IMG/VR virus record: IMGVR_UViG_2563366911_000004
Direction: 5' to 3' (one strand)
From: a virus
Lineage: Duplodnaviria > Heunggongvirae > Uroviricota > Caudoviricetes
DNA: 38,675 bases
Shown here: in pieces, positions 1-38,675 of the stretch
How the letters are laid out: the number at the start of each line of letters is the position of its first letter
Position numbering within the stretch: position 1 is the first letter of the stretch
Translations under genes and position numbers: made by a program
The notes under the pieces: model-generated
What the model saw: only the letters and a program-made list of their open reading frames with translations
Told to the model about the DNA's origin: nothing
Database searches by the model: none

Positions 1-2112
1 CGGATCGCCCTGCTGTCCCCACGCATTTACCGCCCGGACTGTCAGCGTGTAACGCCCCAGCGCCAGTTGCCTGAAGCGGTATGTGGTTTCCGTCGTCCGG
101 GCCGTGCTGACCAGCCGCTCACTGCCGTCATCCGCTGCCACGGTCAGGCGAAGCATAAAGCTCACCCCCTTCACCACCTTCGGTGTGTCCCATCGCGCCA
201 GCACCTGATATTCCCCGCTGTCTGCAGTGACTTCGGCGGTCAGATGCTGCACTGCTGGCGGCGTGACACCATTCACCGTGCCGCTCTGGTCGCTGTCAAA
301 GTGCGCCCCGTTATCCACGATGGCTTCTTTTTCCGGTACATGCTGCACGGCAGTGATTGCATACGTGCCGTCGTCGTTCTCACGGATACTCACACAGCGG
401 AACAGGCGCTGGCGCAACGTCGGCAGCTTCATCCCCCATATGCTGTATCCGGCAACGCCGTCAGGAACACGGCTCACTTTCACCTTCACGCCGTCGGTGA
501 CGGACTGAACCTCCACGCTGACCGGATTGCCACTTCCGTCAACCAGGCTTATCAGCGTGGTACCGGAGGATGGCAGCGTGATTTCACGGTCGAGCGTCAG
601 CGTCCGGGTCTGGCTGTTCACCGCCAGCACGCGCCCGCCGGTGCTGATACCGGCATAGTCATCATCGCAGATTTCAATGACATCGCCCGGCACATGGCGA
701 AGCCCTTCTGCGCCCACGCTGAAGTCCACGGTCTGCGTTTCCAGCAGTTCCGTTTTAATCAGCCACAGCCCGGCGCGGTGTGCCTGCCCCCGGCTGGTAC
801 AGCCAAAGGCATCCATCTTCGTGACGTTACGACCGTAACGGGCAATGGCCTGCGTGTCCTCCACAAGCTCTGTCGCCGTCTCCCAGCCGTTATCCGGGTC
901 AATCCAGTTCACCTCAACGGCATTATGGCGGTCCTTCAGGGCGCTGAAGCTGTAGCGGAACGGCGCGCCATCATCCGGCATCACCACATTACTGCGGTTA
1001 TAGGTCCACACCTTATCCGACGGTCGGTCCTGCACGAACGTCAGCGTCTGCCCGTTCCATACAGGCATACAGCGCATCGCCGAGCAGAAATCGCTGAGAA
1101 CATCCCACGCCTTGCGCTGTGTGGTCAGGTACGCATTACAGGTGATGCGCGGCTCCGTACCGCCAAAGCCGTCCGGCACTGACTGGTCGCAGTACTGGCC
1201 GATGACATACAGCGCCCATTTATCCACATCCGCCGCACCAAGACGTTTTCCCATGCCGTAGCGCGGGTGGGTCAGCATATCCCACAGACACCAGGCCATG
1301 TTGTTGCTGTATGCCGGTTTTAACGTTCCGTCCCAGATACCACTGTATTGCCGCGTCTGCGGGTTATAGTTCGACGGCACCTGCAGAATGCGCCCGCGAA
1401 GATGATAATTACGGCTCACCTGCTGGCTGCCGAACTGCTCCGAATCCACCTGTACGCCGACCAGTGCCGTGTTCGGGTAGCACTGTTTCACATCGATGAT
1501 TTCGGTGTATGACGACCAGAGCGTTTTGTTCTGCAGCTGGTCTGTGGTGCTGTCCGGCGTCATCCTGCGCATCCGGATATTAAACGGGCGCGGCGGCAGG
1601 TTATCCACCACCACCGAGGCCAGATACTGCGAGGTGGTTTTGCCCTTAATGGTGATGTCTTTTTCCGTCACCCAGCCACCATTACGCTGTATCTGAACCA
1701 GCAGGCGGACTTCCGATGGATTCCTGTCCCCCTTTGAGGTGGTTTCCACCAGTGCCTGCACGCCGAAAGTAAAACGCAGACGGTCAATGTTTGCCGACGT
1801 GATGGTCCGGGTGATCGGCGTGTCATATTTCACTTCTGTACCGAGCACCGTCTCGGAGCCGGAGGATTCAAATCCCTCCGGCGGTGTCTGCTCCTGCTCA
1901 CCGGCCCGGAACACCACCGTGACGCCGGATATATTGGTATTCCCCTCACTGTCCAGCACCGGCGTACTGTTCAGCAGCACGCTTTTTAATCCATCCACCG
2001 GACCTTCAACCGGCCCTTCGCTGATGGCATCGATCACACTCAGCAGCTGCGTGGACTTCAGGTTGTCCTTCGCTTCGCGCGGGGTATGCCCCTTACTGCT
2101 GCCTTTACCCAT
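1..2112 (-). CDS. J: Tail tip / host specificity protein J (central tail fibre), N-terminal ~704 codons; 3' end lies beyond window start
   Basis: Minus-strand translation from ATG at 2112-2110 (GGAG 8 nt upstream) reads MGKGSSKGHTPREAKDNLKSTQLLSVIDAISEGPVEGPVDGLKSVLLNSTPVLDSEGNTNISGVTVVFRAGEQEQTPPEGFESSGSETVLGTEVKYDTPITRTI..., matching my recollection of lambda J. Open to position 1. The + strand ORFs listed here are shadow ORFs. Confidence 0.9.
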   Translation of the reverse strand, partial: MGKGSSKGHTPREAKDNLKSTQLLSVIDAISEGPVEGPVDGLKSVLLNSTPVLDSEGNTNISGVTVVFRAGEQEQTPPEGFESSGSETVLGTEVKYDTPITRTITSANIDRLRFTFGVQALVETTSKGDRNPSEVRLLVQIQRNGGWVTEKDITIKGKTTSQYLASVVVDNLPPRPFNIRMRRMTPDSTTDQLQNKTLWSSYTEIIDVKQCYPNTALVGVQVDSEQFGSQQVSRNYHLRGRILQVPSNYNPQTRQYSGIWDGTLKPAYSNNMAWCLWDMLTHPRYGMGKRLGAADVDKWALYVIGQYCDQSVPDGFGGTEPRITCNAYLTTQRKAWDVLSDFCSAMRCMPVWNGQTLTFVQDRPSDKVWTYNRSNVVMPDDGAPFRYSFSALKDRHNAVEVNWIDPDNGWETATELVEDTQAIARYGRNVTKMDAFGCTSRGQAHRAGLWLIKTELLETQTVDFSVGAEGLRHVPGDVIEICDDDYAGISTGGRVLAVNSQTRTLTLDREITLPSSGTTLISLVDGSGNPVSVEVQSVTDGVKVKVSRVPDGVAGYSIWGMKLPTLRQRLFRCVSIRENDDGTYAITAVQHVPEKEAIVDNGAHFDSDQSGTVNGVTPPAVQHLTAEVTADSGEYQVLARWDTPKVVKGVSFMLRLTVAADDGSERLVSTARTTETTYRFRQLALGRYTLTVRAVNAWGQQGDP

Positions 2113-2172
2113 TCGTCATGCTCCATAAACGATAAAACCGCCCGGAGGCGGTTTCACATAAAACATTTTGCA

Positions 2173-2820
2173 TCAGCGACCAATCACCACAACCTGACCA
2201 CCATCCCCTTCGTCTGCCGTGCTGATCTCCTGAGAAACCACGCGTGACCCCACGCGCATTTCACCGTACAGAACTGGCAGAACATTGCCCTGGGCAACCA
2301 TGTTATCCAGTGACGAGAAATAGGTGTTCTGTTTGCCGTTATCTGTACTTGCTGCCGTGGGCGTCCTGGCTTTCGGTGCCAGCATCTGCGCCACACCGCC
2401 CAGGATCATACTGGCCCCTGCCGCATACATGCCCGATACAGCCGCGGCACCCAGCCAGCCCACAGGGTTCCACCATGCCACCGCAATCAGCGCCGCACCC
2501 AGTACTGCCTGAAAAACACCGCCACTTTTAGCTCCCGCCAGACGCGGCACGATGTGGATCACGGCACCATTTGCCAGCGGCTCATTAAGACGGGCAGATA
2601 ATTCATTTTCGCCTGCATCACGCCCGGCAATGCGTACCTGGTACCAGCCGTCGCTCAGTTTCTGACGAAACGCCGGGTTCTGCATGGCCAGCGCCCGGAT
2701 GGCTTCGGACCCCGTTTTCACTCGAAGGTCGATGCGGCGGCCAAATCGTTGTAAATCCCCGTAAAGGCAGATGCGTGCCATGCCCGGTGACGCCAGAGGG
2801 AGTGTGTGCGTCGCTGCCAT
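2173..2820 (-). CDS. I: Tail assembly protein I
   Basis: 215 aa, MAATHTLPLASPGMARICLYGDLQRFGRRIDLRVKTG...NGKQNTYFSSLDNMVAQGNVLPVLYGEMRVGSRVVSQEISTADEGDGGQVVVIGR; lambda I-like at both termini, sits between K and J. Confidence 0.85.
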   Translation of the reverse strand: MAATHTLPLASPGMARICLYGDLQRFGRRIDLRVKTGSEAIRALAMQNPAFRQKLSDGWYQVRIAGRDAGENELSARLNEPLANGAVIHIVPRLAGAKSGGVFQAVLGAALIAVAWWNPVGWLGAAAVSGMYAAGASMILGGVAQMLAPKARTPTAASTDNGKQNTYFSSLDNMVAQGNVLPVLYGEMRVGSRVVSQEISTADEGDGGQVVVIGR

Positions 2821-3470
2821 TTGTCGGTGTACCTCTCTCGTTTGCTCAGTTGTTCAGGAATATGGTGCAGCAGCTCGCTGTCACCACAGTAAATGGCGGC
2901 ATGATTCGGCACCGATGAACCAAAACAGCACATCAGCACATCGCCCGGCTGCGCCGCTGACAACGGCACCTGATACAGCCCTGTGGCCTCCAGATTATCC
3001 AGATAGAGATTCTGACCGTTACGCCACCAGTCATCCTCGCGATGAAAATCCGGCATCTCAATCCCCGCCAGATGGTAAGCATCCCGGAACAGCGTGTAAC
3101 AGTCCGTCACCCCGTGCTCAAAGCGCCGCCCGGAAAGATGTGGCACACAGCGGAACTTGTGAATCGCCCCCCGGCAAACCAGCCACCACGGCAAATCACT
3201 CTGCACCTGCAGCCGCCGGTCGGCCTCACTCAGCCAGGGCAGACCACCGGGGTGGCTGTGGACCAGCGCCACAATCTCACCCTGCATTTCTGCCTGCAGC
3301 CAGTCCTCCGGAGCCATCCGGAAATAATCCTCCGGCTCACCGGAGATATTCACGCAGGGAAAATATCTTTCCCCCTCCGGCGTTCTCACCACGAAGCCGC
3401 ACGACTCCGCTGGCGCACATCGCCGGGCGTGCGCCAGAATCGCTGATTCTGTCTCTGTCATGGGATTCAC
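2718..3470 (-). CDS. K: Tail assembly protein K (JAB/MPN-type motif HSHPGG plus NlpC/P60-like C-terminal half)
   Basis: 250 aa, ...ESCGFVVRTPEGERYF...EIVALVHSHPGGLPWLSEADR...HGVTDCYTLFRDAYHLAGIEMP...; start overlaps L stop by 4 nt; 3' end overlaps I by 103 nt. Confidence 0.85.
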   Translation of the reverse strand: MNPMTETESAILAHARRCAPAESCGFVVRTPEGERYFPCVNISGEPEDYFRMAPEDWLQAEMQGEIVALVHSHPGGLPWLSEADRRLQVQSDLPWWLVCRGAIHKFRCVPHLSGRRFEHGVTDCYTLFRDAYHLAGIEMPDFHREDDWWRNGQNLYLDNLEATGLYQVPLSAAQPGDVLMCCFGSSVPNHAAIYCGDSELLHHIPEQLSKRERYTDKWQRRTHSLWRHRAWHASAFTGIYNDLAAASTFE

Positions 3471-4165
3471 TGCGAAAGTTTGTTAATGGAAAGGAAGCCG
3501 CCAAAGTTGCCGACGTTATTGCGGAACTTGCAACCACTCAGGCATTTGCTGCATTTATCCTTCGTGATATCGGACGTCGGCTGATCATATTCATCCGCGA
3601 CCGCCGGACCGTGATAACCGCACTCATCACCGCGATAGGTCCAGGTGCAGGTGTTGGCCAGCATGATACGTCCCGGAAAAACGGCACCGTCCGTTTCCGT
3701 CGGCGTGGACAGTACAAAAGAGGCACTCACCGCGCTCAGTTCGCTGCACTGCTCGATGCGCCAGCGGCTGATCACCTCCTGCTCCGGATCGGCGTCACTG
3801 TTTCCGTTGACGAAGTTCACCGCATCCAGAAAACGGGCGTAAACCTTACGCCGGACCACCGTTCCTCCGACCAGACTCTGCAGGTCTTCCGCCATCCCGG
3901 TGACCATGCCGTGCAGGTTAGAAACCGTCAGTGTCGGACGGGCAGCACTGCCCTTGCCGTTCAGTTCAAATCCCGTCCCCTGAATGGGATACGCCTGATA
4001 CTGTCGCCCCTGCCAGGTGACCGGCTCACCTTTTTCGTTCTGCTCATTACAGAAAAAATAACGTTCTCCACCGACCACTGTCAGATCGATTTCCCAGAGC
4101 ACCACCTGGGCTGACTGAGTGAGGCGTGTCGTCTCATGATGTGTTTCCTGTGGAATATCCTGCAT
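3467..4165 (-). CDS. L: Minor tail (tail tip) protein L
   Basis: 232 aa, MQDIPQETHHETTRLTQSAQVVLWEIDLTVVGGERYFFCNEQNEKGEPVTWQGRQYQAYPIQGTGFELNGKGSAARPTLTVSNL...; lambda L-like with C-terminal Cys cluster. Confidence 0.9.
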   Translation of the reverse strand: MQDIPQETHHETTRLTQSAQVVLWEIDLTVVGGERYFFCNEQNEKGEPVTWQGRQYQAYPIQGTGFELNGKGSAARPTLTVSNLHGMVTGMAEDLQSLVGGTVVRRKVYARFLDAVNFVNGNSDADPEQEVISRWRIEQCSELSAVSASFVLSTPTETDGAVFPGRIMLANTCTWTYRGDECGYHGPAVADEYDQPTSDITKDKCSKCLSGCKFRNNVGNFGGFLSINKLSQ

Positions 4166-4174
4166 CAGAGACTC

Positions 4175-4504
4175 CTATGCCACGACCTGTTCAAAATCTG
4201 CCGTTATGGTTACCCACAACGCCCCCACGCTTGCCGACCATTTACGACAAACCACCCTGATCGGCTTCCAGTCATAAGGTGGCGTCCACTGAAATGCGCG
4301 GACGCCACCGTGCCGTTCCAGAAAGGCTTTTAAAGATGGGTGTTCACATTTACGAACACGTATCGTCACGCTGTAAGTCGACAACTGGTTATTCAGTCCC
4401 GCCGCACGACGCTGTTCATAACCATCGCCCAGCTTCACTGTCACCACTTTCGGCTCTGATACCACATTCATATCCGGGCGCACTTTCCAGTGAAACGTCT
4501 CCAT
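4175..4504 (-). CDS. M: Minor tail protein M
   Basis: 109 aa, METFHWKVRPDMNVVSEPKVVTVKLGDGYEQRRAAGLNNQLSTYSVTIRVRK...; lambda M-like, immediately downstream of the tape measure gene. Confidence 0.85.
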   Translation of the reverse strand: METFHWKVRPDMNVVSEPKVVTVKLGDGYEQRRAAGLNNQLSTYSVTIRVRKCEHPSLKAFLERHGGVRAFQWTPPYDWKPIRVVCRKWSASVGALWVTITADFEQVVA

Positions 4505-7500
4505 TACCGATATGCTCCACTTAACCGACCACCATCACGGGCCTGCTGTTGCATAAAGTCCGCTGCCGCTTTTTTCCCAAGGTCATAAACCACCTTCAGG
4601 GCAGCCGGACCTATCTGCCCGTTCGTGCCATCGTTATTGATCTCGATGTTGTACTGCGGGGCAAACATCGCCATACCTGAACCACCAATATCCGCCACAA
4701 CCCCCAGCTTACCGTCAGCACCACGACGCAGTGGCAGAATGGCTTCAGGTCCAGCTTCCCCCATCACACCCGCGCCTTTTGCAAAAGCAAAAAACGTCGG
4801 ACGGTTAACCACCGTGCCACTGTAACGACTCAAATCAGCAGACTGATAAATCCCCCCATTGGCATTCAGGGAAAGGCTGCTGAGATCAAATCCCAGTACA
4901 CTGCCAATCCCTTTTATCGATTTCATCATGGTTGCCTGCGCCAGGATTTTCGCCATATCTGACAGCACCGAAGAGGTGAAGGATTTGAAGTTGAGTTTGC
5001 CGGTAGTGACAAAAGTTGCCAGGCCATTTCCCATGTTGCTGAAGGCTGACGAGAACACCTGTTCTGCTGTTCCTGCCGTATTGTCTGCATCCACGGTAAA
5101 ATCCTGAAATGCACGCAGGACTCCGTTTTTCCAGTTACCCTGCACAACTTCAAGCTGTTGCCAGTAACGGCGATTCTCATTCAGTTGTCGGTTCAGGCTC
5201 TCCGTCAGCGCCTGCTCGGCCTTTCTGTAGTCATCCGTGTTATATGTCCCTTTCTGCTCACTATCCCGCCTCAACTGCTCCAGCTGTTGCTGGTATTTCT
5301 GGCGAAGACTCAGTTGTACCTGATATCGCTGCCGCTGCTGATCACCCATACCCACCGTGGCGATATCCAGGTCATGTTGCTGACGCTGAGCGAGCTCTTC
5401 TTCAGCCAGTTGACTGGTCAGCTGAATTGTTTTTTTCTTCAGATCGTTGAGTGCCGTCTGTTTCTGAAGCTCCTGCTGTTTTACATCCAGCAGCGTCAGT
5501 GCCTGAATCAGTTCATCTTTACGGGCCAGCACACTCTTTTCATCTGCCGTCAGTTTTTTCCCGTCCAGATCGCTGATGCGCTGCTGCAGAGCCAGAAGCT
5601 GTTTATGCGCTTCTGTCATCTTTTCAGTGGCAATGCCTGCTGACTGTCTTGCAGCAGCAATCTGTCCTTCCACCTGTGCCTGTTGCTGACTGTACTGCAG
5701 CAATAACCGGGTGGCCTCATCATTACGGGTTTCGCGTGTTTTTTTCTTACCGGATGCCAGGGCTTTCTCGTAACGTTCATTTTCACGTTGTATCGCTGCA
5801 TCCCTGACAGCCTGATCGGCGTACTGCATGGAATTAATACGCGCAATTTCACGCTGATGTCGTGCTGCTTCCGTTTCATTCATCCGGTTCAGTGCAGCAT
5901 TTTCAGCATTACGTCGTTTCTGTTGCTCCTGATAATTCCGCTCTGCCTGCTCTTTTGCATCCTGCAAATCCTTCTGGCGTTTTTTCTCCTGAAGATCGTT
6001 AAGACGCTGCTGATCGTATTCAACCTGAGAAGATGATGCCGTCCAGGGGAGTCTTTTCGCCCGCGACACTTTCTCCTGTAAAGCGGCAATCTGTTCATCC
6101 AGCGAGTCTTCACGACCAATATTCATGGCCGCATCCCAGAAACGACTCCACAAATCAGACAGATACTTCAGCGTACTGCCAAGCGCATTGAGGTTATTAT
6201 CAATATCCGCAGTACGCCGACCGGTTTCCTCTGCCAGTGCAGACATGGCTATCCGTGCAGCATCACTGGACCGTCCCTGATCCCCAAGGACACGTATCTG
6301 CTCAAGCTGAGTGGCAGTAAGAAAATGCAGCTCATTGTCCAGAGCCTTCGCGGCATTTACAGGATCATCCTTCAGCCGCTTAAACTGATTTATGGTATCG
6401 CTGACCGACTGGCCAACCGATCGCTCCATCTGTGCGGCAGCTCTCGCCACCATACCGATATCGTTTCCACGAAATGCACCACTCCCCACCACCTGAGCCA
6501 GCACACCGGCTGCAGCATGTTGCGTGATACCATTCCCGGAAATAGCACGACTGAGCGTCCACAGCTGCCCGGCAGTGACTCCGGCATAATGCCCCGTCAG
6601 CGACAACTGGCGGTTAAATTCTTCCCCCTCCTTCTGACCGTCATACCAGGCTTTACCCAGACCATAGACGGACGCGGCAATACCGCCAATAACCCCGCCA
6701 AGCATCATGCCTTTCGGTGACATCAGAGTGTCTATCCATCCGGCACGGTTAGCCAGCGTTATCCCGGATCCCCTCAGCGCCCCTAAATTGCCGCGGGCCA
6801 GTTCACCTATCAGAACGCCTATCTCCTGGCGGGCCGCTGCACTTTTCAGACCCAGCGAATGCGTGGCTTTTCCTGCCTGCTCCATTTTGCGGATATACAC
6901 TTCTGCAGCACTGCTTACCCCCAGCTGGGCAGCCTTAGCACGAAGCAACTCAGAAGAAGAAAGATTCTGGCGGGTTGCCTGCTCTTTAAGCTGACGGATA
7001 AACGCCACTTTCTGTCGGGTAGCCTCTTCCTCAGCCTGCGTAAGAACACGGGTTTTCGCCGTAACCTCAGAAATCAGCGCCAGATAATCCTGCTGACCAA
7101 TCCCGCCACTGTTTCTGGCCTGTCGGATCTGCTGCTGAATACGCTGTAATTCCTGCAGCCCCGCACTGGCCTGTTTCACACTGTCAATCTGACGATAAAA
7201 CGCAGCAGCTGCTTTATCCTGAGCCTCCGCCAGAGCCATGGCCTGCGCCTGTTCCTCGCGCATTTTCTGGCTCAGTGCCTCCATACGCTGGCGGGTTTTC
7301 TCCACCTCGCGGGCCATGCGTTCATGAGCCTGTGCGTTCTTCTCCACCGTCTGCGCATGGACGGATGCGGCTGTTGCAGCCGAAGACGCCGCCTGCGTTG
7401 TCTGCCGGGCGGCCTGAGTCTGACGCTCCATAAAACGCTGCATACGGGCAGAAGACCGTTCTGCATCGCTGGCTGCACCATTCAGAAGGTTTTTGATACG

Positions 7501-7599
7501 GGGAATTTCATTTTTAAACTCTGCCGCATCAATCCCCAAATCAATGACCAGGTTGGCTATCTGGTCCATAACGCACACCTCCGGAAATACCTTCCCCAA
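4504..7599 (-). CDS. Tail tape measure protein (lambda H equivalent), 1031 aa
   Basis: Long coiled-coil-rich ORF (Q/A/E/R/K-rich heptad-like stretches), Gly-rich hydrophobic segment (GMMLGGVIGGIAASVYGLG), located between the G/T chaperone pair and M. Confidence 0.85.
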   Translation of the reverse strand: MGKVFPEVCVMDQIANLVIDLGIDAAEFKNEIPRIKNLLNGAASDAERSSARMQRFMERQTQAARQTTQAASSAATAASVHAQTVEKNAQAHERMAREVEKTRQRMEALSQKMREEQAQAMALAEAQDKAAAAFYRQIDSVKQASAGLQELQRIQQQIRQARNSGGIGQQDYLALISEVTAKTRVLTQAEEEATRQKVAFIRQLKEQATRQNLSSSELLRAKAAQLGVSSAAEVYIRKMEQAGKATHSLGLKSAAARQEIGVLIGELARGNLGALRGSGITLANRAGWIDTLMSPKGMMLGGVIGGIAASVYGLGKAWYDGQKEGEEFNRQLSLTGHYAGVTAGQLWTLSRAISGNGITQHAAAGVLAQVVGSGAFRGNDIGMVARAAAQMERSVGQSVSDTINQFKRLKDDPVNAAKALDNELHFLTATQLEQIRVLGDQGRSSDAARIAMSALAEETGRRTADIDNNLNALGSTLKYLSDLWSRFWDAAMNIGREDSLDEQIAALQEKVSRAKRLPWTASSSQVEYDQQRLNDLQEKKRQKDLQDAKEQAERNYQEQQKRRNAENAALNRMNETEAARHQREIARINSMQYADQAVRDAAIQRENERYEKALASGKKKTRETRNDEATRLLLQYSQQQAQVEGQIAAARQSAGIATEKMTEAHKQLLALQQRISDLDGKKLTADEKSVLARKDELIQALTLLDVKQQELQKQTALNDLKKKTIQLTSQLAEEELAQRQQHDLDIATVGMGDQQRQRYQVQLSLRQKYQQQLEQLRRDSEQKGTYNTDDYRKAEQALTESLNRQLNENRRYWQQLEVVQGNWKNGVLRAFQDFTVDADNTAGTAEQVFSSAFSNMGNGLATFVTTGKLNFKSFTSSVLSDMAKILAQATMMKSIKGIGSVLGFDLSSLSLNANGGIYQSADLSRYSGTVVNRPTFFAFAKGAGVMGEAGPEAILPLRRGADGKLGVVADIGGSGMAMFAPQYNIEINNDGTNGQIGPAALKVVYDLGKKAAADFMQQQARDGGRLSGAYR

Positions 7600-7870
7600 G
7601 ATGCATCAGTTCTTCGTCCGTTCGCTCCGGTATCCCGTTCTCTTCCGGTAAAAGGCTGAAATCAGCCACCGCAGCATCACTGCTGCCGGACACCATTCTC
7701 ACGATCAATGCCTTCAGCGAGGCAAACTGCGCATCCATCCACACATCACTGAAGCTCTGCATCCGGAAATAATCGCCCCACTCACCAAGCTCAGTGGCCG
7801 ACATTTCCGACAGCATCCGCCGCCAGTCTGCCCGCCGGAACTCCCGGGCAAGCCGCATGACAAACTGCAT
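7541..7870 (-). CDS. T: Tail assembly chaperone T segment, probably expressed only as G-T fusion via -1 frameshift
   Basis: -1 frame relative to G is open from 7903 through 7541; no SD in front of the ATG at 7870; classic G/GT arrangement upstream of the tape measure gene; 3' end overlaps H start by 59 nt. Confidence 0.7.
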   Translation of the reverse strand: MQFVMRLAREFRRADWRRMLSEMSATELGEWGDYFRMQSFSDVWMDAQFASLKALIVRMVSGSSDAAVADFSLLPEENGIPERTDEELMHLGEGISGGVRYGPDSQPGH

Positions 7871-7878
7871 TTCCCGCG

Positions 7879-8307
7879 TCAGGACTTTTCCGGCGTCAGC
7901 ACCTCATGCTCCAAATCCCCGGCATTATCAATGGCCCCCATACCGCTCAGCGACAGAACCATCTCCGCCCCCGCACCCAGGGCATCATACGACCATGTTG
8001 TAATAACGGATGCGTAAAGCGTCTCAACATCCTGAGACTGTTCCGCATTCCACAGTGAGCGGGAAACCAGCCAGGCATTGATATCCATCCCCATCCGCAG
8101 AAAAGCAATCTGTCGTTCAGCCTCCGGCAGTTCTCCCTCCCCGGCATCAAACTTTGCCGTTCGCTGCTGAACAAACATCAGATATTCAATTCTCTGCAGC
8201 CCGGACAGCTCACTGAGCACCACGGACTGTTTTTCATAATTAAACGTGTCCTGTTTCAGAAACATCATGTTCTCCACCTGCAAAAAAGCCCCGAATAACC
8301 GGGGCAA
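7879..8307 (-). CDS. G: Tail assembly chaperone G
   Basis: MFLKQDTFNYEKQSVVLSELSGLQRIEYL... resembles lambda G N-terminus (MFLK...TLSELSALQRIEHL). Probable true start ATG at 8265 (GGTGGAGA SD), giving ~128 aa. Confidence 0.8.
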   Translation of the reverse strand: MPRLFGAFLQVENMMFLKQDTFNYEKQSVVLSELSGLQRIEYLMFVQQRTAKFDAGEGELPEAERQIAFLRMGMDINAWLVSRSLWNAEQSQDVETLYASVITTWSYDALGAGAEMVLSLSGMGAIDNAGDLEHEVLTPEKS

Positions 8308-8325
8308 ATGATGAGTATCGTCCTG

Positions 8326-9144
8326 TTAACCTGCTGCGCTGACAGTCACCGCAGCCACAGCCACAAAATTCCCGTCAGCGGTCATGCCCACAATGCTGAC
8401 ACTGCCCTGCTTCACGCCTTTTACCGTGGCCACAAGTCCGTTCAGGGTAACCGTGGCAGTCTGTGGATCTGACGAATGCACACTGATCGCTTTGTCACTG
8501 GCTCCGTCAGGTTTTACTGTAAAGGTCAGCGTGGTGGTTGCTCCCACTTTTACACTGGCAGATGCCGGTGATACTGTCAGCCCGGTAACGCTCACGGTTT
8601 CAGTGCCTTCCTCTGCCAGATACGGACGCCCCACACCGCTGATTTTCACAGTGCGGGTCATCACGTCTTTTGAGGCAATGGTTTTACCCAGTGAGCTCAG
8701 CCAGCCACGGAAAACATCAACAGTGCCGTTGGGATATTTGATACGAAACGCGCAGACTTCACCGGAGTCGAACAACTGAACCAGTTTTTTCTGCCCGCTG
8801 TCACCCGGACGCCAGGCCAGCGTCGCCGAAGTATCACCAACGGATTTCTGCCCCTGGGTTGTCGTTTTCCAGTCTGCATCTTCATCATCGAGATAAGTGT
8901 CATCTTCTGCATCAGCGGTCATTTCGCCAGGTTGCAGATCCTTCACCATCGCAAGACGCAGCCAGTCAGTGTCCGATAAAGGGTTCGCAAACGCATCGCC
9001 CTTGCCGGTATACATCCAGAACGTCGTTCCCGCACCTTTCGTTTTTGCCAGTGGATTTGGTGTGGTCATTACCACCTCCTTAATTCGTGTACGTGATCTG
9101 GTACGTGATTTCCGCCATCGCCCAGGTGGCCATCTCATTATCAC
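8326..9144 (-). CDS. V: Major tail protein V with C-terminal Ig-like (Big_2-type) domain
   Basis: ...KGAGTTFWMYTGKGDAFANPLSDTDWLRLAMVKDLQPGEMTADAEDDTYLDDEDADWKTTTQGQKSVGDTSATLAW...NGTVDVFRGW... matches lambda V pattern. Probable true start ATG at 9069 preceded by TAAGGAGGTGGTA, giving ~247 aa. Confidence 0.9.
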   Translation of the reverse strand: MIMRWPPGRWRKSRTRSRTRIKEVVMTTPNPLAKTKGAGTTFWMYTGKGDAFANPLSDTDWLRLAMVKDLQPGEMTADAEDDTYLDDEDADWKTTTQGQKSVGDTSATLAWRPGDSGQKKLVQLFDSGEVCAFRIKYPNGTVDVFRGWLSSLGKTIASKDVMTRTVKISGVGRPYLAEEGTETVSVTGLTVSPASASVKVGATTTLTFTVKPDGASDKAISVHSSDPQTATVTLNGLVATVKGVKQGSVSIVGMTADGNFVAVAAVTVSAAG

Positions 9145-9493
9145 GTTGATAGTTAAAACCGAGTGGGATCAGGGTGTCGATGAGTCCGGAAAGTGCTGGT
9201 ACATCATTCAGGGCCGGGAAAATGGTGCTCTCCATCCACATATCCAGCTCTGAATCCGGTGCCTGTGCCCGGATGAAGACAGCAATATGCAGAACAGCCT
9301 GCCAGTCATCTTCATCCGTCATTTTTCCGGTGTACTGAGCATCACTCAGCCACACCGCCACGGCAGGCAGTTCCTGCGCATCAACAAATGCCGGAAGCCC
9401 GTCAAAAAACGTGGCGCTGTCTCCACACTGTTCCCGAAGGCGTGCCAGTACGACCTGGCGGATTTGTGTATGTCGGTTCATCGGGTCAGCCAT
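9080..9493 (-). CDS. U: Tail terminator protein U
   Basis: ...ATFFDGLPAFVDAQELPAVAVWLSDAQYTGK...WQAVLHIAVFIRAQAPDSELDMWMES... resembles lambda U. Probable start ATG 9481 forming ATGA overlap with Z stop. Confidence 0.85.
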   Translation of the reverse strand: MADPMNRHTQIRQVVLARLREQCGDSATFFDGLPAFVDAQELPAVAVWLSDAQYTGKMTDEDDWQAVLHIAVFIRAQAPDSELDMWMESTIFPALNDVPALSGLIDTLIPLGFNYQRDNEMATWAMAEITYQITYTN

Positions 9494-10056
9494 AACCTCA
9501 GTTGTTGTTTCAGTGCATACCCCAGCTGTTTCGGCATTTCCGCAGCAATGATGCGGTCGCGGGCATCTTCAAATGCCTGTGTCAGCGGTCCGGACAGCGG
9601 GATTTTCACCACATCAATGGGGTAACGATTTTTGCCATCAATACGCCGCATCACATGCCAACGACCATTCGCCAGTTGCTGAATAAACGCATCCCGGAAA
9701 AGATATTTACCCACCTTCAGCACACTGCCACGGTACTGCAGTTTTCCACCACGCCGGGCCAGTCTGACCCGGGCTGTCCCCAGCTTAATGGCAGGCAGAT
9801 TGCCCCGGTTAACGCGGATCCTGGCCGTCATTTTTCCTGACGGACTGGCTTTAAACACCCGGACACGCTGACGTACCAGTTTCAGGAGGATCCCTTTCAC
9901 CTGGTTATCTCCCGCAACGGTATTCCCGGCAACCTGCCGGGTGGTAACCGAGACCGCTTTCTGTGCCACACGGTTTATCGCCCATGCGCTGGCCTGTGGC
10001 ACCATACGGGTATCAAGGCTGTTCAGATTGCGGATGGCATTCTCAAGCCCCTTCAT
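9478..10056 (-). CDS. Z: Tail completion protein Z
   Basis: 192 aa, same length and position as lambda Z, between the head-completion genes and U. Confidence 0.8.
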   Translation of the reverse strand: MKGLENAIRNLNSLDTRMVPQASAWAINRVAQKAVSVTTRQVAGNTVAGDNQVKGILLKLVRQRVRVFKASPSGKMTARIRVNRGNLPAIKLGTARVRLARRGGKLQYRGSVLKVGKYLFRDAFIQQLANGRWHVMRRIDGKNRYPIDVVKIPLSGPLTQAFEDARDRIIAAEMPKQLGYALKQQLRLWLTR

Positions 10057-10067
10057 CCCACACCTCT

Positions 10068-10343
10068 TTACTCAATAAAGATCATTGGCTTACCGTTAAA
10101 GCGTTCATGCCGTGTGACCGTCCATTGTTGTCCGTCATAAACAACGCGATCCCCGCGCCGTGGGCGGTATCCCGAAGAAAACACCACCAGAGAGACCGCA
10201 GGTCCGGACAGAGCATTCAGCTCTGCCAGTGTTTCTCCCGGGATCACAGTCATATCGACATCATTAATCGAGGCTGTCTTTCCCATCTTTCTAACCGTGA
10301 TAGCATCCATACGCGCTGCCAGCCGGGAAAAGGGATCAGACAT
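10068..10343 (-). CDS. Head completion / head-tail connector protein (lambda FII position); sequence not lambda FII-like
   Basis: 91 aa ORF between the capsid genes and Z, start overlapping the preceding gene. Assignment by position only. Confidence 0.45.
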   Translation of the reverse strand: MSDPFSRLAARMDAITVRKMGKTASINDVDMTVIPGETLAELNALSGPAVSLVVFSSGYRPRRGDRVVYDGQQWTVTRHERFNGKPMIFIE

Positions 10344-10704
10344 TGAGTTTTACCGGCACTTCTTCTGCACTGGTTCCGGCATCTGCCCAGACAACCCCGA
10401 CCAGCGGATCAGAGCCGCTGTTAGTCAGCTGAACTTTTCCGGACTTCAGATAAACCTTCTTACCCGTTTTCATGTCATCCGTTTTCAGCTTAGGCAGCAT
10501 AAACACACCTTCGGTCATGCCGTCGCCTGTTTCACCCTGTGGAATATCGGTCAGCGCCACCGCAAAAACATCGCCCACCTGCACCAGATCTCCGCTGCTG
10601 ATGGCTGCACTGGCAACAATCGCCACCGTTTTTCCTTCTTCTACAAAATTCTTTGCCATAACTGTCTCCGCACAGCCCCGTTCAGGGGCTGATTTCAGGT
10701 ACAA
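10336..10704 (-). CDS. Small head-associated protein (possible decoration / DUF2190-like), lambda D/FI position
   Basis: Probable true start ATG at 10659 (GGAGA SD 6 nt upstream), ~107 aa: MAKNFVEEGKTVAIVASAAISSGDLVQVGDVFAVALTDIPQGETGDGMTEGVFML.... Position immediately after the capsid gene. Confidence 0.45.
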   Translation of the reverse strand: MYLKSAPERGCAETVMAKNFVEEGKTVAIVASAAISSGDLVQVGDVFAVALTDIPQGETGDGMTEGVFMLPKLKTDDMKTGKKVYLKSGKVQLTNSGSDPLVGVVWADAGTSAEEVPVKLNV

Positions 10705-10745
10705 AAAAAGCCCTTACGGGCCATCAGAGTTGTTGTCTGCGACGT

Positions 10746-12965
10746 TTACGCCGTACATTTCACCAGACCGCGGTGATCAACTGGCGCGACACCGGCGTCA
10801 ATACGCACTTTCGTTGTCACGCCATCCACACTGAAGCCCTCCATCTGATCAATATATGGCGTATCCACACCGTTGAGATAAGCCACTTCAATCGTATCGG
10901 AGCCTTTTGACGCAGCCAGGTAGAAGGTGGTCTGGCTGTTATCATCAAGACGAGGCTCTGCAATAACGGTCGCAAAATCTTTCACCGGGTTAATAATACC
11001 GGCGTTAATGTCAGCCCCCTTGACACTTGAGGAGCGAATGACCTGGTTAGCAACAGACTCCATCGCCGTCGGTACCAGTACGAACGCAGGACGAATATTC
11101 AGATGACGCTCCCCCTCTTTCTGAACGCGCATCAACTGGCGGGCTTTATCCAGCGATGCCACGTCCATTGCCGCGCTCTCCAGTACGTTTGCATGTTTCG
11201 CTTTATCGAACAGACTTACATTATCTGTGGAGATTTTCGGGTTAGACGTCAGAATGGCATAAACCAGATCGGCAATAGTGGATTTCGCCGCACGGCCCAG
11301 CTTCATCGGGACATCGGTCAGCATATTCAGATCATCATTGATAATGGCCTGACGGGTGATACTGAACAGCTCGCCATAGGTCGCCAGTGCAATAGTGGCC
11401 TGTTTATCTCCGGTGGTGACGTATTTATATTCTGCCCCTTCACGCACCTGACGCAGAGCACTGAAGCCCCCCATACCCACACGATGGGCAATTTTAAAAT
11501 CAGACAACTGACCTTTCCGCGTCCACTGTTCATAGGTTTCAGGGGCATCTTCCCAGCCCTGCAGAATGGCTTTGTTCGCAACATCCAGCAGAATATTACC
11601 GAAGTCAGACGTACTGTGTGTCAACGCCGCACCGACCATCTGCATCGGGTTATAACTGGAAACACCAATACCACGTTCAGTTAGTGACATACGGGCATAT
11701 TCACGCAGGGTCATCCCGTTGTAGACATTATCACGTTCGGTTTTTTCAAACCCGGCGCGCGCCATCAGCGCCTGGCGGATCCCGTCCCCCACAAAATTAC
11801 CGTTACCGGCATAAATATGAGCCGGGGTATTTTTATTGGATGGCGTGGACTCGCGCCCCATCTCGTTCAACAGCTTTTCGCGGGCCTGCTCCAGCGAACA
11901 TTCAGGATCGGCAAGACACTGAGCCTGCAACGACTGATAACGCCCGCCAAACATGGCAAACAGATCATTAATACCGTTTACACGCGCTTTTTGCTCTGCT
12001 AGGACTTGCGCACGGATGCTGTTTTCATCCACCACGGGTGCTGCTGCCTGCACTGGCGTCCGGGAGGCTGCAGGTCCATCATCCTGTACGCGTGGAGCAC
12101 TGTTGCGTGGCGGAGTAATCATATTTCGAATGGATTCCGGCATCTTTTTAAATTCCTCTGTACGTTTTGACTGAATACATGCCATTGCCTTAACGGCTGG
12201 TGTCACCTGATCAGCAAATCCATGTGCCAGACATTCGGCACCGGACATCCAGGTCTCATCCGCCAGCATGGCAGCAATTTCATCGGTGGTTTTCCCGGTT
12301 TTCTGTGCATAAGCGGGTAACAGAACCGCCTCAACTTTATCGAGCAGGTCGGCATAGGTGCGCATGTCCTCCGCATCACCGCCCGTAAAGCCAAATGGTT
12401 TATGAATCATCATGAAGGTGTTTTCCGGCATAATGACCGGGTTTCCCACCATCGCAATGACCGACGCCATTGACGCCGCCACACCGTCGACATAAACGGT
12501 AATGGACGCACCATGTGTTTTCAGCGCATTAAAAATGGCGATGCCTTCAAAGACATCGCCACCCGGTGAATTAATATGGAGATTAATGTGGGTGATATCG
12601 CCCAGTGCATTCAGATCACTGATAAACTGCTTCGCTGTAACACCCCAGAAACCAATCTCGTCATAAATATAAATATCCGCGTCACTCTGGTGACCAGCCT
12701 GCATCCTGAACCAGGAATTATTCTTCGGACTGGTCGTCGGTGTGCTGCGGCTCCTGTCGTTTCGTTGCGGCACTGCTGCCTCCTTTATCACTGGCCGGAT
12801 CGGTATCAAATACCAGATCCAGCTTGCGGTTTTCATCAATTTCGGCCTTGCGCCGACGTTTGACATCATCCGGATTACGACCACCAGCACGTACCCAGTC
12901 TGATTCTGTCGCCGCTCCACCACGAATCTGGATTTTCCAGGCCTCAGCCTCCTTAACAGGGTCAA
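10746..12965 (-). CDS. Prohead protease (ClpP-like serine protease) fused in frame to a major capsid protein (Mu gpT-like C-terminal domain)
   Basis: N-terminal part has ClpP/S14 hallmarks (NSPGGDVFEGIAIFNAL...VDGVAASMASVIAMVG...MIHKP); C-terminal ~300 aa looks like a major head subunit (...TFYLAASKGSDTIEVAYLNGVDTPYIDQMEGFSVDGVTTKVRIDAGVAP...). The ORF-track start overlaps the portal gene by ~250 nt; a more likely start is ATG 12704 (MQAGHQSDADIYIYDEIGF...), ~652 aa. Confidence 0.8.
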   Translation of the reverse strand: MTLLRRLRPGKSRFVVERRQNQTGYVLVVVIRMMSNVGARPKLMKTASWIWYLIPIRPVIKEAAVPQRNDRSRSTPTTSPKNNSWFRMQAGHQSDADIYIYDEIGFWGVTAKQFISDLNALGDITHINLHINSPGGDVFEGIAIFNALKTHGASITVYVDGVAASMASVIAMVGNPVIMPENTFMMIHKPFGFTGGDAEDMRTYADLLDKVEAVLLPAYAQKTGKTTDEIAAMLADETWMSGAECLAHGFADQVTPAVKAMACIQSKRTEEFKKMPESIRNMITPPRNSAPRVQDDGPAASRTPVQAAAPVVDENSIRAQVLAEQKARVNGINDLFAMFGGRYQSLQAQCLADPECSLEQAREKLLNEMGRESTPSNKNTPAHIYAGNGNFVGDGIRQALMARAGFEKTERDNVYNGMTLREYARMSLTERGIGVSSYNPMQMVGAALTHSTSDFGNILLDVANKAILQGWEDAPETYEQWTRKGQLSDFKIAHRVGMGGFSALRQVREGAEYKYVTTGDKQATIALATYGELFSITRQAIINDDLNMLTDVPMKLGRAAKSTIADLVYAILTSNPKISTDNVSLFDKAKHANVLESAAMDVASLDKARQLMRVQKEGERHLNIRPAFVLVPTAMESVANQVIRSSSVKGADINAGIINPVKDFATVIAEPRLDDNSQTTFYLAASKGSDTIEVAYLNGVDTPYIDQMEGFSVDGVTTKVRIDAGVAPVDHRGLVKCTA

Positions 12966-14298
12966 TCCACGGCATCACCGGTCCGGAATACACCGCGGTA
13001 TACAGTGAAGAACGGTCAAGATCGCGGGGTAGCCTGATAACACCGGATGCCACAGCCTGTTTCAGCCAGGCACGATACATCGGGCGGGTGACGGCACCAA
13101 TAAACCAGTCCTGCAGGATCAGGTAGCCATCAGTGGATTCAACCAGCTCCTGACGCTGGGCGCTGTAAGTGCCGTTATAGTTGCGCGCTGTACTGGAAAA
13201 ACTCAGACGACTGCCCGCCGCCACGGCACGCAACTGACCATTACGAAAAGTTTCAAGGTTAGGATTGGGGCGATCCGACTTCACCATTCCGATTTCTTCG
13301 CCGGGTTTCAGATCATCGTAAATAATGCCTGGCTGAATGGTAAGCTCGCGTTCCTTATCCTTGCTGCCATTACCATCCGCTTCATAGCTCTGCCCGTCGC
13401 CTTTCCGGATGTACATCCCCAGAGCAGCGGCGATCCTTGCTGCAGTCAGCTCAGAATCTTCATACTCTTTCAGGGCACTGAGGCGGATCAGCACACCGGA
13501 CAACAAAGACGTCCCGCGCATCTGGTGCAGACGGCGAACAAATTTAAGATGCAGCATTCGCTCTGCATCCACTTCTTTGGTTTCCATCTGCCGTCCGGAT
13601 ACAGGACGACTTTTATACACCAGATATTTTTCGGGACGCCCCCAGTCATCAACAAACACGCCCTGATTCAGCCTGTTGCTCTCATCACTGGTCATGGGAA
13701 TAAAGTCTGGCTCGAGCGCCTCCAGCCAGAAATGAACACCGGCAGAAGGCGTCAGGCTGTTTATGCGCCCGGAAACCATCTGGGCAAACACCTCACCATC
13801 GCGCAGCCAGGTACGCAGCATCAGACGTTCCAGCATCGGACGGGTAAACTGCCCGGTGACTTCCGGACTGACAGACCATTCACTCCATCGGGTGCGTATC
13901 TCCGCAGCCAGATCACGGGCAATGGCCCCATTGCGTAATACCGGATGTGGCTCGACAATAATCCCGTTTTTCCCCACCACCCGTTCTTCCAGCTTGTCAA
14001 ATACACCAATGACCAGATCGTGGTTGTTATCAAGGTAACGGGCCTGCTCACGTAACGACACGGCCCCGTACTGGCTTAACTGGTCGGCAGTTCGGTTCTC
14101 CCGTCGGGCTTTGTGTGTCCGCGTCGTTTTTACGGCCTCATAAGCCTGGATCACCGCACGGGAACGCAGCCTTGCCGCTTTCCATCCTGGTGAAAAAACG
14201 CCAATCACATCATCAAGAATTGCCATCAGAACCTCGCCAGCCGGTACCCGGGATGCCCCCGTCGTCGTGTAATCAGAGCCGCAAGGCGGCGCTCCCAC
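12718..14298 (-). CDS. Portal protein (lambda B family)
   Basis: ~500 aa ORF directly downstream of terminase and W; probable start ATG 14226 overlapping W stop (TGATG). Confidence 0.85.
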   Translation of the reverse strand: MGAPPCGSDYTTTGASRVPAGEVLMAILDDVIGVFSPGWKAARLRSRAVIQAYEAVKTTRTHKARRENRTADQLSQYGAVSLREQARYLDNNHDLVIGVFDKLEERVVGKNGIIVEPHPVLRNGAIARDLAAEIRTRWSEWSVSPEVTGQFTRPMLERLMLRTWLRDGEVFAQMVSGRINSLTPSAGVHFWLEALEPDFIPMTSDESNRLNQGVFVDDWGRPEKYLVYKSRPVSGRQMETKEVDAERMLHLKFVRRLHQMRGTSLLSGVLIRLSALKEYEDSELTAARIAAALGMYIRKGDGQSYEADGNGSKDKERELTIQPGIIYDDLKPGEEIGMVKSDRPNPNLETFRNGQLRAVAAGSRLSFSSTARNYNGTYSAQRQELVESTDGYLILQDWFIGAVTRPMYRAWLKQAVASGVIRLPRDLDRSSLYTAVYSGPVMPWIDPVKEAEAWKIQIRGGAATESDWVRAGGRNPDDVKRRRKAEIDENRKLDLVFDTDPASDKGGSSAATKRQEPQHTDDQSEE

Positions 14299-14444
14299 TC
14301 CTGCCGCCCCTGCCGGATCTCAGATAAGTTTTCCATGGTCATCTGCTGACCATTAAAAGTGACGGATTTTCCGTCCAGCACCGCCATTTCAGCTTCCGTA
14401 TAACGCTGAATCATGGCTTCGATATCATTCTGGTTCATAACCAT
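14226..14444 (-). CDS. Head-tail joining protein W-like
   Basis: ~70 aa ORF between terminase large subunit and portal; C-terminus ...RRRGHPGYRLARF resembles lambda W C-terminus (...RRRGPAGFYV). Probable start ATG 14438 in ATGA overlap with terminase stop. Confidence 0.65.
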   Translation of the reverse strand: MVMNQNDIEAMIQRYTEAEMAVLDGKSVTFNGQQMTMENLSEIRQGRQEWERRLAALITRRRGHPGYRLARF

Positions 14445-16534
14445 CCTCCAGAAGTCAGCCAGGGGTTAACATCGTCAGTTACTGTTTTCTTCCGTTTTTG
14501 TTTTTTAACAGGCGTGGATACCGGTTCCGGTGAGGATGACGGTTCGGTACTGTCCTGGACACACTCCAGCCAGGTTTCCCGGCTCGCCCACTCCGGTGCA
14601 TCCGGCCAGCGGATCTTTTCGTATCCATGCAGAATGACCAGAGCCTCGGCATACACCATCAGGTCAAAAGCTTCGTTGGCACCGCGACCCGGCTTACTCC
14701 ATTTCCCGTCACTGCTTCGCTCTTCATACGTCAGTTCGTCGTAAAACCAGCTCCCCAGCCAGTCAGGGAAATGCACATAGCCTGGACCTGGCGAGTCACG
14801 CCATAACGCGTTATTCACCCGGTCTTTCAGGGCATCCGTCTGAAGAAGCCAGAGCGGCACATCACCTGCGGCCTGCGCCCGGCGGCCCGTTCGTCCGGTG
14901 TTATCAGGGAATGTACGGCTGATCAGTTTTGCGCGCCGGATGCTGTCACCCTTAAACAGGTAAATACGTTTACCAAGGCCATCACGACGGCAACGACGCC
15001 AGAATTTATAGGCATTATCAGTGACCCCGTCTTCACCGCCGGAGTCCACCGCCATTGCCATCAGTCGCATTTGTTGAGAAGGATCGGAGGCCAGCGGCCA
15101 GCTTTTATGAAAAACATCCGTCAGCAGGACATCCCAGTCTTCCGGATAGCTGGCCGGATCAATTCGCTGGCTCTCCCCGTCGCAGTCACTGCGCAATGAC
15201 TGCGTGATGTTGTAACGATCAATAATCCAGCGTTCGCCACGACTGCCATAGCCCGTTACCTGAACCACAAAACGGCGATGACGTCCCGCCTGCACATCCA
15301 CTGTCGCCACAAGGAAATTAATGCCATCCGGCACACTGCGGGAAGGAACTGGCTCTGCCCGCTGCTCAAGCAGTTCACTTTTTCGTTGCTCCATGCTGGC
15401 ACGAGGAAGATAAGGCAATCCCCAGTCGGTGTTGATAACCGCCCTGAGTGTTTCTTCGCTTCCTGTCGCTTCATACTCCTGTTCTGCAGTCAGTAATTTG
15501 TAAACCAGTTGCGCCCAGGTCTGATACGCAGCAGCTGGCCCTTCCATCCAGAAACTGGCGATACGGGAGCGGCGCGGTTCACCGGAAACGTTGCCGTTAC
15601 GATCAATGACCTGACCTTCACGCAACCAGACTCCTGCACTATTGAGCTCACGCTTTTTCTCCGCAGTGATAATGCCGCTGCAGTGCGGGCAAAGTAGATA
15701 CGCCGCCTCACTGGCTTTAAAGGGATCCGGTTCATTACGGTAGCCGGTCATGGCATCCATGGCTGGCTGAAAATATTCACCGCAGTGCGGACATGACCAG
15801 TACCAGCGGCGGCGGTCACCACGATTGTAAAGGGAAAGAATACCAGTCGTCGGTGGCGCTTCATGAGGCGACTTACGTCGCCATTTGCTGTCGCAGATGT
15901 CACGTCCCGGCGAGCTCTCCACCAGAGTCATCCCGGCGGACATAAATGTGGTGGTACGTTTTGAGGCCAGGGAGAAACCATCACCCTCGCTGTCGATATT
16001 CTCCGGAAAACGGTCGTAATCGGTTAAGGCGACAAACCGGTAATCCGACGACGACATAATGTTGACCGAGGGCCAACCAATTTTAAGGAACGAGCCATCC
16101 CTGAACGTCTTATCATGGACATTATTGTCGTTACGACGTGGACTCATTCTTTTCTTTACCGCCGCACTGCTTCTGAACGTTCTGTCGAGGCGCTTTTTAG
16201 AATGCTCGCGGGCCTTATCTTCGGTCATCTGCACAACGAGCATGTCCGAAGGATCGCAAACGATGGTATAGACAATCCATCCATCGATCAGACCAATGGT
16301 CTTCCCTGTTCGCGCAGGACCAACAAAAATCACCGCATCGTATTCACGCGATGCCAGGCAGTTCATGGGCTCAATGATGTAGGGTGTCAGTTCAGGATCC
16401 CATGGCACCGAGTTACCAGCCCCCTTGGGAACACGCATGAATTTTTTAACAGCCTCCGAAATCGGCATGCGACGTGGTGGGGAAAATCCTGCCGATATGT
16501 CCCTTCCCAAATTTCGGGCTGATGAAAAACCCAT
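14435..16534 (-). CDS. Terminase large subunit (lambda gpA family)
   Basis: 699 aa; ATP-binding P-loop-like VGPARTGKT, zinc-ribbon-like CPHCG...CPHC, acidic nuclease region; strong SD TAGGAGGAATA before ATG 16534. Confidence 0.9.
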   Translation of the reverse strand: MGFSSARNLGRDISAGFSPPRRMPISEAVKKFMRVPKGAGNSVPWDPELTPYIIEPMNCLASREYDAVIFVGPARTGKTIGLIDGWIVYTIVCDPSDMLVVQMTEDKAREHSKKRLDRTFRSSAAVKKRMSPRRNDNNVHDKTFRDGSFLKIGWPSVNIMSSSDYRFVALTDYDRFPENIDSEGDGFSLASKRTTTFMSAGMTLVESSPGRDICDSKWRRKSPHEAPPTTGILSLYNRGDRRRWYWSCPHCGEYFQPAMDAMTGYRNEPDPFKASEAAYLLCPHCSGIITAEKKRELNSAGVWLREGQVIDRNGNVSGEPRRSRIASFWMEGPAAAYQTWAQLVYKLLTAEQEYEATGSEETLRAVINTDWGLPYLPRASMEQRKSELLEQRAEPVPSRSVPDGINFLVATVDVQAGRHRRFVVQVTGYGSRGERWIIDRYNITQSLRSDCDGESQRIDPASYPEDWDVLLTDVFHKSWPLASDPSQQMRLMAMAVDSGGEDGVTDNAYKFWRRCRRDGLGKRIYLFKGDSIRRAKLISRTFPDNTGRTGRRAQAAGDVPLWLLQTDALKDRVNNALWRDSPGPGYVHFPDWLGSWFYDELTYEERSSDGKWSKPGRGANEAFDLMVYAEALVILHGYEKIRWPDAPEWASRETWLECVQDSTEPSSSPEPVSTPVKKQKRKKTVTDDVNPWLTSGGWL

Positions 16535-16542
16535 TATTCCTC

Positions 16543-17100
16543 CTAGAGACTCTCTCCTTCCTCATCAGGAATTAATTCAGCAGCACAAGCCTCGTAGGAT
16601 TTTTCCTGAAGAGTGTATCGCAGGTCATCAATTGCCTGCTGTACAACGCCGACGGCCTGAGGAGTCAGGGCGCAATCGCGTTCAAGAACATCCGGAATTG
16701 TCTCCAGAACCTGGACGACAGCCTTTCTCATGGACGAATAGACGATGACTACTTCATCAACGGGGATGAGTTTTCGCTGCTCCTTTTCCAGCTTGATCCT
16801 TTCATTTTCAGACTGGTACCAGTCCTTTCTCTCTTTCGGCTCCATACGGGATGGATCATGAACAGAGTCTGCTGCCTCATGCTTCACACTAAACAGGGCT
16901 GGCCCGACATGCTGCAGGGCGTAAACGGGGTTCCCCCTGACAGTCGCAGCCACAGGAGTGTTGGCCGCGAGAAGCCGTTTTTTTACTGTGTCCCGGTGAA
17001 GCCCAAAGGCCTCAGCGATTTTAAAAACACTCCAGTAATAAGCATCACCGATCCCGCTCACATTTGACATAAGCAACTCCATCTGGCAGGTGAAAATCAT
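16543..17100 (-). CDS. Terminase small subunit (Nu1-like, N-terminal HTH)
   Basis: Precedes the large subunit with 9-nt spacing. Probable true start ATG 17070 (MSNVSGIGDAYYWSVFKIAEAFGLHRDTVKKRL..., GGAG 8 nt upstream). Confidence 0.7.
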   Translation of the reverse strand: MIFTCQMELLMSNVSGIGDAYYWSVFKIAEAFGLHRDTVKKRLLAANTPVAATVRGNPVYALQHVGPALFSVKHEAADSVHDPSRMEPKERKDWYQSENERIKLEKEQRKLIPVDEVVIVYSSMRKAVVQVLETIPDVLERDCALTPQAVGVVQQAIDDLRYTLQEKSYEACAAELIPDEEGESL

Positions 17101-17199
17101 GTTTATTTATATATTTCAATTAATTGTAAACTGGTCTAATGACAGGGAGAAAAAAATATTGTACAGGTGAAAAGATAAATAACTTTTAATTATCAATAA

Positions 17200-17330
17200 A
17201 TTACCAAACATGCTGCCGCCGCCATGGAAATGCAAAAACTAGCCTTTTTCCGCGACGCTCCCGCCCCGTGGCAGGGGCCCCCACCGGGAGGACCCGACAG
17301 CCTGACAGCCGTGACGAGCATCTGATACAG
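17200..17330. other. Candidate cos region (GC-rich partially symmetric segment plus AT-rich IHF-like site) upstream of the small terminase gene
   Basis: GC-rich block 17250-17320 (CGCGACGCTCCCGCCCCGTGGCAGGGGCCCCCACCGGGAGGACCCGAC) about 200 nt upstream of the Nu1-like start, flanked by AT-rich DNA containing TATCAATAAATTA (IHF-consensus-like). Location and composition only. Confidence 0.35.
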
Positions 17331-17627
17331 CGCTTTACATAATGGCATAGGAATAATTCAGAAGGACATCACTGCATGCCCACACAAATTAGTGTGAGTG
17401 TCCTGTTTCTTCCTACGCACAGGACTGACGAGCATGAGGGGAAAATACGCGAACCATAAATGCCTCATCTTCAGCAATGCAGCCGAACAGGACGATATTG
17501 TAAATTCACCTAATTACGAGGACATTGCAGTAGTTGAATTGCAGCTCTGTATTAGCCTGACAGTGACAGAATGCGATATTGACTCTGTCACAGGTGAAAT
17601 AGTTTGAATGATTAGCAGTTATGGTGC

Positions 17628-17834
17628 TCAGTCAACCACCAGGGAATAATCCTTCGAATTCTTATCGTGCTTCACCAACGCTGCCTCAATTGCCCTGAAT
17701 GCTTCCAGAGACACCTGATGTTCTATACATGCAATTACAACATCCGGGTAACTCATAGAAATGGTGCTATTAAGCATATTTTTTACACGAATCAGATCCA
17801 ACGAGAGTTCATCAGCAGATTGTTCTTTATTCAT
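17628..17834 (-). CDS. Hypothetical small protein
   Basis: 68 aa ORF with GGAG 9 nt upstream of ATG; between cos region and ydfO-like gene. Confidence 0.35.
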
Positions 17835-18119
17835 TTTGTCGCTCCATGCGTTTGCTCGTCATCTAGCGGTTAAAATATTACTTCAAATCTTTCTGCATAA
17901 AAGAGGAAAAGTATGAAAATTTGAGTACATCGACCTTACATACATCTGTCGGTTGCATATCCCTCCTGGATGCCAGCAAGGCTCAACTTTGTTACGCAAC
18001 CAACACTATTTATTGAAAACAGGCTTAATATTTGACATAAATCATCAACAAAACACAAAGAGGTCAGACCAGATTGAAACAATAAACACGATAATGCAAA
18101 CTACGCGTCATCGTATCAC

Positions 18120-18545
18120 ATGGAAGGTTTACCAATGGCTCAGGCTGCCATTTTTAAAGAAATATTCGATCAAGTGCGTAAAGATTTAAACTGTGAATTA
18201 TTTTATTCTGAGCTAAAACGTCACAATGTCTCACTTTATATTTACTATTTAGCCACAGATAATATTCACATTGTGTTAGAAAACGACAACATAGTGTTAG
18301 TAAAAGGACTCAAAAAGGTTGTAAATGTTAAATTCTCCAGAAACAAACATCTTATAGAGACCTCCTATAATAAGTTGAAATCAAAAGAAATCACATTTCA
18401 ACAATACAGGGAAAATCTTGCTAAAGCAGGAGTTTTCCGATGGGTTACAAATATCCATGAACACCAAAGATATTACTATACCTTTGATAACTCATTACTA
18501 TTTACTGAAAGCATCCAGAAAACCACACAAATCTTACCACGCTAA
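18120..18545 (+). CDS. ydfO: DUF1398-family protein, YdfO-like
   Basis: Probable start ATG 18135 ([33 protein letters not shown]...); recognised from memory as Qin prophage YdfO-like. Confidence 0.7.
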
Positions 18546-18696
18546 ACCATAACGTCCGGCTTCTCTCACTCCTGAGCCGGACTGCATTGGTTTAATAAAA
18601 ACCATCAACAATTGTGATTTAGATATTCGGAACCATTCAAATATAACAAAACCCCGTAAAAACGAGGTTTATGGATAAATTTTATTATTGAATACA

Positions 18697-18870
18697 TCAG
18701 ATTAAATTAATCTTGACATCATAGCTTTCAAGACCCGTCATTTTTTCCCGTGCGGTAAACTGAATACTGGTAACTTCTTTCCCGGTCTTTTTCTTAAGTT
18801 CAATAATTTTTTTTGTTATATATTCAGAAATATCTGCTTCTGCTTTTGTTTTTAAGTCTTCAATATTCAT
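18697..18870 (-). CDS. gnsB: GnsA/GnsB-family small protein
   Basis: 57 aa ORF not in the provided track: MNIEDLKTKAEADISEYITKKIIELKKKTGKEVTSIQFTAREKMTGLESYDVKINLI; GAGGAA SD upstream. Confidence 0.7.
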   Translation of the reverse strand: MNIEDLKTKAEADISEYITKKIIELKKKTGKEVTSIQFTAREKMTGLESYDVKINLI

Positions 18871-19042
18871 CATTTCCTCTTTTAGTCTGTTATGACTTTC
18901 CAGTTACACTGGTAAGTCGATTATATGGTGCAAACGTGTAAAAGATAAGATGAAACATCGCAATAATCAACATACGATAGTCTAAATTTTACACAAACAG
19001 ACAAAGAGAATTTTCCTGAATTATCAATGCAATAGCATCAAA

Positions 19043-19315
19043 TCAACTCAAGAGCCTTATTGCTGCTTCCAGAATTTCTTCTGAAGTAACATGCCGATCC
19101 GCGGCTACATAAATGACTTTATGATCTCCGGTCAGAGATGGAAACCCTGCGGCCATTACAGTAAGGTGTGTTTTTTCGCCATTTGGATATTCACGCATGA
19201 TGGTGTTAACTCCAGTCATCGCTGGCACTACCACTGCTGGTTCAGAGTTAAAAAAAACTATGATTTTTTTCATGATGTTACCGTAGTATGTGAGTATCCA
19301 TCGAATAGACACCAA
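19043..19315 (-). CDS. Small prophage protein (YnfN-like position)
   Basis: Probable start ATG 19273 (MKKIIVFFNSEPAVVVPAMTGVNTIMREYPNGEKTHLTVMAAGFPSLTGDHKVIYVAADRHVTSEEILEAAIRLLS, 76 aa). Confidence 0.5.
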   Translation of the reverse strand: MVSIRWILTYYGNIMKKIIVFFNSEPAVVVPAMTGVNTIMREYPNGEKTHLTVMAAGFPSLTGDHKVIYVAADRHVTSEEILEAAIRLLS

Positions 19316-19544
19316 GCAAAAAAGCTCCCGAAGGAGCCTTCATTTTCACTTTTTTAAATCCAACGACAGACGGCTGGCATTTAAGTATTGTGAAATATTA
19401 TCAAATGTAATCATCATTGATTTACAAAAGATACATTTTGCCCCGAAAGGATTCATGTCAGAAACATCAAAAGATGATGTTCTATACTGGGAACCATGAC
19501 AACACGGGCATCTAAAGTGAATATGGTTTGTAATATTGTCTACC

Positions 19545-19757
19545 TCAAAGCGCCACTACATGAACAGCGGCAGGACCTTTAGGTCCGTTCTCAATACCAA
19601 ATTCAACTTCCTGATTCTCAGTTAATGTTTTGAAATCGTTGCTCTGAATTGCTGAGAAATGGACAAACACATCTTTGCTGCCATCTTTCGGCGTGATGAA
19701 ACCAAAACCTTTTTCAGGGTTAAACCATTTCACTAAACCAGTCATTTTGTTAGACAT
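19545..19757 (-). CDS. cspI: Cold-shock protein (CspA family), CspI-like
   Basis: 70 aa, [70 protein letters not shown]; RNP1 motif KGFGFI and RNP2 VFVHF. Confidence 0.85.
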
Positions 19758-20118
19758 AATTATTACCTTTTGAAGAAATTAGCCCTTGGGCAGAATGGTC
19801 CGAAAAAAATATCAGAGAGAAAAACCAACAAGGAAATCTCAAGAGGTACAAATAATAAAATTATAACAATGACTGCTTCAGATAAATTTGTAACAAACCA
19901 GAACACCATTAACGCATGATTAACCACCCATAGCAAGGATTACTTTTGTAAAGAAAAACACAGCAATGAAAGAATAGCTTTATTTATTAATAAAACGTGT
20001 CATTCTGATTAAGACCTTTTATCTTACCCTTAAGATTTCAGGAATTTTGACTCATGGAAGAGTCCTTTTTATTTAAATTTTACATTCAGCGATGTAAATG
20101 TTCCGATTTAATATTACC

Positions 20119-21142
<1,024 letters not shown>

Positions 21143-21146
<4 letters not shown>

Positions 21147-21430
21147 ATATATTTATGATGAGGACGCTCGTGCTTATTGGCAGGATTTTCAATCTTAAAG
21201 GAGTACTGATGCTGCAGATAAGACTCAACTTTTTCTGACAATTTTTCTGCTACTTCCAGGAAGACTTGCCGGACGCTCCTTCTGGCTGCTGCCTCATAAA
21301 ACTCCAGCGCAGCTCCTTCAACACGGTCCATGGCGACATCCAGGTCAAAAATTTCACCGTCAAAGCGTTCTTTGTCCTGTAAGGCTACAGTTACCGTAAC
21401 TTTATTCTCAAAATTACGGACTCCTTTCAC
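21143..21430 (-). CDS. Hypothetical protein inside lysis cassette (YdfR-like position between holin and endolysin)
   Basis: 95 aa ORF, apparent GTG start, translationally coupled (ATGA) to the endolysin gene. Confidence 0.5.
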
Positions 21431-21458
21431 AACCAGTTCATAGTCTTGAGTCGTTGGA

Positions 21459-21749
21459 TTACTCTCCTCTCGCAGCCTTACGCCTGTCTTCTTTAATCTT
21501 GAAATAAAGATTTGTCAGATACGTCAGCAGGCCAAAAACCAGGCTACCCAGCACACCGATTGCAGCCCACTGTGACGGAGTTACTTTATCGAGTAACTGC
21601 AATGCCCAGAAACCAGCATTACCCGCCGATGTGCCATAGGCAACACCTGTTGTTAACTTATCCATTGATTTCATATCCTCACCCCGATGTACACGGATGG
21701 TGCAATATGTTTGAAAAGATCGGAGTCTACGGGGTAGTTTTGACAGCAC
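21459..21749 (-). CDS. Class II holin, phage 21 S-like (pinholin) with dual-start motif
   Basis: Functional product probably starts at ATG 21674 ([71 protein letters not shown], 71 aa) or ATG 21665 (MDKL...), i.e. the M-K-x-M antiholin/holin dual start; two TM segments; basic C-terminus. Confidence 0.8.
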
Positions 21750-21893
21750 ACGCTGTTCTCAACGGCGCTAAAGAAACATACACATTAAAAATGTGAGTAA
21801 TTATTTTGAAAGAAAGTCATATATAAAATAATAATACGAGAAATGTTTTCATATTTAGTGTACTGTATACGGCCATTTATACAGGAAAAGCCT

Positions 21894-22064
21894 ATGTCAG
21901 AACGTAAAGACTCAAAATCACGCCGTAATTATCTCGTTAAATGTTCCTGCCCAAACTGCACCCAAGAGTCAGAACACAGTTTTTCAAGAGTACAAAAAGG
22001 TGCCCTTTTGATCTGCCCTCATTGCAACAAAGTATTCCAGACAAATCTTAAAGCTGTAGCCTGA
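21894..22064 (+). CDS. Small zinc-ribbon protein (two CxxC pairs)
   Basis: MSERKDSKSRRNYLVKCSCPNCTQESEHSFSRVQKGALLICPHCNKVFQTNLKAVA (56 aa) with AGGA 9 nt upstream; followed by hairpin terminator. Confidence 0.4.
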   Translation: MSERKDSKSRRNYLVKCSCPNCTQESEHSFSRVQKGALLICPHCNKVFQTNLKAVA

Positions 22065-22129
22065 TTGATTTTATTAGTAACAAGTATTTTTTATATTTTA
22101 ATAATATATTTAAAGCAGATAATAAAAAA

Positions 22130-22146
22130 CCCGCCTGAGCGGGTTT
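22130..22146. terminator. Hairpin CCCGCCTGAGCGGG flanked by A-run (5') and T-run (3'): bidirectional intrinsic terminator candidate
   Basis: Perfect 5-bp GC stem with 4-nt loop; AATAAAAAA before and TTT after on + strand. Confidence 0.5.
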
Positions 22147-22427
22147 GAGATTGTGGTGCTTTTTGTGGGAGTCATCCACTTACGCACTTTGTTTTGCCAT
22201 GCCAGCAGTTAGCTTCTGCTGTAAAACTATTCATGCAGCAAACCTGCACTTCACCACAATGGTTAGCATACTTTTCCTGATTAAGATTTTGCCAAATATG
22301 CTGGCCATTGTTTCATGTATTGGACCTCCTTAAATTTTATTAAAGAAATCCAATATTCACTACTCTGTCCGTATCTCTACTCAGGCATCAGCCTTCTTCG
22401 TTATCGTATACAGACGAGCGATGAATT

Positions 22428-22643
22428 TTAATCAGTAATGATGACATTTGCTGCTGCAGGACCTTTAGCACCACTCTCTATAGAGAAGGTAACCTTTTGA
22501 CCTTCAAATAAGGTTCGATAATTATCATTCTGAATCGCAGAAAAATGCACAAACACATCTTTACTACCATCAACAGGAGAAATAAAGCCGAAACCTTTAT
22601 CAGCGTTAAACCATTTTACTAAACCAGTCATTTTATTTGACAT
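22428..22643 (-). CDS. cspB: Cold-shock protein, CspB-like
   Basis: 71 aa, [71 protein letters not shown]. Confidence 0.85.
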
Positions 22644-22943
22644 TCTACATTCCTTAACTTGAGCCTTTCGGCATAAATGGTTTGCATAACAGAAACGACT
22701 TCGTACTTAATTGGAGAGACTCAAAGAAGGAATAAGTGAATAACACCTGAAATGAGAACTGCTTTAGTAAACTACTTCGTATATCGTCTGTTCTTCAAAC
22801 CGACGCAATCATTAACGCATAGTTGAACATATGAAGCAATGTTTATTTTAGACATCCAGCCATCTTCAACCCCATCAAAAAACTATAGCTTTCTTCAGGA
22901 ACGTGTGTATAGTGCGCCAAGTTATCAGTATTAAGGAATTTTT

Positions 22944-23156
22944 TTGTCCCGTAAAATGACAGGAATTGTCAAAACCTTTGACGGCAAAAGCGGCAAGGGT
23001 CTTATCACCCCATCCGATGGTCGTATCGATGTCCAGCTTCATGTTTCAGCGCTCAATCTCCGCGATGCAGAAGAAATTACCACCGGATTACGCGTGGAAT
23101 TTTGCCGGATAAATGGTCTGCGTGGCCCTTCAGCTGCCAATGTTTACCTTTCATGA
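22944..23156 (+). CDS. cspF: Cold-shock-domain protein, CspF-like (divergent from cspB)
   Basis: 70 aa, apparent TTG start, [70 protein letters not shown]; degenerate RNP motifs. Confidence 0.8.
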
Positions 23157-23210
23157 GCTATATTAAAGCTTTAATTTCAGGCCCCATCGGATCACACATG
23201 GAGAGTTTTT

Positions 23211-23300
23211 ATGAATAACCCCGTCTGTCTTGATGACTGGTTGATTGGCTTTAAAAGCTTATGCTGTACTTTGGCCGTAATAGCTCTGCTAATAATATAA
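23211..23300 (+). CDS. Candidate 29-aa hydrophobic peptide
   Basis: ATG 23211 with GGAG 7 nt upstream; [30 protein letters not shown]-terminal half is a plausible single TM helix. Below ORF-track size cut-off. Confidence 0.3.
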
Positions 23301-23440
23301 TAAGCAGACTCATTGTGTTTAGGGACATTGTACTGGAAGAAAACATTTTAAACATCAGGCAAATAACCAAGTCACCAGCTAAATAATAAGTTAACAGACA
23401 TGAGTCCCGGGATGAGATTCAACATTACCATTGCCCCATT

Positions 23441-23480
23441 TAAAGCACAAAACCCGCTCATCAGCGGGTTTTCTACTTTT
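23441..23480. terminator. Bidirectional intrinsic terminator; on the minus strand a candidate tR' downstream of the late promoter
   Basis: Hairpin CCCGCTCATCAGCGGG (23453-23468) with T-runs on both strands (minus: TTTTGTGCTTT; plus: TTTTCTACTTTTTCTT). Confidence 0.5.
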
Positions 23481-23510
23481 TCTTAACGTCGGGTATACAA
23501 AGCCCATCAT

Positions 23511-23546
23511 TGAAAAAATTTTATCCATATTTTTTGAAAAATGCAA
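23511..23546 (-). promoter_or_regulatory. Candidate late promoter PR' (with Q-utilisation region) just downstream of the Q gene
   Basis: On minus strand: -35 TTGCAT (23546-23541), 17-nt spacer, -10 TAAAAT (23523-23518); about 35-60 nt after the Q stop and about 50 nt upstream of the terminator hairpin. Confidence 0.4.
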
Positions 23547-23577
23547 ACATCATGTCGCCATCTTCAGCAAAAATCAT

Positions 23578-24360
23578 TTATCTCGTCACCTTCCTCAATT
23601 GCGCTTCCGCGTATGCTTCTTCCTGCCAGCACTTTGTTACCAGTTTACCAATGACGTCCGCATACCCCTTATACCACTGATAATCGGTCAGGTCTGGTAC
23701 CAGCTTCTGGACATGACGTCGTGCCAGCGTGGTCGGTAAACGACTAAACCGGTTTCCATTACAACGCCCACAAATCTTATATACCGGTACGCCATGAAAC
23801 CGGGTTCTTTTTTCATCCAGAACAATCCCTTTACCCTTACACCCTCTGCACGCTGTGCTGACTTCGCCCTTACCATGGCAATGCTGACATAGTTCCTTCA
23901 CCCATTCTTCCTTGATTACAGATTCCCCGCGTCTGTAGTGTTTCACCACTTCGCGCAATACATTATAAAATCCCGTACCTGAACAATGCTCACAGCGAGC
24001 CTTACTTGCCGCAGACCTGGAGTAATCAGCAAAGGCAAAATTCACGAGGTAAGGAATAATCTGTAACCGGATTTCTTCACTCAATTTGTTCAATGTCGGG
24101 TTATCCAGTGCCATCGCGTAATTTAGCAGGCCTTCAATCGCAAACTGAGCGTCCTGAACACCAACTTTTGCCAGAAATAAGGCCAACCCAAGTGGTGCTT
24201 TCGACTGCACCATCCCCTGCGCTGCCATTACATCCGTAATTGTTAAACAACCGGTGCCTGTCGCTGGAGCGTCATCGCTCAATTTTGGAGATTTTGGGGA
24301 GTAATATTTTGGTAAGGCTTCAAGGTTCATGCTCGTTCTCCACTTACGCCAGTACGCCAA
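23578..24360 (-). CDS. Late-gene antiterminator Q (phage 82/Qin QuuQ-like, zinc-binding)
   Basis: Probable start ATG 24330 (MNLEALPKYYSPKSPKLSDD...); Cys clusters CEHCSGTG...CQHCHGKG...CRGCKGKG...CGRCNG. Confidence 0.85.
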   Translation of the reverse strand: MAYWRKWRTSMNLEALPKYYSPKSPKLSDDAPATGTGCLTITDVMAAQGMVQSKAPLGLALFLAKVGVQDAQFAIEGLLNYAMALDNPTLNKLSEEIRLQIIPYLVNFAFADYSRSAASKARCEHCSGTGFYNVLREVVKHYRRGESVIKEEWVKELCQHCHGKGEVSTACRGCKGKGIVLDEKRTRFHGVPVYKICGRCNGNRFSRLPTTLARRHVQKLVPDLTDYQWYKGYADVIGKLVTKCWQEEAYAEAQLRKVTR

Positions 24361-25432
24361 TTGCCAGCGCGCGATCGATAAAACGAAATATCAGCTCCAG
24401 TTGGGAGCCATACTTCTCTTCAAATGCCACTGTATCCGTATGCAGCTCGTTGTGATGCTTTCTGCACAAAGGCAACACAAAGAGATCATGTGCTTTTGTT
24501 CCCATTCCGCCCTGCCCGTGACCAATCAGATGATGCGGATCGTCGGCTGGCATACCGCAGCAAGCACACGGCTGTGTCTTAACCCAACGAGTGTATTTCT
24601 CCTTAACCCAGCGGCGACGTTTAGGCAGCTTCATGAAAGATTCCGGAGACTCTGGATCAACGTTGATGCTTACCACCGTCTTTTCCTGTGATGGGTTTTG
24701 TTGCTGGTGGGCGTAAGGCAACGGTGCAAGATTTTTTGTGCGTTGTTTCAATATGCTGGTGGCGGTCTGCTCTCCCGGTACGATGTCGCTTTCGCGGTAC
24801 ACCGAGCAGATTTTTTCCGCTGGTAATCCCAGCGAACGACGCGATACAGCCTCAGGTAGTGCATCCACCACCTGATTGCAGACCGCCCACCAGGATAATT
24901 CAGCCAAAGATAATTCCCGCTCCTGCGTACCGCTTATTGCGTGACGGATGACGTCAATCACCCATGCTGTCAGATTTTGTTGAGCAAGCAGCTCCAGTGA
25001 TTCCGATGTCTGGTCACGCAGTTGGTTGTCGCAGTGCCAGCACAACACCATTGCGCCGGTACCATAACGGTGAATGACTGTTTCAGTGTGATGGTAATCG
25101 CCATTAGGCCACTGGCAGGATGTAACATGACGTAATAGCCAGTCAGACAATGCGCCAACGCCGCCAGCAGCACGAATCACCCGTTCGTTACTAAAAAACG
25201 GTAGCAATGTTTTGTCTTCCGCCAGCGGCTGGCGAACGGCAGGAACGACTCCGGATGGCAGATTACGCATGCTTTTTGGTTCCGGTTCCACCAGCACTCG
25301 AGGATTATGAAATATCTGTATGGATTCACGGCCCGGCTTAAGGACCACCAGCCCAAGCTCAGGCACCAGAACAGGTCTAAGTAATACCCGCACGTTACCT
25401 CCAGATCCGTTGCTGGAAAGTGCGGGACGCAC
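24344..25432 (-). CDS. DUF968-family protein (YdfU-like) with C-terminal Cys/His zinc-finger or HNH-like motif
   Basis: C-terminus ...TQPCACCGMPADDPHHLIGHGQGGMGTKAHDLFVLPLCRKHHNELH.... Start uncertain: ORF-track start overlaps the upstream gene by 38 nt. Confidence 0.65.
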   Translation of the reverse strand: MRPALSSNGSGGNVRVLLRPVLVPELGLVVLKPGRESIQIFHNPRVLVEPEPKSMRNLPSGVVPAVRQPLAEDKTLLPFFSNERVIRAAGGVGALSDWLLRHVTSCQWPNGDYHHTETVIHRYGTGAMVLCWHCDNQLRDQTSESLELLAQQNLTAWVIDVIRHAISGTQERELSLAELSWWAVCNQVVDALPEAVSRRSLGLPAEKICSVYRESDIVPGEQTATSILKQRTKNLAPLPYAHQQQNPSQEKTVVSINVDPESPESFMKLPKRRRWVKEKYTRWVKTQPCACCGMPADDPHHLIGHGQGGMGTKAHDLFVLPLCRKHHNELHTDTVAFEEKYGSQLELIFRFIDRALAIGVLA

Positions 25433-25673
25433 GTGGTGGGCGTTCGGAATAAGGCAGCCTGACAGAGATTATCCAGTGCCGATAGTCGAGACTGAGAGCT
25501 TTCTTAACCTCGAACCCGCGCCTGCGGTAAGAATGAATCAGCCATTCGGCCTGTTCTGCAGTGCATGGAGGGTGCTGGAACCATTCAGACTTGAATGCGT
25601 GAGAATACCGCCCGTGCGTGCAGGCAAGAACGGGCGAATTATCAGAATTGTAATATTTTACGTTGCGTGCCAT
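25395..25673 (-). CDS. Hypothetical protein
   Basis: 92 aa ORF, GGAG 9 nt upstream of ATG 25673. Confidence 0.4.
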   Translation of the reverse strand: MARNVKYYNSDNSPVLACTHGRYSHAFKSEWFQHPPCTAEQAEWLIHSYRRRGFEVKKALSLDYRHWIISVRLPYSERPPRASRTFQQRIWR

Positions 25674-25739
25674 CGGTTTTCTCCGGTGGCACGGTGTTAC
25701 TCAGCGGGAGTTCAGCCCCGCGCAAGATTGTAGATGAGT

Positions 25740-25991
25740 TTATTCTTCTGCAAAAGCTGAAAAGCCTGCTTTTATTCCGATCTCTTTCAGTGCCTGTAAT
25801 GAAGTGACAAACTCACCTTCGCGCAAGATAAATCCGTCTGTCACTCGACCATCCACAAAATTAATTAACGCAGCCCCATTCTTTCGCAAACACATAATGC
25901 GGTAATGACTAACAAGATTTCCATTTTCAACGCACACAGCATAGAGGCCATCTTCACAAAAAATTTTACGCAGTTCTTCGATGTTCATCAT
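25740..25991 (-). CDS. rem: Rem-like small protein
   Basis: 83 aa, MMNIEELRKIFCEDGLYAVCVENGNLVSHYRIMCLRK...; GGAAGGA SD; same length and position as Qin rem, between the DUF968 gene and hokD. Confidence 0.55.
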   Translation of the reverse strand: MMNIEELRKIFCEDGLYAVCVENGNLVSHYRIMCLRKNGAALINFVDGRVTDGFILREGEFVTSLQALKEIGIKAGFSAFAEE

Positions 25992-26107
25992 CAGAATCCT
26001 TCCGGATAATTAGCTCTCCCCTTTAAGGGACCATCCCTCTTATCCCTGCGCGCTACTTAAGTATTTTTGATTCTATTCCGGCACCGTCCAGAACTTCAAA
26101 CGCGTTG

Positions 26108-26137
26108 AAAATAAAAACAAAAACCCGCCGAAGCGGG
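26108..26137 (-). terminator. Intrinsic terminator downstream of hokD
   Basis: Hairpin CCCGCCGAAGCGGG (26124-26137) followed on the minus strand by TTTTTGTTTTTATTTT. Confidence 0.55.
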
Positions 26138-26207
26138 TTAAGTGCGGGTGCGTTGAGGATGCCTGCCACATCAGAGGTGGCGAGGGATTTCTCCCTCGCC
26201 GGGTCTC

Positions 26208-26363
26208 TTACTCCTCAGGTTCGTAAGCTGTGAAGACAGCGACCTCCGTCTGGCCGGTTCGGATTCGTACCTCGCAGAGGTCTTTCCTCGTTACCAGTGC
26301 CGTCACTATGACGGTTAAACAGATGACGATCAGGGCGATTAACATCGCCTTTTGCTGCTTCAT
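26208..26363 (-). CDS. hokD: Hok-family type I toxin (HokD/RelF-like), 51 aa
   Basis: MKQQKAMLIALIVICLTVIVTALVTRKDLCEVRIRTGQTEVAVFTAYEPEE from ATG 26363; the ORF-track entry extends upstream in frame to 26420. Confidence 0.85.
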   Translation of the reverse strand: MKQQKAMLIALIVICLTVIVTALVTRKDLCEVRIRTGQTEVAVFTAYEPEE

Positions 26364-27164
26364 AGCCTGCTTCTCCTTGCCTTTCGGCACGTAAGAGGCT
26401 AACCTACATATGTCTAGCATGAAATTGGCCTCAGATTAATGTTAAGCGTCTTGCAGGACGCGTAATGTTAACTGGGGCTTTTCTCTATCTGCCGTTGGTG
26501 TTCATGCCTGAGGCAGATAGCCTCAAGCACCCGCAGCAATTCTACTTAACTCCCGTCACCTCGCCAATATAAAATCAATCAGAAAGGCGATCCGTAAGAA
26601 CAACAGCAAGACAATAAATTGCCATTACAGCCGCAATAGCTAGCGCACATTTGAGAACCAGCACGACAACCTCCTGTATTGGACGTACACCAGTTCTGAT
26701 AAATATGAGGCTGTCTCATCATTGATTCAATATAACTATTGGGTATAGTTTCTGTGATTTTGTTTTGTAGAAATGGAACACAACAACCAGTTACCACCAG
26801 CACTTCTTTAAATACGCCAAGTCCGACGCAAGCTAACCTTCTAGTCCGCTTTGAGTGAGAAGCAGACATTTACTTAACCGGATAGCAAGAGACTTCATAC
26901 TACAGCTCATACATCATGGTTGATCCCGAAGTTTTCAGCAATGGAAATTGCCCACATGATCGTACCGTAACCACATTAGAAGCAGGTTCACTTTGTGAAT
27001 TTTGATTGTGTCACCCTATCAGTTTTGAATTTTTATAAAAAATATTCGCAAATTTGTGAATTATGAGAGGCATACGAGCATGGACAACCAATGTTACTTT
27101 CATACACAATGAAGCAACATGATAAAAATACACTGACTTTAGTAAGTAAATTTAGGAGATTGCG

Positions 27165-28499
27165 ATGTTTAGCTTAATCATGGCCGGAGAACCGGACGTT
27201 TTTGACCGCTGGCCGTGTATGGACCCTGAGCTTAAAGAAGGCAAGGAAAGCTTCTCGATGTCCCGCATGCTGGAAGGCACCCCAAGCAATATTTACAGAA
27301 AATTAACACCAATAAGACCCGATACCTTAAGAGTACTCGCCAAGCTACCGGTGTTGTTCATGACCGAAATTTATACAAAAGATGATGAATATGATACAAA
27401 CAAGTACATCAGGATCAGGCTTGGGGAAATAAGAAATTTACGTAAAGATGGTGGCGATATTTTATTTTCTTTCAAGATTAATCATGATTTTGGAGAAATA
27501 ACGAATCCCCAAACGACATTATATAAAGAAACCCTAGGACTAGGATCTTTCGGGTTAAGTCGTACACATTGGGCAGTAAAAAATAAGGATTTGAATATTG
27601 TTCTGGAATTACTTGGTTTAAACAAAAAAAATAGCCATCTGAAAGGTACAATCAAATTAAAAAAACAAACATACCCAGTAGTCGAGAATATTATAGATTA
27701 TCTTAATTTCATTAAGAAAAACTTTCGTGATGGTCTCATTACCTTCTATCGTGGACACTCTAAAAGCTCATATGAGCTTGTCCCCTCTCTTTACAGAAAA
27801 AATCAAAACGGGACGTACAGGCATCTTGCTTCAGAATCTGATTTAGTACGTGAAATACTCAGCGCAAGACCAAATGAATTTAAGGAGGATAAATTTACGA
27901 TTGATAAACTTGTCCGCATGCAGCATTATGGCTTGCCTACAAGACTCTTAGACATTACATCTAACCCACTGATAGCATTATATTTTGCTTGCTGTTCGAA
28001 CCCCGATGAAAACGGACAGGTGATTGCGTTTTCAACAAACAGAAAGAAAATTAAATATTTCGACTCAGACACAGTGAGCTGTATAGCAAACTTATCACTT
28101 TTATCTTACGAAGAGTTGGAAAAATTGTCTTCCATTGATGCCAGAAAAGGTAGTATGGAGTTACCTGAACTCACTGATAAACTTGCAGACCTTATACAGA
28201 ATGAAAAATCATATTTCAGAAACAGAATAATCCCTGATGACTTAAAGAAAGTTGTTTTCCTTAAGGCAAAAATAAATAATGAACGCATACAATCTCAGGC
28301 AGGAGCTTTTCTTCTGTTCGGACTTGATCCCATTTTACCGGAAACAGATGCTGAGTTTCCTCTTAACAGAGTGGAGATAGCGAACAAAAATAAAATTCTG
28401 GAAGAGCTGGCACAGCTTAATATATCCGAAAGCACTGTATATCCCAGCATGGAGAAAACGGCAGCAGAAATTACAAAAAAGTTTTTATCGGTATCATAA
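27165..28499 (+). CDS. FRG-domain protein (444 aa), AT-rich accessory gene; function unknown, candidate defence/exclusion gene
   Basis: Strong SD (TAGGAGA) 7 nt before ATG. Central region carries the FRG-domain signature as I recall it: ...LITFYRGHSKSSYELVPSLYRKN...LVRMQHYGLPTRLLDITSNPLIALYFAC.... Composition markedly more AT-rich than neighbouring phage genes. Confidence 0.75.
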   Translation: MFSLIMAGEPDVFDRWPCMDPELKEGKESFSMSRMLEGTPSNIYRKLTPIRPDTLRVLAKLPVLFMTEIYTKDDEYDTNKYIRIRLGEIRNLRKDGGDILFSFKINHDFGEITNPQTTLYKETLGLGSFGLSRTHWAVKNKDLNIVLELLGLNKKNSHLKGTIKLKKQTYPVVENIIDYLNFIKKNFRDGLITFYRGHSKSSYELVPSLYRKNQNGTYRHLASESDLVREILSARPNEFKEDKFTIDKLVRMQHYGLPTRLLDITSNPLIALYFACCSNPDENGQVIAFSTNRKKIKYFDSDTVSCIANLSLLSYEELEKLSSIDARKGSMELPELTDKLADLIQNEKSYFRNRIIPDDLKKVVFLKAKINNERIQSQAGAFLLFGLDPILPETDAEFPLNRVEIANKNKILEELAQLNISESTVYPSMEKTAAEITKKFLSVS

Positions 28500-28528
28500 A
28501 GGGATAAACTAAAGGAAACGAAAACTAA

Positions 28529-28537
28529 GACTGCGCA
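28529..28537. repeat. IS10 target-site duplication, left copy (GACTGCGCA)
   Basis: Identical 9-mer directly flanks both IS10 termini. Confidence 0.85.
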
Positions 28538-29866
28538 CTGAGAGATCCCCTCATAATTTCCCCAAAACGTAACCATGTGTGAATAGATTTTGAGTAAGCA
28601 GGGTTGCAGCCACGAGTGAGTCTTCCCTTGTTATTGTGTAGCCAGAATGCCGCAAAACTTCCATGCCTAAGCGAACTGTTGAGAGTACGTTTCGATTTCT
28701 GACTGTGTTAGCCTGGAAGTGCTTGTCCCAACCTTGTTTCTGAGCATGAACGCCCGCAAGCCAACATGTTAGTTGAAGCATCAGGGCGATTAGCAGCATG
28801 ATATCAAAACGCTCTGAGCTGCTCGTTCGGCTATGGCGTAGGCCTAGTCCGTAGGCAGGACTTTTCAAGTCTCGGAAGGTTTCTTCAATCTGCATTCGCT
28901 TCGAATAGATATTAACAAGTTGTTTGGGTGTTCGAATTTCAACAGGTAAGTTAGTTGCTAGAATCCATGGCTCCTTTGCCGACGCTGAGTAGATTTTAGG
29001 TGACGGGTGGTGACAATGAGTCCGTGTCGAGCGCTGATTTTTTCGGCCTTTAGAGCGAGATTTATACAATAGAATTTGGCATGAGATTGGATTGCTTTTA
29101 GTCAGCCTCTTATAGCCTAAAGTCTTTGAGTGACTAGATGACATATCATGTAAGTTGCTGATAGGTTTCCAGTTTTCCGCTCCTAGGTCTGCATATTGTA
29201 CTTTTCCTCTTACTCGACTTAACCAGTACCAACCCAGCTTCTCAACGGATTTATACCATGGCACTTTAAAGCCAGCATCACTGACAATGAGCGGTGTGGT
29301 GTTACTCGGTAGAATGCTCGCAAGGTCGGCTAGAAATTGGTCATGAGCTTTCTTTGAACATTGCTCTGAAAGCGGGAACGCTTTCTCATAAAGAGTAACA
29401 GAACGACCGTGTAGTGCGACTGAAGCTCGCAATACCATAAGTCGTTTTTGCTCACGAATATCAGACCAGTCAACAAGTACAATGGGCATCGTATTGCCCG
29501 AACAGATAAAGCTAGCATGCCAACGGTATACAGCGAGTCGCTCTTTGTGGAGGTGACGATTACCTAACAATCGGTCGATTCGTTTGATGTTATGTTTTGT
29601 TCTCGCTTTGGTTGGCAGGTTACGGCCAAGTTCGGTAAGAGTGAGAGTTTTACAGTCAAGTAATGCGTGGCAAGCCAACGTTAAGCTGTTGAGTCGTTTT
29701 AAGTGTAATTCGGGGCAGAATTGGTAAAGAGAGTCGTGTAAAATATCGAGTTCGCACATCTTGTTGTCTGATTATTGATTTTTCGCGAAACCATTTGATC
29801 ATATGACAAGATGTGTATCCACCTTAACTTAATGATTTTTACCAAAATCATTAGGGGATTCATCAG
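28538..29866 (-). mobile_element. IS10 (IS4 family), complete 1329-bp element
   Basis: Termini CTGAGAGATCCCCTCATAATTTCCCC (inside end, 28538) and CTGATGAATCCCCTAATGATTTTGGTAAAAATCATTAAG (outside end, reverse complement ending 29866); length exactly 1329 bp; encodes the IS10 transposase. Confidence 0.95.
28551..29759 (-). CDS. IS10 transposase (402 aa)
   Basis: MCELDILHDSLYQFCPELHLKRLNSLTLACHALLDCKTLTLTELGRNLPTKARTKHNIKRIDRLLGNRHLHKERLAVYRWHASF... recognised as Tn10/IS10 transposase; start is 107 nt inside the outside end. Confidence 0.95.
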   Translation of the reverse strand: MCELDILHDSLYQFCPELHLKRLNSLTLACHALLDCKTLTLTELGRNLPTKARTKHNIKRIDRLLGNRHLHKERLAVYRWHASFICSGNTMPIVLVDWSDIREQKRLMVLRASVALHGRSVTLYEKAFPLSEQCSKKAHDQFLADLASILPSNTTPLIVSDAGFKVPWYKSVEKLGWYWLSRVRGKVQYADLGAENWKPISNLHDMSSSHSKTLGYKRLTKSNPISCQILLYKSRSKGRKNQRSTRTHCHHPSPKIYSASAKEPWILATNLPVEIRTPKQLVNIYSKRMQIEETFRDLKSPAYGLGLRHSRTSSSERFDIMLLIALMLQLTCWLAGVHAQKQGWDKHFQANTVRNRNVLSTVRLGMEVLRHSGYTITREDSLVAATLLTQNLFTHGYVLGKL

Positions 29867-29875
29867 GACTGCGCA
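29867..29875. repeat. IS10 target-site duplication, right copy (GACTGCGCA)
   Basis: Identical to 28529-28537. Confidence 0.85.
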
Positions 29876-30074
29876 GTCTTCAGGTGGAAGTACTCATCGG
29901 GAACGGTTTCAGGGGCAAAAACTGGAAGCTCCAATGGCCTTGAGCTGCTCCCTATAAATTAACATATCTCAATGTTATCAATGTCTGCTTTTGGCACAAA
30001 GCGGACAACCACGCTAGCTCTACCCTGTGCCACAAAATGTCAATTTGCATCTGAACTAATGCACTTTAATCTCG

Positions 30075-30497
30075 TCACTTCAATAAATACCGGACATCCC
30101 CCTGATAAAACGACAATATGCGCTGCATAACTTCGCTTTTACGACACTCAGTACAAATCATATTATGACGCCTGTCGTAACGACGTATTTCTCCGTCAGG
30201 TAATGACCAGATAAGGTCCGGATCAACCGCAGATGGTTCCTTCAGCTTTACCCTTGAGAGCTTTTTACGGGCATTTTGCCAGTCCTTACGCGCCTGTTCA
30301 GACGGGAATAACCCGTAACCAGAGTTGTATACATCGCCGCTGGCAACCAGCTCTCTTGCGAGAACGCTCATCAGATATCTTGTCGCACCTGTCTTGACTT
30401 CCAGTTGCCGTAACGTCTCACGCCCACTCCGGCGTACGAGTTCAACAACCTGCCCTTTAATTTTTTCCCGCTCTTCTTGTGTAAAAACTTTTGCCAC
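30075..30497 (-). CDS. Hypothetical protein of the replication module (lambda P/ren position), possible HTH
   Basis: 140 aa ORF immediately downstream of the O-like gene; no recognisable helicase-loader motifs. Confidence 0.5.
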   Translation of the reverse strand: MAKVFTQEEREKIKGQVVELVRRSGRETLRQLEVKTGATRYLMSVLARELVASGDVYNSGYGLFPSEQARKDWQNARKKLSRVKLKEPSAVDPDLIWSLPDGEIRRYDRRHNMICTECRKSEVMQRILSFYQGDVRYLLK

Positions 30498-30537
30498 AAG
30501 CCCTCCTGAAAATTACCTCATGACCAGAAATTAACAC

Positions 30538-31557
30538 TTACCCCCTGAAGCCCGGCGGAATTTCGGTATCCGGCTCAGAAATATGATTCACACAACGCTG
30601 TACAGACGAACGCCCCAGGCGGATAACCAGTTCATCCCATTTTTCGCGAAGCTTTGACGGACTCATGATATTTTTTACCCAGAATGGATCCCGCTGCACC
30701 CGACCAAACATTTCACAAATTTGTCTGTGAGTTCTGCCATCCAGCATCCGCATTGTGCGCACGTCGTTGGCCCATGCGGTCCAGTTGGGTTCTTTCGGTC
30801 GCGAAATCTCGCCATCATCGCTGGCGGCCTGCTCGTAAAGACTCACGATTCGCCCCCAGATCCACTGCGCACACGCCAAATCTTCCTGGCTGCCCCACTG
30901 GCGTTTTTTCGCACTGAACACAACCGCGTCAGGGTGTCGGGTTAAAAAATCCTGTTCAACCGTCTGCGGGTCCGGTTGCGAAGCTTCCGGACGAGAAGTC
31001 TTTTTATTCTCTGTAGTAATCTCTGTTGTATTCTCTGTAAGATCATCAGGCCATTTTGACCCGATGACATTGAGTCGTTTTGAACCAATGGAGCGTTTCA
31101 TTTTGACCTCTTCCATCGTGTCATTTTGACCTGATGGAGCGGCGCATTTTAAACCGATGGATTCGCTCAATTTGCCACCATCTAAAAGCTCGCTCCCGTA
31201 GTTGATCGTGTAGAAATTGGTCATATCGCGCTTTGATTTATTGAGCTTTTCACAACGCAAAAGCCCCAGCGTTTTCAGACTTGCAAACGCGCGCTTTAAC
31301 GTTGACTCTGACCAGAATGGGAACTGTTCCAGCCATTGTTCCGTTGTGTTATAAATCCAGCGAACACCATCACATTCCATGCCGGAGTTGGTATCTCTCA
31401 ACCAGTAGTGCAGTTGTTGCAAAACAATGGCTTCGTTTAAGCCAATTTTCATTGCCAGCTGCGTGTTTATAACCAGTGGGCGTTCAGCAAAAAGAAGACT
31501 CATAATTCCATCCAGCTTTTTGTTGGTATTGCTGTCGATACGCAAGCTTGAAAGCAA
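30538..31557 (-). CDS. Replication initiator / replisome organiser (lambda O-like architecture: N-terminal ori-binding domain, linker, C-terminal domain)
   Basis: Contains the iteron array within its coding sequence (linker TTENTTEITTENKKTS). ORF-track start is TTG; more likely start ATG 31503 (MSLLFAERPLVINTQLAMKIGLNEAIVLQQLHYWL...). Confidence 0.7.
   Translation of the reverse strand: MLSSLRIDSNTNKKLDGIMSLLFAERPLVINTQLAMKIGLNEAIVLQQLHYWLRDTNSGMECDGVRWIYNTTEQWLEQFPFWSESTLKRAFASLKTLGLLRCEKLNKSKRDMTNFYTINYGSELLDGGKLSESIGLKCAAPSGQNDTMEEVKMKRSIGSKRLNVIGSKWPDDLTENTTEITTENKKTSRPEASQPDPQTVEQDFLTRHPDAVVFSAKKRQWGSQEDLACAQWIWGRIVSLYEQAASDDGEISRPKEPNWTAWANDVRTMRMLDGRTHRQICEMFGRVQRDPFWVKNIMSPSKLREKWDELVIRLGRSSVQRCVNHISEPDTEIPPGFRG
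31052..31165. repeat. Origin of replication iterons: five direct repeats with 23-24 bp phasing, consensus approximately CATTTTGACC-GATGG
   Basis: TTTTGA cores at 31054, 31078, 31101, 31124, 31147 (spacing 24, 23, 23, 23) inside the O-like gene. Confidence 0.7.
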
Positions 31558-32005
31558 TTGCTTTTTCTATAAGTTCGTCAGTTTCACGATCTACAACGGC
31601 AGGATCTGCAAAAAGCAGTCCGGATTCCACCACATCGCCATATTCTTTATTTAACCCGGCGATCATGTACGTAATACTTTTTCCATCACTGATCTCACGA
31701 TACAACCTGAAATCACTAATCCGGATAGCCTCCATAATCGCAGGCACTAGCGCCCTGAACTTTTCACGCTTATCCCTGGTGTCGATAGCCTTCCAGCGTT
31801 CGAATATCTTCACTCGATTAACGCCAAGCGCTCGCTGATCAACCGCGCCACCTTCATCTGTGACACGCTGAACATCGATGTTCGGGCGCTCTTTCAAAGC
31901 CCAGAATGCTTCAGTGATTAATATCGTCGCCTGCTCCTGTGTCATTCCTGGTCGACATATCCAGGCATCCAGAGCCTCACGAGCCTGTTCAGGAGTGATT
32001 TTCAT
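31484..32005 (-). CDS. Hypothetical early protein downstream of dicC (cII position; possibly YdaT-like)
   Basis: 173 aa ORF, ATG 32005 overlaps dicC 3' end in another frame; named by position only. Confidence 0.45.
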   Translation of the reverse strand: MKITPEQAREALDAWICRPGMTQEQATILITEAFWALKERPNIDVQRVTDEGGAVDQRALGVNRVKIFERWKAIDTRDKREKFRALVPAIMEAIRISDFRLYREISDGKSITYMIAGLNKEYGDVVESGLLFADPAVVDRETDELIEKAIAFKLAYRQQYQQKAGWNYESSFC

Positions 32006-32219
32006 TGTTCAACCGCCCCGCCCGCTTCGTCTTACGATATTCATCATAAACTTTGGGATCATACTGAAGCTCCCCGCCAGATGCCTCCTGTAGACGCATC
32101 GCGCGACCTTCGGGAACTAAATCCCCTTTCCAGCTATAAAGCGAAGCCAAACGAATACCTGCTGCTTGTGCAAGTTTTGTTTTTGAACCGAAATACAAAA
32201 GAGCGTCAGTTTTAAGCAT
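31989..32219 (-). CDS. dicC: Cro-like regulator DicC
   Basis: 76 aa, MLKTDALLYFGSKTKLAQAAGIRLASLYSWKGDLVPEGRAMRLQEASGGELQYDPKVYDEYRKTKRAGRLNNENHS; divergent from dicA. Confidence 0.8.
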   Translation of the reverse strand: MLKTDALLYFGSKTKLAQAAGIRLASLYSWKGDLVPEGRAMRLQEASGGELQYDPKVYDEYRKTKRAGRLNNENHS

Positions 32220-32302
32220 TTAAAACACCTTTATTGTTAGTTATGACTAACAAAATAGATGTTAACAAAAACATAGTCAATACGATTTAGCATTAGCTAA
32301 CT

Positions 32303-32710
32303 ATGGAAACAAAAAATTTAACTATCGGCGAACGCATTAGGTATCGTCGGAAAAACCTCAAACACACCCAAAGGTCTCTTGCTAAAGCCCTGAAAATCTC
32401 CCATGTGTCTGTATCACAATGGGAACGGGATGATAGTGAACCTACAGGGAAGAACCTTTTTGCCCTCAGCAAAGTATTGCAATGCTCACCAACATGGATT
32501 CTATTTGGCGATGAAGACAAGCAACCAACACCACCTGTTGAGAAGCCAGTTGCCTTATCCCCCAAAGAACTAGAGCTCCTTGAGCTGTTTAATGCACTGC
32601 CAGAATCAGAACAGGATACCCAGCTCGCCGAAATGCGAGCTCGAGTAAAAAACTTCAATAAACTCTTTGAAGAATTACTAAAAGCCCGTCAGCGGACAAA
32701 TAAAAGATAA
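32303..32710 (+). CDS. dicA: Prophage repressor DicA (XRE-family HTH)
   Basis: 135 aa, METKNLTIGERIRYRRKNLKHTQRSLAKALKISHVSVSQWERDDSEPTGKNLFALSKVLQCSPTWILFGDED.... Confidence 0.85.
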   Translation: METKNLTIGERIRYRRKNLKHTQRSLAKALKISHVSVSQWERDDSEPTGKNLFALSKVLQCSPTWILFGDEDKQPTPPVEKPVALSPKELELLELFNALPESEQDTQLAEMRARVKNFNKLFEELLKARQRTNKR

Positions 32711-32822
32711 CATCATCAATGAGTTATCTTTTACCACATCAATCATGTTTGCCATAACATACAAAATCACTTGACCTATATGTTAGCCATGGCTAATCTT
32801 ATTTGCATCAACACACCGCACG

Positions 32823-33032
32823 GTGTTCTCAGCAAACAGTTCCGCTACCCCAGCGTTAAGGGGAAATGAGGTCAGCATGGATACTATCGATCTTGGCAAC
32901 AACGAATCTCTGGTGTACGGCGTGTTCCCCAACCAGGACGGCACGTTCACCGCGATGACGTATACCAAAAGCAAAACGTTTAAAACCGAAAATGGTGCCC
33001 GTCGCTGGCTGGAAAGAAACTCAGGTGAGTGA
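32823..33032 (+). CDS. ydfA: YdfA-like small protein
   Basis: Probable start ATG 32877 (MDTIDLGNNESLVYGVFPNQDGTFTAMTYTKSKTFKTENGARRWLERNSGE, 51 aa). Confidence 0.7.
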   Translation: MFSANSSATPALRGNEVSMDTIDLGNNESLVYGVFPNQDGTFTAMTYTKSKTFKTENGARRWLERNSGE

Positions 33033-33033
33033 T

Positions 33034-33609
33034 ATGGATTTCGACACAATCATGGAAAAGGCTTACGAAGAATACTTCGAAGGCCTTGCCGAAGGCGAAG
33101 AAGCTCTCAGCTTCAGTGAGTTTAAACAGGCACTCAGAATAAGAATGTGCTCTCACAATGACGCGGAGCACAAATATGAGAAGCAAAATCAGACCGCAGA
33201 AAATTTTGTTCTGGAACCCGGAGAAACGCTTTTCAAAATTCCCGTTACGTGCCCCATTTGCGGTTTTACATCAGAAGAACTTGACGACTCCTGTAACAAT
33301 CAGGAAACAACCAAGTATGTCGAAGATGATACCGAGTGCGCACGAAGAACGATTATATCCACGAGTCCAAACTCCAGGACCAATAAATCTCACTTTGAGA
33401 GGGTGATTAATCCACTCCCCCAAACCAATAAAAAAGATGCCGGAGGACAAAAAACCCAATGGAACAACGGGATATCTGTCAAAAAAAGACGTTCCATTAA
33501 AGACAAACAACGCAGCGCCAACAACTGTAAGCGCTTTATACCAGTAATCAATTTTCATGTTCTTAAGCGGATTTATTGGTGGTTGCGACATTGCTTAATG
33601 AATCCTTAA
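33034..33609 (+). CDS. Hypothetical protein with zinc-ribbon-like CPICG motif and basic C-terminus (ydfB/ydfC position)
   Basis: ATG 33034 with AGGTGA SD, start 1 nt after ydfA stop; MDFDTIMEKAYEEYFEGLAEGEEALSFSEFKQALRIRMCSHNDAEHKYEK...VTCPICGFTSEELDD...KKRRSIKDKQRSANNCKRF.... Confidence 0.55.
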   Translation: MDFDTIMEKAYEEYFEGLAEGEEALSFSEFKQALRIRMCSHNDAEHKYEKQNQTAENFVLEPGETLFKIPVTCPICGFTSEELDDSCNNQETTKYVEDDTECARRTIISTSPNSRTNKSHFERVINPLPQTNKKDAGGQKTQWNNGISVKKRRSIKDKQRSANNCKRFIPVINFHVLKRIYWWLRHCLMNP

Positions 33610-33867
33610 AACTGTGGTGATTTTAAGGATACCACCTCGCCTGACGTGGTTAAAAGCAGGCACACAACACGAAAGCGCACGGCGAAGTTCGTCTCACTGT
33701 ACGGTGTCGTTAAATTTAATTCGACCGTGCGCTTCCGGTTGTGGCAACCCGCGAAATGGCGCGGCGGTAAGTATGGCGGGGTTATTCCTTCCCCGTTGAG
33801 GACACCGAGTTGTCAGGTTGACCATACGCTTAAGTGACAACCCCGCTGCAACGCCCTCTGTTATCAA

Positions 33868-33925
33868 TTTTCTGGTGACGTTTGGCGGTATCAGTTTTAC
33901 TCCGTGACTGCTCTGCCGCCGTTTT
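33868..33925 (+). ncRNA. dicF: DicF small regulatory RNA
   Basis: TTTCTGGTGACGTTTGGCGGTATCAGTTTTACTCCGTGACTGCTCTGCCGCC followed by GTTTTT; matches my recollection of the 53-nt DicF RNA and lies in the expected position upstream of dicB. Confidence 0.6.
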
Positions 33926-34095
33926 TAAAGTGAATTTTGTGATGCGGTGAATGCGGCTAAGCGCACGCGGAACAGTTAAAACCAAAAACAGTGTTATGGG
34001 TGGATTCTCTGTATCCGGCGTTAATTGTTAACTGGTTAACGTCACCTGGAGGCACCAGGCACTGCATCACAAAATTCATTGTTGAGGACGCGATA

Positions 34096-34284
34096 ATGAA
34101 AACGTTATTACCAAACGTTAATACGTCTGAAGGTTGTTTTGAAATTGGTGTCACTATCAGTAACCCTGTATTTACTGAAGATGCCATTAACAAGAGAAAA
34201 CAAGAACGGGAGCTATTAAATAAAATATGCATTGTTTCAATGCTGGCTCGTTTACGTCTGATGCCAAAAGGATGTGCACAATGA
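34096..34284 (+). CDS. dicB: Cell-division inhibitor DicB
   Basis: 62 aa from ATG 34096 (GAGGA SD): MKTLLPNVNTSEGCFEIGVTISNPVFTEDAINKRKQERELLNKICIVSMLARLRLMPKGCAQ. Confidence 0.8.
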   Translation: MKTLLPNVNTSEGCFEIGVTISNPVFTEDAINKRKQERELLNKICIVSMLARLRLMPKGCAQ

Positions 34285-34472
34285 ATTCAGCATTTGCGCT
34301 TGTTCTGACAGTTTTTCTTGTTTCCGGAGAGCCAGTTGATATTGCAGTCAGTGTTCACAGGACAATGCAGGAGTGTATGACTGCAGCAACCGAACAGAAA
34401 ATTCCCGGTAACTGTTACCCGGTCGATAAAGTTATTCACCAGGATAATAACGAAATCCCGGCAGGTCTTTAA
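34281..34472 (+). CDS. ydfD: YdfD-like small protein (N-terminal TM segment)
   Basis: 63 aa from ATG 34281 (ATGA overlap with dicB stop): MNSAFALVLTVFLVSGEPVDIAVSVHRTMQECMTAATEQKIPGNCYPVDKVIHQDNNEIPAGL. Confidence 0.7.
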   Translation: MNSAFALVLTVFLVSGEPVDIAVSVHRTMQECMTAATEQKIPGNCYPVDKVIHQDNNEIPAGL

Positions 34473-34564
34473 AACAGTTCCGTAATAAACATCCGATTTC
34501 ATTCTTATATGCCAGCAATGGCAGGGATTTGTTCACCCTTAAATCTGTAATGAGGTAAAACAAA

Positions 34565-37036
34565 ATGAGTAAAGTCTTTATTTGCGCCGCCATTCCGGAC
34601 GAACAGGCAATAAAGGAAGAAGGTGCCGTCGCTGTAGCCACTGCCATTGAAGCCGGTGATGAACGTCGCGCCCGCGCAAAATTTCACTGGCAATTCCTGG
34701 AACATTATCCGGCTGCTCAGGACTGCGCTTATAAATTTCTTGTTTGCGAGGATAAACCCGGTATACCCCGCCCTGCCCTCGATTCCTGGGATGCTGAATA
34801 TATGCAGGAAAACCGCTGGGATGAGGCGTCTGCTTCCTTTGTCCCGGTCGAGACTGAATCCGATCCGATGAACGTCACTTTTGACAACCTAGCCCCTGAA
34901 GTACAGAACGCTGTCATGGTTAAGTTCGACACATGTGAAAACATCACTGTTGATATGGTGATTAGCGCACAGGAATTGTTGCAGGAAGACATGGCAACAT
35001 TCGACGGCCATATCGTTGAAGCGTTGATGAAAATGCCAGAAGTTAACGCTATGTATCCGGAGCTTAAGCTGCATGCCATCGGGTGGGTTAAGCATAAATG
35101 TAAGCCTGGTGCCAAATGGCCCGAAATTCAGGCAGAGATGCGCATCTGGAAAAAACGTCGCGAAGGTGAACGCAAGGAAGCCGGAAAATACACGTCTGTT
35201 GTTGATCTCGCCCGCGCCAGAGCCAATCAACAGCACACTGAAAATTCAACAGGAAAAATCAACCCGGTCATTGCTGCCATTCATCGCGAATACAAGCAGA
35301 CATGGAAAACACTGGATGACGAACTGGCCTACGCTCTCTGGCCTGGTGATGTGGATGCCGGAAACATTGACGGCAGCATCCATCGCTGGGCAAAAAATGA
35401 AGTTATCGACAACGACCGCGAAGACTGGAAGCGTATCTCGGCATCAATGCGCAAACAGCCTGATGCCCTTCGCTACGACCGCCAGACTATTTTTGGCCTT
35501 GTCCGTGAACGTCCGATCGACATTCACAAAGACCCTGTGGCACTGAACAAATACATTACTGAATACCTGACTACAAAGGGCGTGTTTGAAGATGAAGGAA
35601 CAAATCAGAGCGCAACTGATACTCTCTCGTCGCCAGTACCAGAAACTGATGCAGTGGAAACGGCAATTCCAGACAACGAAAAAACCGAATGCAAAGTGGA
35701 AGTCGAACCATCTGTAGAACGTGAGGGGCCGTTCTACTTCCTCTTCACCGACAAGGATGGCGAAAAATACGGTCGCGCAAATAAACTTTCTGGTCTGGAT
35801 AAGGCGCTGTCTGCTGGGGCTACTGAAATCACGAAAGAAGAATATTTCGCCCGCAAAAACGGTACATACTCAGGTTCACAACAAAATACTGGTGCATCTG
35901 ACACGACCGCACAACCAGGGTCAGTAAAAGTTACCGCTGACGAAGTAAACAAAATTATGCAGGCAGCCAATATCAGCCAGCCTGACGCCGATGAACTGCT
36001 TGCAGTATCACGTGGTGAATTTGTTGAAGGGATTAGCGACCCGAATGATCCGAAATGGATTAAGGGGATCCAGACCCGCGATTCTGTGAACCAGAACCAG
36101 CAAGAAACGGAACAGAACGACCAGAAAGCGGAACAAAACAGCCCAAATACGCAACAAAACGAGCCAGAAACGAAACAACCTGAACCAGTAGTGCAACAGG
36201 AACCGGAAAAGATCTGCACCGCCTGCGGTCAGAGCGGTGGCGGCAACTGCCCTGATTGTGGTGCGGTGATGGGTGACGCAACATACCAGGAAATATTCGA
36301 TGGAGAGAATCAGCCTGAAGTTCAGGAAAATGATCCGGAGGAAATGGAAGGCACTGCGCATCAGCACAAGGAGAACACTGGCGGCAATCAGCATCATGCC
36401 AGCGATAGTGAAACTGGCGAGGCGTCAGATCCCTTAATTAAGGCAAACGGTCATCATAATCTCACATCCACCAGCAGAGCGGGGATTCATCTGATGATCG
36501 ACCTTGAAACCATGGGAAAAAATCCCGATGCCCCGATTATCTCAATAGGTGCAATATTTTTCGATCCGCAAACCGGAGATATGGGACCGGAATTTAGTAA
36601 GACTATCGATCTGGAAACTGCTGGCGGAGTCATTGATCGGGACACCATTAAATGGTGGCTTAAACAATCACGCGAAGCGCAATCTGCCATTATGACCGAT
36701 GAAATCCCGTTAGATGATGCACTGTTACAATTGCGGGAATTTATCGACGAAAACTCCGGTGAATTTTTTGTTCATGTCTGGGGAAATGGAGCCAACTTCG
36801 ACAACACGATTTTGCGCCGTTCATACGAACGGCAGGGGATCCCCTGCCCGTGGCGTTACTACAACGATCGCGATGTACGCACAATCGTTGAGCTGGGGAA
36901 AGCCATAGACTTCGATGCCAGAACGGCTATTCCATTCGAAGGTGAGCGCCATAATGCACTTGATGACGCCCGTTACCAGGCAAAATACGTTTCAGCTATC
37001 TGGCAAAAACTGATCCCGAGTCAGGCTGATTCTTAA
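34565..37036 (+). CDS. Large multidomain early protein (823 aa; YdfE-like by synteny) with central low-complexity Q/E/N-rich linker, a CxxC-x7-CxxC zinc ribbon and a C-terminal DnaQ-like (DEDDh) 3'-5' exonuclease domain
   Basis: C-terminal ~190 aa: ...HLMIDLETMGKNPDAPIISIGAIFFD...FFVHVWGNGANFDNTIL...RHNALDDARYQAKY... (Exo I DxE, Exo II NxxxFD, Exo III H-x4-D pattern). Zinc ribbon CTACGQSGGGNCPDCG. Located between ydfD and xis/int. Confidence 0.75.
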   Translation: MSKVFICAAIPDEQAIKEEGAVAVATAIEAGDERRARAKFHWQFLEHYPAAQDCAYKFLVCEDKPGIPRPALDSWDAEYMQENRWDEASASFVPVETESDPMNVTFDNLAPEVQNAVMVKFDTCENITVDMVISAQELLQEDMATFDGHIVEALMKMPEVNAMYPELKLHAIGWVKHKCKPGAKWPEIQAEMRIWKKRREGERKEAGKYTSVVDLARARANQQHTENSTGKINPVIAAIHREYKQTWKTLDDELAYALWPGDVDAGNIDGSIHRWAKNEVIDNDREDWKRISASMRKQPDALRYDRQTIFGLVRERPIDIHKDPVALNKYITEYLTTKGVFEDEGTNQSATDTLSSPVPETDAVETAIPDNEKTECKVEVEPSVEREGPFYFLFTDKDGEKYGRANKLSGLDKALSAGATEITKEEYFARKNGTYSGSQQNTGASDTTAQPGSVKVTADEVNKIMQAANISQPDADELLAVSRGEFVEGISDPNDPKWIKGIQTRDSVNQNQQETEQNDQKAEQNSPNTQQNEPETKQPEPVVQQEPEKICTACGQSGGGNCPDCGAVMGDATYQEIFDGENQPEVQENDPEEMEGTAHQHKENTGGNQHHASDSETGEASDPLIKANGHHNLTSTSRAGIHLMIDLETMGKNPDAPIISIGAIFFDPQTGDMGPEFSKTIDLETAGGVIDRDTIKWWLKQSREAQSAIMTDEIPLDDALLQLREFIDENSGEFFVHVWGNGANFDNTILRRSYERQGIPCPWRYYNDRDVRTIVELGKAIDFDARTAIPFEGERHNALDDARYQAKYVSAIWQKLIPSQADS

Positions 37037-37108
37037 TGTTCAACTGTCGCCGGTTGTGACTGGTATTCTGCAACCGGCGCTCGTCTGATGTAAGAGATAA
37101 AGAAATCG

Positions 37109-37360
37109 ATGAGCGAAGTAATCATGATTGTCTCTCCCGGCAAATGGGTATCCGAAGAGCAGTTAATTGCGCTGAAAGGAATAAAAAAAGGTACGTTAAA
37201 AAAGGCCCGGGAAAAATCGTTTATGGAAGGAAGGGAATATAAGCATGTCGCTCATGACGGTATGCCATGGGATAACAGTCCATGCTTTTACAACCTGGAA
37301 GAAATTGATCGCTGGATTGAGCGCCAGGCATCAGCAAGACCAAGACGTCATCTTACTTGA
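37109..37360 (+). CDS. Excisionase-like protein
   Basis: 83 aa basic protein immediately upstream of integrase; assignment by position and size. Confidence 0.5.
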   Translation: MSEVIMIVSPGKWVSEEQLIALKGIKKGTLKKAREKSFMEGREYKHVAHDGMPWDNSPCFYNLEEIDRWIERQASARPRRHLT

Positions 37361-37379
37361 CTAAAAGCCACACTAACTA

Positions 37380-38675
37380 ATGAGAGAAGTTGAAATGAAA
37401 TATCCGACAGGCGTGGAAAACCATGGAGGGAAATTACGTATCTGGTTTGTTTATAAAGGCGTAAGAGTCAGGGAAAATCTGGGGGTTCCTGACACAGCAA
37501 AAAACAGGCGCGTTGCAGGTGAACTACGCTCCTCTGTTTGTTACGCAATAAAAACTGGTGTTTTCGACTATGCAAAACAGTTTCCCTCCTCACGCAATCT
37601 GGAAAAATTTGGTGAGGCCCGACAAGATTTAACCATAAAAGAACTGGCTGAAAAATTTCTGGCACTGAAAGAAACTGAAGTCGCCAAAACATCACTCAAC
37701 ACATACCGTGCCGTCATCAAAAATATCCTGAGCATAATCGGTGAAAAAAATCTTGCCTCATCGATTAATAAAGAAAAATTACTGGAGGTTCGTAAAGAGC
37801 TACTGACTGGATACCAGATCCCCAAAAGTAACTATATTGTTACACAACCAGGGAGATCGGCTGTAACTGTAAATAATTACATGACAAATCTTAACGCCGT
37901 GTTCCAGTTTGGTGTTGATAACGGTTACCTGGCAGATAACCCGTTTAAGGGGATCTCGCCATTAAAGGAATCAAGAACCATTCCGGATCCTCTTTCGCGG
38001 GAGGAATTCATCCGTCTTATCGATGCGTGCAGAAATCAGCAAGCAAAAAATTTATGGTGTGTTTCTGTTTATACTGGCGTTCGCCCTGGTGAGCTGTGTG
38101 CACTTGGATGGGAGGACATAGATCTGAAAAATGGAACAATGATGATCAGGAGAAATTTAGCAAAAGACCGTTTCACGGTACCAAAAACACAGGCGGGAAC
38201 CAATCGGGTCATTCATCTTATTAAGCCAGCAATCGACGCTCTCCGGAGTCAGATGACATTAACGAGACTGAGCAAAGAGCATATCATTGATGTTCACCTC
38301 AGAGAGTATGGCAGAACAGAAAAACAAAAATGCACCTTTGTTTTTCAACCTGAAGTGTCAGCGAGAGTAAAAAATTATGGTGACCATTTTACCGTTGACT
38401 CAATAAGGCAGATGTGGGACGCAGCGATAAAACGTGCCGGACTCCGCCATCGAAAATCATATCAGTCGAGACATACTTATGCCTGCTGGTCGCTGACAGC
38501 TGGTGCTAACCCGGCATTTATAGCAAACCAGATGGGCCATGCAGATGCGCAAATGGTATTTCAGGTATACGGAAAATGGATGTCTGACAACAATAATGCA
38601 CAGGTAGCTTTGTTAAATACACAGTTAAGCGAGTTTGCCCCAACCATGCCCCATAACGAAGCAATGAAAAATTAA
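37380..38675 (+). CDS. Tyrosine integrase (lambda Int family)
   Basis: Catalytic-domain signature ...RHRKSYQSRHTYACWSL...GHADAQMVFQVYGKW...; probable start ATG 37395 (MKYPTGVENHGGKLRIW...). Transcribed toward the right edge of the window, so the attachment site should lie just beyond 38675. Confidence 0.9.
   Translation: MREVEMKYPTGVENHGGKLRIWFVYKGVRVRENLGVPDTAKNRRVAGELRSSVCYAIKTGVFDYAKQFPSSRNLEKFGEARQDLTIKELAEKFLALKETEVAKTSLNTYRAVIKNILSIIGEKNLASSINKEKLLEVRKELLTGYQIPKSNYIVTQPGRSAVTVNNYMTNLNAVFQFGVDNGYLADNPFKGISPLKESRTIPDPLSREEFIRLIDACRNQQAKNLWCVSVYTGVRPGELCALGWEDIDLKNGTMMIRRNLAKDRFTVPKTQAGTNRVIHLIKPAIDALRSQMTLTRLSKEHIIDVHLREYGRTEKQKCTFVFQPEVSARVKNYGDHFTVDSIRQMWDAAIKRAGLRHRKSYQSRHTYACWSLTAGANPAFIANQMGHADAQMVFQVYGKWMSDNNNAQVALLNTQLSEFAPTMPHNEAMKN

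What the first reader, a model, noticed from the sequence alone, without database searches (positions are those of the whole stretch)
7541..8307. G/T tail-chaperone pair with a probable -1 programmed frameshift at a non-canonical site
Seen in sequence: the T reading frame is the -1 frame of G, is open only from 7903 downstream, and lacks its own SD, so T must be made as a G-T fusion. The 22-nt window available for the shift (7882-7903, minus strand GGTGCTGACGCCGGAAAAGTCC) does not contain the lambda-type G GGA AAG heptamer; the only slippery-like element is CCG GAA AAG, allowing tRNA-Lys slippage from AAG to AAA. This would be a variant slippery site for a highly conserved recoding event.
Basis: partly seen in the sequence, partly recalled or inferred. 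Interest (0 to 1): 0.45.

Follow-up and report, generated by a model that had tools for sequence, protein, structure and literature searches.

The report
Ordinary phage G-T tail-chaperone frameshift site
This is the usual lambda-type tail-assembly chaperone gene pair of a common E. coli prophage, whose second protein is most likely made by a -1 ribosomal slip on GGAAAAG, a slip site already annotated in phage N15 and the commonest one in the lineages of this gene family that I sampled, so it is ordinary.

Summary
On the minus strand, G (8268-7879; Pfam Phage_TAC_2, 2e-40) is overlapped by a -1 frame that is open only from 7903. That frame encodes a lambda gpT homologue (Phage_tail_T, 5e-15). 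Its first ATG (7870) has no usable ribosome-binding site. The only slip-prone element in the 22-nt overlap is G_GAA_AAG (7891-7885).

This heptamer sits at the position homologous to lambda's G_GGA_AAG and differs from it by one base. It is invariant in all sampled relatives with G proteins about 30-100% identical, while the surrounding linker is hypervariable. T-frame protein conservation starts exactly at the heptamer.

The site is not new. The GenBank record of phage N15 marks the same GGAAAAG as "slippery sequence for -1 translational frameshift", and Gifsy-2's T is annotated as part of a frameshift hybrid. GGAAAAG occurs in about 15 of 18 sampled lineages; lambda's GGGAAAG is the minority form.

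I found no conserved downstream RNA structure. An upstream SD-like GAGGTG is suggestive but not statistically supported.

One mildly interesting point: biochemists use G GAA AAG as a poorly slippery control. RefSeq also annotates T as a separate gene in the one such genome I read; 1,847 complete E. coli genomes carry this G-T.

The parts
8326..9069 (-). Major tail protein gene (lambda V homologue with a C-terminal Ig-like domain); upstream neighbour of G
   Evidence: Pfam Phage_TTP_12 1.5e-66 and Big_2 5e-13
8288..8305 (-). Terminator-like hairpin GCCCCGG-TTAT-TCGGGGC followed by T6, between V and G
   Evidence: The equivalent element is annotated as a rho-independent terminator in the mEp460, Ayreon and N15 records.
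7879..8268 (-). Gene G, tail assembly chaperone, 129 aa, including stop TGA 7881-7879; SD GGTGGAG at 8278-8272
   Evidence: Pfam PF06894 Phage_TAC_2 2.2e-40; translation; SD
7900..7905 (-). SD-like GAGGTG, 8 nt upstream of the heptamer; possible dnaX-style stimulator, unproven
   Evidence: -9.2 kcal/mol to the anti-SD, in the top 7.5% of windows in its own G-T region. Not significant against synonymous resampling (Fisher p=0.096).
7904..7906 (-). TGA in the -1 (T) frame; 5' limit of the region where the shift can occur
7885..7891 (-). Shift heptamer G_GAA_AAG (CCG 7893-7891, GAA 7890-7888, AAG 7887-7885)
   Evidence: Same heptamer and frame as the annotated N15 slippery sequence. Invariant in relatives.
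7541..7885 (-). T portion of the predicted G-T fusion, read in the -1 frame from GTC 7885-7883 to stop TGA 7543-7541; the whole fusion is 242 aa
   Evidence: Pfam PF06223 Phage_tail_T 5.1e-15; fusion translation
7868..7870 (-). ATG used as the T start in GenBank and RefSeq annotation; probably not a real initiation site
   Evidence: No usable SD. Not conserved in Gifsy-type relatives. Annotated as the start in mEp460 and by PGAP.
4504..7569 (-). Tape measure protein gene (lambda H homologue); its start overlaps the end of T
   Evidence: Pfam TMP_2 7e-49 and Tape_meas_lam_C 3e-22; SD GGAGGTG -13.3 kcal/mol

Best explanation
G and T are the lambda-type tail assembly chaperone pair of an mEp460/cdtI-like E. 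coli prophage. Most ribosomes translate G to its stop and make the 129-aa chaperone. A small fraction slip back one base when GAA (7890-7888) is in the P site and AAG (7887-7885) is in the A site.

In that slip, tRNA-Lys re-pairs from AAG to AAA, which is fully cognate and favoured in E. coli. tRNA-Glu re-pairs from GAA to GGA, keeping positions 1 and 3 and leaving a G.U at position 2. Translation then continues with GTC in the T frame. The product is a 242-aa G-T fusion with the junction ...TPEK-VLTREMQF..., whose T domain links the tape-measure/G complex to the major tail protein, as in lambda.

Shown here: gene identities, frames, absence of a T start signal, positional homology to lambda's site, and conservation of the heptamer.

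Inferred: that slippage actually happens, its efficiency, and whether both tRNAs or only tRNA-Lys move.
For: - Gene identities and order V-G-T-H.
- T is in the -1 frame and is open only from 22 nt before the G stop.
- T has no ribosome-binding site.
- The site aligns base for base with lambda's GCG GGA AAG, and the peptide after the junction aligns with lambda, N15, mEp213 and Gifsy-2.
- In 11 G proteins 56-75% identical, the linker is hypervariable but the final P-E-K is invariant.
- In 409 G-T loci (210 unique sequences, 18 clusters at 85% G identity), GGAAAAG is present in about 15 clusters. It is also present in 8 further lineages.
- The Lys codon at the site is always AAG, although AAA makes up 75% of Lys codons in this window's genes.
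- Heptamer position 1 is G at the third base of four different codons (CCG, GCG, CTG, GTG). This argues that P-site re-pairing matters.
- At the same position other relatives carry G_GGA_AAG or A_AAA_AAG, both proven shift heptamers.
- N15's record annotates GGAAAAG as the slippery sequence, and Gifsy-2's T is annotated as a frameshift hybrid.
- Literature: A_AAG is the best -1 tetramer in E. coli (PMC4066793). A single A.U to G.U change in the shifted frame costs about 5 kJ/mol and is partly offset by the favourable G.S to A.S change at the A-site wobble (PMC6787027). tRNA-Glu re-pairing on GGA through G:U is discussed for phage chaperone sites (PMC10885494).
Against: - No experiment here or in the papers I could read shows shifting at this heptamer in a G-T context.
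- In a reconstituted E. coli system, AUG GAA AAG gave mainly 0-frame product and served as the "less slippery" control against G GGA AAG (PMC6924986).
- A_AAG without a stimulator is near background in vivo (PMC4066793).
- I found no conserved stimulator. The downstream fold has z=-1.2, the consensus structure is only -4.2 kcal/mol and lies far downstream, and there are no Rfam hits.
- In-frame G_GAA_AAG also occurs in other long ORFs of the window, so the heptamer alone cannot be very shifty.
Confidence: 0.85

Rival explanations
1. The same recoding event, but only tRNA-Lys slips (A_AAG tetramer or GAA_AAG hexamer mechanism). The P-site tRNA-Glu does not re-pair productively, or the shift occurs with tRNA-Lys in the P site.
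For: [quoted passage not shown] Single-tRNA A_AAG shifting is used by IS1222 and occurs in Bacillus cdd (PMC5009743). One relative has AGAAAAG and others have GCA AAA TAG, which offer little or no P-site re-pairing.
Against: The first G of the heptamer lies at a four-fold degenerate third position, yet it is G in nearly all lineages across four different codons. A pure single-tRNA model does not predict this. These codons are also the preferred E. coli codons, however, so the argument is only moderate.
Confidence: 0.3
2. T is an independent gene translated from ATG 7870, as GenBank and RefSeq annotate it, and no frameshift is needed.
For: mEp460, Ayreon and PGAP records annotate a separate T CDS from this ATG.
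Against: There is no SD at a usable distance. The ATG is replaced by ATT or CTT codons in Gifsy-type relatives. The T-frame peptide GK-V/A-L..E..F is conserved upstream of the ATG, back to the heptamer. From memory, lambda T is made only as G-T (Levin et al. 1993, cited in PMC5009743).
Confidence: 0.05
3. The fusion arises from transcriptional slippage in the A4 run rather than from ribosomal slippage.
For: The site contains a homopolymeric run, AAAA.
Against: From memory of the general literature, four A's are far shorter than the runs of about 7 or more known to give appreciable RNA polymerase slippage. Relatives keep AAG rather than lengthening the run.
Confidence: 0.02
4. The weak heptamer is boosted by a specific stimulator in this lineage, namely the SD-like GAGGTG 8 nt upstream (dnaX-like spacing), possibly together with the stop codon one codon after the site.
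For: GAGGTG pairs with the anti-SD at -9.2 kcal/mol. In 18 lineages with the stop one codon after the heptamer, most carry GAGG, GGAG, AGGAGG or AGGTG at the same distance (-5.6 to -15.3 kcal/mol). Thirteen N15/lambda-type lineages score +0.4 to -6.6. An SD-like element 10-14 nt upstream stimulates dnaX shifting (PMC6924986, PMC5009743).
Against: Resampling synonymous codons while keeping the peptide gives similar SD strength (per-lineage p 0.04-0.89, Fisher p=0.096). The pattern is therefore largely explained by the Glu-Ala/Val/Asp composition. Three lineages lack it (L113, L427, L428). N15-type sites use the same heptamer without it.
Confidence: 0.2

Closest known systems
Bacteriophage lambda G / G-T (-1 frameshift at G_GGA_AAG; Levin, Hendrix and Casjens 1993; Xu, Hendrix and Duda 2004, 2013, 2014, as cited in PMC5009743)
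   Same: Same gene order V-G-T-H, same Pfam families, T in the -1 frame without its own start, shift site at the homologous codons, and an alignable junction peptide.
   Different: Heptamer position 3 is A instead of G, so the P-site codon is GAA (Glu) rather than GGA (Gly), and re-pairing leaves a second-position G.U. The G stop lies one codon after the site instead of five. The G proteins are about 31-35% identical.
Phage N15 genes 14/15 (GenBank NC_001901 misc_feature 'slippery sequence for -1 translational frameshift', 10027-10033)
   Same: Identical heptamer GGAAAAG in the identical frame (GCG GAA AAG) at the homologous position. mEp213, mEp237, Enterobacter MStein-2023a and Klebsiella Kp4865-4 have the same.
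   Different: The preceding codon is GCG rather than CCG. The G frame continues five more codons. There is no SD-like element upstream. G is about 34% identical.
Salmonella prophage Gifsy-2 STM1039 / STM1041.1n ('part of G+G' frameshift hybrid protein')
   Same: Same ACG CCG GAA AAG TCC TGA architecture, 55% identical proteins, and a record that already treats T as a frameshift product and cites cdtI homologues.
   Different: It has no ATG at the position of window ATG 7870. The linker sequence is different.
E. coli dnaX (A_AAA_AAG with an upstream SD-like element and a downstream hairpin), and the A_AAG / CGA_AAG sites of IS1222 and Bacillus cdd
   Same: The A-site tRNA-Lys AAG to AAA slip is the core event. 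An SD-like element at a comparable distance is present in this window.
   Different: There is no downstream hairpin. The SD-like element is not statistically supported. The P-site codon differs.

Membership tests
Lambda-type tail assembly chaperone pair G / G-T expressed by programmed -1 frameshift | Two overlapping ORFs located between the major tail protein gene and the tape measure gene | tested here: met
   V 8326-9069, G 7879-8268, T frame 7541-7903, H 4504-7569, all on the minus strand
Lambda-type tail assembly chaperone pair G / G-T expressed by programmed -1 frameshift | Upstream ORF homologous to gpG and downstream ORF homologous to gpT | tested here: met
   PF06894 2.2e-40; PF06223 5.1e-15
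Lambda-type tail assembly chaperone pair G / G-T expressed by programmed -1 frameshift | Downstream ORF in the -1 frame, overlapping the 3' end of G, without its own initiation signals | tested here: met
   22-nt overlap. The ATG at 7870 has no usable SD and is not conserved.
Lambda-type tail assembly chaperone pair G / G-T expressed by programmed -1 frameshift | Strict X_XXY_YYZ slippery heptamer in the overlap | tested here: not met
   The only candidate is G_GAA_AAG, whose P-site codon GAA is not XXY. Annotated and sampled members of the family (N15, Gifsy-2 and most sampled lineages) also lack a strict heptamer, so in practice this is not a defining feature.
Lambda-type tail assembly chaperone pair G / G-T expressed by programmed -1 frameshift | Shift-prone motif conserved at the position homologous to lambda's site | tested here: met
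   GGAAAAG aligns with lambda GGGAAAG and is invariant in relatives. The heptamer columns are the only fully conserved block before the T coding region.
Lambda-type tail assembly chaperone pair G / G-T expressed by programmed -1 frameshift | G-T fusion protein made at a few percent of G and required for tail assembly | not testable with these tools
   Needs reporter assays, mass spectrometry and phage genetics
N15-type G_GAA_AAG shift site | Heptamer GGAAAAG with GAA and AAG as G-frame codons, followed by the T-frame peptide K-[V/A]-L..E..F..LAREF | tested here: met
   N15; window
dnaX-type stimulated -1 frameshift | SD-like element about 10 nt upstream of the heptamer | tested here: inconclusive
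   GAGGTG at 7905-7900, -9.2 kcal/mol. Not beyond amino-acid composition (Fisher p=0.096).
dnaX-type stimulated -1 frameshift | Stable hairpin or pseudoknot 5-8 nt downstream | tested here: not met
   z=-1.2 for the 105 nt downstream. No conserved structure near the site in 19 relatives. No Rfam match.

The most novel reading that the evidence does not exclude
G_GAA_AAG, which ribosome biochemists treat as a poorly slippery control, is the predominant natural G-T shift site in the sampled lambdoid phage lineages. This would mean one of two things. Either tail assembly tolerates a much lower G-T:G ratio than lambda's roughly 1:30, or these sites carry an unrecognised stimulator. Candidates for a stimulator are the SD-like GAGG element in the mEp460/Gifsy group, the conserved E-P-V-T/S-A codons in the N15 group, or the nearby stop codon.
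Probability: 0.2. Interest if true: 0.4.

Novelty: already known. Interest (0 to 1): 0.12.

Why it matters
It matters little for discovery. The recoding event is a textbook case, and this exact heptamer has been annotated in N15 for years.

There are two practical points:
- Annotation of this G-T splits it into separate G and T genes and so omits the real fusion product. This was checked in one RefSeq genome (PGAP) and in the mEp460 and Ayreon phage records. This G-T occurs in 1,847 of 5,426 complete E. coli genomes.
- The commonest natural form of the site in the sampled lineages is one that in vitro work treats as weakly slippery. Its real in vivo efficiency, and what tunes it, would be cheap to measure. 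The result would calibrate frameshift predictors that accept only X_XXY_YYZ.

Tried and rejected
- **Downstream stimulatory structure.** A single-sequence fold of 7884-7780 was not better than shuffles (z=-1.2). RNAalifold on 19 diverse junctions gave only a weak, invariant helix more than 38 nt downstream. Rejected.
- **Rfam scan of 7500-8350.** No match at E<=1.
- **Upstream SD-like stimulator.** The group difference was attractive, but synonymous-codon resampling gave Fisher p=0.096. Kept only as a low-confidence rival.
- **Heptamer rarity.** GGAAAAG is over-represented rather than avoided in the window (13 against 6.4) and occurs in frame in other ORFs. Rarity cannot be used as evidence.
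- **Genome-contig scan** with a G alignment returned only 13 loci.
- **Lambda G scan** of viral contigs returned only near-identical copies.
- **Xu et al. 2004** (Mol Cell) is not held in the library, so I could not confirm how that paper lists the N15 heptamer. The GenBank feature is my evidence instead.
- **Bare search for the heptamer string** in papers was uninformative.
- **Transcriptional slippage and independent T initiation** were considered and rejected (see rival explanations).

Full report
**What is there.**
Read on the minus strand, the region holds the standard lambdoid tail-assembly block:
- a major tail protein with an Ig-like domain (8326-9069; Phage_TTP_12 1.5e-66, Big_2 5e-13);
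- a terminator-like hairpin (8305-8288);
- gene G (ATG 8268 or 8265 to TGA 7881-7879, 129 aa; PF06894 Phage_TAC_2 2.2e-40);
- a -1 frame ORF homologous to lambda gpT (PF06223 5.1e-15);
- the tape measure gene (7569-4504; TMP_2, TMP_4, Tape_meas_lam_C).

The -1 frame carries a TGA at 7906-7904 and is open from 7903 to the stop at 7543-7541. This region has no strict X_XXY_YYZ heptamer. It does have G_GAA_AAG at 7891-7885, with GAA and AAG as G-frame codons.

The first T-frame ATG (7870) has only a GGGA abutting it (-4.3 kcal/mol, spacing 0). The starts of G, H and V have SDs of -7 to -16.6 kcal/mol at spacings of 2-5 nt.

**Where it comes from.**
The segment is 97-99% identical to E. coli phages mEp460, cdtI, Ayreon, Tritos, HannyBb and others. 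At 95% identity or more it is present in 1,847 of 5,426 complete E. coli genomes. The records I read (mEp460, Ayreon and one RefSeq genome annotated by PGAP) annotate T as a separate CDS starting at the ATG equivalent to 7870, with no ribosomal slippage.

**Homology of the site.**
Lambda reads TCT GCG GGA AAG TGT.... The window reads ACG CCG GAA AAG TCC TGA. A shift after Lys gives ...TPEK-VLTREMQFVMRLAREFRRADWRRML in the window and ...SAGK-VFDGELTFALKLAREMGRPDWRAML in lambda. The window heptamer is therefore the positional homologue of lambda's proven site and differs only at heptamer position 3 (GGGAAAG to GGAAAAG).

**Conservation.**
- Eleven G proteins 56-75% identical to the window protein have a hypervariable, indel-rich C-terminal linker that ends in an invariant P-E-K.
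- I collected more than 420 loci from IMG/VR, GTDB genomes, GenBank phages and assemblies.
- Of these, 409 had a recognisable G-T pair, giving 210 unique sequences and 18 clusters at 85% G identity.
- GGAAAAG occupies the homologous position in about 15 clusters. These span E. coli mEp460/cdtI types, Salmonella Gifsy-2 types, N15 and other Ravinvirus relatives, phi80-like mEp213, mEp237, Klebsiella, Enterobacter, Providencia, Superficieibacter and Symbiopectobacterium.
- In a 19-sequence alignment the heptamer columns are the only fully conserved block upstream of the conserved T coding region.
- The Lys codon is always AAG, although AAA is 75% of Lys codons in this window's genes.
- The first G of the heptamer is the third base of CCG, GCG, CTG or GTG in different lineages, with one AGAAAAG exception.
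- The ATG at 7870 is not conserved: Gifsy-type relatives have ATT or CTT there. The T-frame peptide G-K-[V/A]-[L/F]-x-x-E-x-x-F is nevertheless conserved from the heptamer onward.

These patterns are what a recoding site predicts. An independently initiated T gene does not predict them.

**Other motifs at the same position.**
- Lambda, PhiR5_1, PhiR12_2 and some Serratia and Symbiopectobacterium prophages carry G_GGA_AAG.
- VT1-Sakai and Stx1 phages carry TCA AAA AAG, that is A_AAA_AAG.
- An Ewingella group carries GCA AAA TAG.
- Providencia PSTCR8lys has GAA AAG directly followed by TAG.

The family therefore interchanges motifs that all place a Lys codon able to re-pair on AAA. Lambda's form is the minority among the lineages I sampled.

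**Is it new?**
No.
- The GenBank record of phage N15 carries a misc_feature, "slippery sequence for -1 translational frameshift", at 10027-10033. That sequence is GGAAAAG in the frame GCG GAA AAG.
- Gifsy-2's T homologue follows the same CCG GAA AAG TCC TGA and is annotated "part of G+G' frameshift hybrid protein", with cdtI proteins cited as relatives.
- The PRFect paper lists non-canonical "twofour"-type motifs among phage chaperone frameshift sites. It explicitly discusses tRNA-Glu re-pairing on GGA through G:U (PMC10885494).

**Mechanism.**
The best-supported reading is a -1 slip with GAA in the P site and AAG in the A site.
- tRNA-Lys (mnm5s2U34) moves to AAA. In E. coli this is the key determinant of efficient -1 shifting, and A_AAG is the best tetramer (PMC4066793).
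- tRNA-Glu moves from GAA to GGA, which changes only the middle pair from A.U to G.U.
- The thermodynamic model of Bock et al. puts an A.U to G.U change at about 5 kJ/mol. The favourable G.S to A.S change at the A-site wobble partly offsets this (PMC6787027). Their data concern first-position mismatches.
- Conservation of the heptamer's first G at a synonymous position favours a tandem slip over a pure single-tRNA slip, but only moderately, because those codons are also preferred codons.

Against high efficiency:
- Peng et al. used AUG GAA AAG as the "less slippery" control and saw mainly 0-frame product with wild-type EF-G (PMC6924986).
- A_AAG without a stimulator is near background in vivo.
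- In-frame G_GAA_AAG occurs in other long ORFs of this window.

**Search for stimulators.**
- The 105 nt downstream fold no better than shuffles (z=-1.2).
- Nineteen diverse junctions share no structure near the site.
- Rfam finds nothing.
- Upstream, the window has GAGGTG (7905-7900) 8 nt before the heptamer. It pairs with the anti-SD at -9.2 kcal/mol, at a dnaX-like distance.
- Lineages with the stop one codon after the site mostly carry GAGG, GGAG, AGGAGG or AGGTG at that distance. N15/lambda-type lineages do not.
- When the six upstream codons are resampled synonymously, the observed SD strength is not exceptional (per-lineage p 0.04-0.89; Fisher p=0.096). The pattern is largely a consequence of Glu followed by Ala, Val or Asp codons.

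I keep the SD-like element only as a low-confidence possibility.

**Verdict.**
The feature is an ordinary member of a well-known recoding family, and its "variant" heptamer is already annotated elsewhere. Two points are worth noting: the annotation of T as a free-standing gene in the records I read, and the mismatch between the site's prevalence in nature and its reputation in vitro as weakly slippery.

Noticed in passing
window 8288-8305 (minus strand): A strong terminator-like hairpin (GCCCCGG TTAT TCGGGGC followed by T6) lies between the major tail gene V and G, ending about 10 nt upstream of G's SD. The equivalent element is annotated as a rho-independent terminator in the mEp460, Ayreon and N15 records. 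It may set the V:G expression ratio.
   Followed up: partly
L430 and L435 (VT1-Sakai, Stx1_9793); L092, L109-L112 (Ewingella and IMG/VR); L431 (Providencia PSTCR8lys): Other motifs occur at the homologous G-T junction. Sakai and Stx1 phages have TCA AAA AAG (A_AAA_AAG). The Ewingella group has CTG GCA AAA TAG, possibly a P-site Lys slip at a stop codon. Providencia has CTG GAA AAG TAG, with the stop directly after the heptamer.
   Followed up: partly
L314 (AGAAAAG) and L308 (GGCAAAG), IMG/VR contigs: Two single-base variants of the heptamer occur among N15-like relatives. They could be tolerated weaker sites or decaying prophages.
   Followed up: no
proteins P0048, P0033, P0001: Database proteins in which G and T are fused in frame by deletions of the linker. 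P0048 joins ...WSYDA directly to GKVLTREM..., the T-frame reading of the heptamer. P0001 is a G with an internal duplication. These are probably defective prophages or assembly artefacts.
   Followed up: no
L421 (NZ_CP075061.1); window 7868-7870: PGAP annotates "phage tail assembly protein T" as a separate CDS from the non-conserved ATG in the genome I read (NZ_CP075061.1). This G-T occurs in 1,847 of 5,426 complete E. coli genomes, so the omission of the G-T fusion may be widespread; I did not check the other genomes.
   Followed up: partly
L259, L268, L083 and other N15/lambda-type loci, the 15 nt upstream of the heptamer: The codons for E-P-V-[T/S]-A (GAR CCN GTN WCN GCG) just before the heptamer are conserved in the N15/lambda group, although the rest of the G tail is variable. 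The cause is unknown; a nascent-peptide or mRNA effect is possible.
   Followed up: no
window, 13 sites, e.g. 36205-36211 (+), 24680-24686 (-), 16783-16789 (-): GGAAAAG is about twice as frequent in the window as in shuffles (13 against 6.4). It is in the G_GAA_AAG frame in several other long ORFs. No overlapping -1 ORFs were examined there.
   Followed up: partly
L084, L085: Genome bins labelled 'Bacillota bacterium' and 'Proteobacteria bacterium' carry a G gene 95-97% identical to this E. coli prophage. These are probably contamination or mis-binning.
   Followed up: no

What the first reader, a model, noticed from the sequence alone, without database searches (positions are those of the whole stretch)
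26870..28537. AT-rich single-gene moron encoding a 444-aa FRG-domain protein: candidate uncharacterised anti-phage / exclusion function
Seen in sequence: a + strand gene (27165-28499) with strong SD sits alone in an otherwise minus-strand region, is visibly more AT-rich than the prophage backbone, and is immediately flanked by IS10. Its product has an N-terminal ~190 aa region I cannot assign, followed by an FRG-domain signature (FYRGH...ELVPSLYR...MQHYGLPTRLLDITSNPLIALYFAC). The first ~45 codons are GC-rich unlike the rest, suggesting a chimeric 5' end. Established knowledge: in the K-12 Qin prophage, as I recall it, the corresponding interval carries different cargo (relBE, flxA and others), and cargo slots between replication and Q genes of lambdoid prophages often hold defence or toxin genes. 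Inference: this is a candidate defence or superinfection-exclusion gene; to my knowledge the FRG domain has no experimentally established function.
Basis: partly seen in the sequence, partly recalled or inferred. Interest (0 to 1): 0.8.

Follow-up and report, generated by a model that had tools for sequence, protein, structure and literature searches.

The report
Prophage defence candidate: reader domain plus FRG
A lone prophage gene encodes a two-part protein, a domain shaped like known readers of chemically modified DNA/RNA bases joined to an FRG domain distantly related to NAD-using toxins, and it sits in a slot where related phages carry proven anti-phage genes, so it is a strong but untested defence candidate.

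Summary
A 444-aa + strand gene (27165-28499, 37% GC against 49% for the window) lies between hokD/sok and a DUF977 gene in a Qin-like lambdoid prophage. An IS10 with a 9-bp target duplication is inserted 38 bp past its stop codon. Pfam FRG matches at E=2.8e-22.

The gene is not wholly unflagged. It matches the PADLOC candidate PDC-S15 at E=7e-99, and Aravind's group place Frg in the ADP-ribosyltransferase (ART) superfamily as a predicted NADase effector. I found no experiment on it.

New here:
- This domain has no Pfam model and forms a family of at least 817 clusters.
- Elsewhere it is fused to TIR, SEFIR, Abi_C, protein kinase, Schlafen or cyclase domains.

Context supports a defence role. 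In phage mEp460_ev081 the same slot holds a PD-T7-1 homologue. Relatives sit in P2 defence hotspots. The 98%-identical LF82 copy is transcribed in the lysogen.

Best reading is a single-protein sensor-effector abortive-infection system. The 5' end is compositionally odd, but the protein is not chimeric.

The parts
26844..27164 (+). AT-rich upstream part of the mobile cassette. It probably carries the gene's own promoter. It contains a weak sigma-70-like site at 27081-27110, two copies of TTTGTGAATT at 26992-27001 and 27053-27062, and the Shine-Dalgarno AGGAG at 27154-27158.
   Evidence: About 89-91% DNA identity to the region upstream of the 88%-identical Klebsiella gene, which sits in an unrelated colicin-island context. 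The backbone homology of phages Evi and mEp460_ev081 stops at about 26863-26867. Promoter scan. The LF82 copy is transcribed independently of its neighbours.
27165..28499 (+). Coding sequence of the 444-aa two-domain protein (PUA-like N-domain plus FRG/ART-like C-domain), stop codon included.
   Evidence: ORF. Full-length match to PHROG 4962. Full-length homologues at 41-98% identity. AlphaFold2 model with pLDDT 84 and pTM 0.85.
27165..27614 (+). N-terminal domain (aa 1-150): a PUA-like beta-barrel and putative ligand or nucleic-acid sensor. Invariant residues are R34, E37, T39, E68, R133, H135, W136 and K139.
27165..27299 (+). First 45 codons, with anomalously high GC3 (0.62).
   Evidence: The 88%-identical Klebsiella allele shares the feature (GC3 0.60), but 40-59% enterobacterial and Aeromonas homologues do not (0.31-0.42), even where the amino acids are the same.
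27660..28484 (+). C-terminal catalytic-type domain (aa 166-440). The Pfam FRG core is aa 193-282 (27741-28010). Conserved motifs are F-Y-R196-G-H, MQH254YGLPTR260LLD263ITSNP, DSDTVSC, E347-K and N372-x-R374-x3-Q378-x-G.
28529..29875 (-). IS10 (28538-29866) with its 9-bp target-site duplications. It is inserted 38 bp after the stop codon, is a secondary event and is not part of the system.
   Evidence: for ends, length and duplication. RNA-OUT. 28 complete E. coli genomes carry the gene without the IS, and none has this junction.
29953..30007 (+). Short downstream segment that travels with the gene in Klebsiella, probably the 3' end of the cassette.
   Evidence: 91% identity to the sequence directly after the Klebsiella gene.
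26208..26532 (-). Left border of the slot: the hokD toxin CDS (26208-26363) and the hok/sok regulatory RNA region.
   Evidence: ORF. Rfam sok at 114 bits. Annotation of the near-identical prophage.
30075..30497 (-). Right border of the slot: the DUF977 gene, the last gene of the replication module.
   Evidence: Pfam DUF977 at E=1.7e-27. Annotation.

Best explanation
The gene is a self-contained, lysogen-expressed prophage cassette encoding a single-protein anti-phage system of the sensor-effector (abortive infection) type.

The N-terminal PUA-like domain acts as the sensor. Its invariant pocket-type residues (three basic, two acidic, plus His-Trp) suggest it binds a nucleotide or nucleic-acid cue that appears during infection. 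The cue could be a modified base in phage DNA or RNA, or a modified mononucleotide released when DNA is degraded.

Ligand binding would release the C-terminal FRG domain from autoinhibition, probably through oligomerisation. The FRG domain is a divergent member of the ADP-ribosyltransferase fold. It would then consume NAD+, or less likely ADP-ribosylate a macromolecule, and so stop phage replication in the infected cell.

Shown here: the gene, its domains, its fold similarities, its modular partners, its genomic slots and its transcription in a lysogen. Inferred: defence activity, the role of the N-domain as sensor, the nature of the ligand, and NAD+ as substrate.
For: Defence role:
- PADLOC PDC-S15 matches at E=6.7e-99.
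- The same slot and orientation in phage mEp460_ev081 holds a full-length PD-T7-1 homologue (E=4e-157). K-12 Qin has relBE there.
- The 45% and 59% E. coli homologues sit in the P2 gpA-gpQ hotspot, one beside a type VI retron. That hotspot is documented in PMC9122126, whose Table S5 lists 'hypothetical + FRG + RVT_1'.
- The Klebsiella homologue lies in a P2-like tail-region slot, and the Sinorhizobium homologue in an integrase island with a PDC-S35 TIR protein.
- There is no conserved neighbour, so this is a single-gene system.

Autonomy:
- The upstream 320 bp travels with the gene into an unrelated Klebsiella context.
- The LF82 copy reaches log2(fpkm+5) 9.2-9.3 in one condition, while the adjacent DUF977 gene stays at 3-4.8.

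Sensor:
- The N-domain fold hits are almost exclusively PUA-like readers.
- The same domain, with the same invariant R..E..T / E / R-x-H-W-x-x-K residues, is fused elsewhere to CAP12-type TIR, TIR_2, SEFIR, Abi_C, Ser/Thr kinase (its kinase region matches PD-T4-6 models), Schlafen AlbA_2 and a cyclase.
- Constant domain with swapped effectors is the signature of a sensor.
- A direct precedent is PUA-Cal-HAD, in which a PUA-like domain binds m6-dAMP and activates an effector (10.64898/2026.01.15.699771).

Effector:
- FRG takes the place that TIR NADases take in sister architectures.
- There are weak ART-fold hits.
- The Frg domain is published as an ART-superfamily member and predicted NADase (PMC9503650).
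Against: - I found no experiment on any FRG protein.
- By motif order, the position where R-S-E ARTs carry the catalytic Glu holds an invariant Gln (Q378). The active site is therefore atypical or mis-assigned.
- The N-domain has only one invariant aromatic residue (W136), not the aromatic cage of YTH, EVE or PUA-Cal.
- None of its sampled partners is a nuclease, unlike the classical modification readers.
- In LB stationary phase the LF82 copy is only about 3-fold above the prophage background, below that study's moron cut-off.
- Only 28 of 5426 complete E. coli genomes carry the gene.
Confidence: 0.45

Rival explanations
1. It is a directly targeting, modification-dependent 'restriction-like' enzyme. 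The PUA-like domain docks on modified phage DNA or RNA, and the FRG/ART domain ADP-ribosylates that nucleic acid, as DarT does on DNA. This would block replication or translation without depleting NAD+.
For: The best structural neighbours of the N-domain include readers bound to modified DNA or RNA and the reader modules of type IV restriction enzymes: THYN1-5mC, McrB-N-m5C, the EVE-HNH enzyme VcaM4I, and weakly PD-T4-3. The ART superfamily includes nucleic-acid ADP-ribosyltransferases; that is established knowledge, and DarT is cited in PMC13069673.
Against: Among 148 sampled proteins carrying this N-domain, no partner is a nuclease. The partners are TIR, SEFIR, kinase, Abi_C, Schlafen and cyclase, which fits signalling or abortive effectors better than target-directed ones. 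There is no sequence or HMM link to DarT or Tpt1. No de-ADP-ribosylating antitoxin (a DarG or macrodomain protein) lies beside the gene.
Confidence: 0.2
2. It is a prophage gene whose main role is not immunity. It could be a host-modifying ART-like enzyme or an addiction-type toxin that benefits the prophage or the lysogen's physiology, and its position in variable slots reflects only tolerance of cargo there.
For: The same slot in other phages holds non-defence cargo such as a GNAT acetyltransferase with a regulator, or QueH with a methyltransferase. The slot borders the hok/sok addiction module. LF82 expression varies with growth condition and rises in macrophages relative to LB (log2FC 1.94).
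Against: The protein matches a defence-island-derived candidate family. Its N-domain is repeatedly fused to canonical immune effectors. Homologues occupy the P2 cos-proximal hotspot, where the cargo is mostly anti-phage systems. No antitoxin partner is conserved.
Confidence: 0.15
3. The N-domain is itself an enzyme, ASCH-like as in the ac4C amidohydrolase YqfB or ASCH ribonucleases, and the FRG region is the regulatory or binding part.
Against: The N-domain is the constant module, joined to many well-known catalytic effectors such as TIR and kinase. That pattern is hard to reconcile with the N-domain being the effector. The FRG region carries the densest block of invariant polar residues.
Confidence: 0.1

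Closest known systems
PADLOC candidate system PDC-S15 (single-gene, FRG-domain proteins)
   Same: The protein matches 14 PDC-S15 models, the best at E=6.7e-99 over aa 166-440. It is a single gene with no conserved partner.
   Different: PDC-S15 is a candidate only, and I found no validation. Its models cover the FRG region only, so the PUA-like N-domain is not part of what defines the candidate.
Frg clade of the ADP-ribosyltransferase superfamily (Burroughs and Aravind 2020, as cited in PMC9503650)
   Same: Same Pfam domain. A predicted NADase-type effector of prokaryotic immune systems.
PUA-Cal-HAD (E. coli ECOR28; bioRxiv 10.64898/2026.01.15.699771)
   Same: An N-terminal PUA-like sensor is joined to an interchangeable effector. 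That PUA-like family is also fused to TIR, DrHyd, HEPN, HNH and McrB. The system is an E. coli abortive-infection defence, and the ligand is a modified mononucleotide.
   Different: It is a different sequence family. PUA-Cal motifs are VWWGWWxKxxExxP and TPxYY; here they are S-R-x-L-E-x-T, L-P-x-L-F-x-x-E and R-T-H-W-A-V-K. There is no Calcineurin-CE or HAD partner here, and the effector is FRG. The ligand is unknown.
Modification-dependent (type IV) restriction enzymes with PUA-superfamily readers (EVE-HNH VcaM4I, McrB-N, PD-T4-3)
   Different: There is no nuclease domain. No HMM-level membership in EVE, YTH or SRA. The partner domains of this N-domain family are signalling or abortive effectors, not nucleases.
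PD-T7-1 (single-gene defence; PADLOC model; named, to my knowledge, in the Vassallo et al. 2022 functional selection)
   Same: It occupies the identical slot and orientation between hok and the DUF977/LygF gene in the related phage mEp460_ev081, and is of similar size (449 aa).
   Different: The sequence is unrelated (BLASTP E=0.27).

Membership tests
Pfam FRG (PF08867) | Profile match above the gathering score, with the conserved [FY]-R-G motif | tested here: met
   79.9 bits against a cut-off of 25, E=2.8e-22, aa 193-282. F194-Y195-R196-G197 is present, and R196 and G197 are invariant in 36 homologues.
PADLOC PDC-S15 | Match to the PDC-S15 profiles, in a single-gene arrangement | tested here: met
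   Best E=6.7e-99. No neighbour is conserved across six different contexts.
PADLOC PDC-S15 | Demonstrated anti-phage activity | not testable with these tools
   It is a candidate only. The two papers that mention it are genome surveys.
ADP-ribosyltransferase (ART) superfamily | ART split beta-sheet fold | tested here: inconclusive
ADP-ribosyltransferase (ART) superfamily | Catalytic triad (R-S-E or H-Y-E) in the order beta1 / beta2 / beta5 | tested here: inconclusive
   R196 lies at the end of a strand, and T265-S266 after strand 261-265 followed by a helix, which fits R and S-T-S. The residue before strand 381-385 is the invariant Q378, not Glu. This placement rests on motif order, not on superposition.
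ADP-ribosyltransferase (ART) superfamily | NAD+ binding or turnover | not testable with these tools
   This needs biochemistry.
PUA-like superfamily (EVE / YTH / ASCH) | PUA-like pseudo-barrel fold | tested here: met
PUA-like superfamily (EVE / YTH / ASCH) | Sequence-profile membership in Pfam EVE, YTH, ASCH or PUA | tested here: not met
   None of the 21 N-domains matches these families at E<=10. The PDB profile search gives nothing meaningful.
PUA-like superfamily (EVE / YTH / ASCH) | Aromatic base-binding pocket, or binding of a modified base | tested here: inconclusive
   The only invariant pocket-type aromatics are W136 and H135, alongside R34, E37, T39, E68, R133 and K139. Their clustering in 3D could not be inspected, and binding was not tested.
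Type IV modification-dependent restriction enzymes | A nuclease domain (HNH, PD-(D/E)xK or GIY-YIG) or an McrBC-type partner | tested here: not met
   No nuclease domain in the protein or in adjacent genes.
PUA-Cal-HAD | PUA motifs VWWGWWxKxxExxP and TPxYY, a Calcineurin-CE domain and a HAD partner | tested here: not met
   The motifs are absent from the alignments. There is no metallophosphatase or HAD hit and no partner gene.
Toxin-antitoxin module | A conserved adjacent antitoxin gene | tested here: not met
   The gene is solitary here and its neighbours differ in every context examined.

The most novel reading that the evidence does not exclude
The N-terminal domain defines a large family of PUA-like immune sensors that is absent from the 2025 Pfam-A copy searched and that I found described nowhere. 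It has at least 817 clusters at 50% identity and is wired to FRG, TIR, SEFIR, kinase, Schlafen, Abi_C and cyclase outputs. The family would detect a nucleotide-type danger signal during infection. In this prophage protein it would switch on the FRG domain, giving the first functional assignment for FRG as an ART-fold NAD+-consuming effector with an unusual active site lacking the canonical Glu.
Probability: 0.3. Interest if true: 0.75.

Novelty: new variant of a known kind. Interest (0 to 1): 0.58.

Why it matters
FRG is a widespread domain with no experimentally shown function in the literature I could search. This copy sits in an E. coli prophage, carries its own promoter region and needs no partner gene, so it can be tested directly by cloning.

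The analysis turns 'unknown N-terminus plus FRG' into a concrete two-module hypothesis with named residues to mutate. It also shows that the N-terminal module recurs with TIR, kinase, Schlafen and Abi_C effectors. Identifying its ligand would therefore explain how a whole set of candidate single-gene systems, including PDC-S35-type TIR proteins, sense infection.

It also adds the hok-to-replication-gene interval of Qin-like prophages to the list of prophage defence slots.

Tried and rejected
- NCBIfam found nothing for the protein.
- Profile searches of the whole protein and of the N-domain against PDB sequences found nothing usable.
- A permissive Pfam scan of 21 N-domains and 36 full-length members found no EVE, YTH, ASCH or ART family, only scattered single chance hits.
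- The 'chimeric 5' end' reading is rejected at protein level, because the first 45 residues align across the family. It is retained only as a compositional patch shared with the Klebsiella allele.
- I considered whether the 449-aa occupant of the same slot in mEp460_ev081 is a diverged FRG protein. It is unrelated and matches PD-T7-1.
- I looked for the FRG-IS10 junction in 5426 complete E. coli genomes and found none.
- I looked for a conserved partner gene across contexts and found none.
- The primary Burroughs and Aravind 2020 paper is not held.
- The EVE census paper does not mention FRG or ADP-ribosylation.
- The context of one N-domain-TIR protein (P0170) was a short, uninformative contig.
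- One Serratia homologue had no contig on record.
Full report
**1. What is there**

The window carries a Qin-like lambdoid prophage. A near-identical prophage in E. coli 2014C-4587 is annotated in this order: cspB, ydfT (Q), ydfU, rem, hokD, FRG-domain protein (+ strand), DUF977, replication protein, ydaT, cro, cI, dicB, exonuclease, xis, int, lying next to rspB.

In the window the ORF 27165-28499 (+) encodes 444 aa. An AGGAG lies 6 nt upstream of the ATG. It is the only + strand gene between hokD/sok (26208-26532, minus strand) and DUF977 (30075-30497, minus strand). GC is 37.2% for the gene and 35.6% for the 295 bp upstream, against 48.6% for the window.

An IS10 of 1329 bp occupies 28538-29866, with a 9-bp duplication GACTGCGCA on either side and an RNA-OUT match. 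It lies 38 bp past the stop codon. Twenty-eight complete E. coli genomes carry the gene without the IS, and none has this junction. The insertion is therefore recent, private, and not part of the system.

**2. Family assignment of the C-terminal part**

- Pfam FRG matches aa 193-282 (E=2.8e-22).
- PADLOC-DB matches 14 models of one candidate single-gene system, PDC-S15, the best at E=6.7e-99 over aa 166-440.
- PHROG 4962 (function unknown) matches full length. NCBIfam has nothing.

The literature I could search holds no experiment on FRG or PDC-S15. It does hold a computational classification. Aravind and colleagues place 'Frg' in the ART superfamily and describe it as a potential antiviral effector that might act as a NADase (PMC9503650). 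The primary paper is not held.

**3. The family and the 5' end**

There are thousands of homologues. Full-length relatives at 41-50% identity occur in Enterobacterales, Aeromonas and rhizobia. In an alignment of 36 of them the N-terminal 160 residues are conserved from residue 1, with invariant R34, E37, T39, E68, R133, H135, W136 and K139.

The first 45 codons have GC3 of 0.62, against 0.20-0.42 afterwards. The 88%-identical Klebsiella allele shares this (0.60). Homologues at 40-59% identity do not (0.31-0.42), even where they encode the same first residues. It is thus an old synonymous-site patch within one subclade. Gene conversion from a GC-richer relative is one reading, which I did not test. 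It is not a fusion with foreign coding sequence.

**4. The N-terminal domain**

This is a fold-level assignment only.
- Foldseek gives nothing significant.
- No member hits Pfam EVE, YTH, ASCH or PUA.
- PDB sequence profiles find nothing.
- The census of EVE-like domains by Bell et al. does not mention FRG or ADP-ribosylation.

**5. The N-domain is a mobile module of conflict systems**

A profile of the N-domain searched against 1.84 billion representative proteins found 817 clusters at E<=1e-3 and 183 at E<=1e-10. Of the best 148, only 24 contain the FRG region (local hmmsearch).

Pfam scans of 50 of the longer remaining proteins (270 aa or more) show the N-domain joined to:
- CAP12/Pycsar-type TIR (13 of 40 in one sample), TIR_2, TIR and SEFIR;
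- Abi_C;
- a guanylate-cyclase domain;
- Ser/Thr protein kinase, once together with EAD2 and FGE-sulfatase;
- Schlafen AlbA_2;
- AbiJ_NTD3 together with TIR.

In PADLOC these partners match the effector parts of PDC-S35, PD-T4-6 and ThsB-like models. The same residues stay invariant across these architectures: R, E, T, a Glu, and R-T-H-W-x-x-K. No Pfam model covers the domain.

One constant domain with interchangeable, well-known effector domains is the usual mark of a sensing or regulatory module. In these sister proteins FRG stands where TIR NADases stand.

**6. The C-terminal fold**

The predicted secondary-structure order fits the first two R-S-E landmarks. F-Y-R196-G lies at a strand end, and L-L-D-I-T-S-N lies after a strand and before a helix. 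The residue preceding strand 381-385 is an invariant Gln (Q378), not Glu. I therefore treat ART membership as plausible and published, but not confirmed here, and the active site as atypical.

**7. Genomic context**

The interval between hok and the DUF977/LygF gene is variable.

| Phage or prophage | Cargo in the slot |
|---|---|
| K-12 Qin | relE, relB, ydfV, flxA, ydfW, ydfX |
| Evi | GNAT acetyltransferase and an HTH-cupin regulator |
| HannyBb | QueH and a methyltransferase |
| Tritos (the LF82 prophage) | the FRG gene at 98% identity |
| mEp460_ev081 | a 449-aa protein in the same orientation, unrelated to FRG, full-length match to PD-T7-1 (E=4e-157) |

Backbone homology with Evi and mEp460_ev081 ends at about 26863-26867. 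The segment shared with the Klebsiella allele starts at 26844.

Homologues elsewhere:
- E. coli proteins at 45% and 59% identity sit between gpQ (portal) and gpA in P2-like prophages. This is the cos-proximal hotspot of Rousset et al. (PMC9122126). One lies beside a type VI retron RT plus HTH, and that paper's table lists the arrangement 'hypothetical + FRG + RVT_1'.
- A Klebsiella homologue lies between gpU and the tail-fibre genes of a P2-like prophage.
- A Sinorhizobium homologue is in an integrase island with a PDC-S35 TIR protein, a methyltransferase and a radical-SAM gene.
- The 88% Klebsiella allele is in a colicin/microcin island, next to a PD-(D/E)xK-like DUF6602 protein.
- An Aeromonas copy is solitary, beside the thi operon.
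- Sequenced temperate phages Tritos, P2_2H1 and PhiR11_1 carry full-length copies.

No neighbour is conserved, so the unit is a single gene.

**8. Expression**

The data come from published RNA-seq of LF82 (PMC9928086, supplementary tables). Values are log2(fpkm+5), two replicates each.

| Gene | LB stationary | B1 | B6 | Macrophages (MB1, MB6) |
|---|---|---|---|---|
| LF82_282/TRITO_38 (98% copy of this gene) | 5.2 / 4.7 | 6.9 / 7.3 | 9.27 / 9.23 | 6.7-6.9 |
| Convergent DUF977 neighbour | 3.9 / 3.2 | 3.1 / 3.0 | 3.9 / 4.1 | 4.1-4.8 |
| CI repressor | 8.2 / 7.7 | 9.6 / 9.9 | 9.7 / 9.9 | 9.7-11.7 |

I did not find definitions of conditions B1 and B6 in the passages I read. The gene is thus transcribed on its own in the lysogen. 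In LB it falls below the authors' 5-fold moron cut-off, which is why it is not in their moron list.

**9. Mechanism**

Putting these together, the best-supported model is a single-protein sensor-effector defence. A PUA-like N-domain recognises a nucleotide-type cue of infection and releases an FRG/ART-like domain that consumes NAD+.

The closest worked example is PUA-Cal-HAD. There an unrelated-in-sequence PUA-like domain binds m6-dAMP produced from the degraded host chromosome and activates its effector by filament formation. That PUA family is also fused to TIR and other effectors (10.64898/2026.01.15.699771). Its Lys in the WxKxxExxP motif contacts the phosphate. The invariant R34-x-x-E37 here has the same spacing, which is suggestive only.

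The rivals are direct ADP-ribosylation of modified nucleic acid, a non-immune prophage function, and an enzymatic N-domain. Their evidence is given in the rivals section.

I put about 0.8 on a defence role, about 0.6 on the N-domain being the sensor, and about 0.4-0.5 on NAD+ consumption as the output. That gives 0.45 for the model as a whole.

**10. Novelty and score**

The gene as an FRG-type defence candidate is already in PADLOC, and the ART/NADase idea is published. What I did not find described is the PUA-like fold of the N-terminal domain, its family-wide signature, and its recurrence with TIR, kinase, Schlafen, Abi_C and cyclase outputs.

I rate it a new variant of a known kind (sensor-effector abortive-infection proteins with PUA-superfamily sensors). 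It is of solid but not exceptional interest, and unusually easy to test.

Noticed in passing
window 28538-29866 (IS10), duplications at 28529-28537 and 29867-29875: The IS10 sits between the DUF977/replication genes and the downstream hokD, rem, ydfU and Q genes of the minus-strand early operon. It may therefore be polar on delayed-early transcription towards Q and could cripple induction of this prophage. Its RNA-OUT/pOUT end faces the DUF977 gene in antisense. No complete E. coli genome in the collection has this junction.
   Followed up: partly
window 27165-27299: The first 45 codons have GC3 of 0.62, against 0.20-0.42 in the rest. The 88%-identical Klebsiella allele shares this, but 40-59% homologues encoding nearly the same residues do not. 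The cause is unexplained; it could be an old gene-conversion patch or selection on the mRNA 5' end.
   Followed up: partly
L017 5208-6557 (phage mEp460_ev081, LR597641.1): The slot that holds the FRG gene here holds a 449-aa protein there, annotated 'hypothetical'. It matches the PADLOC PD-T7-1 model full length (E=4e-157).
   Followed up: yes
L002 6863-8619 (phage Tritos, TRITO_41 and TRITO_40): Tritos carries an extra two-gene insert between hokD and ydfU. Its ImmA/IrrE protein matches PADLOC RmrA (Rosmer) at E=5.5e-102. Both genes are among the most highly expressed Tritos genes in LF82. The insert is absent from the window, which has rem there instead.
   Followed up: partly
window 26992-27001 and 27053-27062: Two copies of TTTGTGAATT lie 61 bp apart in the AT-rich region upstream of the gene. 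Both are conserved in the Klebsiella cassette. They may be operator or promoter elements.
   Followed up: no
window 26579-26869 (minus strand): An unannotated 96-aa Cys-rich ORF fills the backbone segment between the sok region and the cassette boundary. The DNA is conserved in phages Evi and mEp460_ev081, but no gene is annotated there in any record I looked at.
   Followed up: no
L003 6510-7829 and L004-L006 6432-7829 (Klebsiella P2-like prophage): A 439-465-aa protein with no Pfam or PADLOC match sits directly upstream of the FRG homologue, on the same strand, in the tail-region slot. It may be another cargo gene or a partner specific to that clade.
   Followed up: no
P0194, P0223, P0206: These are unusual multi-domain proteins carrying the same N-domain: AbiJ_NTD3 + N-domain + TIR; EAD2 + N-domain + Ser/Thr kinase + FGE-sulfatase; and N-domain + Schlafen AlbA_2.
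   Followed up: partly
window 26118-26199 (minus strand): A weak, sub-threshold Rfam match to the isrK Hfq-binding sRNA (25.7 bits against a gathering score of 50, E=0.015) lies just downstream of hokD.
   Followed up: no

Follow-up and report, generated by a model that had tools for sequence, protein, structure and literature searches.

We identified a complete insertion sequence, IS10, in the viral DNA analysed here (the whole stretch of 38,675 nucleotides, referred to as the window). A single ISVsa5-type IS10 has almost certainly moved by cut-and-paste, and very recently, into an intergenic spacer of a Qin-like prophage. IS10 is among the best-studied bacterial insertion sequences, and the finding is of a kind already known: an ordinary, routine event that left a solitary IS10 flanked by a textbook 9-bp target duplication.

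A complete IS10 with both ends and an intact transposase

The element is a full-length IS10 of 1329 bp with canonical inside and outside ends (Table 1). The left end reads CTGAGAGATCCCCTCATAA (inside end) and the right end is the reverse complement of CTGATGAATCCCCTAATGA (outside end). The transposase gene encodes 402 amino acids without an internal stop, and the encoded protein matches the Pfam family DDE_Tnp_1 (E=1.5e-24) and keeps the DDE triad (D97/D161/E292). The initial annotation had described a complete IS10 with both ends and an intact transposase. Alignment to an IS10 reference, which it had proposed as a check, was free of gaps over 1329 columns against the copies in R100, with identical ends. 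The promoters pIN and pOUT of IS10 are experimentally established; a simple promoter scan flagged neither of them in the element and is thus uninformative for IS10 promoters, so the Rfam assignment of RNA-OUT and the literature were used instead. RNA-OUT scored 98.8 bits against the Rfam model, for which the gathering score is 41 (E=1.2e-19). RNA-OUT normally stops within IS10 at nt 47 (PMC5006887), which agrees with the coordinates here. The roles of the two Dam sites (GATC), in the pIN -10 region and in the inside end, follow the same study (PMC5006887) and established knowledge.

All six testable features of an IS10 were found, namely the length and ends, the 402-aa DDE reading frame, the 9-bp duplication, RNA-OUT, the Dam sites and the target consensus. 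Judged by these features, the copy keeps everything needed for further moves: both ends, a DDE transposase, pIN/RNA-OUT and the Dam sites. We saw nothing contradictory to an IS10 identity. A Tn10 composite or a remnant of one was considered and rejected: each kind of IS10 end is present just once in the 38.7-kb window, and the two copies of the duplication border this one IS directly.

Table 1. Coordinates of the IS10 insertion, its target site and the neighbouring genes in the window
Feature	Position	Strand	Basis or remark
FRG-domain gene, 444 aa, upstream neighbour	27165..28499	+	Pfam FRG E=2.8e-22; PADLOC PDC-S15 E=6.7e-99; same ORF in RefSeq at empty sites
Left part of the split 16-bp palindrome (AAGACTGCGCA)	28527..28537		Inverted repeat and reconstruction; palindrome intact in empty sites
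Left copy of the target-site duplication, GACTGCGCA	28529..28537		Sequence
IS10 (ISVsa5 isoform)	28538..29866	-	Inside end at 28538, outside end at 29866
Inside-end terminal inverted repeat, CTGAGAGATCCCCTCATAATTTC	28538..28560	+	Exact match to both Tn10 inside ends in R100
Dam site GATC in the IS10 inside end	28544-28547		Position in sequence
IS10 transposase gene, 402 aa, intact	28551..29759	-	ORF 29759..28551, no internal stop
RNA-OUT antisense RNA gene (IS10 nt 115 to 46), towards the outside end and opposite the transposase start	29752..29821	+	Rfam RF00240
Dam site GATC overlapping the pIN -10 region (IS10 nt 67-70)	29797..29800		Position in sequence
Outside-end terminal inverted repeat, CTGATGAATCCCCTAATGATTTT (minus-strand letters)	29844..29866	-	Exact match to both Tn10 outside ends in R100
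Right copy of the target-site duplication, GACTGCGCA	29867..29875		Sequence
Right part of the split palindrome (TGCGCAGTCTT)	29870..29880		Inverted repeat and reconstruction
DUF977 gene, downstream neighbour, convergent with FRG	30075..30497	-	Pfam DUF977 E=1.5e-28; RefSeq at empty loci

The element is a mosaic of the two IS10 copies of Tn10

Alignment with the two IS10 copies of Tn10 in R100 (1329 columns, no gaps) revealed 8 differences from IS10R and 9 from IS10L; columns 1-425 of the element are IS10R-like and columns from 903 on are IS10L-like. IS10-Right (IS4 family; NC_002134 43950-45278) is alike in its length of 1329 bp, both end sequences, the 402-aa DDE transposase and the 9-bp duplication. 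It is identical to the present copy over nt 1-202, which span the outside end, pIN, RNA-OUT/pOUT, the transposase start and a Dam site. One of the 8 substitutions is silent and found only in the present copy (nt 203), and the other seven, at nt 903-1300, match IS10L. Relative to the IS10-Right protein, the present copy has four changes (V266I, L381S, A389T and A398V). IS10-Right belongs to the Tn10 composite, whereas the present copy is solitary. The transposase of IS10-Left (NC_002134 36132-37460) is identical in amino acid sequence to the one here, as is the 3' third of the element in its nucleotides; six of the 9 substitutions separating the two fall within nt 1-107 (outside end and pIN region), and there the present copy has the IS10R bases.

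No difference was found from the element labelled ISVsa5 by RefSeq/PGAP, with 100% nucleotide identity over 1329 bp, an equivalence that rests on RefSeq labels. Copies that are 100% identical are present on many E. coli plasmids and chromosomes, annotated as 'IS4-like element ISVsa5 family transposase'. Of 5426 complete E. coli genomes, 1968 (about a third) contain IS10 matches, and a single genome may have up to 45 or more copies. These comparisons identify the element as the ISVsa5 isoform, which is widespread and mosaic between IS10R and IS10L of Tn10. IS10L of Tn10 has classically been described as poorly active, and the transposase here has the four IS10L-type residues. Some genomes contain dozens of copies of this exact isoform, an argument in favour of activity, and we predict it to be active on this ground.

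The insertion lies between convergent genes of a Qin-like prophage

On gene content and order, the host element is a Qin-like lambdoid prophage located beside rspB in the E. coli chromosome, with the insertion site in the early-right operon. The order is dicA / dicC-ydaT-rep-DUF977 / [IS10] / FRG / hokD-rem-ydfU-ydfT(Q) / lysis genes. The same gene order next to rspB is seen in Qin and its lambdoid relatives in E. coli, phage Tritos of LF82 (OV696610) being an example. Common to the present prophage and its Qin-like relatives are integrase, exonuclease, dicB, DicF, dicA/dicC, ydaT, a replication gene, DUF977, FRG, hokD/sok, ydfU, a Q-type antiterminator and lysis genes; none of these relatives has IS10 at the site, and the present prophage has one. 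The insertion falls in a 237-bp spacer between two convergent genes and breaks no coding sequence. DUF977 is the final gene of the dicC-ydaT-replication block ahead of the insertion site. The FRG gene on the other side, a prophage moron, is a candidate for anti-phage defence.

Target duplication within a 16-bp palindrome

Exact copies of GACTGCGCA abut both IS termini, as the initial annotation had it. The 9-mer occurs nowhere else in the window, is not extendable on either side and is single-copy in empty sites; a 9/9 match would arise by chance with a probability of about 4e-6. Deleting the IS together with one repeat copy yields AAGACTGCGCAGTCTT, a perfect 16-bp palindrome. That such a removal would restore a perfect palindrome had been predicted, and the same sequence is found in real empty sites. 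The right junction, when 29867-29869 are included, retains 14 of the 16 palindrome bases (GACTGCGCAGTCTT). The insertion had been placed in the palindrome centre, and it is indeed near it; the duplicated 9-mer corresponds to palindrome positions 3-11, so that its centre (28533) lies 1.5 bp off the palindrome axis (28534/28535) and is not exactly central. Likewise, the palindrome does sit just past the FRG stop, at a distance of 27 nt and not the 30 nt given before. Counted from the last base of the stop codon (28499), the duplication begins after 29 nt and the IS after 38 nt. In the window without the IS, three perfect palindromes of at least 16 bp are present against 0.5 expected from shuffles (maximum 3), making such a sequence uncommon and not unique.

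In the cut-and-paste scenario, the transposase would have made 9-bp staggered cuts at GACTGCGCA, and gap repair would then have duplicated this 9-mer, which happens to sit within the 16-bp palindrome.

Empty sites in close relatives indicate a very recent insertion

A comparison of genomes, answering the earlier proposal to look for the empty site in related strains, showed that 15 complete E. coli genomes contain the reconstructed IS-free sequence, with 463 bp matching at 100% identity. The prophage of SCU-152 is 99.9% identical over ~20 kb, the sole structural difference being the IS10 insertion; the BLAST summary, from which the SCU-152 figures derive, gives two pieces that cover 94% of the 21.7-kb query, and the missing 6% is the IS. 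Exact mismatch distances come from the comparison with the empty site of strain 2014C-4587, in which the left flank is identical for 1607 bp and the right flank for 2166 bp, with the first mismatches at 1608 and 2167. The occupied left junction was found in none of the 5426 complete E. coli genomes, and the occupied junction had no match in GTDB species representatives or JGI metagenome contigs. None of the 41 E. coli genomes with the FRG cassette has IS10 at the site.

Because near-identical relatives have the site empty and the occupied junction is in no collection searched, the insertion is, on these comparisons, real and evolutionarily very recent. The initial annotation had called it recent, a view borne out by the long identical flanks, by the identity of the element to copies on other replicons and by the junction search.

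The palindrome is at most a weak hairpin

The initial annotation had regarded the palindrome as probably the terminator of the FRG gene. More broadly, the palindrome could be functional and the IS10 insertion could matter by destroying it, a possibility that we consider unlikely. It might serve as a minus-strand early-right terminator (a hairpin followed by AGUUUUCGUUU), as the 3' end of the FRG transcript or as a protein-binding site; the insertion would then alter FRG expression and/or the flow of transcription from the replication genes to Q. The palindrome does lie between convergent genes, where a terminator is expected, and the minus strand continues beyond the hairpin with a T-rich stretch, AGTTTTCGTTT, in which T makes up 5-6 of 8 bases. 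The hairpin is weak, however, with a 6-bp stem, 2 G-C pairs and a folding energy of -3.9 kcal/mol, and is not the stable G+C-rich stem-loop of an intrinsic terminator. In its 44-nt context it folds no better than shuffles (z of 0.14 for the plus strand and -0.52 for the minus strand), and a terminator scan of the empty locus and of the window called it on neither strand. On the FRG (plus) strand the stem is followed by CAGGTGGA (CAGGTGG), which has no T-run. Since the scan calls nothing and the stability is no better than that of shuffles, we do not endorse the terminator reading, and the lack of a U-tract on the FRG strand further weakens it.

The 16-mer is the same in five cassette variants and nearby bases vary; in a cassette class of 89% identity a single base of it differs, turning GCGC into GCAC in what would be the loop and leaving the two arms intact. 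The 3' portion of the FRG cassette is conserved as far as the palindrome, sequence divergence starts directly 3' of it, and the palindrome moves together with FRG into other genomic contexts. These observations come from very few, closely related sequences with a single substitution, which leaves no room for a covariation test. A perfect 16-bp palindrome is also rare, at 0.5 expected per window, but there is no second copy of this one in the window. In 596 Gb of species-representative genomes the 16-mer has 82 exact matches, in unrelated taxa and none of them enterobacterial, compared with ~139 expected by chance. Being at or below chance, it was therefore rejected as a recurrent regulatory motif. 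At most, the palindrome forms a weak hairpin where the FRG cassette ends on its 3' side.

Possible effects on neighbouring genes

We assume that the insertion is neutral. Effects on expression are possible and can be sketched from the arrangement of the locus: polarity on the early-right-operon transcription heading to ydfT, which encodes the Q antiterminator, disappearance of any role that the palindrome had, or transcripts leaving the IS through its ends. An influence of an outward-reading IS10 promoter on neighbouring genes, raised in the initial annotation, is plausible within limits. Outward promoter activity has been described for both IS10 ends, as cited in PMC4574204. RNA-OUT read-through would exit the outside end on the plus strand, antisense to DUF977 and the replication genes, and no co-directional gene lies on this strand for ~2.4 kb beyond that end. 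Transcripts leaving by the inside end would read FRG in antisense and run in the sense direction of hokD, rem, ydfU and ydfT(Q).

In its strongest form, the argument for an effect would hold that the insertion retunes the defence gene and helps to lock the prophage in the chromosome, which we judge to be improbable. The IS would interrupt a short conserved hairpin that borders the candidate defence gene (FRG / PDC-S15) on its 3' side, and would interpose 1.3 kb of polar IS sequence on the way from the replication genes to the gene for the Q antiterminator. FRG would be retuned through the lost 3' element or through antisense transcription from the inside end, and attenuated early-to-late transcription would lock the prophage in the chromosome. 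If true, a discrete step in the domestication of a prophage would have been captured shortly after its occurrence.

A hotspot or an artefact is very unlikely

IS10 favours symmetric targets (NGCTNAGCN; PMC4574204), and within the palindrome two 9-mers that mirror each other would be acceptable (at 28529 and 28532 in IS-less coordinates). The palindrome could accordingly be imagined as an IS10 hotspot whose symmetry draws the transposase into repeated independent insertions, an idea to which we give very little credence. The target fits only 4 of the 6 bases of NGCTNAGCN, the C3/G7 pair included; it fully fits the relaxed consensus NRCNNNGYN (PMC4574204), which 558 sites in the window fit. Once the IS is taken out of the window, 1320 positions match at least 4/6, 155 match 5/6 and 5 are perfect, and no other is occupied. 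The site is therefore one of more than 1300 equally good or better in the window, on which ground the hotspot was rejected. The axis of the duplication is offset from that of the palindrome, so the palindrome symmetry is not the symmetry used by the transposase. The uniformly empty site in the 41 cassette-bearing E. coli genomes also speaks against repeated insertion. Most likely, the palindrome is an ordinary acceptable target and not a hotspot.

That the insertion is a laboratory or assembly artefact, from an IS10 hop in a Tn10-derived cloning host or a repeat misplaced by the assembler, is hardly credible: IS10 does jump into cloned DNA in common laboratory hosts and leaves perfect 9-bp duplications (PMC4574204), and the occupied junction is in no public sequence searched, but mis-assembly would not place an exact 9-bp duplication right at the ends of the IS, the laboratory-host IS10 is identical to J01829 (IS10R; PMC4574204) whereas the present copy departs from R100 IS10R at 8 positions and is a 100% match to the natural plasmid and chromosomal 'ISVsa5', and about a third of complete E. 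coli genomes have IS10 as a native element.

Significance

As a routine transposition, the insertion has little import beyond annotation. It does provide a clean, documented pair of occupied and empty alleles, which could serve as a strain-typing marker. The pair is also a natural experiment for work on the FRG (PDC-S15) candidate defence gene or on the inducibility of the Qin-like prophage; the IS lies 38 nt behind the FRG stop, where early-right transcription would pass on its way to the Q antiterminator.

Structure and recency of the IS10 insertion

Inspection of window positions 28300-30100 revealed an element of 1329 bp in the spacer between the convergent FRG and DUF977 genes, starting at 28538 with CTGAGAGATCCCCTCATAATTTCC and ending at 29866 with CATTAGGGGATTCATCAG, the reverse complement of CTGATGAATCCCCTAATG. 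As the initial annotation had proposed, this is a complete IS10 with both ends and an intact transposase, whose uninterrupted ORF is the only long one within the element. The 9-mer GACTGCGCA abuts each terminus in exact form (28529-28537 and 29867-29875); no further copy was found in the window, and the repeat could not be extended by one base on either side. Removal of the IS and one repeat copy, joining 28527-28537 to 29876-29880, yields AAGACTGCGCAGTCTT, identical to its own reverse complement, confirming both the flanking repeats and the 16-bp palindrome described initially. Counted from the final base of the FRG stop codon, the palindrome starts after 27 nt (not 30 nt) and the IS after 38 nt. 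The window contains a single outside end and a single inside end, and the element is therefore not a Tn10 remnant. A mechanical ORF listing also predicted a 93-aa ORF (28295-28576, minus strand) with its ATG within the final 39 bp of IS10 (the inside end), reading outward over the junction and antisense to the FRG 3' end.

Features of the prophage and of the inserted element (window coordinates)
Feature	Coordinates	Strand	Evidence
FRG gene	27165-28499	+	Pfam FRG; PADLOC candidate defence family PDC-S15, E=6.7e-99
IS10 transposase ORF	29759..28551	-	402 aa, uninterrupted
RNA-OUT	29752-29821	+	Rfam, 98.8 bits vs gathering score 41; IS10 nt 115-46
sok antitoxin RNA (of hokD/sok)	26358-26532	-	Rfam
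DicF sRNA	33870-33921	+	Rfam
cspA-type thermoregulator leaders (two)	19518-19902, 22412-22804	-	Rfam

The empty site was found in related strains. A 463-bp query, consisting of both flanks and one copy of the 9-mer, matched 15 complete E. coli genomes at full length and 100% identity, 13 more at 97-99%, and phage Tritos of LF82 at 98.9%; none of these matches carries an IS at the locus. In the RefSeq annotation, the empty sites are flanked by 'FRG domain-containing protein' and 'DUF977 family protein', and no feature is annotated in between. A 21.7-kb query (window 17000-38675) matched strain SCU-152 in two pieces at 99.9% identity and 94% coverage, the uncovered 6% being the IS and one repeat copy. 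Comparison with strain 2014C-4587 shows no mismatch until 1608 bp leftward and 2167 bp rightward of the insertion point. The occupied left junction was not found in 5426 complete E. coli genomes, 185,579 species-representative genomes or JGI metagenome contigs. At the sequence level, the duplication is perfect, the IS does not differ from copies in circulation, the flanks equal those of empty alleles, and the occupied allele is not shared with any genome searched; jointly, these observations demonstrate that the simple insertion is genuine and very recent, in agreement with the recency proposed at the outset. The finding is correct and well described but is an ordinary IS insertion; the element matches a known isoform at 100% identity, and the host prophage, too, belongs to a known type.

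Identity of the IS10 isoform

Alignment to both Tn10 copies of IS10 in plasmid R100 (NC_002134), the Right (IS10R) and Left (IS10L) copies, was free of gaps across 1329 columns and upheld the initial assignment. The element differs from IS10R at 8 positions and from IS10L at 9, and 15 differences separate the two Tn10 copies. The substitutions are arranged as a mosaic, in which columns 1-425, comprising the outside end, pIN, RNA-OUT and the 5' part of the transposase gene, carry IS10R bases and columns 903-1300 carry IS10L bases, the element being of IS10L type from nt 903 on. A silent change at nt 203 is private to this isoform. Owing to the mosaic, the transposase equals the IS10L-type protein and differs from that of IS10R at four residues (V266I, L381S, A389T and A398V). 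The DDE residues D97, D161 and E292 are in place, and the protein matches Pfam DDE_Tnp_1 (E=1.5e-24). Both Dam sites were found, one in the pIN -10 region and one in the inside end, and the Rfam coordinates of RNA-OUT agree with the published 69-nt RNA ending at nt 47 (PMC5006887). Every testable defining feature of IS10 is present, namely length, ends, 9-bp duplication, DDE transposase, RNA-OUT, Dam sites and target type.

Copies matching the element over all 1329 bp with 100% identity are carried by several E. coli plasmids and chromosomes; RefSeq annotates them as 'IS4-like element ISVsa5 family transposase'. IS10 matches were present in 1968 of the 5426 complete E. coli genomes, 1174 of which carry a near-full copy. 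Since IS10 occupies at least 45 places in some complete genomes, this isoform is, to judge from its distribution, evidently mobile in nature. The IS10L-type transposase is classically called defective, yet the isoform is multicopy in many genomes. Among 50,697 deposited phage records, IS10 was found in a single one, an immunity-region fragment (EF120459.1, Enterobacteria phage CL707), in contrast to its presence in about a third of complete E. coli genomes.

Prophage context and the FRG cassette

The window comprises a nearly complete Qin-type lambdoid prophage whose integrase gene lies at the right end; in SCU-152, this gene adjoins rspB. The early-right unit (minus strand) runs through dicC (Cro-like), ydaT, a replication gene and DUF977 (30497..30075) into the spacer with the insertion site and, past the oppositely oriented FRG gene, continues with hokD/sok, rem, ydfU, ydfT (Q-type antiterminator) and the lysis and structural genes. 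The sok RNA, DicF and the cspA-type leaders are typical Qin-type prophage cargo; no tRNA genes were found in the window.

The FRG cassette is rare: a 238-bp query covering the FRG gene 3' end and the spacer beyond had full-length matches in only 41 of 5426 complete E. coli genomes. Elsewhere the cassette is found beside a tail-fibre assembly gene, which follows FRG in S1-ZIM; in strains 2452 and 165 it precedes an AAA ATPase gene. Given this rarity and these other contexts, the cassette behaves as a mobile moron. A 48-bp block, CCCTATAAATTAACATATCTCAATGTTATCAATGTCTGCTTTTGGCAC (29950-29997), which holds the 9-nt tandem TCAATGTTA/TCAATGTCT, does not vary among the FRG-cassette contexts examined, although the sequence diverges on both sides. 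In strains 2452 and 165, the block occupies a stretch some 40-90 nt ahead of the AAA ATPase gene, a position at which it could be what remains of a promoter or operator.

Target choice and the palindrome

The 9-mer matches the IS10 target consensus NGCTNAGCN at four of the six specified bases, including C3 and G7, and fits the relaxed consensus NRCNNNGYN (both from PMC4574204). The window without the IS contains 1320 positions with at least four of the six bases, of which 155 match five and 5 are perfect; the relaxed consensus fits 558 positions. None of the cassette-bearing E. coli genomes (41/5426) carries IS10 at this site. A hotspot was rejected, more than 1300 positions being equal or better and the cassette-bearing genomes lacking IS10 here; by its sequence, the site is an ordinary acceptable target. 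The insertion had been placed at the centre of the palindrome and is indeed near it, but the 9-mer corresponds to palindrome positions 3-11 with its midpoint 1.5 bp off the axis; judged from this geometry, the transposase's symmetry axis is not that of the palindrome.

The initial annotation regarded the palindrome as probably the terminator of FRG or a regulatory site. As RNA, the 16-mer forms a 6-bp stem with a GCGC loop (-3.9 kcal/mol); neither strand of its 44-nt context beats dinucleotide shuffles in folding (z 0.14 and -0.52), and a terminator scan of the empty locus made no call at the palindrome. The FRG strand 3' of the stem reads CAGGTGG and has no T-run, and the opposite strand reads AGTTTTCGTTT. 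The folding, the scan and the missing FRG-strand T-run speak against a canonical terminator. The 16-mer is unchanged in five cassette variants, and in an 89%-identical cassette class it reads AAGACTGCACAGTCTT, with the would-be loop altered and both arms retained; cassette divergence sets in directly 3' of the palindrome. The invariance, the kept arms and this boundary are hints of a possible weak function, but one substitution in a handful of related sequences does not amount to evidence of covariation. The exact 16-mer had 82 matches in 596 Gb, in unrelated taxa, about or below the ∼139 expected by chance, and a recurrent motif was rejected on this count. The IS-less window has three perfect palindromes of at least 16 bp (0.5 expected from shuffles) and eight of at least 14 bp (2.2 expected). 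Given the weak folding, the silent scan, the few related variants, the lack of recurrence and the other palindromes in the window, the proposed role is possible but unsupported, and we regard it as unlikely.

The other perfect palindromes are AAGCTCATATGAGCTT within the FRG gene (27764-27779) and GGCAGGGGATCCCCTGCC within the exonuclease gene (36831-36848). After the insertion, 14 of the 16 palindrome bases are left at the right junction (GACTGCGCAGTCTT), and on the minus strand the IS now parts the right-junction hairpin from the T-rich tail. One Bacteroidaceae MAG from horse faeces (JAKSLP01) has AAGACTGCGCAGTCTT on nine contigs, which suggests an unrelated dispersed repeat family in that organism; almost all other genomes with the 16-mer have it on a single contig, and the Bacteroidaceae MAG JAZQPA01 on three.

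Possible consequences of the insertion

Because the transposase gene and the early-right operon are read in the same direction, operon transcripts enter the IS at its outside end. Davis, Simons and Kleckner reportedly found in 1985 that transcription reading into IS10 fails to activate the transposase. IS10 insertions are generally polar, and the insertion may for this reason reduce the transcription reaching hokD through ydfT(Q), unless phage antitermination overrides it. RNA-OUT is directed to the plus strand and normally terminates before leaving the IS; transcripts extending further would lie antisense to DUF977 and to the replication genes, and the closest plus-strand gene in this direction, dicA, is ∼2.4 kb off. 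Both IS10 ends have been reported to show outward promoter activity (PMC4574204, with reference to Simons 1983 and Martinez-Garcia 2003). A transcript started at the inside end would be antisense to FRG and sense towards Q. That the insertion re-tunes the candidate defence gene and attenuates the early-to-late switch of the prophage seems to us highly improbable, and such an effect would be of modest significance even if true.

Follow-up and report, generated by a model that had tools for sequence, protein, structure and literature searches.

In the Rac prophage, recE is a large gene that lies late in the early-left operon, 5' of xis-int and adjacent to recT. Its product ends in a PD-(D/E)XK 5'-3' nuclease domain, and the N-terminal region of RecE, dispensable for nuclease activity, enhances linear-linear recombination (PMC11611040). 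A different type of exonuclease is found in T4 DexA (exonuclease A; PDB 8KEL/8KEN), a 3'-5' DNA exonuclease of 227 residues, and in Rv2179c of Mycobacterium tuberculosis, a standalone bacterial exoribonuclease after which the Pfam family PF16473 is named. DEDDh enzymes work by an established two-metal mechanism, and in DexA the oligomeric state governs which substrate is chosen. E. coli genomes also encode a DEDDh exonuclease of the DexA family, EcD (“HREX”; HAK9828821.1), which is reported to digest 5hmC/T4 DNA and to protect E. coli from T4 (PMC12153337). It is the sole E. coli homologue with experimental data. Its features include the loss of the Asp involved in DexA tetramerisation (D90, which is Ala in EcD) and the conservation of W152 and D169, linked to 5hmC recognition (PMC12153337).

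Here we consider a gene that joins a RecE-like scaffold to a predicted DexA-type exonuclease. It lies in a window of 38,675 nucleotides, which is the whole stretch of Caudoviricetes DNA analysed (IMG/VR record IMGVR_UViG_2563366911_000004). The main features are collected in the table.

Features of the exonuclease gene and its neighbours (window coordinates; aa positions refer to the 823-aa protein)
Feature	Position	Strand	Basis or remarks
DicF sRNA	33870-33921	+	Rfam DicF, 72.5 bits
dicB	about 34096-34284	+	Pfam DicB
ydfD/DUF1482	about 34281-34472	+	Pfam DUF1482
Intact YdfE-type “exonuclease”, complete CDS	34565..37036	+	ATG start, 823 aa + stop (ORF list)
Head module, aa 1-206 (Pfam YdfE_N)	34565..35182	+	alpha/beta aa 1-100, helical aa 105-206
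Middle helical domain, aa 245-340, RecE middle-region homologue	35297..35584	+	pLDDT ~88, RecE-model match
Small beta/alpha domain, aa 385-435 (Pfam YdfE_C)	35717..35869	+	motif GPFYF..GRANK..EI..EY..RK, pLDDT 82-90
Linker module common with Rac-type RecE, aa 439-624	35879..36436	+	60% aa identity
CxxC-x7-CxxC knuckle, aa 551-565, CTACGQSGGGNCPDC	36215..36259	+	regex match
Predicted DEDDh 3'-5' exonuclease domain (Rv2179c/DexA-like), aa 642-813	36488..37003	+	Pfam PF16473
Excisionase	37109-37360	+	PHROG 539; ORF list
Tyrosine integrase	37380 to window end (38675)	+	ORF list; mEp460 annotation

The locus and its place among prophages

The 823-aa reading frame given in a preliminary description of this DNA is reproduced exactly by the ORF list. 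Its ATG is preceded by GAGG at 9-10 nt, and the CDS is 100% identical at the nucleotide level to a RefSeq “exonuclease” CDS of E. coli strain 1190 and 99.8% identical to phage mEp460_ev081. The protein matches PHROG 2082 across its full length. A simple promoter scan gave no candidate directly 5' of the gene. At its other end, a weak hairpin (z=-1.8) without a U-tract comes immediately 3' of the stop codon.

The order of the genes is dicF-dicB-ydfD-exonuclease gene-xis-int, and it is the same in the Qin prophage of K-12 (as far as IS2) and in the other prophages examined. Rfam, Pfam, PHROG 539 and the ORF list thus bear out the synteny first proposed, after dicB-ydfD and before xis-int, and the exonuclease gene is the final gene of the early-left operon ahead of xis-int. 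It had also been described as the full-length form of a gene truncated in K-12 Qin, ydfE, and this identification was correct: nt 1-767 of the gene have a counterpart in K-12 (94.9% identity), again next to dicB-ydfD, before IS2 intervenes, and the corresponding Pfam families bear the YdfE name. The K-12 pseudogene keeps only the ~255 codons (the YdfE_N head) that precede the IS2 insertion, so that everything from the RecE-like middle domain onward (YdfE_C, linker and exonuclease) is missing from it.

The gene thus occupies a slot equivalent to that of recE in Rac. However, xis and int follow it directly, with no recT, bet or erf between the gene and xis-int in the window, whereas recE and recT are adjacent in Rac. 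No annealase gene was seen beside the DEDDh versions, either in the window or at the other loci examined, in contrast to canonical exonuclease-annealase pairs, where it is present.

A RecE-like scaffold and linker

The N-terminal ~450 aa were initially left unassigned, which no longer holds: precomputed matches to PF27430 (YdfE_N) and PF27432 (YdfE_C) are carried by proteins 97-100% identical to this one over aa 1-460, and by this comparison the window protein appears to match both YdfE family models. The best-conserved columns of a 99-sequence alignment are those of the YdfE_C domain. Structure prediction, which covered the N-terminal 640 aa and one relative, gave no scaffold fold match pointing to DNA or partner binding, and no informative structural relative was found for the N-terminal fold.

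In its middle part, the protein is related to RecE. Positions 270-603 of the NCBIfam RecE model align with aa 245-626, the middle helical domain is 27% identical to RecE residues 295-368 (BLASTP), and in local phmmer searches N2 and RecE_mid matches fall on one stretch in many relatives. The heads of the two proteins fall into different Pfam families: RecE has Exonuc_VIII (PF06630), whereas the window protein has YdfE_N and no Pfam match to PF06630. When YdfE_N and RecE_N were compared by hhalign, using alignments without shared sequences, the match extended collinearly across 181 columns, with a probability of 10% and E=0.003. The YdfE_C domain is absent from RecE.

Following these domains comes a 186-aa linker module, which is shared with Rac-type RecE (aa 439-624 against RecE aa 431-614) and consists of a GISDPNDPKW motif, a Q/E/N-rich stretch, the knuckle and an acidic tail. 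Part of the similarity is visible in the DNA, since nt 1453-1868 of the gene are 83% identical to recE of Rac-SA53. The module is predicted to be disordered, with pLDDT mostly below 50. The preliminary description had rightly pointed to the repetitive Q/E/N-rich segment (aa 501-547, made up for 82-90% of Q/E/N/D/P/S/T/K/G) and to the CxxC-x7-CxxC motif. Its zinc ribbon stands as a motif of this protein but not as a feature of the family, since among 59 long cluster representatives just one has the knuckle. It is kept in E. coli alleles and in RecE, and the other 58 long representatives are without it. The surrounding region has pLDDT values of 46-68 within the disordered linker, and the Pfam DZR match is insignificant (E=0.13). 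The zinc ribbon was thus dropped as a functional hallmark, being confined to E. coli alleles and RecE. In other relatives, the YdfE-type scaffold bears either the RecE 5'-3' PD-(D/E)XK nuclease or a Rad52-fold domain instead.

The C-terminal DEDDh domain

A match to the Rv2179c-like family PF16473 covers aa 642-813 and, in the model, positions 2-177 of 177. Its score of 224.5 bits lies far above the cutoff of 27 (E=9.8e-67), and chance similarity is excluded by a wide margin as the source of this predicted exonuclease assignment. The general RNase_T model PF00929 stays slightly under threshold (22.4 versus 24). The Exo motifs lie at 646-649 (DLET), 741-746 (NGANFD) and 796-801 (HNALDD, H796-x4-D801), so that the predicted catalytic set, D646, E648, D746, H796 and D801, is complete. 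An extra DLET at 682-685 is incidental. Each of the five residues is retained in 60-63 of 63 distinct homologous domains, sampled at 50-100% identity. A degenerate or inactive domain was ruled out on the basis of this conservation and of the intact gene in thousands of genomes. That the domain is autonomous is shown by a standalone 189-aa homologue (58% identity).

When the PDB was searched with the family profile, DexA (8KEL/8KEN) was the only match at E<=0.01 (E=1.3e-15). From this match to a solved structure we infer an RNase H-like DEDD fold. DexA is thus the nearest solved relative of the catalytic domain, at ~28% identity over DexA residues 4-162 of 227, with the Exo I IDxETMG, “WW..QS.EA” and “NxRD(V/I)RT” segments in common, but in the temperate-phage protein the domain forms the C-terminus of 823 aa. 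Rv2179c shares the Pfam family but is a standalone enzyme, and it appears more distant than DexA, since the profile matched no Rv2179c structure at that threshold. The preliminary description had proposed a C-terminal DEDDh exonuclease and named two observations that would speak against it, the absence of a DEDDh fold by profile or structure comparison and unconserved catalytic residues. Neither was encountered: the Pfam and PDB profile searches and the conservation among homologues all point to the domain as described.

Candidate functions

The account to which we lean, though only by a modest degree, is that of a scaffold-tethered 3'-5' DNA-end exonuclease belonging to the early-left operon of DicB-type lambdoid prophages. 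The early-left promoter would transcribe the gene along with dicF, dicB and ydfD, ahead of xis-int. Residues 1-435 would form a scaffold made of the YdfE_N head, the RecE-like middle helical domain and the small YdfE_C, to which a long, disordered, acidic Q/E/N-rich linker with its lineage-specific 4-Cys knuckle would tether an autonomous DEDDh domain of the DexA/Rv2179c type. This domain would use the two-metal mechanism to strip nucleotides from 3'-OH ends, and its physiological substrate may be DNA ends or 3' tails arising after prophage derepression, with the scaffold delivering the catalytic module to DNA ends or to a host factor. The proposed module, its scaffold and the operon setting would therefore make the protein an opposite-polarity, annealase-less counterpart of RecE. 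Recombination, host takeover and counter-defence had all been suggested for it; the sequence comparisons narrow these suggestions toward probable DNA-end action in a RecE-like setting. A 3'-5' polarity leaves 5' overhangs, on which annealase and RecA pathways do not usually act. Both these overhangs and the absence of an annealase gene from the examined loci count against the DNA-end reading, as do the exoribonuclease name of the Pfam family and the lack of a scaffold fold match that would indicate binding of DNA or a partner.

That the protein is simply RecE, a 5'-3' resection partner of a RecT-type annealase, is suggested by the “exodeoxyribonuclease VIII” label in several records and by partial matches to the NCBIfam model for RecE and to PHROGs that include RecE, but it is scarcely conceivable. 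The score against the equivalog NF007259 is 273.4 bits for a cutoff of 1269 and involves model positions 270-603 of 877 only. The protein has no Pfam match to PF06630 or to DUF3799/PDDEXK, both of which RecE has, and local phmmer found no match between the RecE nuclease domain and P0121, a representative 97% identical to the window protein. Moreover, recT is absent downstream, and the predicted catalytic domain is of another superfamily, whose polarity is the opposite. RecE identity is refuted by the sub-cutoff score and by the missing PD-(D/E)XK domain and recT neighbour.

An exclusion nuclease of the HREX type is a more serious competitor, although an unlikely one. It would selectively digest the 5hmC DNA of T-even phages, protecting the host or the lytic cycle of the prophage from superinfection. 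The window domain belongs to the same DexA-like family as EcD, with its catalytic residues intact, and the genera in which DexA homologues occur most often are Escherichia, Citrobacter and Klebsiella (PMC12153337). A phage homologue listed in that study, VUF53858.1, has a number near those of mEp460 (VUF53340-53772), a proximity of numbers alone. The extreme prevalence of the gene in E. coli (3534 of 5426 complete genomes, up to 10 places per genome) would fit a benefit to the host. However, two things speak against constitutive expression: the gene sits in the repressed early-left operon, and no promoter-like site lies nearby. EcD is short and standalone and starts at its Exo I motif with MIDTET, whereas this protein has a 640-aa N-terminal extension; no “IDTET” start occurs in the protein sets examined, and the published EcD primers gave only a chance match to genome contigs, in an Acetatifactor MAG. 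The diagnostic residues also disagree, judging from the HMMER alignment only: DexA D90 is retained as D718, W152 corresponds to Tyr766, and D169 falls outside the aligned region. This explanation also leaves the RecE-type scaffold unaccounted for.

Still less probable is an RNA or oligonucleotide exonuclease, whose task in host takeover or counter-defence would be to shorten RNA at its 3' ends or to break down oligonucleotide signals, short or cyclic. An RNA substrate keeps some plausibility because the Pfam family takes its name from an exoribonuclease and is described as a 3'-5' exoribonuclease domain, a naming often followed in RefSeq. The PADLOC match is no more than generic, to DEDDh domains associated with CRISPR (E=1.4e-5), and the sRNA DicF lies in the same operon. 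Yet the sole PDB match at E<=0.01 is a DNA enzyme, both alternative modules on the scaffold are DNA-recombination effectors, and nothing in the gene neighbourhood hints at RNA or nucleotide signalling.

A broader version of the DNA-end reading is more tentative than that reading itself, and we consider it rather doubtful. The YdfE/RecE N-terminal region may serve enterobacterial lambdoid phages in general as a docking platform, with DNA-end effectors exchanged by recombination in the shared linker. These would be a 5'-3' PD-(D/E)XK nuclease, a DexA-type 3'-5' nuclease, a Rad52-fold annealase and a fourth tail, the DEDDh version serving an annealase-independent end-processing pathway.

Occurrence and implications

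Few prophage genes are as common in E. coli as the exonuclease gene: at a coverage of at least 80% it is present in about two thirds of the complete genomes, frequently as more than one copy, with five or six copies in O157-type strains. RefSeq often names the protein “3'-5' exoribonuclease” and elsewhere “exonuclease”, while several phage records call it “exodeoxyribonuclease VIII”, a label that, from the domain content, is wrong. The preliminary description had overlooked this ubiquity and existing annotation, as well as the linker and knuckle common with RecE and the anti-T4 DexA homologue. Our literature search found no functional data on ydfE or on Rv2179c-family proteins of phages, and no activity, substrate or phenotype reported for the YdfE protein. 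What is already known is a very common, annotated prophage gene; what is new is its modular context, a RecE-like scaffold joined to a DexA-type exonuclease.

In prophages of Klebsiella, Salmonella, Enterobacter and Citrobacter, the name “exodeoxyribonuclease VIII” is in many cases attached to proteins without a recognisable nuclease domain. If the HREX-type explanation were true, a latent nuclease directed at T-even phages would be present in most E. coli. If the docking platform were real, comparing its four versions would give a handle on the long-unexplained N-terminus of RecE. The view of a RecE scaffold bearing a nuclease of opposite polarity leads to experiments on the role of the large non-catalytic part of RecE, for which the Rad52-fold domain on the same scaffold in sibling proteins is also relevant, and on why lambdoid phages without an annealase would keep a tethered 3'-5' exonuclease.

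The exonuclease gene and its catalytic domain

The 823-codon gene starts at an ATG with a GAGG 9-10 nt 5' of it. The six-frame ORF list and a regex pass over the translation, from which the motif positions in the table are taken, agree with the preliminary description, including its Q/E/N-rich segment: Q/E/N/D/P/S/T/K/G make up 82-90% of aa 501-547. The C-terminal DEDDh exonuclease proposed there is borne out by a Pfam match to PF16473 (Rv2179c-like 3'-5' exoribonuclease domain; aa 642-813, model 2-177 of 177, 224.5 bits, E=9.8e-67). It also stands because D646, E648, D746, H796 and D801 are each retained in 60-63 of 63 distinct homologous domains, 50-100% identical, drawn from all proteins collected.

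Among all solved structures, compared by sequence, the 823-aa protein matches only 8KEL/8KEN, as does a 13-sequence family profile (E=1.3e-15). The S87A/D90A alignment differences and PMC12153337 identify these as T4 DexA (exonuclease A) and its dimeric mutant. By tblastn, the DEDDh domain matches 1631 of 50,697 phage records, many of the matches being standalone genes of about 190 aa. T4-like dexA genes, which encode a 3'-5' DNA exonuclease, are about 28% identical to it. In Salmonella phage 118970_sal3, a 58% identical standalone homologue of 189 aa starts two residues ahead of LMIDLETMG and lies immediately 5' of xis-int. Because such standalone homologues occur, the domain is, from these comparisons, an autonomous, mobile module.

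Features of the window and of the 823-aa protein
Feature	Position	Strand	Basis or remark
823-aa gene	34565..37036	+	one long ORF, six-frame ORF list
DLET	aa 646-649		regex on translation
NGANFD	aa 741-746		regex on translation
HNALDD (H796-x4-D801)	aa 796-801		regex on translation
CTACGQSGGGNCPDC (CxxC-x7-CxxC knuckle)	aa 551-565		regex on translation
Alpha/beta domain, confident	aa 1-100		predicted model
Helical domain, confident	aa 105-206		predicted model
Helical domain, confident	aa 245-340		predicted model
Two beta-hairpins + helices, confident	aa 388-432		predicted model
HNH endonuclease, 362 aa	24344-25432	-	PHROG 96, E=1e-171
FRG-domain protein, 444 aa	27165-28499	+	PADLOC candidate defence family PDC-S15, E=7e-99
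DDE transposase, 402 aa	28551-29759	-	PF01609
DicA/cI-type repressor ORF	32303-32710	+	early-left operon; small ORFs follow
69-aa ORF	32823-33032		PHROG 751, function unknown
205-aa ORF	32992-33609	+	PHROG 35040 end to end, function unknown
DicF sRNA, full-length	33870-33921	+	Rfam RF00039, 72.5 bits; upstream of dicB, as in K-12 Qin
DicB, then DUF1482/YdfD	between DicF and 823-aa gene	+	
Excisionase, then integrase	3' of 823-aa gene	+	PHROG 539 (excisionase); ORF list (integrase)
Hairpin GCCGGTTG...CAACCGGC	37049-37078	+	MFE -19.7 kcal/mol, z -1.8

A RecE-related scaffold with varying ends

Identity as RecE is refuted. The NCBIfam RecE equivalog (model positions 270-603) aligns to aa 245-626 and scores 273 bits where its cutoff is 1269. 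The protein shows no Pfam match to the N-terminal PF06630 of RecE and lacks its C-terminal PD-(D/E)XK/DUF3799 and its neighbouring recT. In the literature, the RecE N-terminus has no assigned function; nuclease activity does not need it, and it enhances linear-linear recombination (PMC11611040). Two regions align by BLASTP with the 1048-aa RecE of phage Rac-SA53, aa 262-336 at 27% identity and aa 439-624 at 60%. Within the second lie the GISDPNDPKW motif, the Q/E-rich stretch, the CxxC-x7-CxxC knuckle and an acidic tail; DNA identity to recE is 83% at gene nt 1453-1868 (window 36017-36432, + strand). Since the similarity runs through the linker and stops about 15 residues ahead of the DEDDh domain, the low-complexity linker and its zinc knuckle belong to a mosaic segment common to RecE, joining different nuclease cassettes, and the 83% patch, whose 3' limit is just short of the nuclease domain, is likely a recombination joint for their exchange. 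The zinc ribbon of the preliminary description is present, but it does not mark the family: the knuckle occurs in only 1 of 59 long cluster representatives, and it is modelled within the disordered linker (pLDDT 46-68).

In an exhaustive HMMER search of 1.84 billion cluster representatives, only 191 clusters match aa 1-460 (E<=0.001), and by this measure the scaffold family is narrow, its members seen here being in Enterobacterales. The structure model (aa 1-640, 99-sequence alignment) predicts disorder at aa 207-244, 345-384, 438-457, 501-547 and 571-640 around four confident domains, the last bearing the nearly invariant motif GPFYF..GRANK..EI..EY..RK. Mapping modules in the 59 representatives (>=450 aa; local phmmer, leftover tails clustered) reveals a combinatorial architecture, with a YdfE_N or RecE_N head, a common middle domain, and a DEDDh (11), RecE-type PD-(D/E)XK (12), third conserved (at least 18) or fourth tail. 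YdfE_N heads occur with the RecE nuclease (P0131, P0176, P0214, P0240) and RecE_N heads with DEDDh (P0139, P0232, P0237 and others). The fourth tail (P0126, P0216, P0230, P0250, P0255, P0269) is the C-terminal part of PHROG 26058, with motifs '..LSGRT..M..EEAEGVV.CTGHL..' and 'QQQLT.AAL.G.CANP'; it has no Pfam match and no recognisable catalytic motif. Relatives labelled 'exodeoxyribonuclease VIII' take up the same genomic slot, preceded by KilR and GamL.

Prophage setting, ydfE and occurrence

The window is a lambdoid prophage with Q antiterminator, HNH endonuclease, O-like, cII-like and Ren-like genes on the minus strand; the HNH gene is directly upstream of Q. The FRG-domain and transposase genes, side by side between the replication and Q regions, look like an insertion of IS-associated cargo or defence genes. 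The proposed synteny (after dicB-ydfD, before xis-int) is seen here and recurs in E. coli DEF2, E. coli 675SK2 and Citrobacter, while a Salmonella relative has kilR-gene-xis-int; in none of these loci, the window included, does recT, bet or erf adjoin the DEDDh gene. A simple promoter scan detects nothing immediately 5' of the gene, so the simplest reading is that it belongs to the repressor-controlled early-left transcript. The hairpin 13 nt past the gene's stop codon, before xis, lacks a U-tract and has a z of only -1.8, and is therefore not an obvious terminator. The coding assignment of the 205-aa ORF, which overlaps the 69-aa ORF, is uncertain; in mEp460 just two shorter ORFs are annotated there.

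In K-12 (NEB 5-alpha record), within the same dicA-ydfABC-dicB-ydfD context, the match runs only as far as nt 767, the point at which an IS2 transposase pseudogene starts. This remnant is ydfE of Qin, consistent with the Pfam names YdfE_N and YdfE_C of the N-terminal families; the earlier reading of a full-length ydfE, like the description of the protein itself, is judged right. By Megablast (>=80% coverage), 3534 of 5426 complete E. coli genomes carry the gene, with a median of 2 places per genome and at most 10; some E. coli alleles have only the 3' 45% (nt 1357-2472) in common and differ in the rest of the gene. Its labels in E. coli are 'exonuclease', '3'-5' exonuclease' or '3'-5' exoribonuclease domain-containing protein', whereas several phage records have 'exodeoxyribonuclease VIII'. 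The protein matches PHROG 2082 'exonuclease' end to end, and annotations of this CDS exist for phage mEp460_ev081, at 99.8% nt identity, and for E. coli strain 1190, at 100%. Being ubiquitous and annotated, the feature itself is not new. Full-text searches on ydfE and on phage proteins of the Rv2179c family find no functional study, so the protein is catalogued but uncharacterised.

Substrate and proposed role

By sequence, the protein's DEDDh active site is complete and conserved, DexA is the nearest solved relative, and the scaffold and slot are of RecE type, with no annealase partner. That the protein acts on RNA or oligonucleotides, as Rv2179c does, is improbable; the DEDDh form is placed on DNA ends mainly because the same scaffold is joined to effectors of two kinds that are established in DNA recombination. 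An exclusion nuclease of the HREX type is the main rival, in that EcD, a DexA homologue from E. coli, protects against T4 and digests 5hmC DNA (PMC12153337). However, this reading is unlikely: the gene has a repressed operon position, the Asp equivalent to DexA D90, absent from EcD, is retained as D718 in the alignment, DexA W152 is replaced by Tyr766, and EcD, known here from its published description, is a short standalone protein.

In the literature searched, neither a RecE-family scaffold carrying a swapped nuclease of apparently opposite polarity, nor its siblings with a putative Rad52-fold annealase, nor a DEDDh form lacking an annealase partner is described. We lean, with some reserve, toward a protein that would act on DNA 3' ends after prophage derepression, its DEDDh domain performing two-metal 3'-5' hydrolysis and its scaffold providing the targeting.
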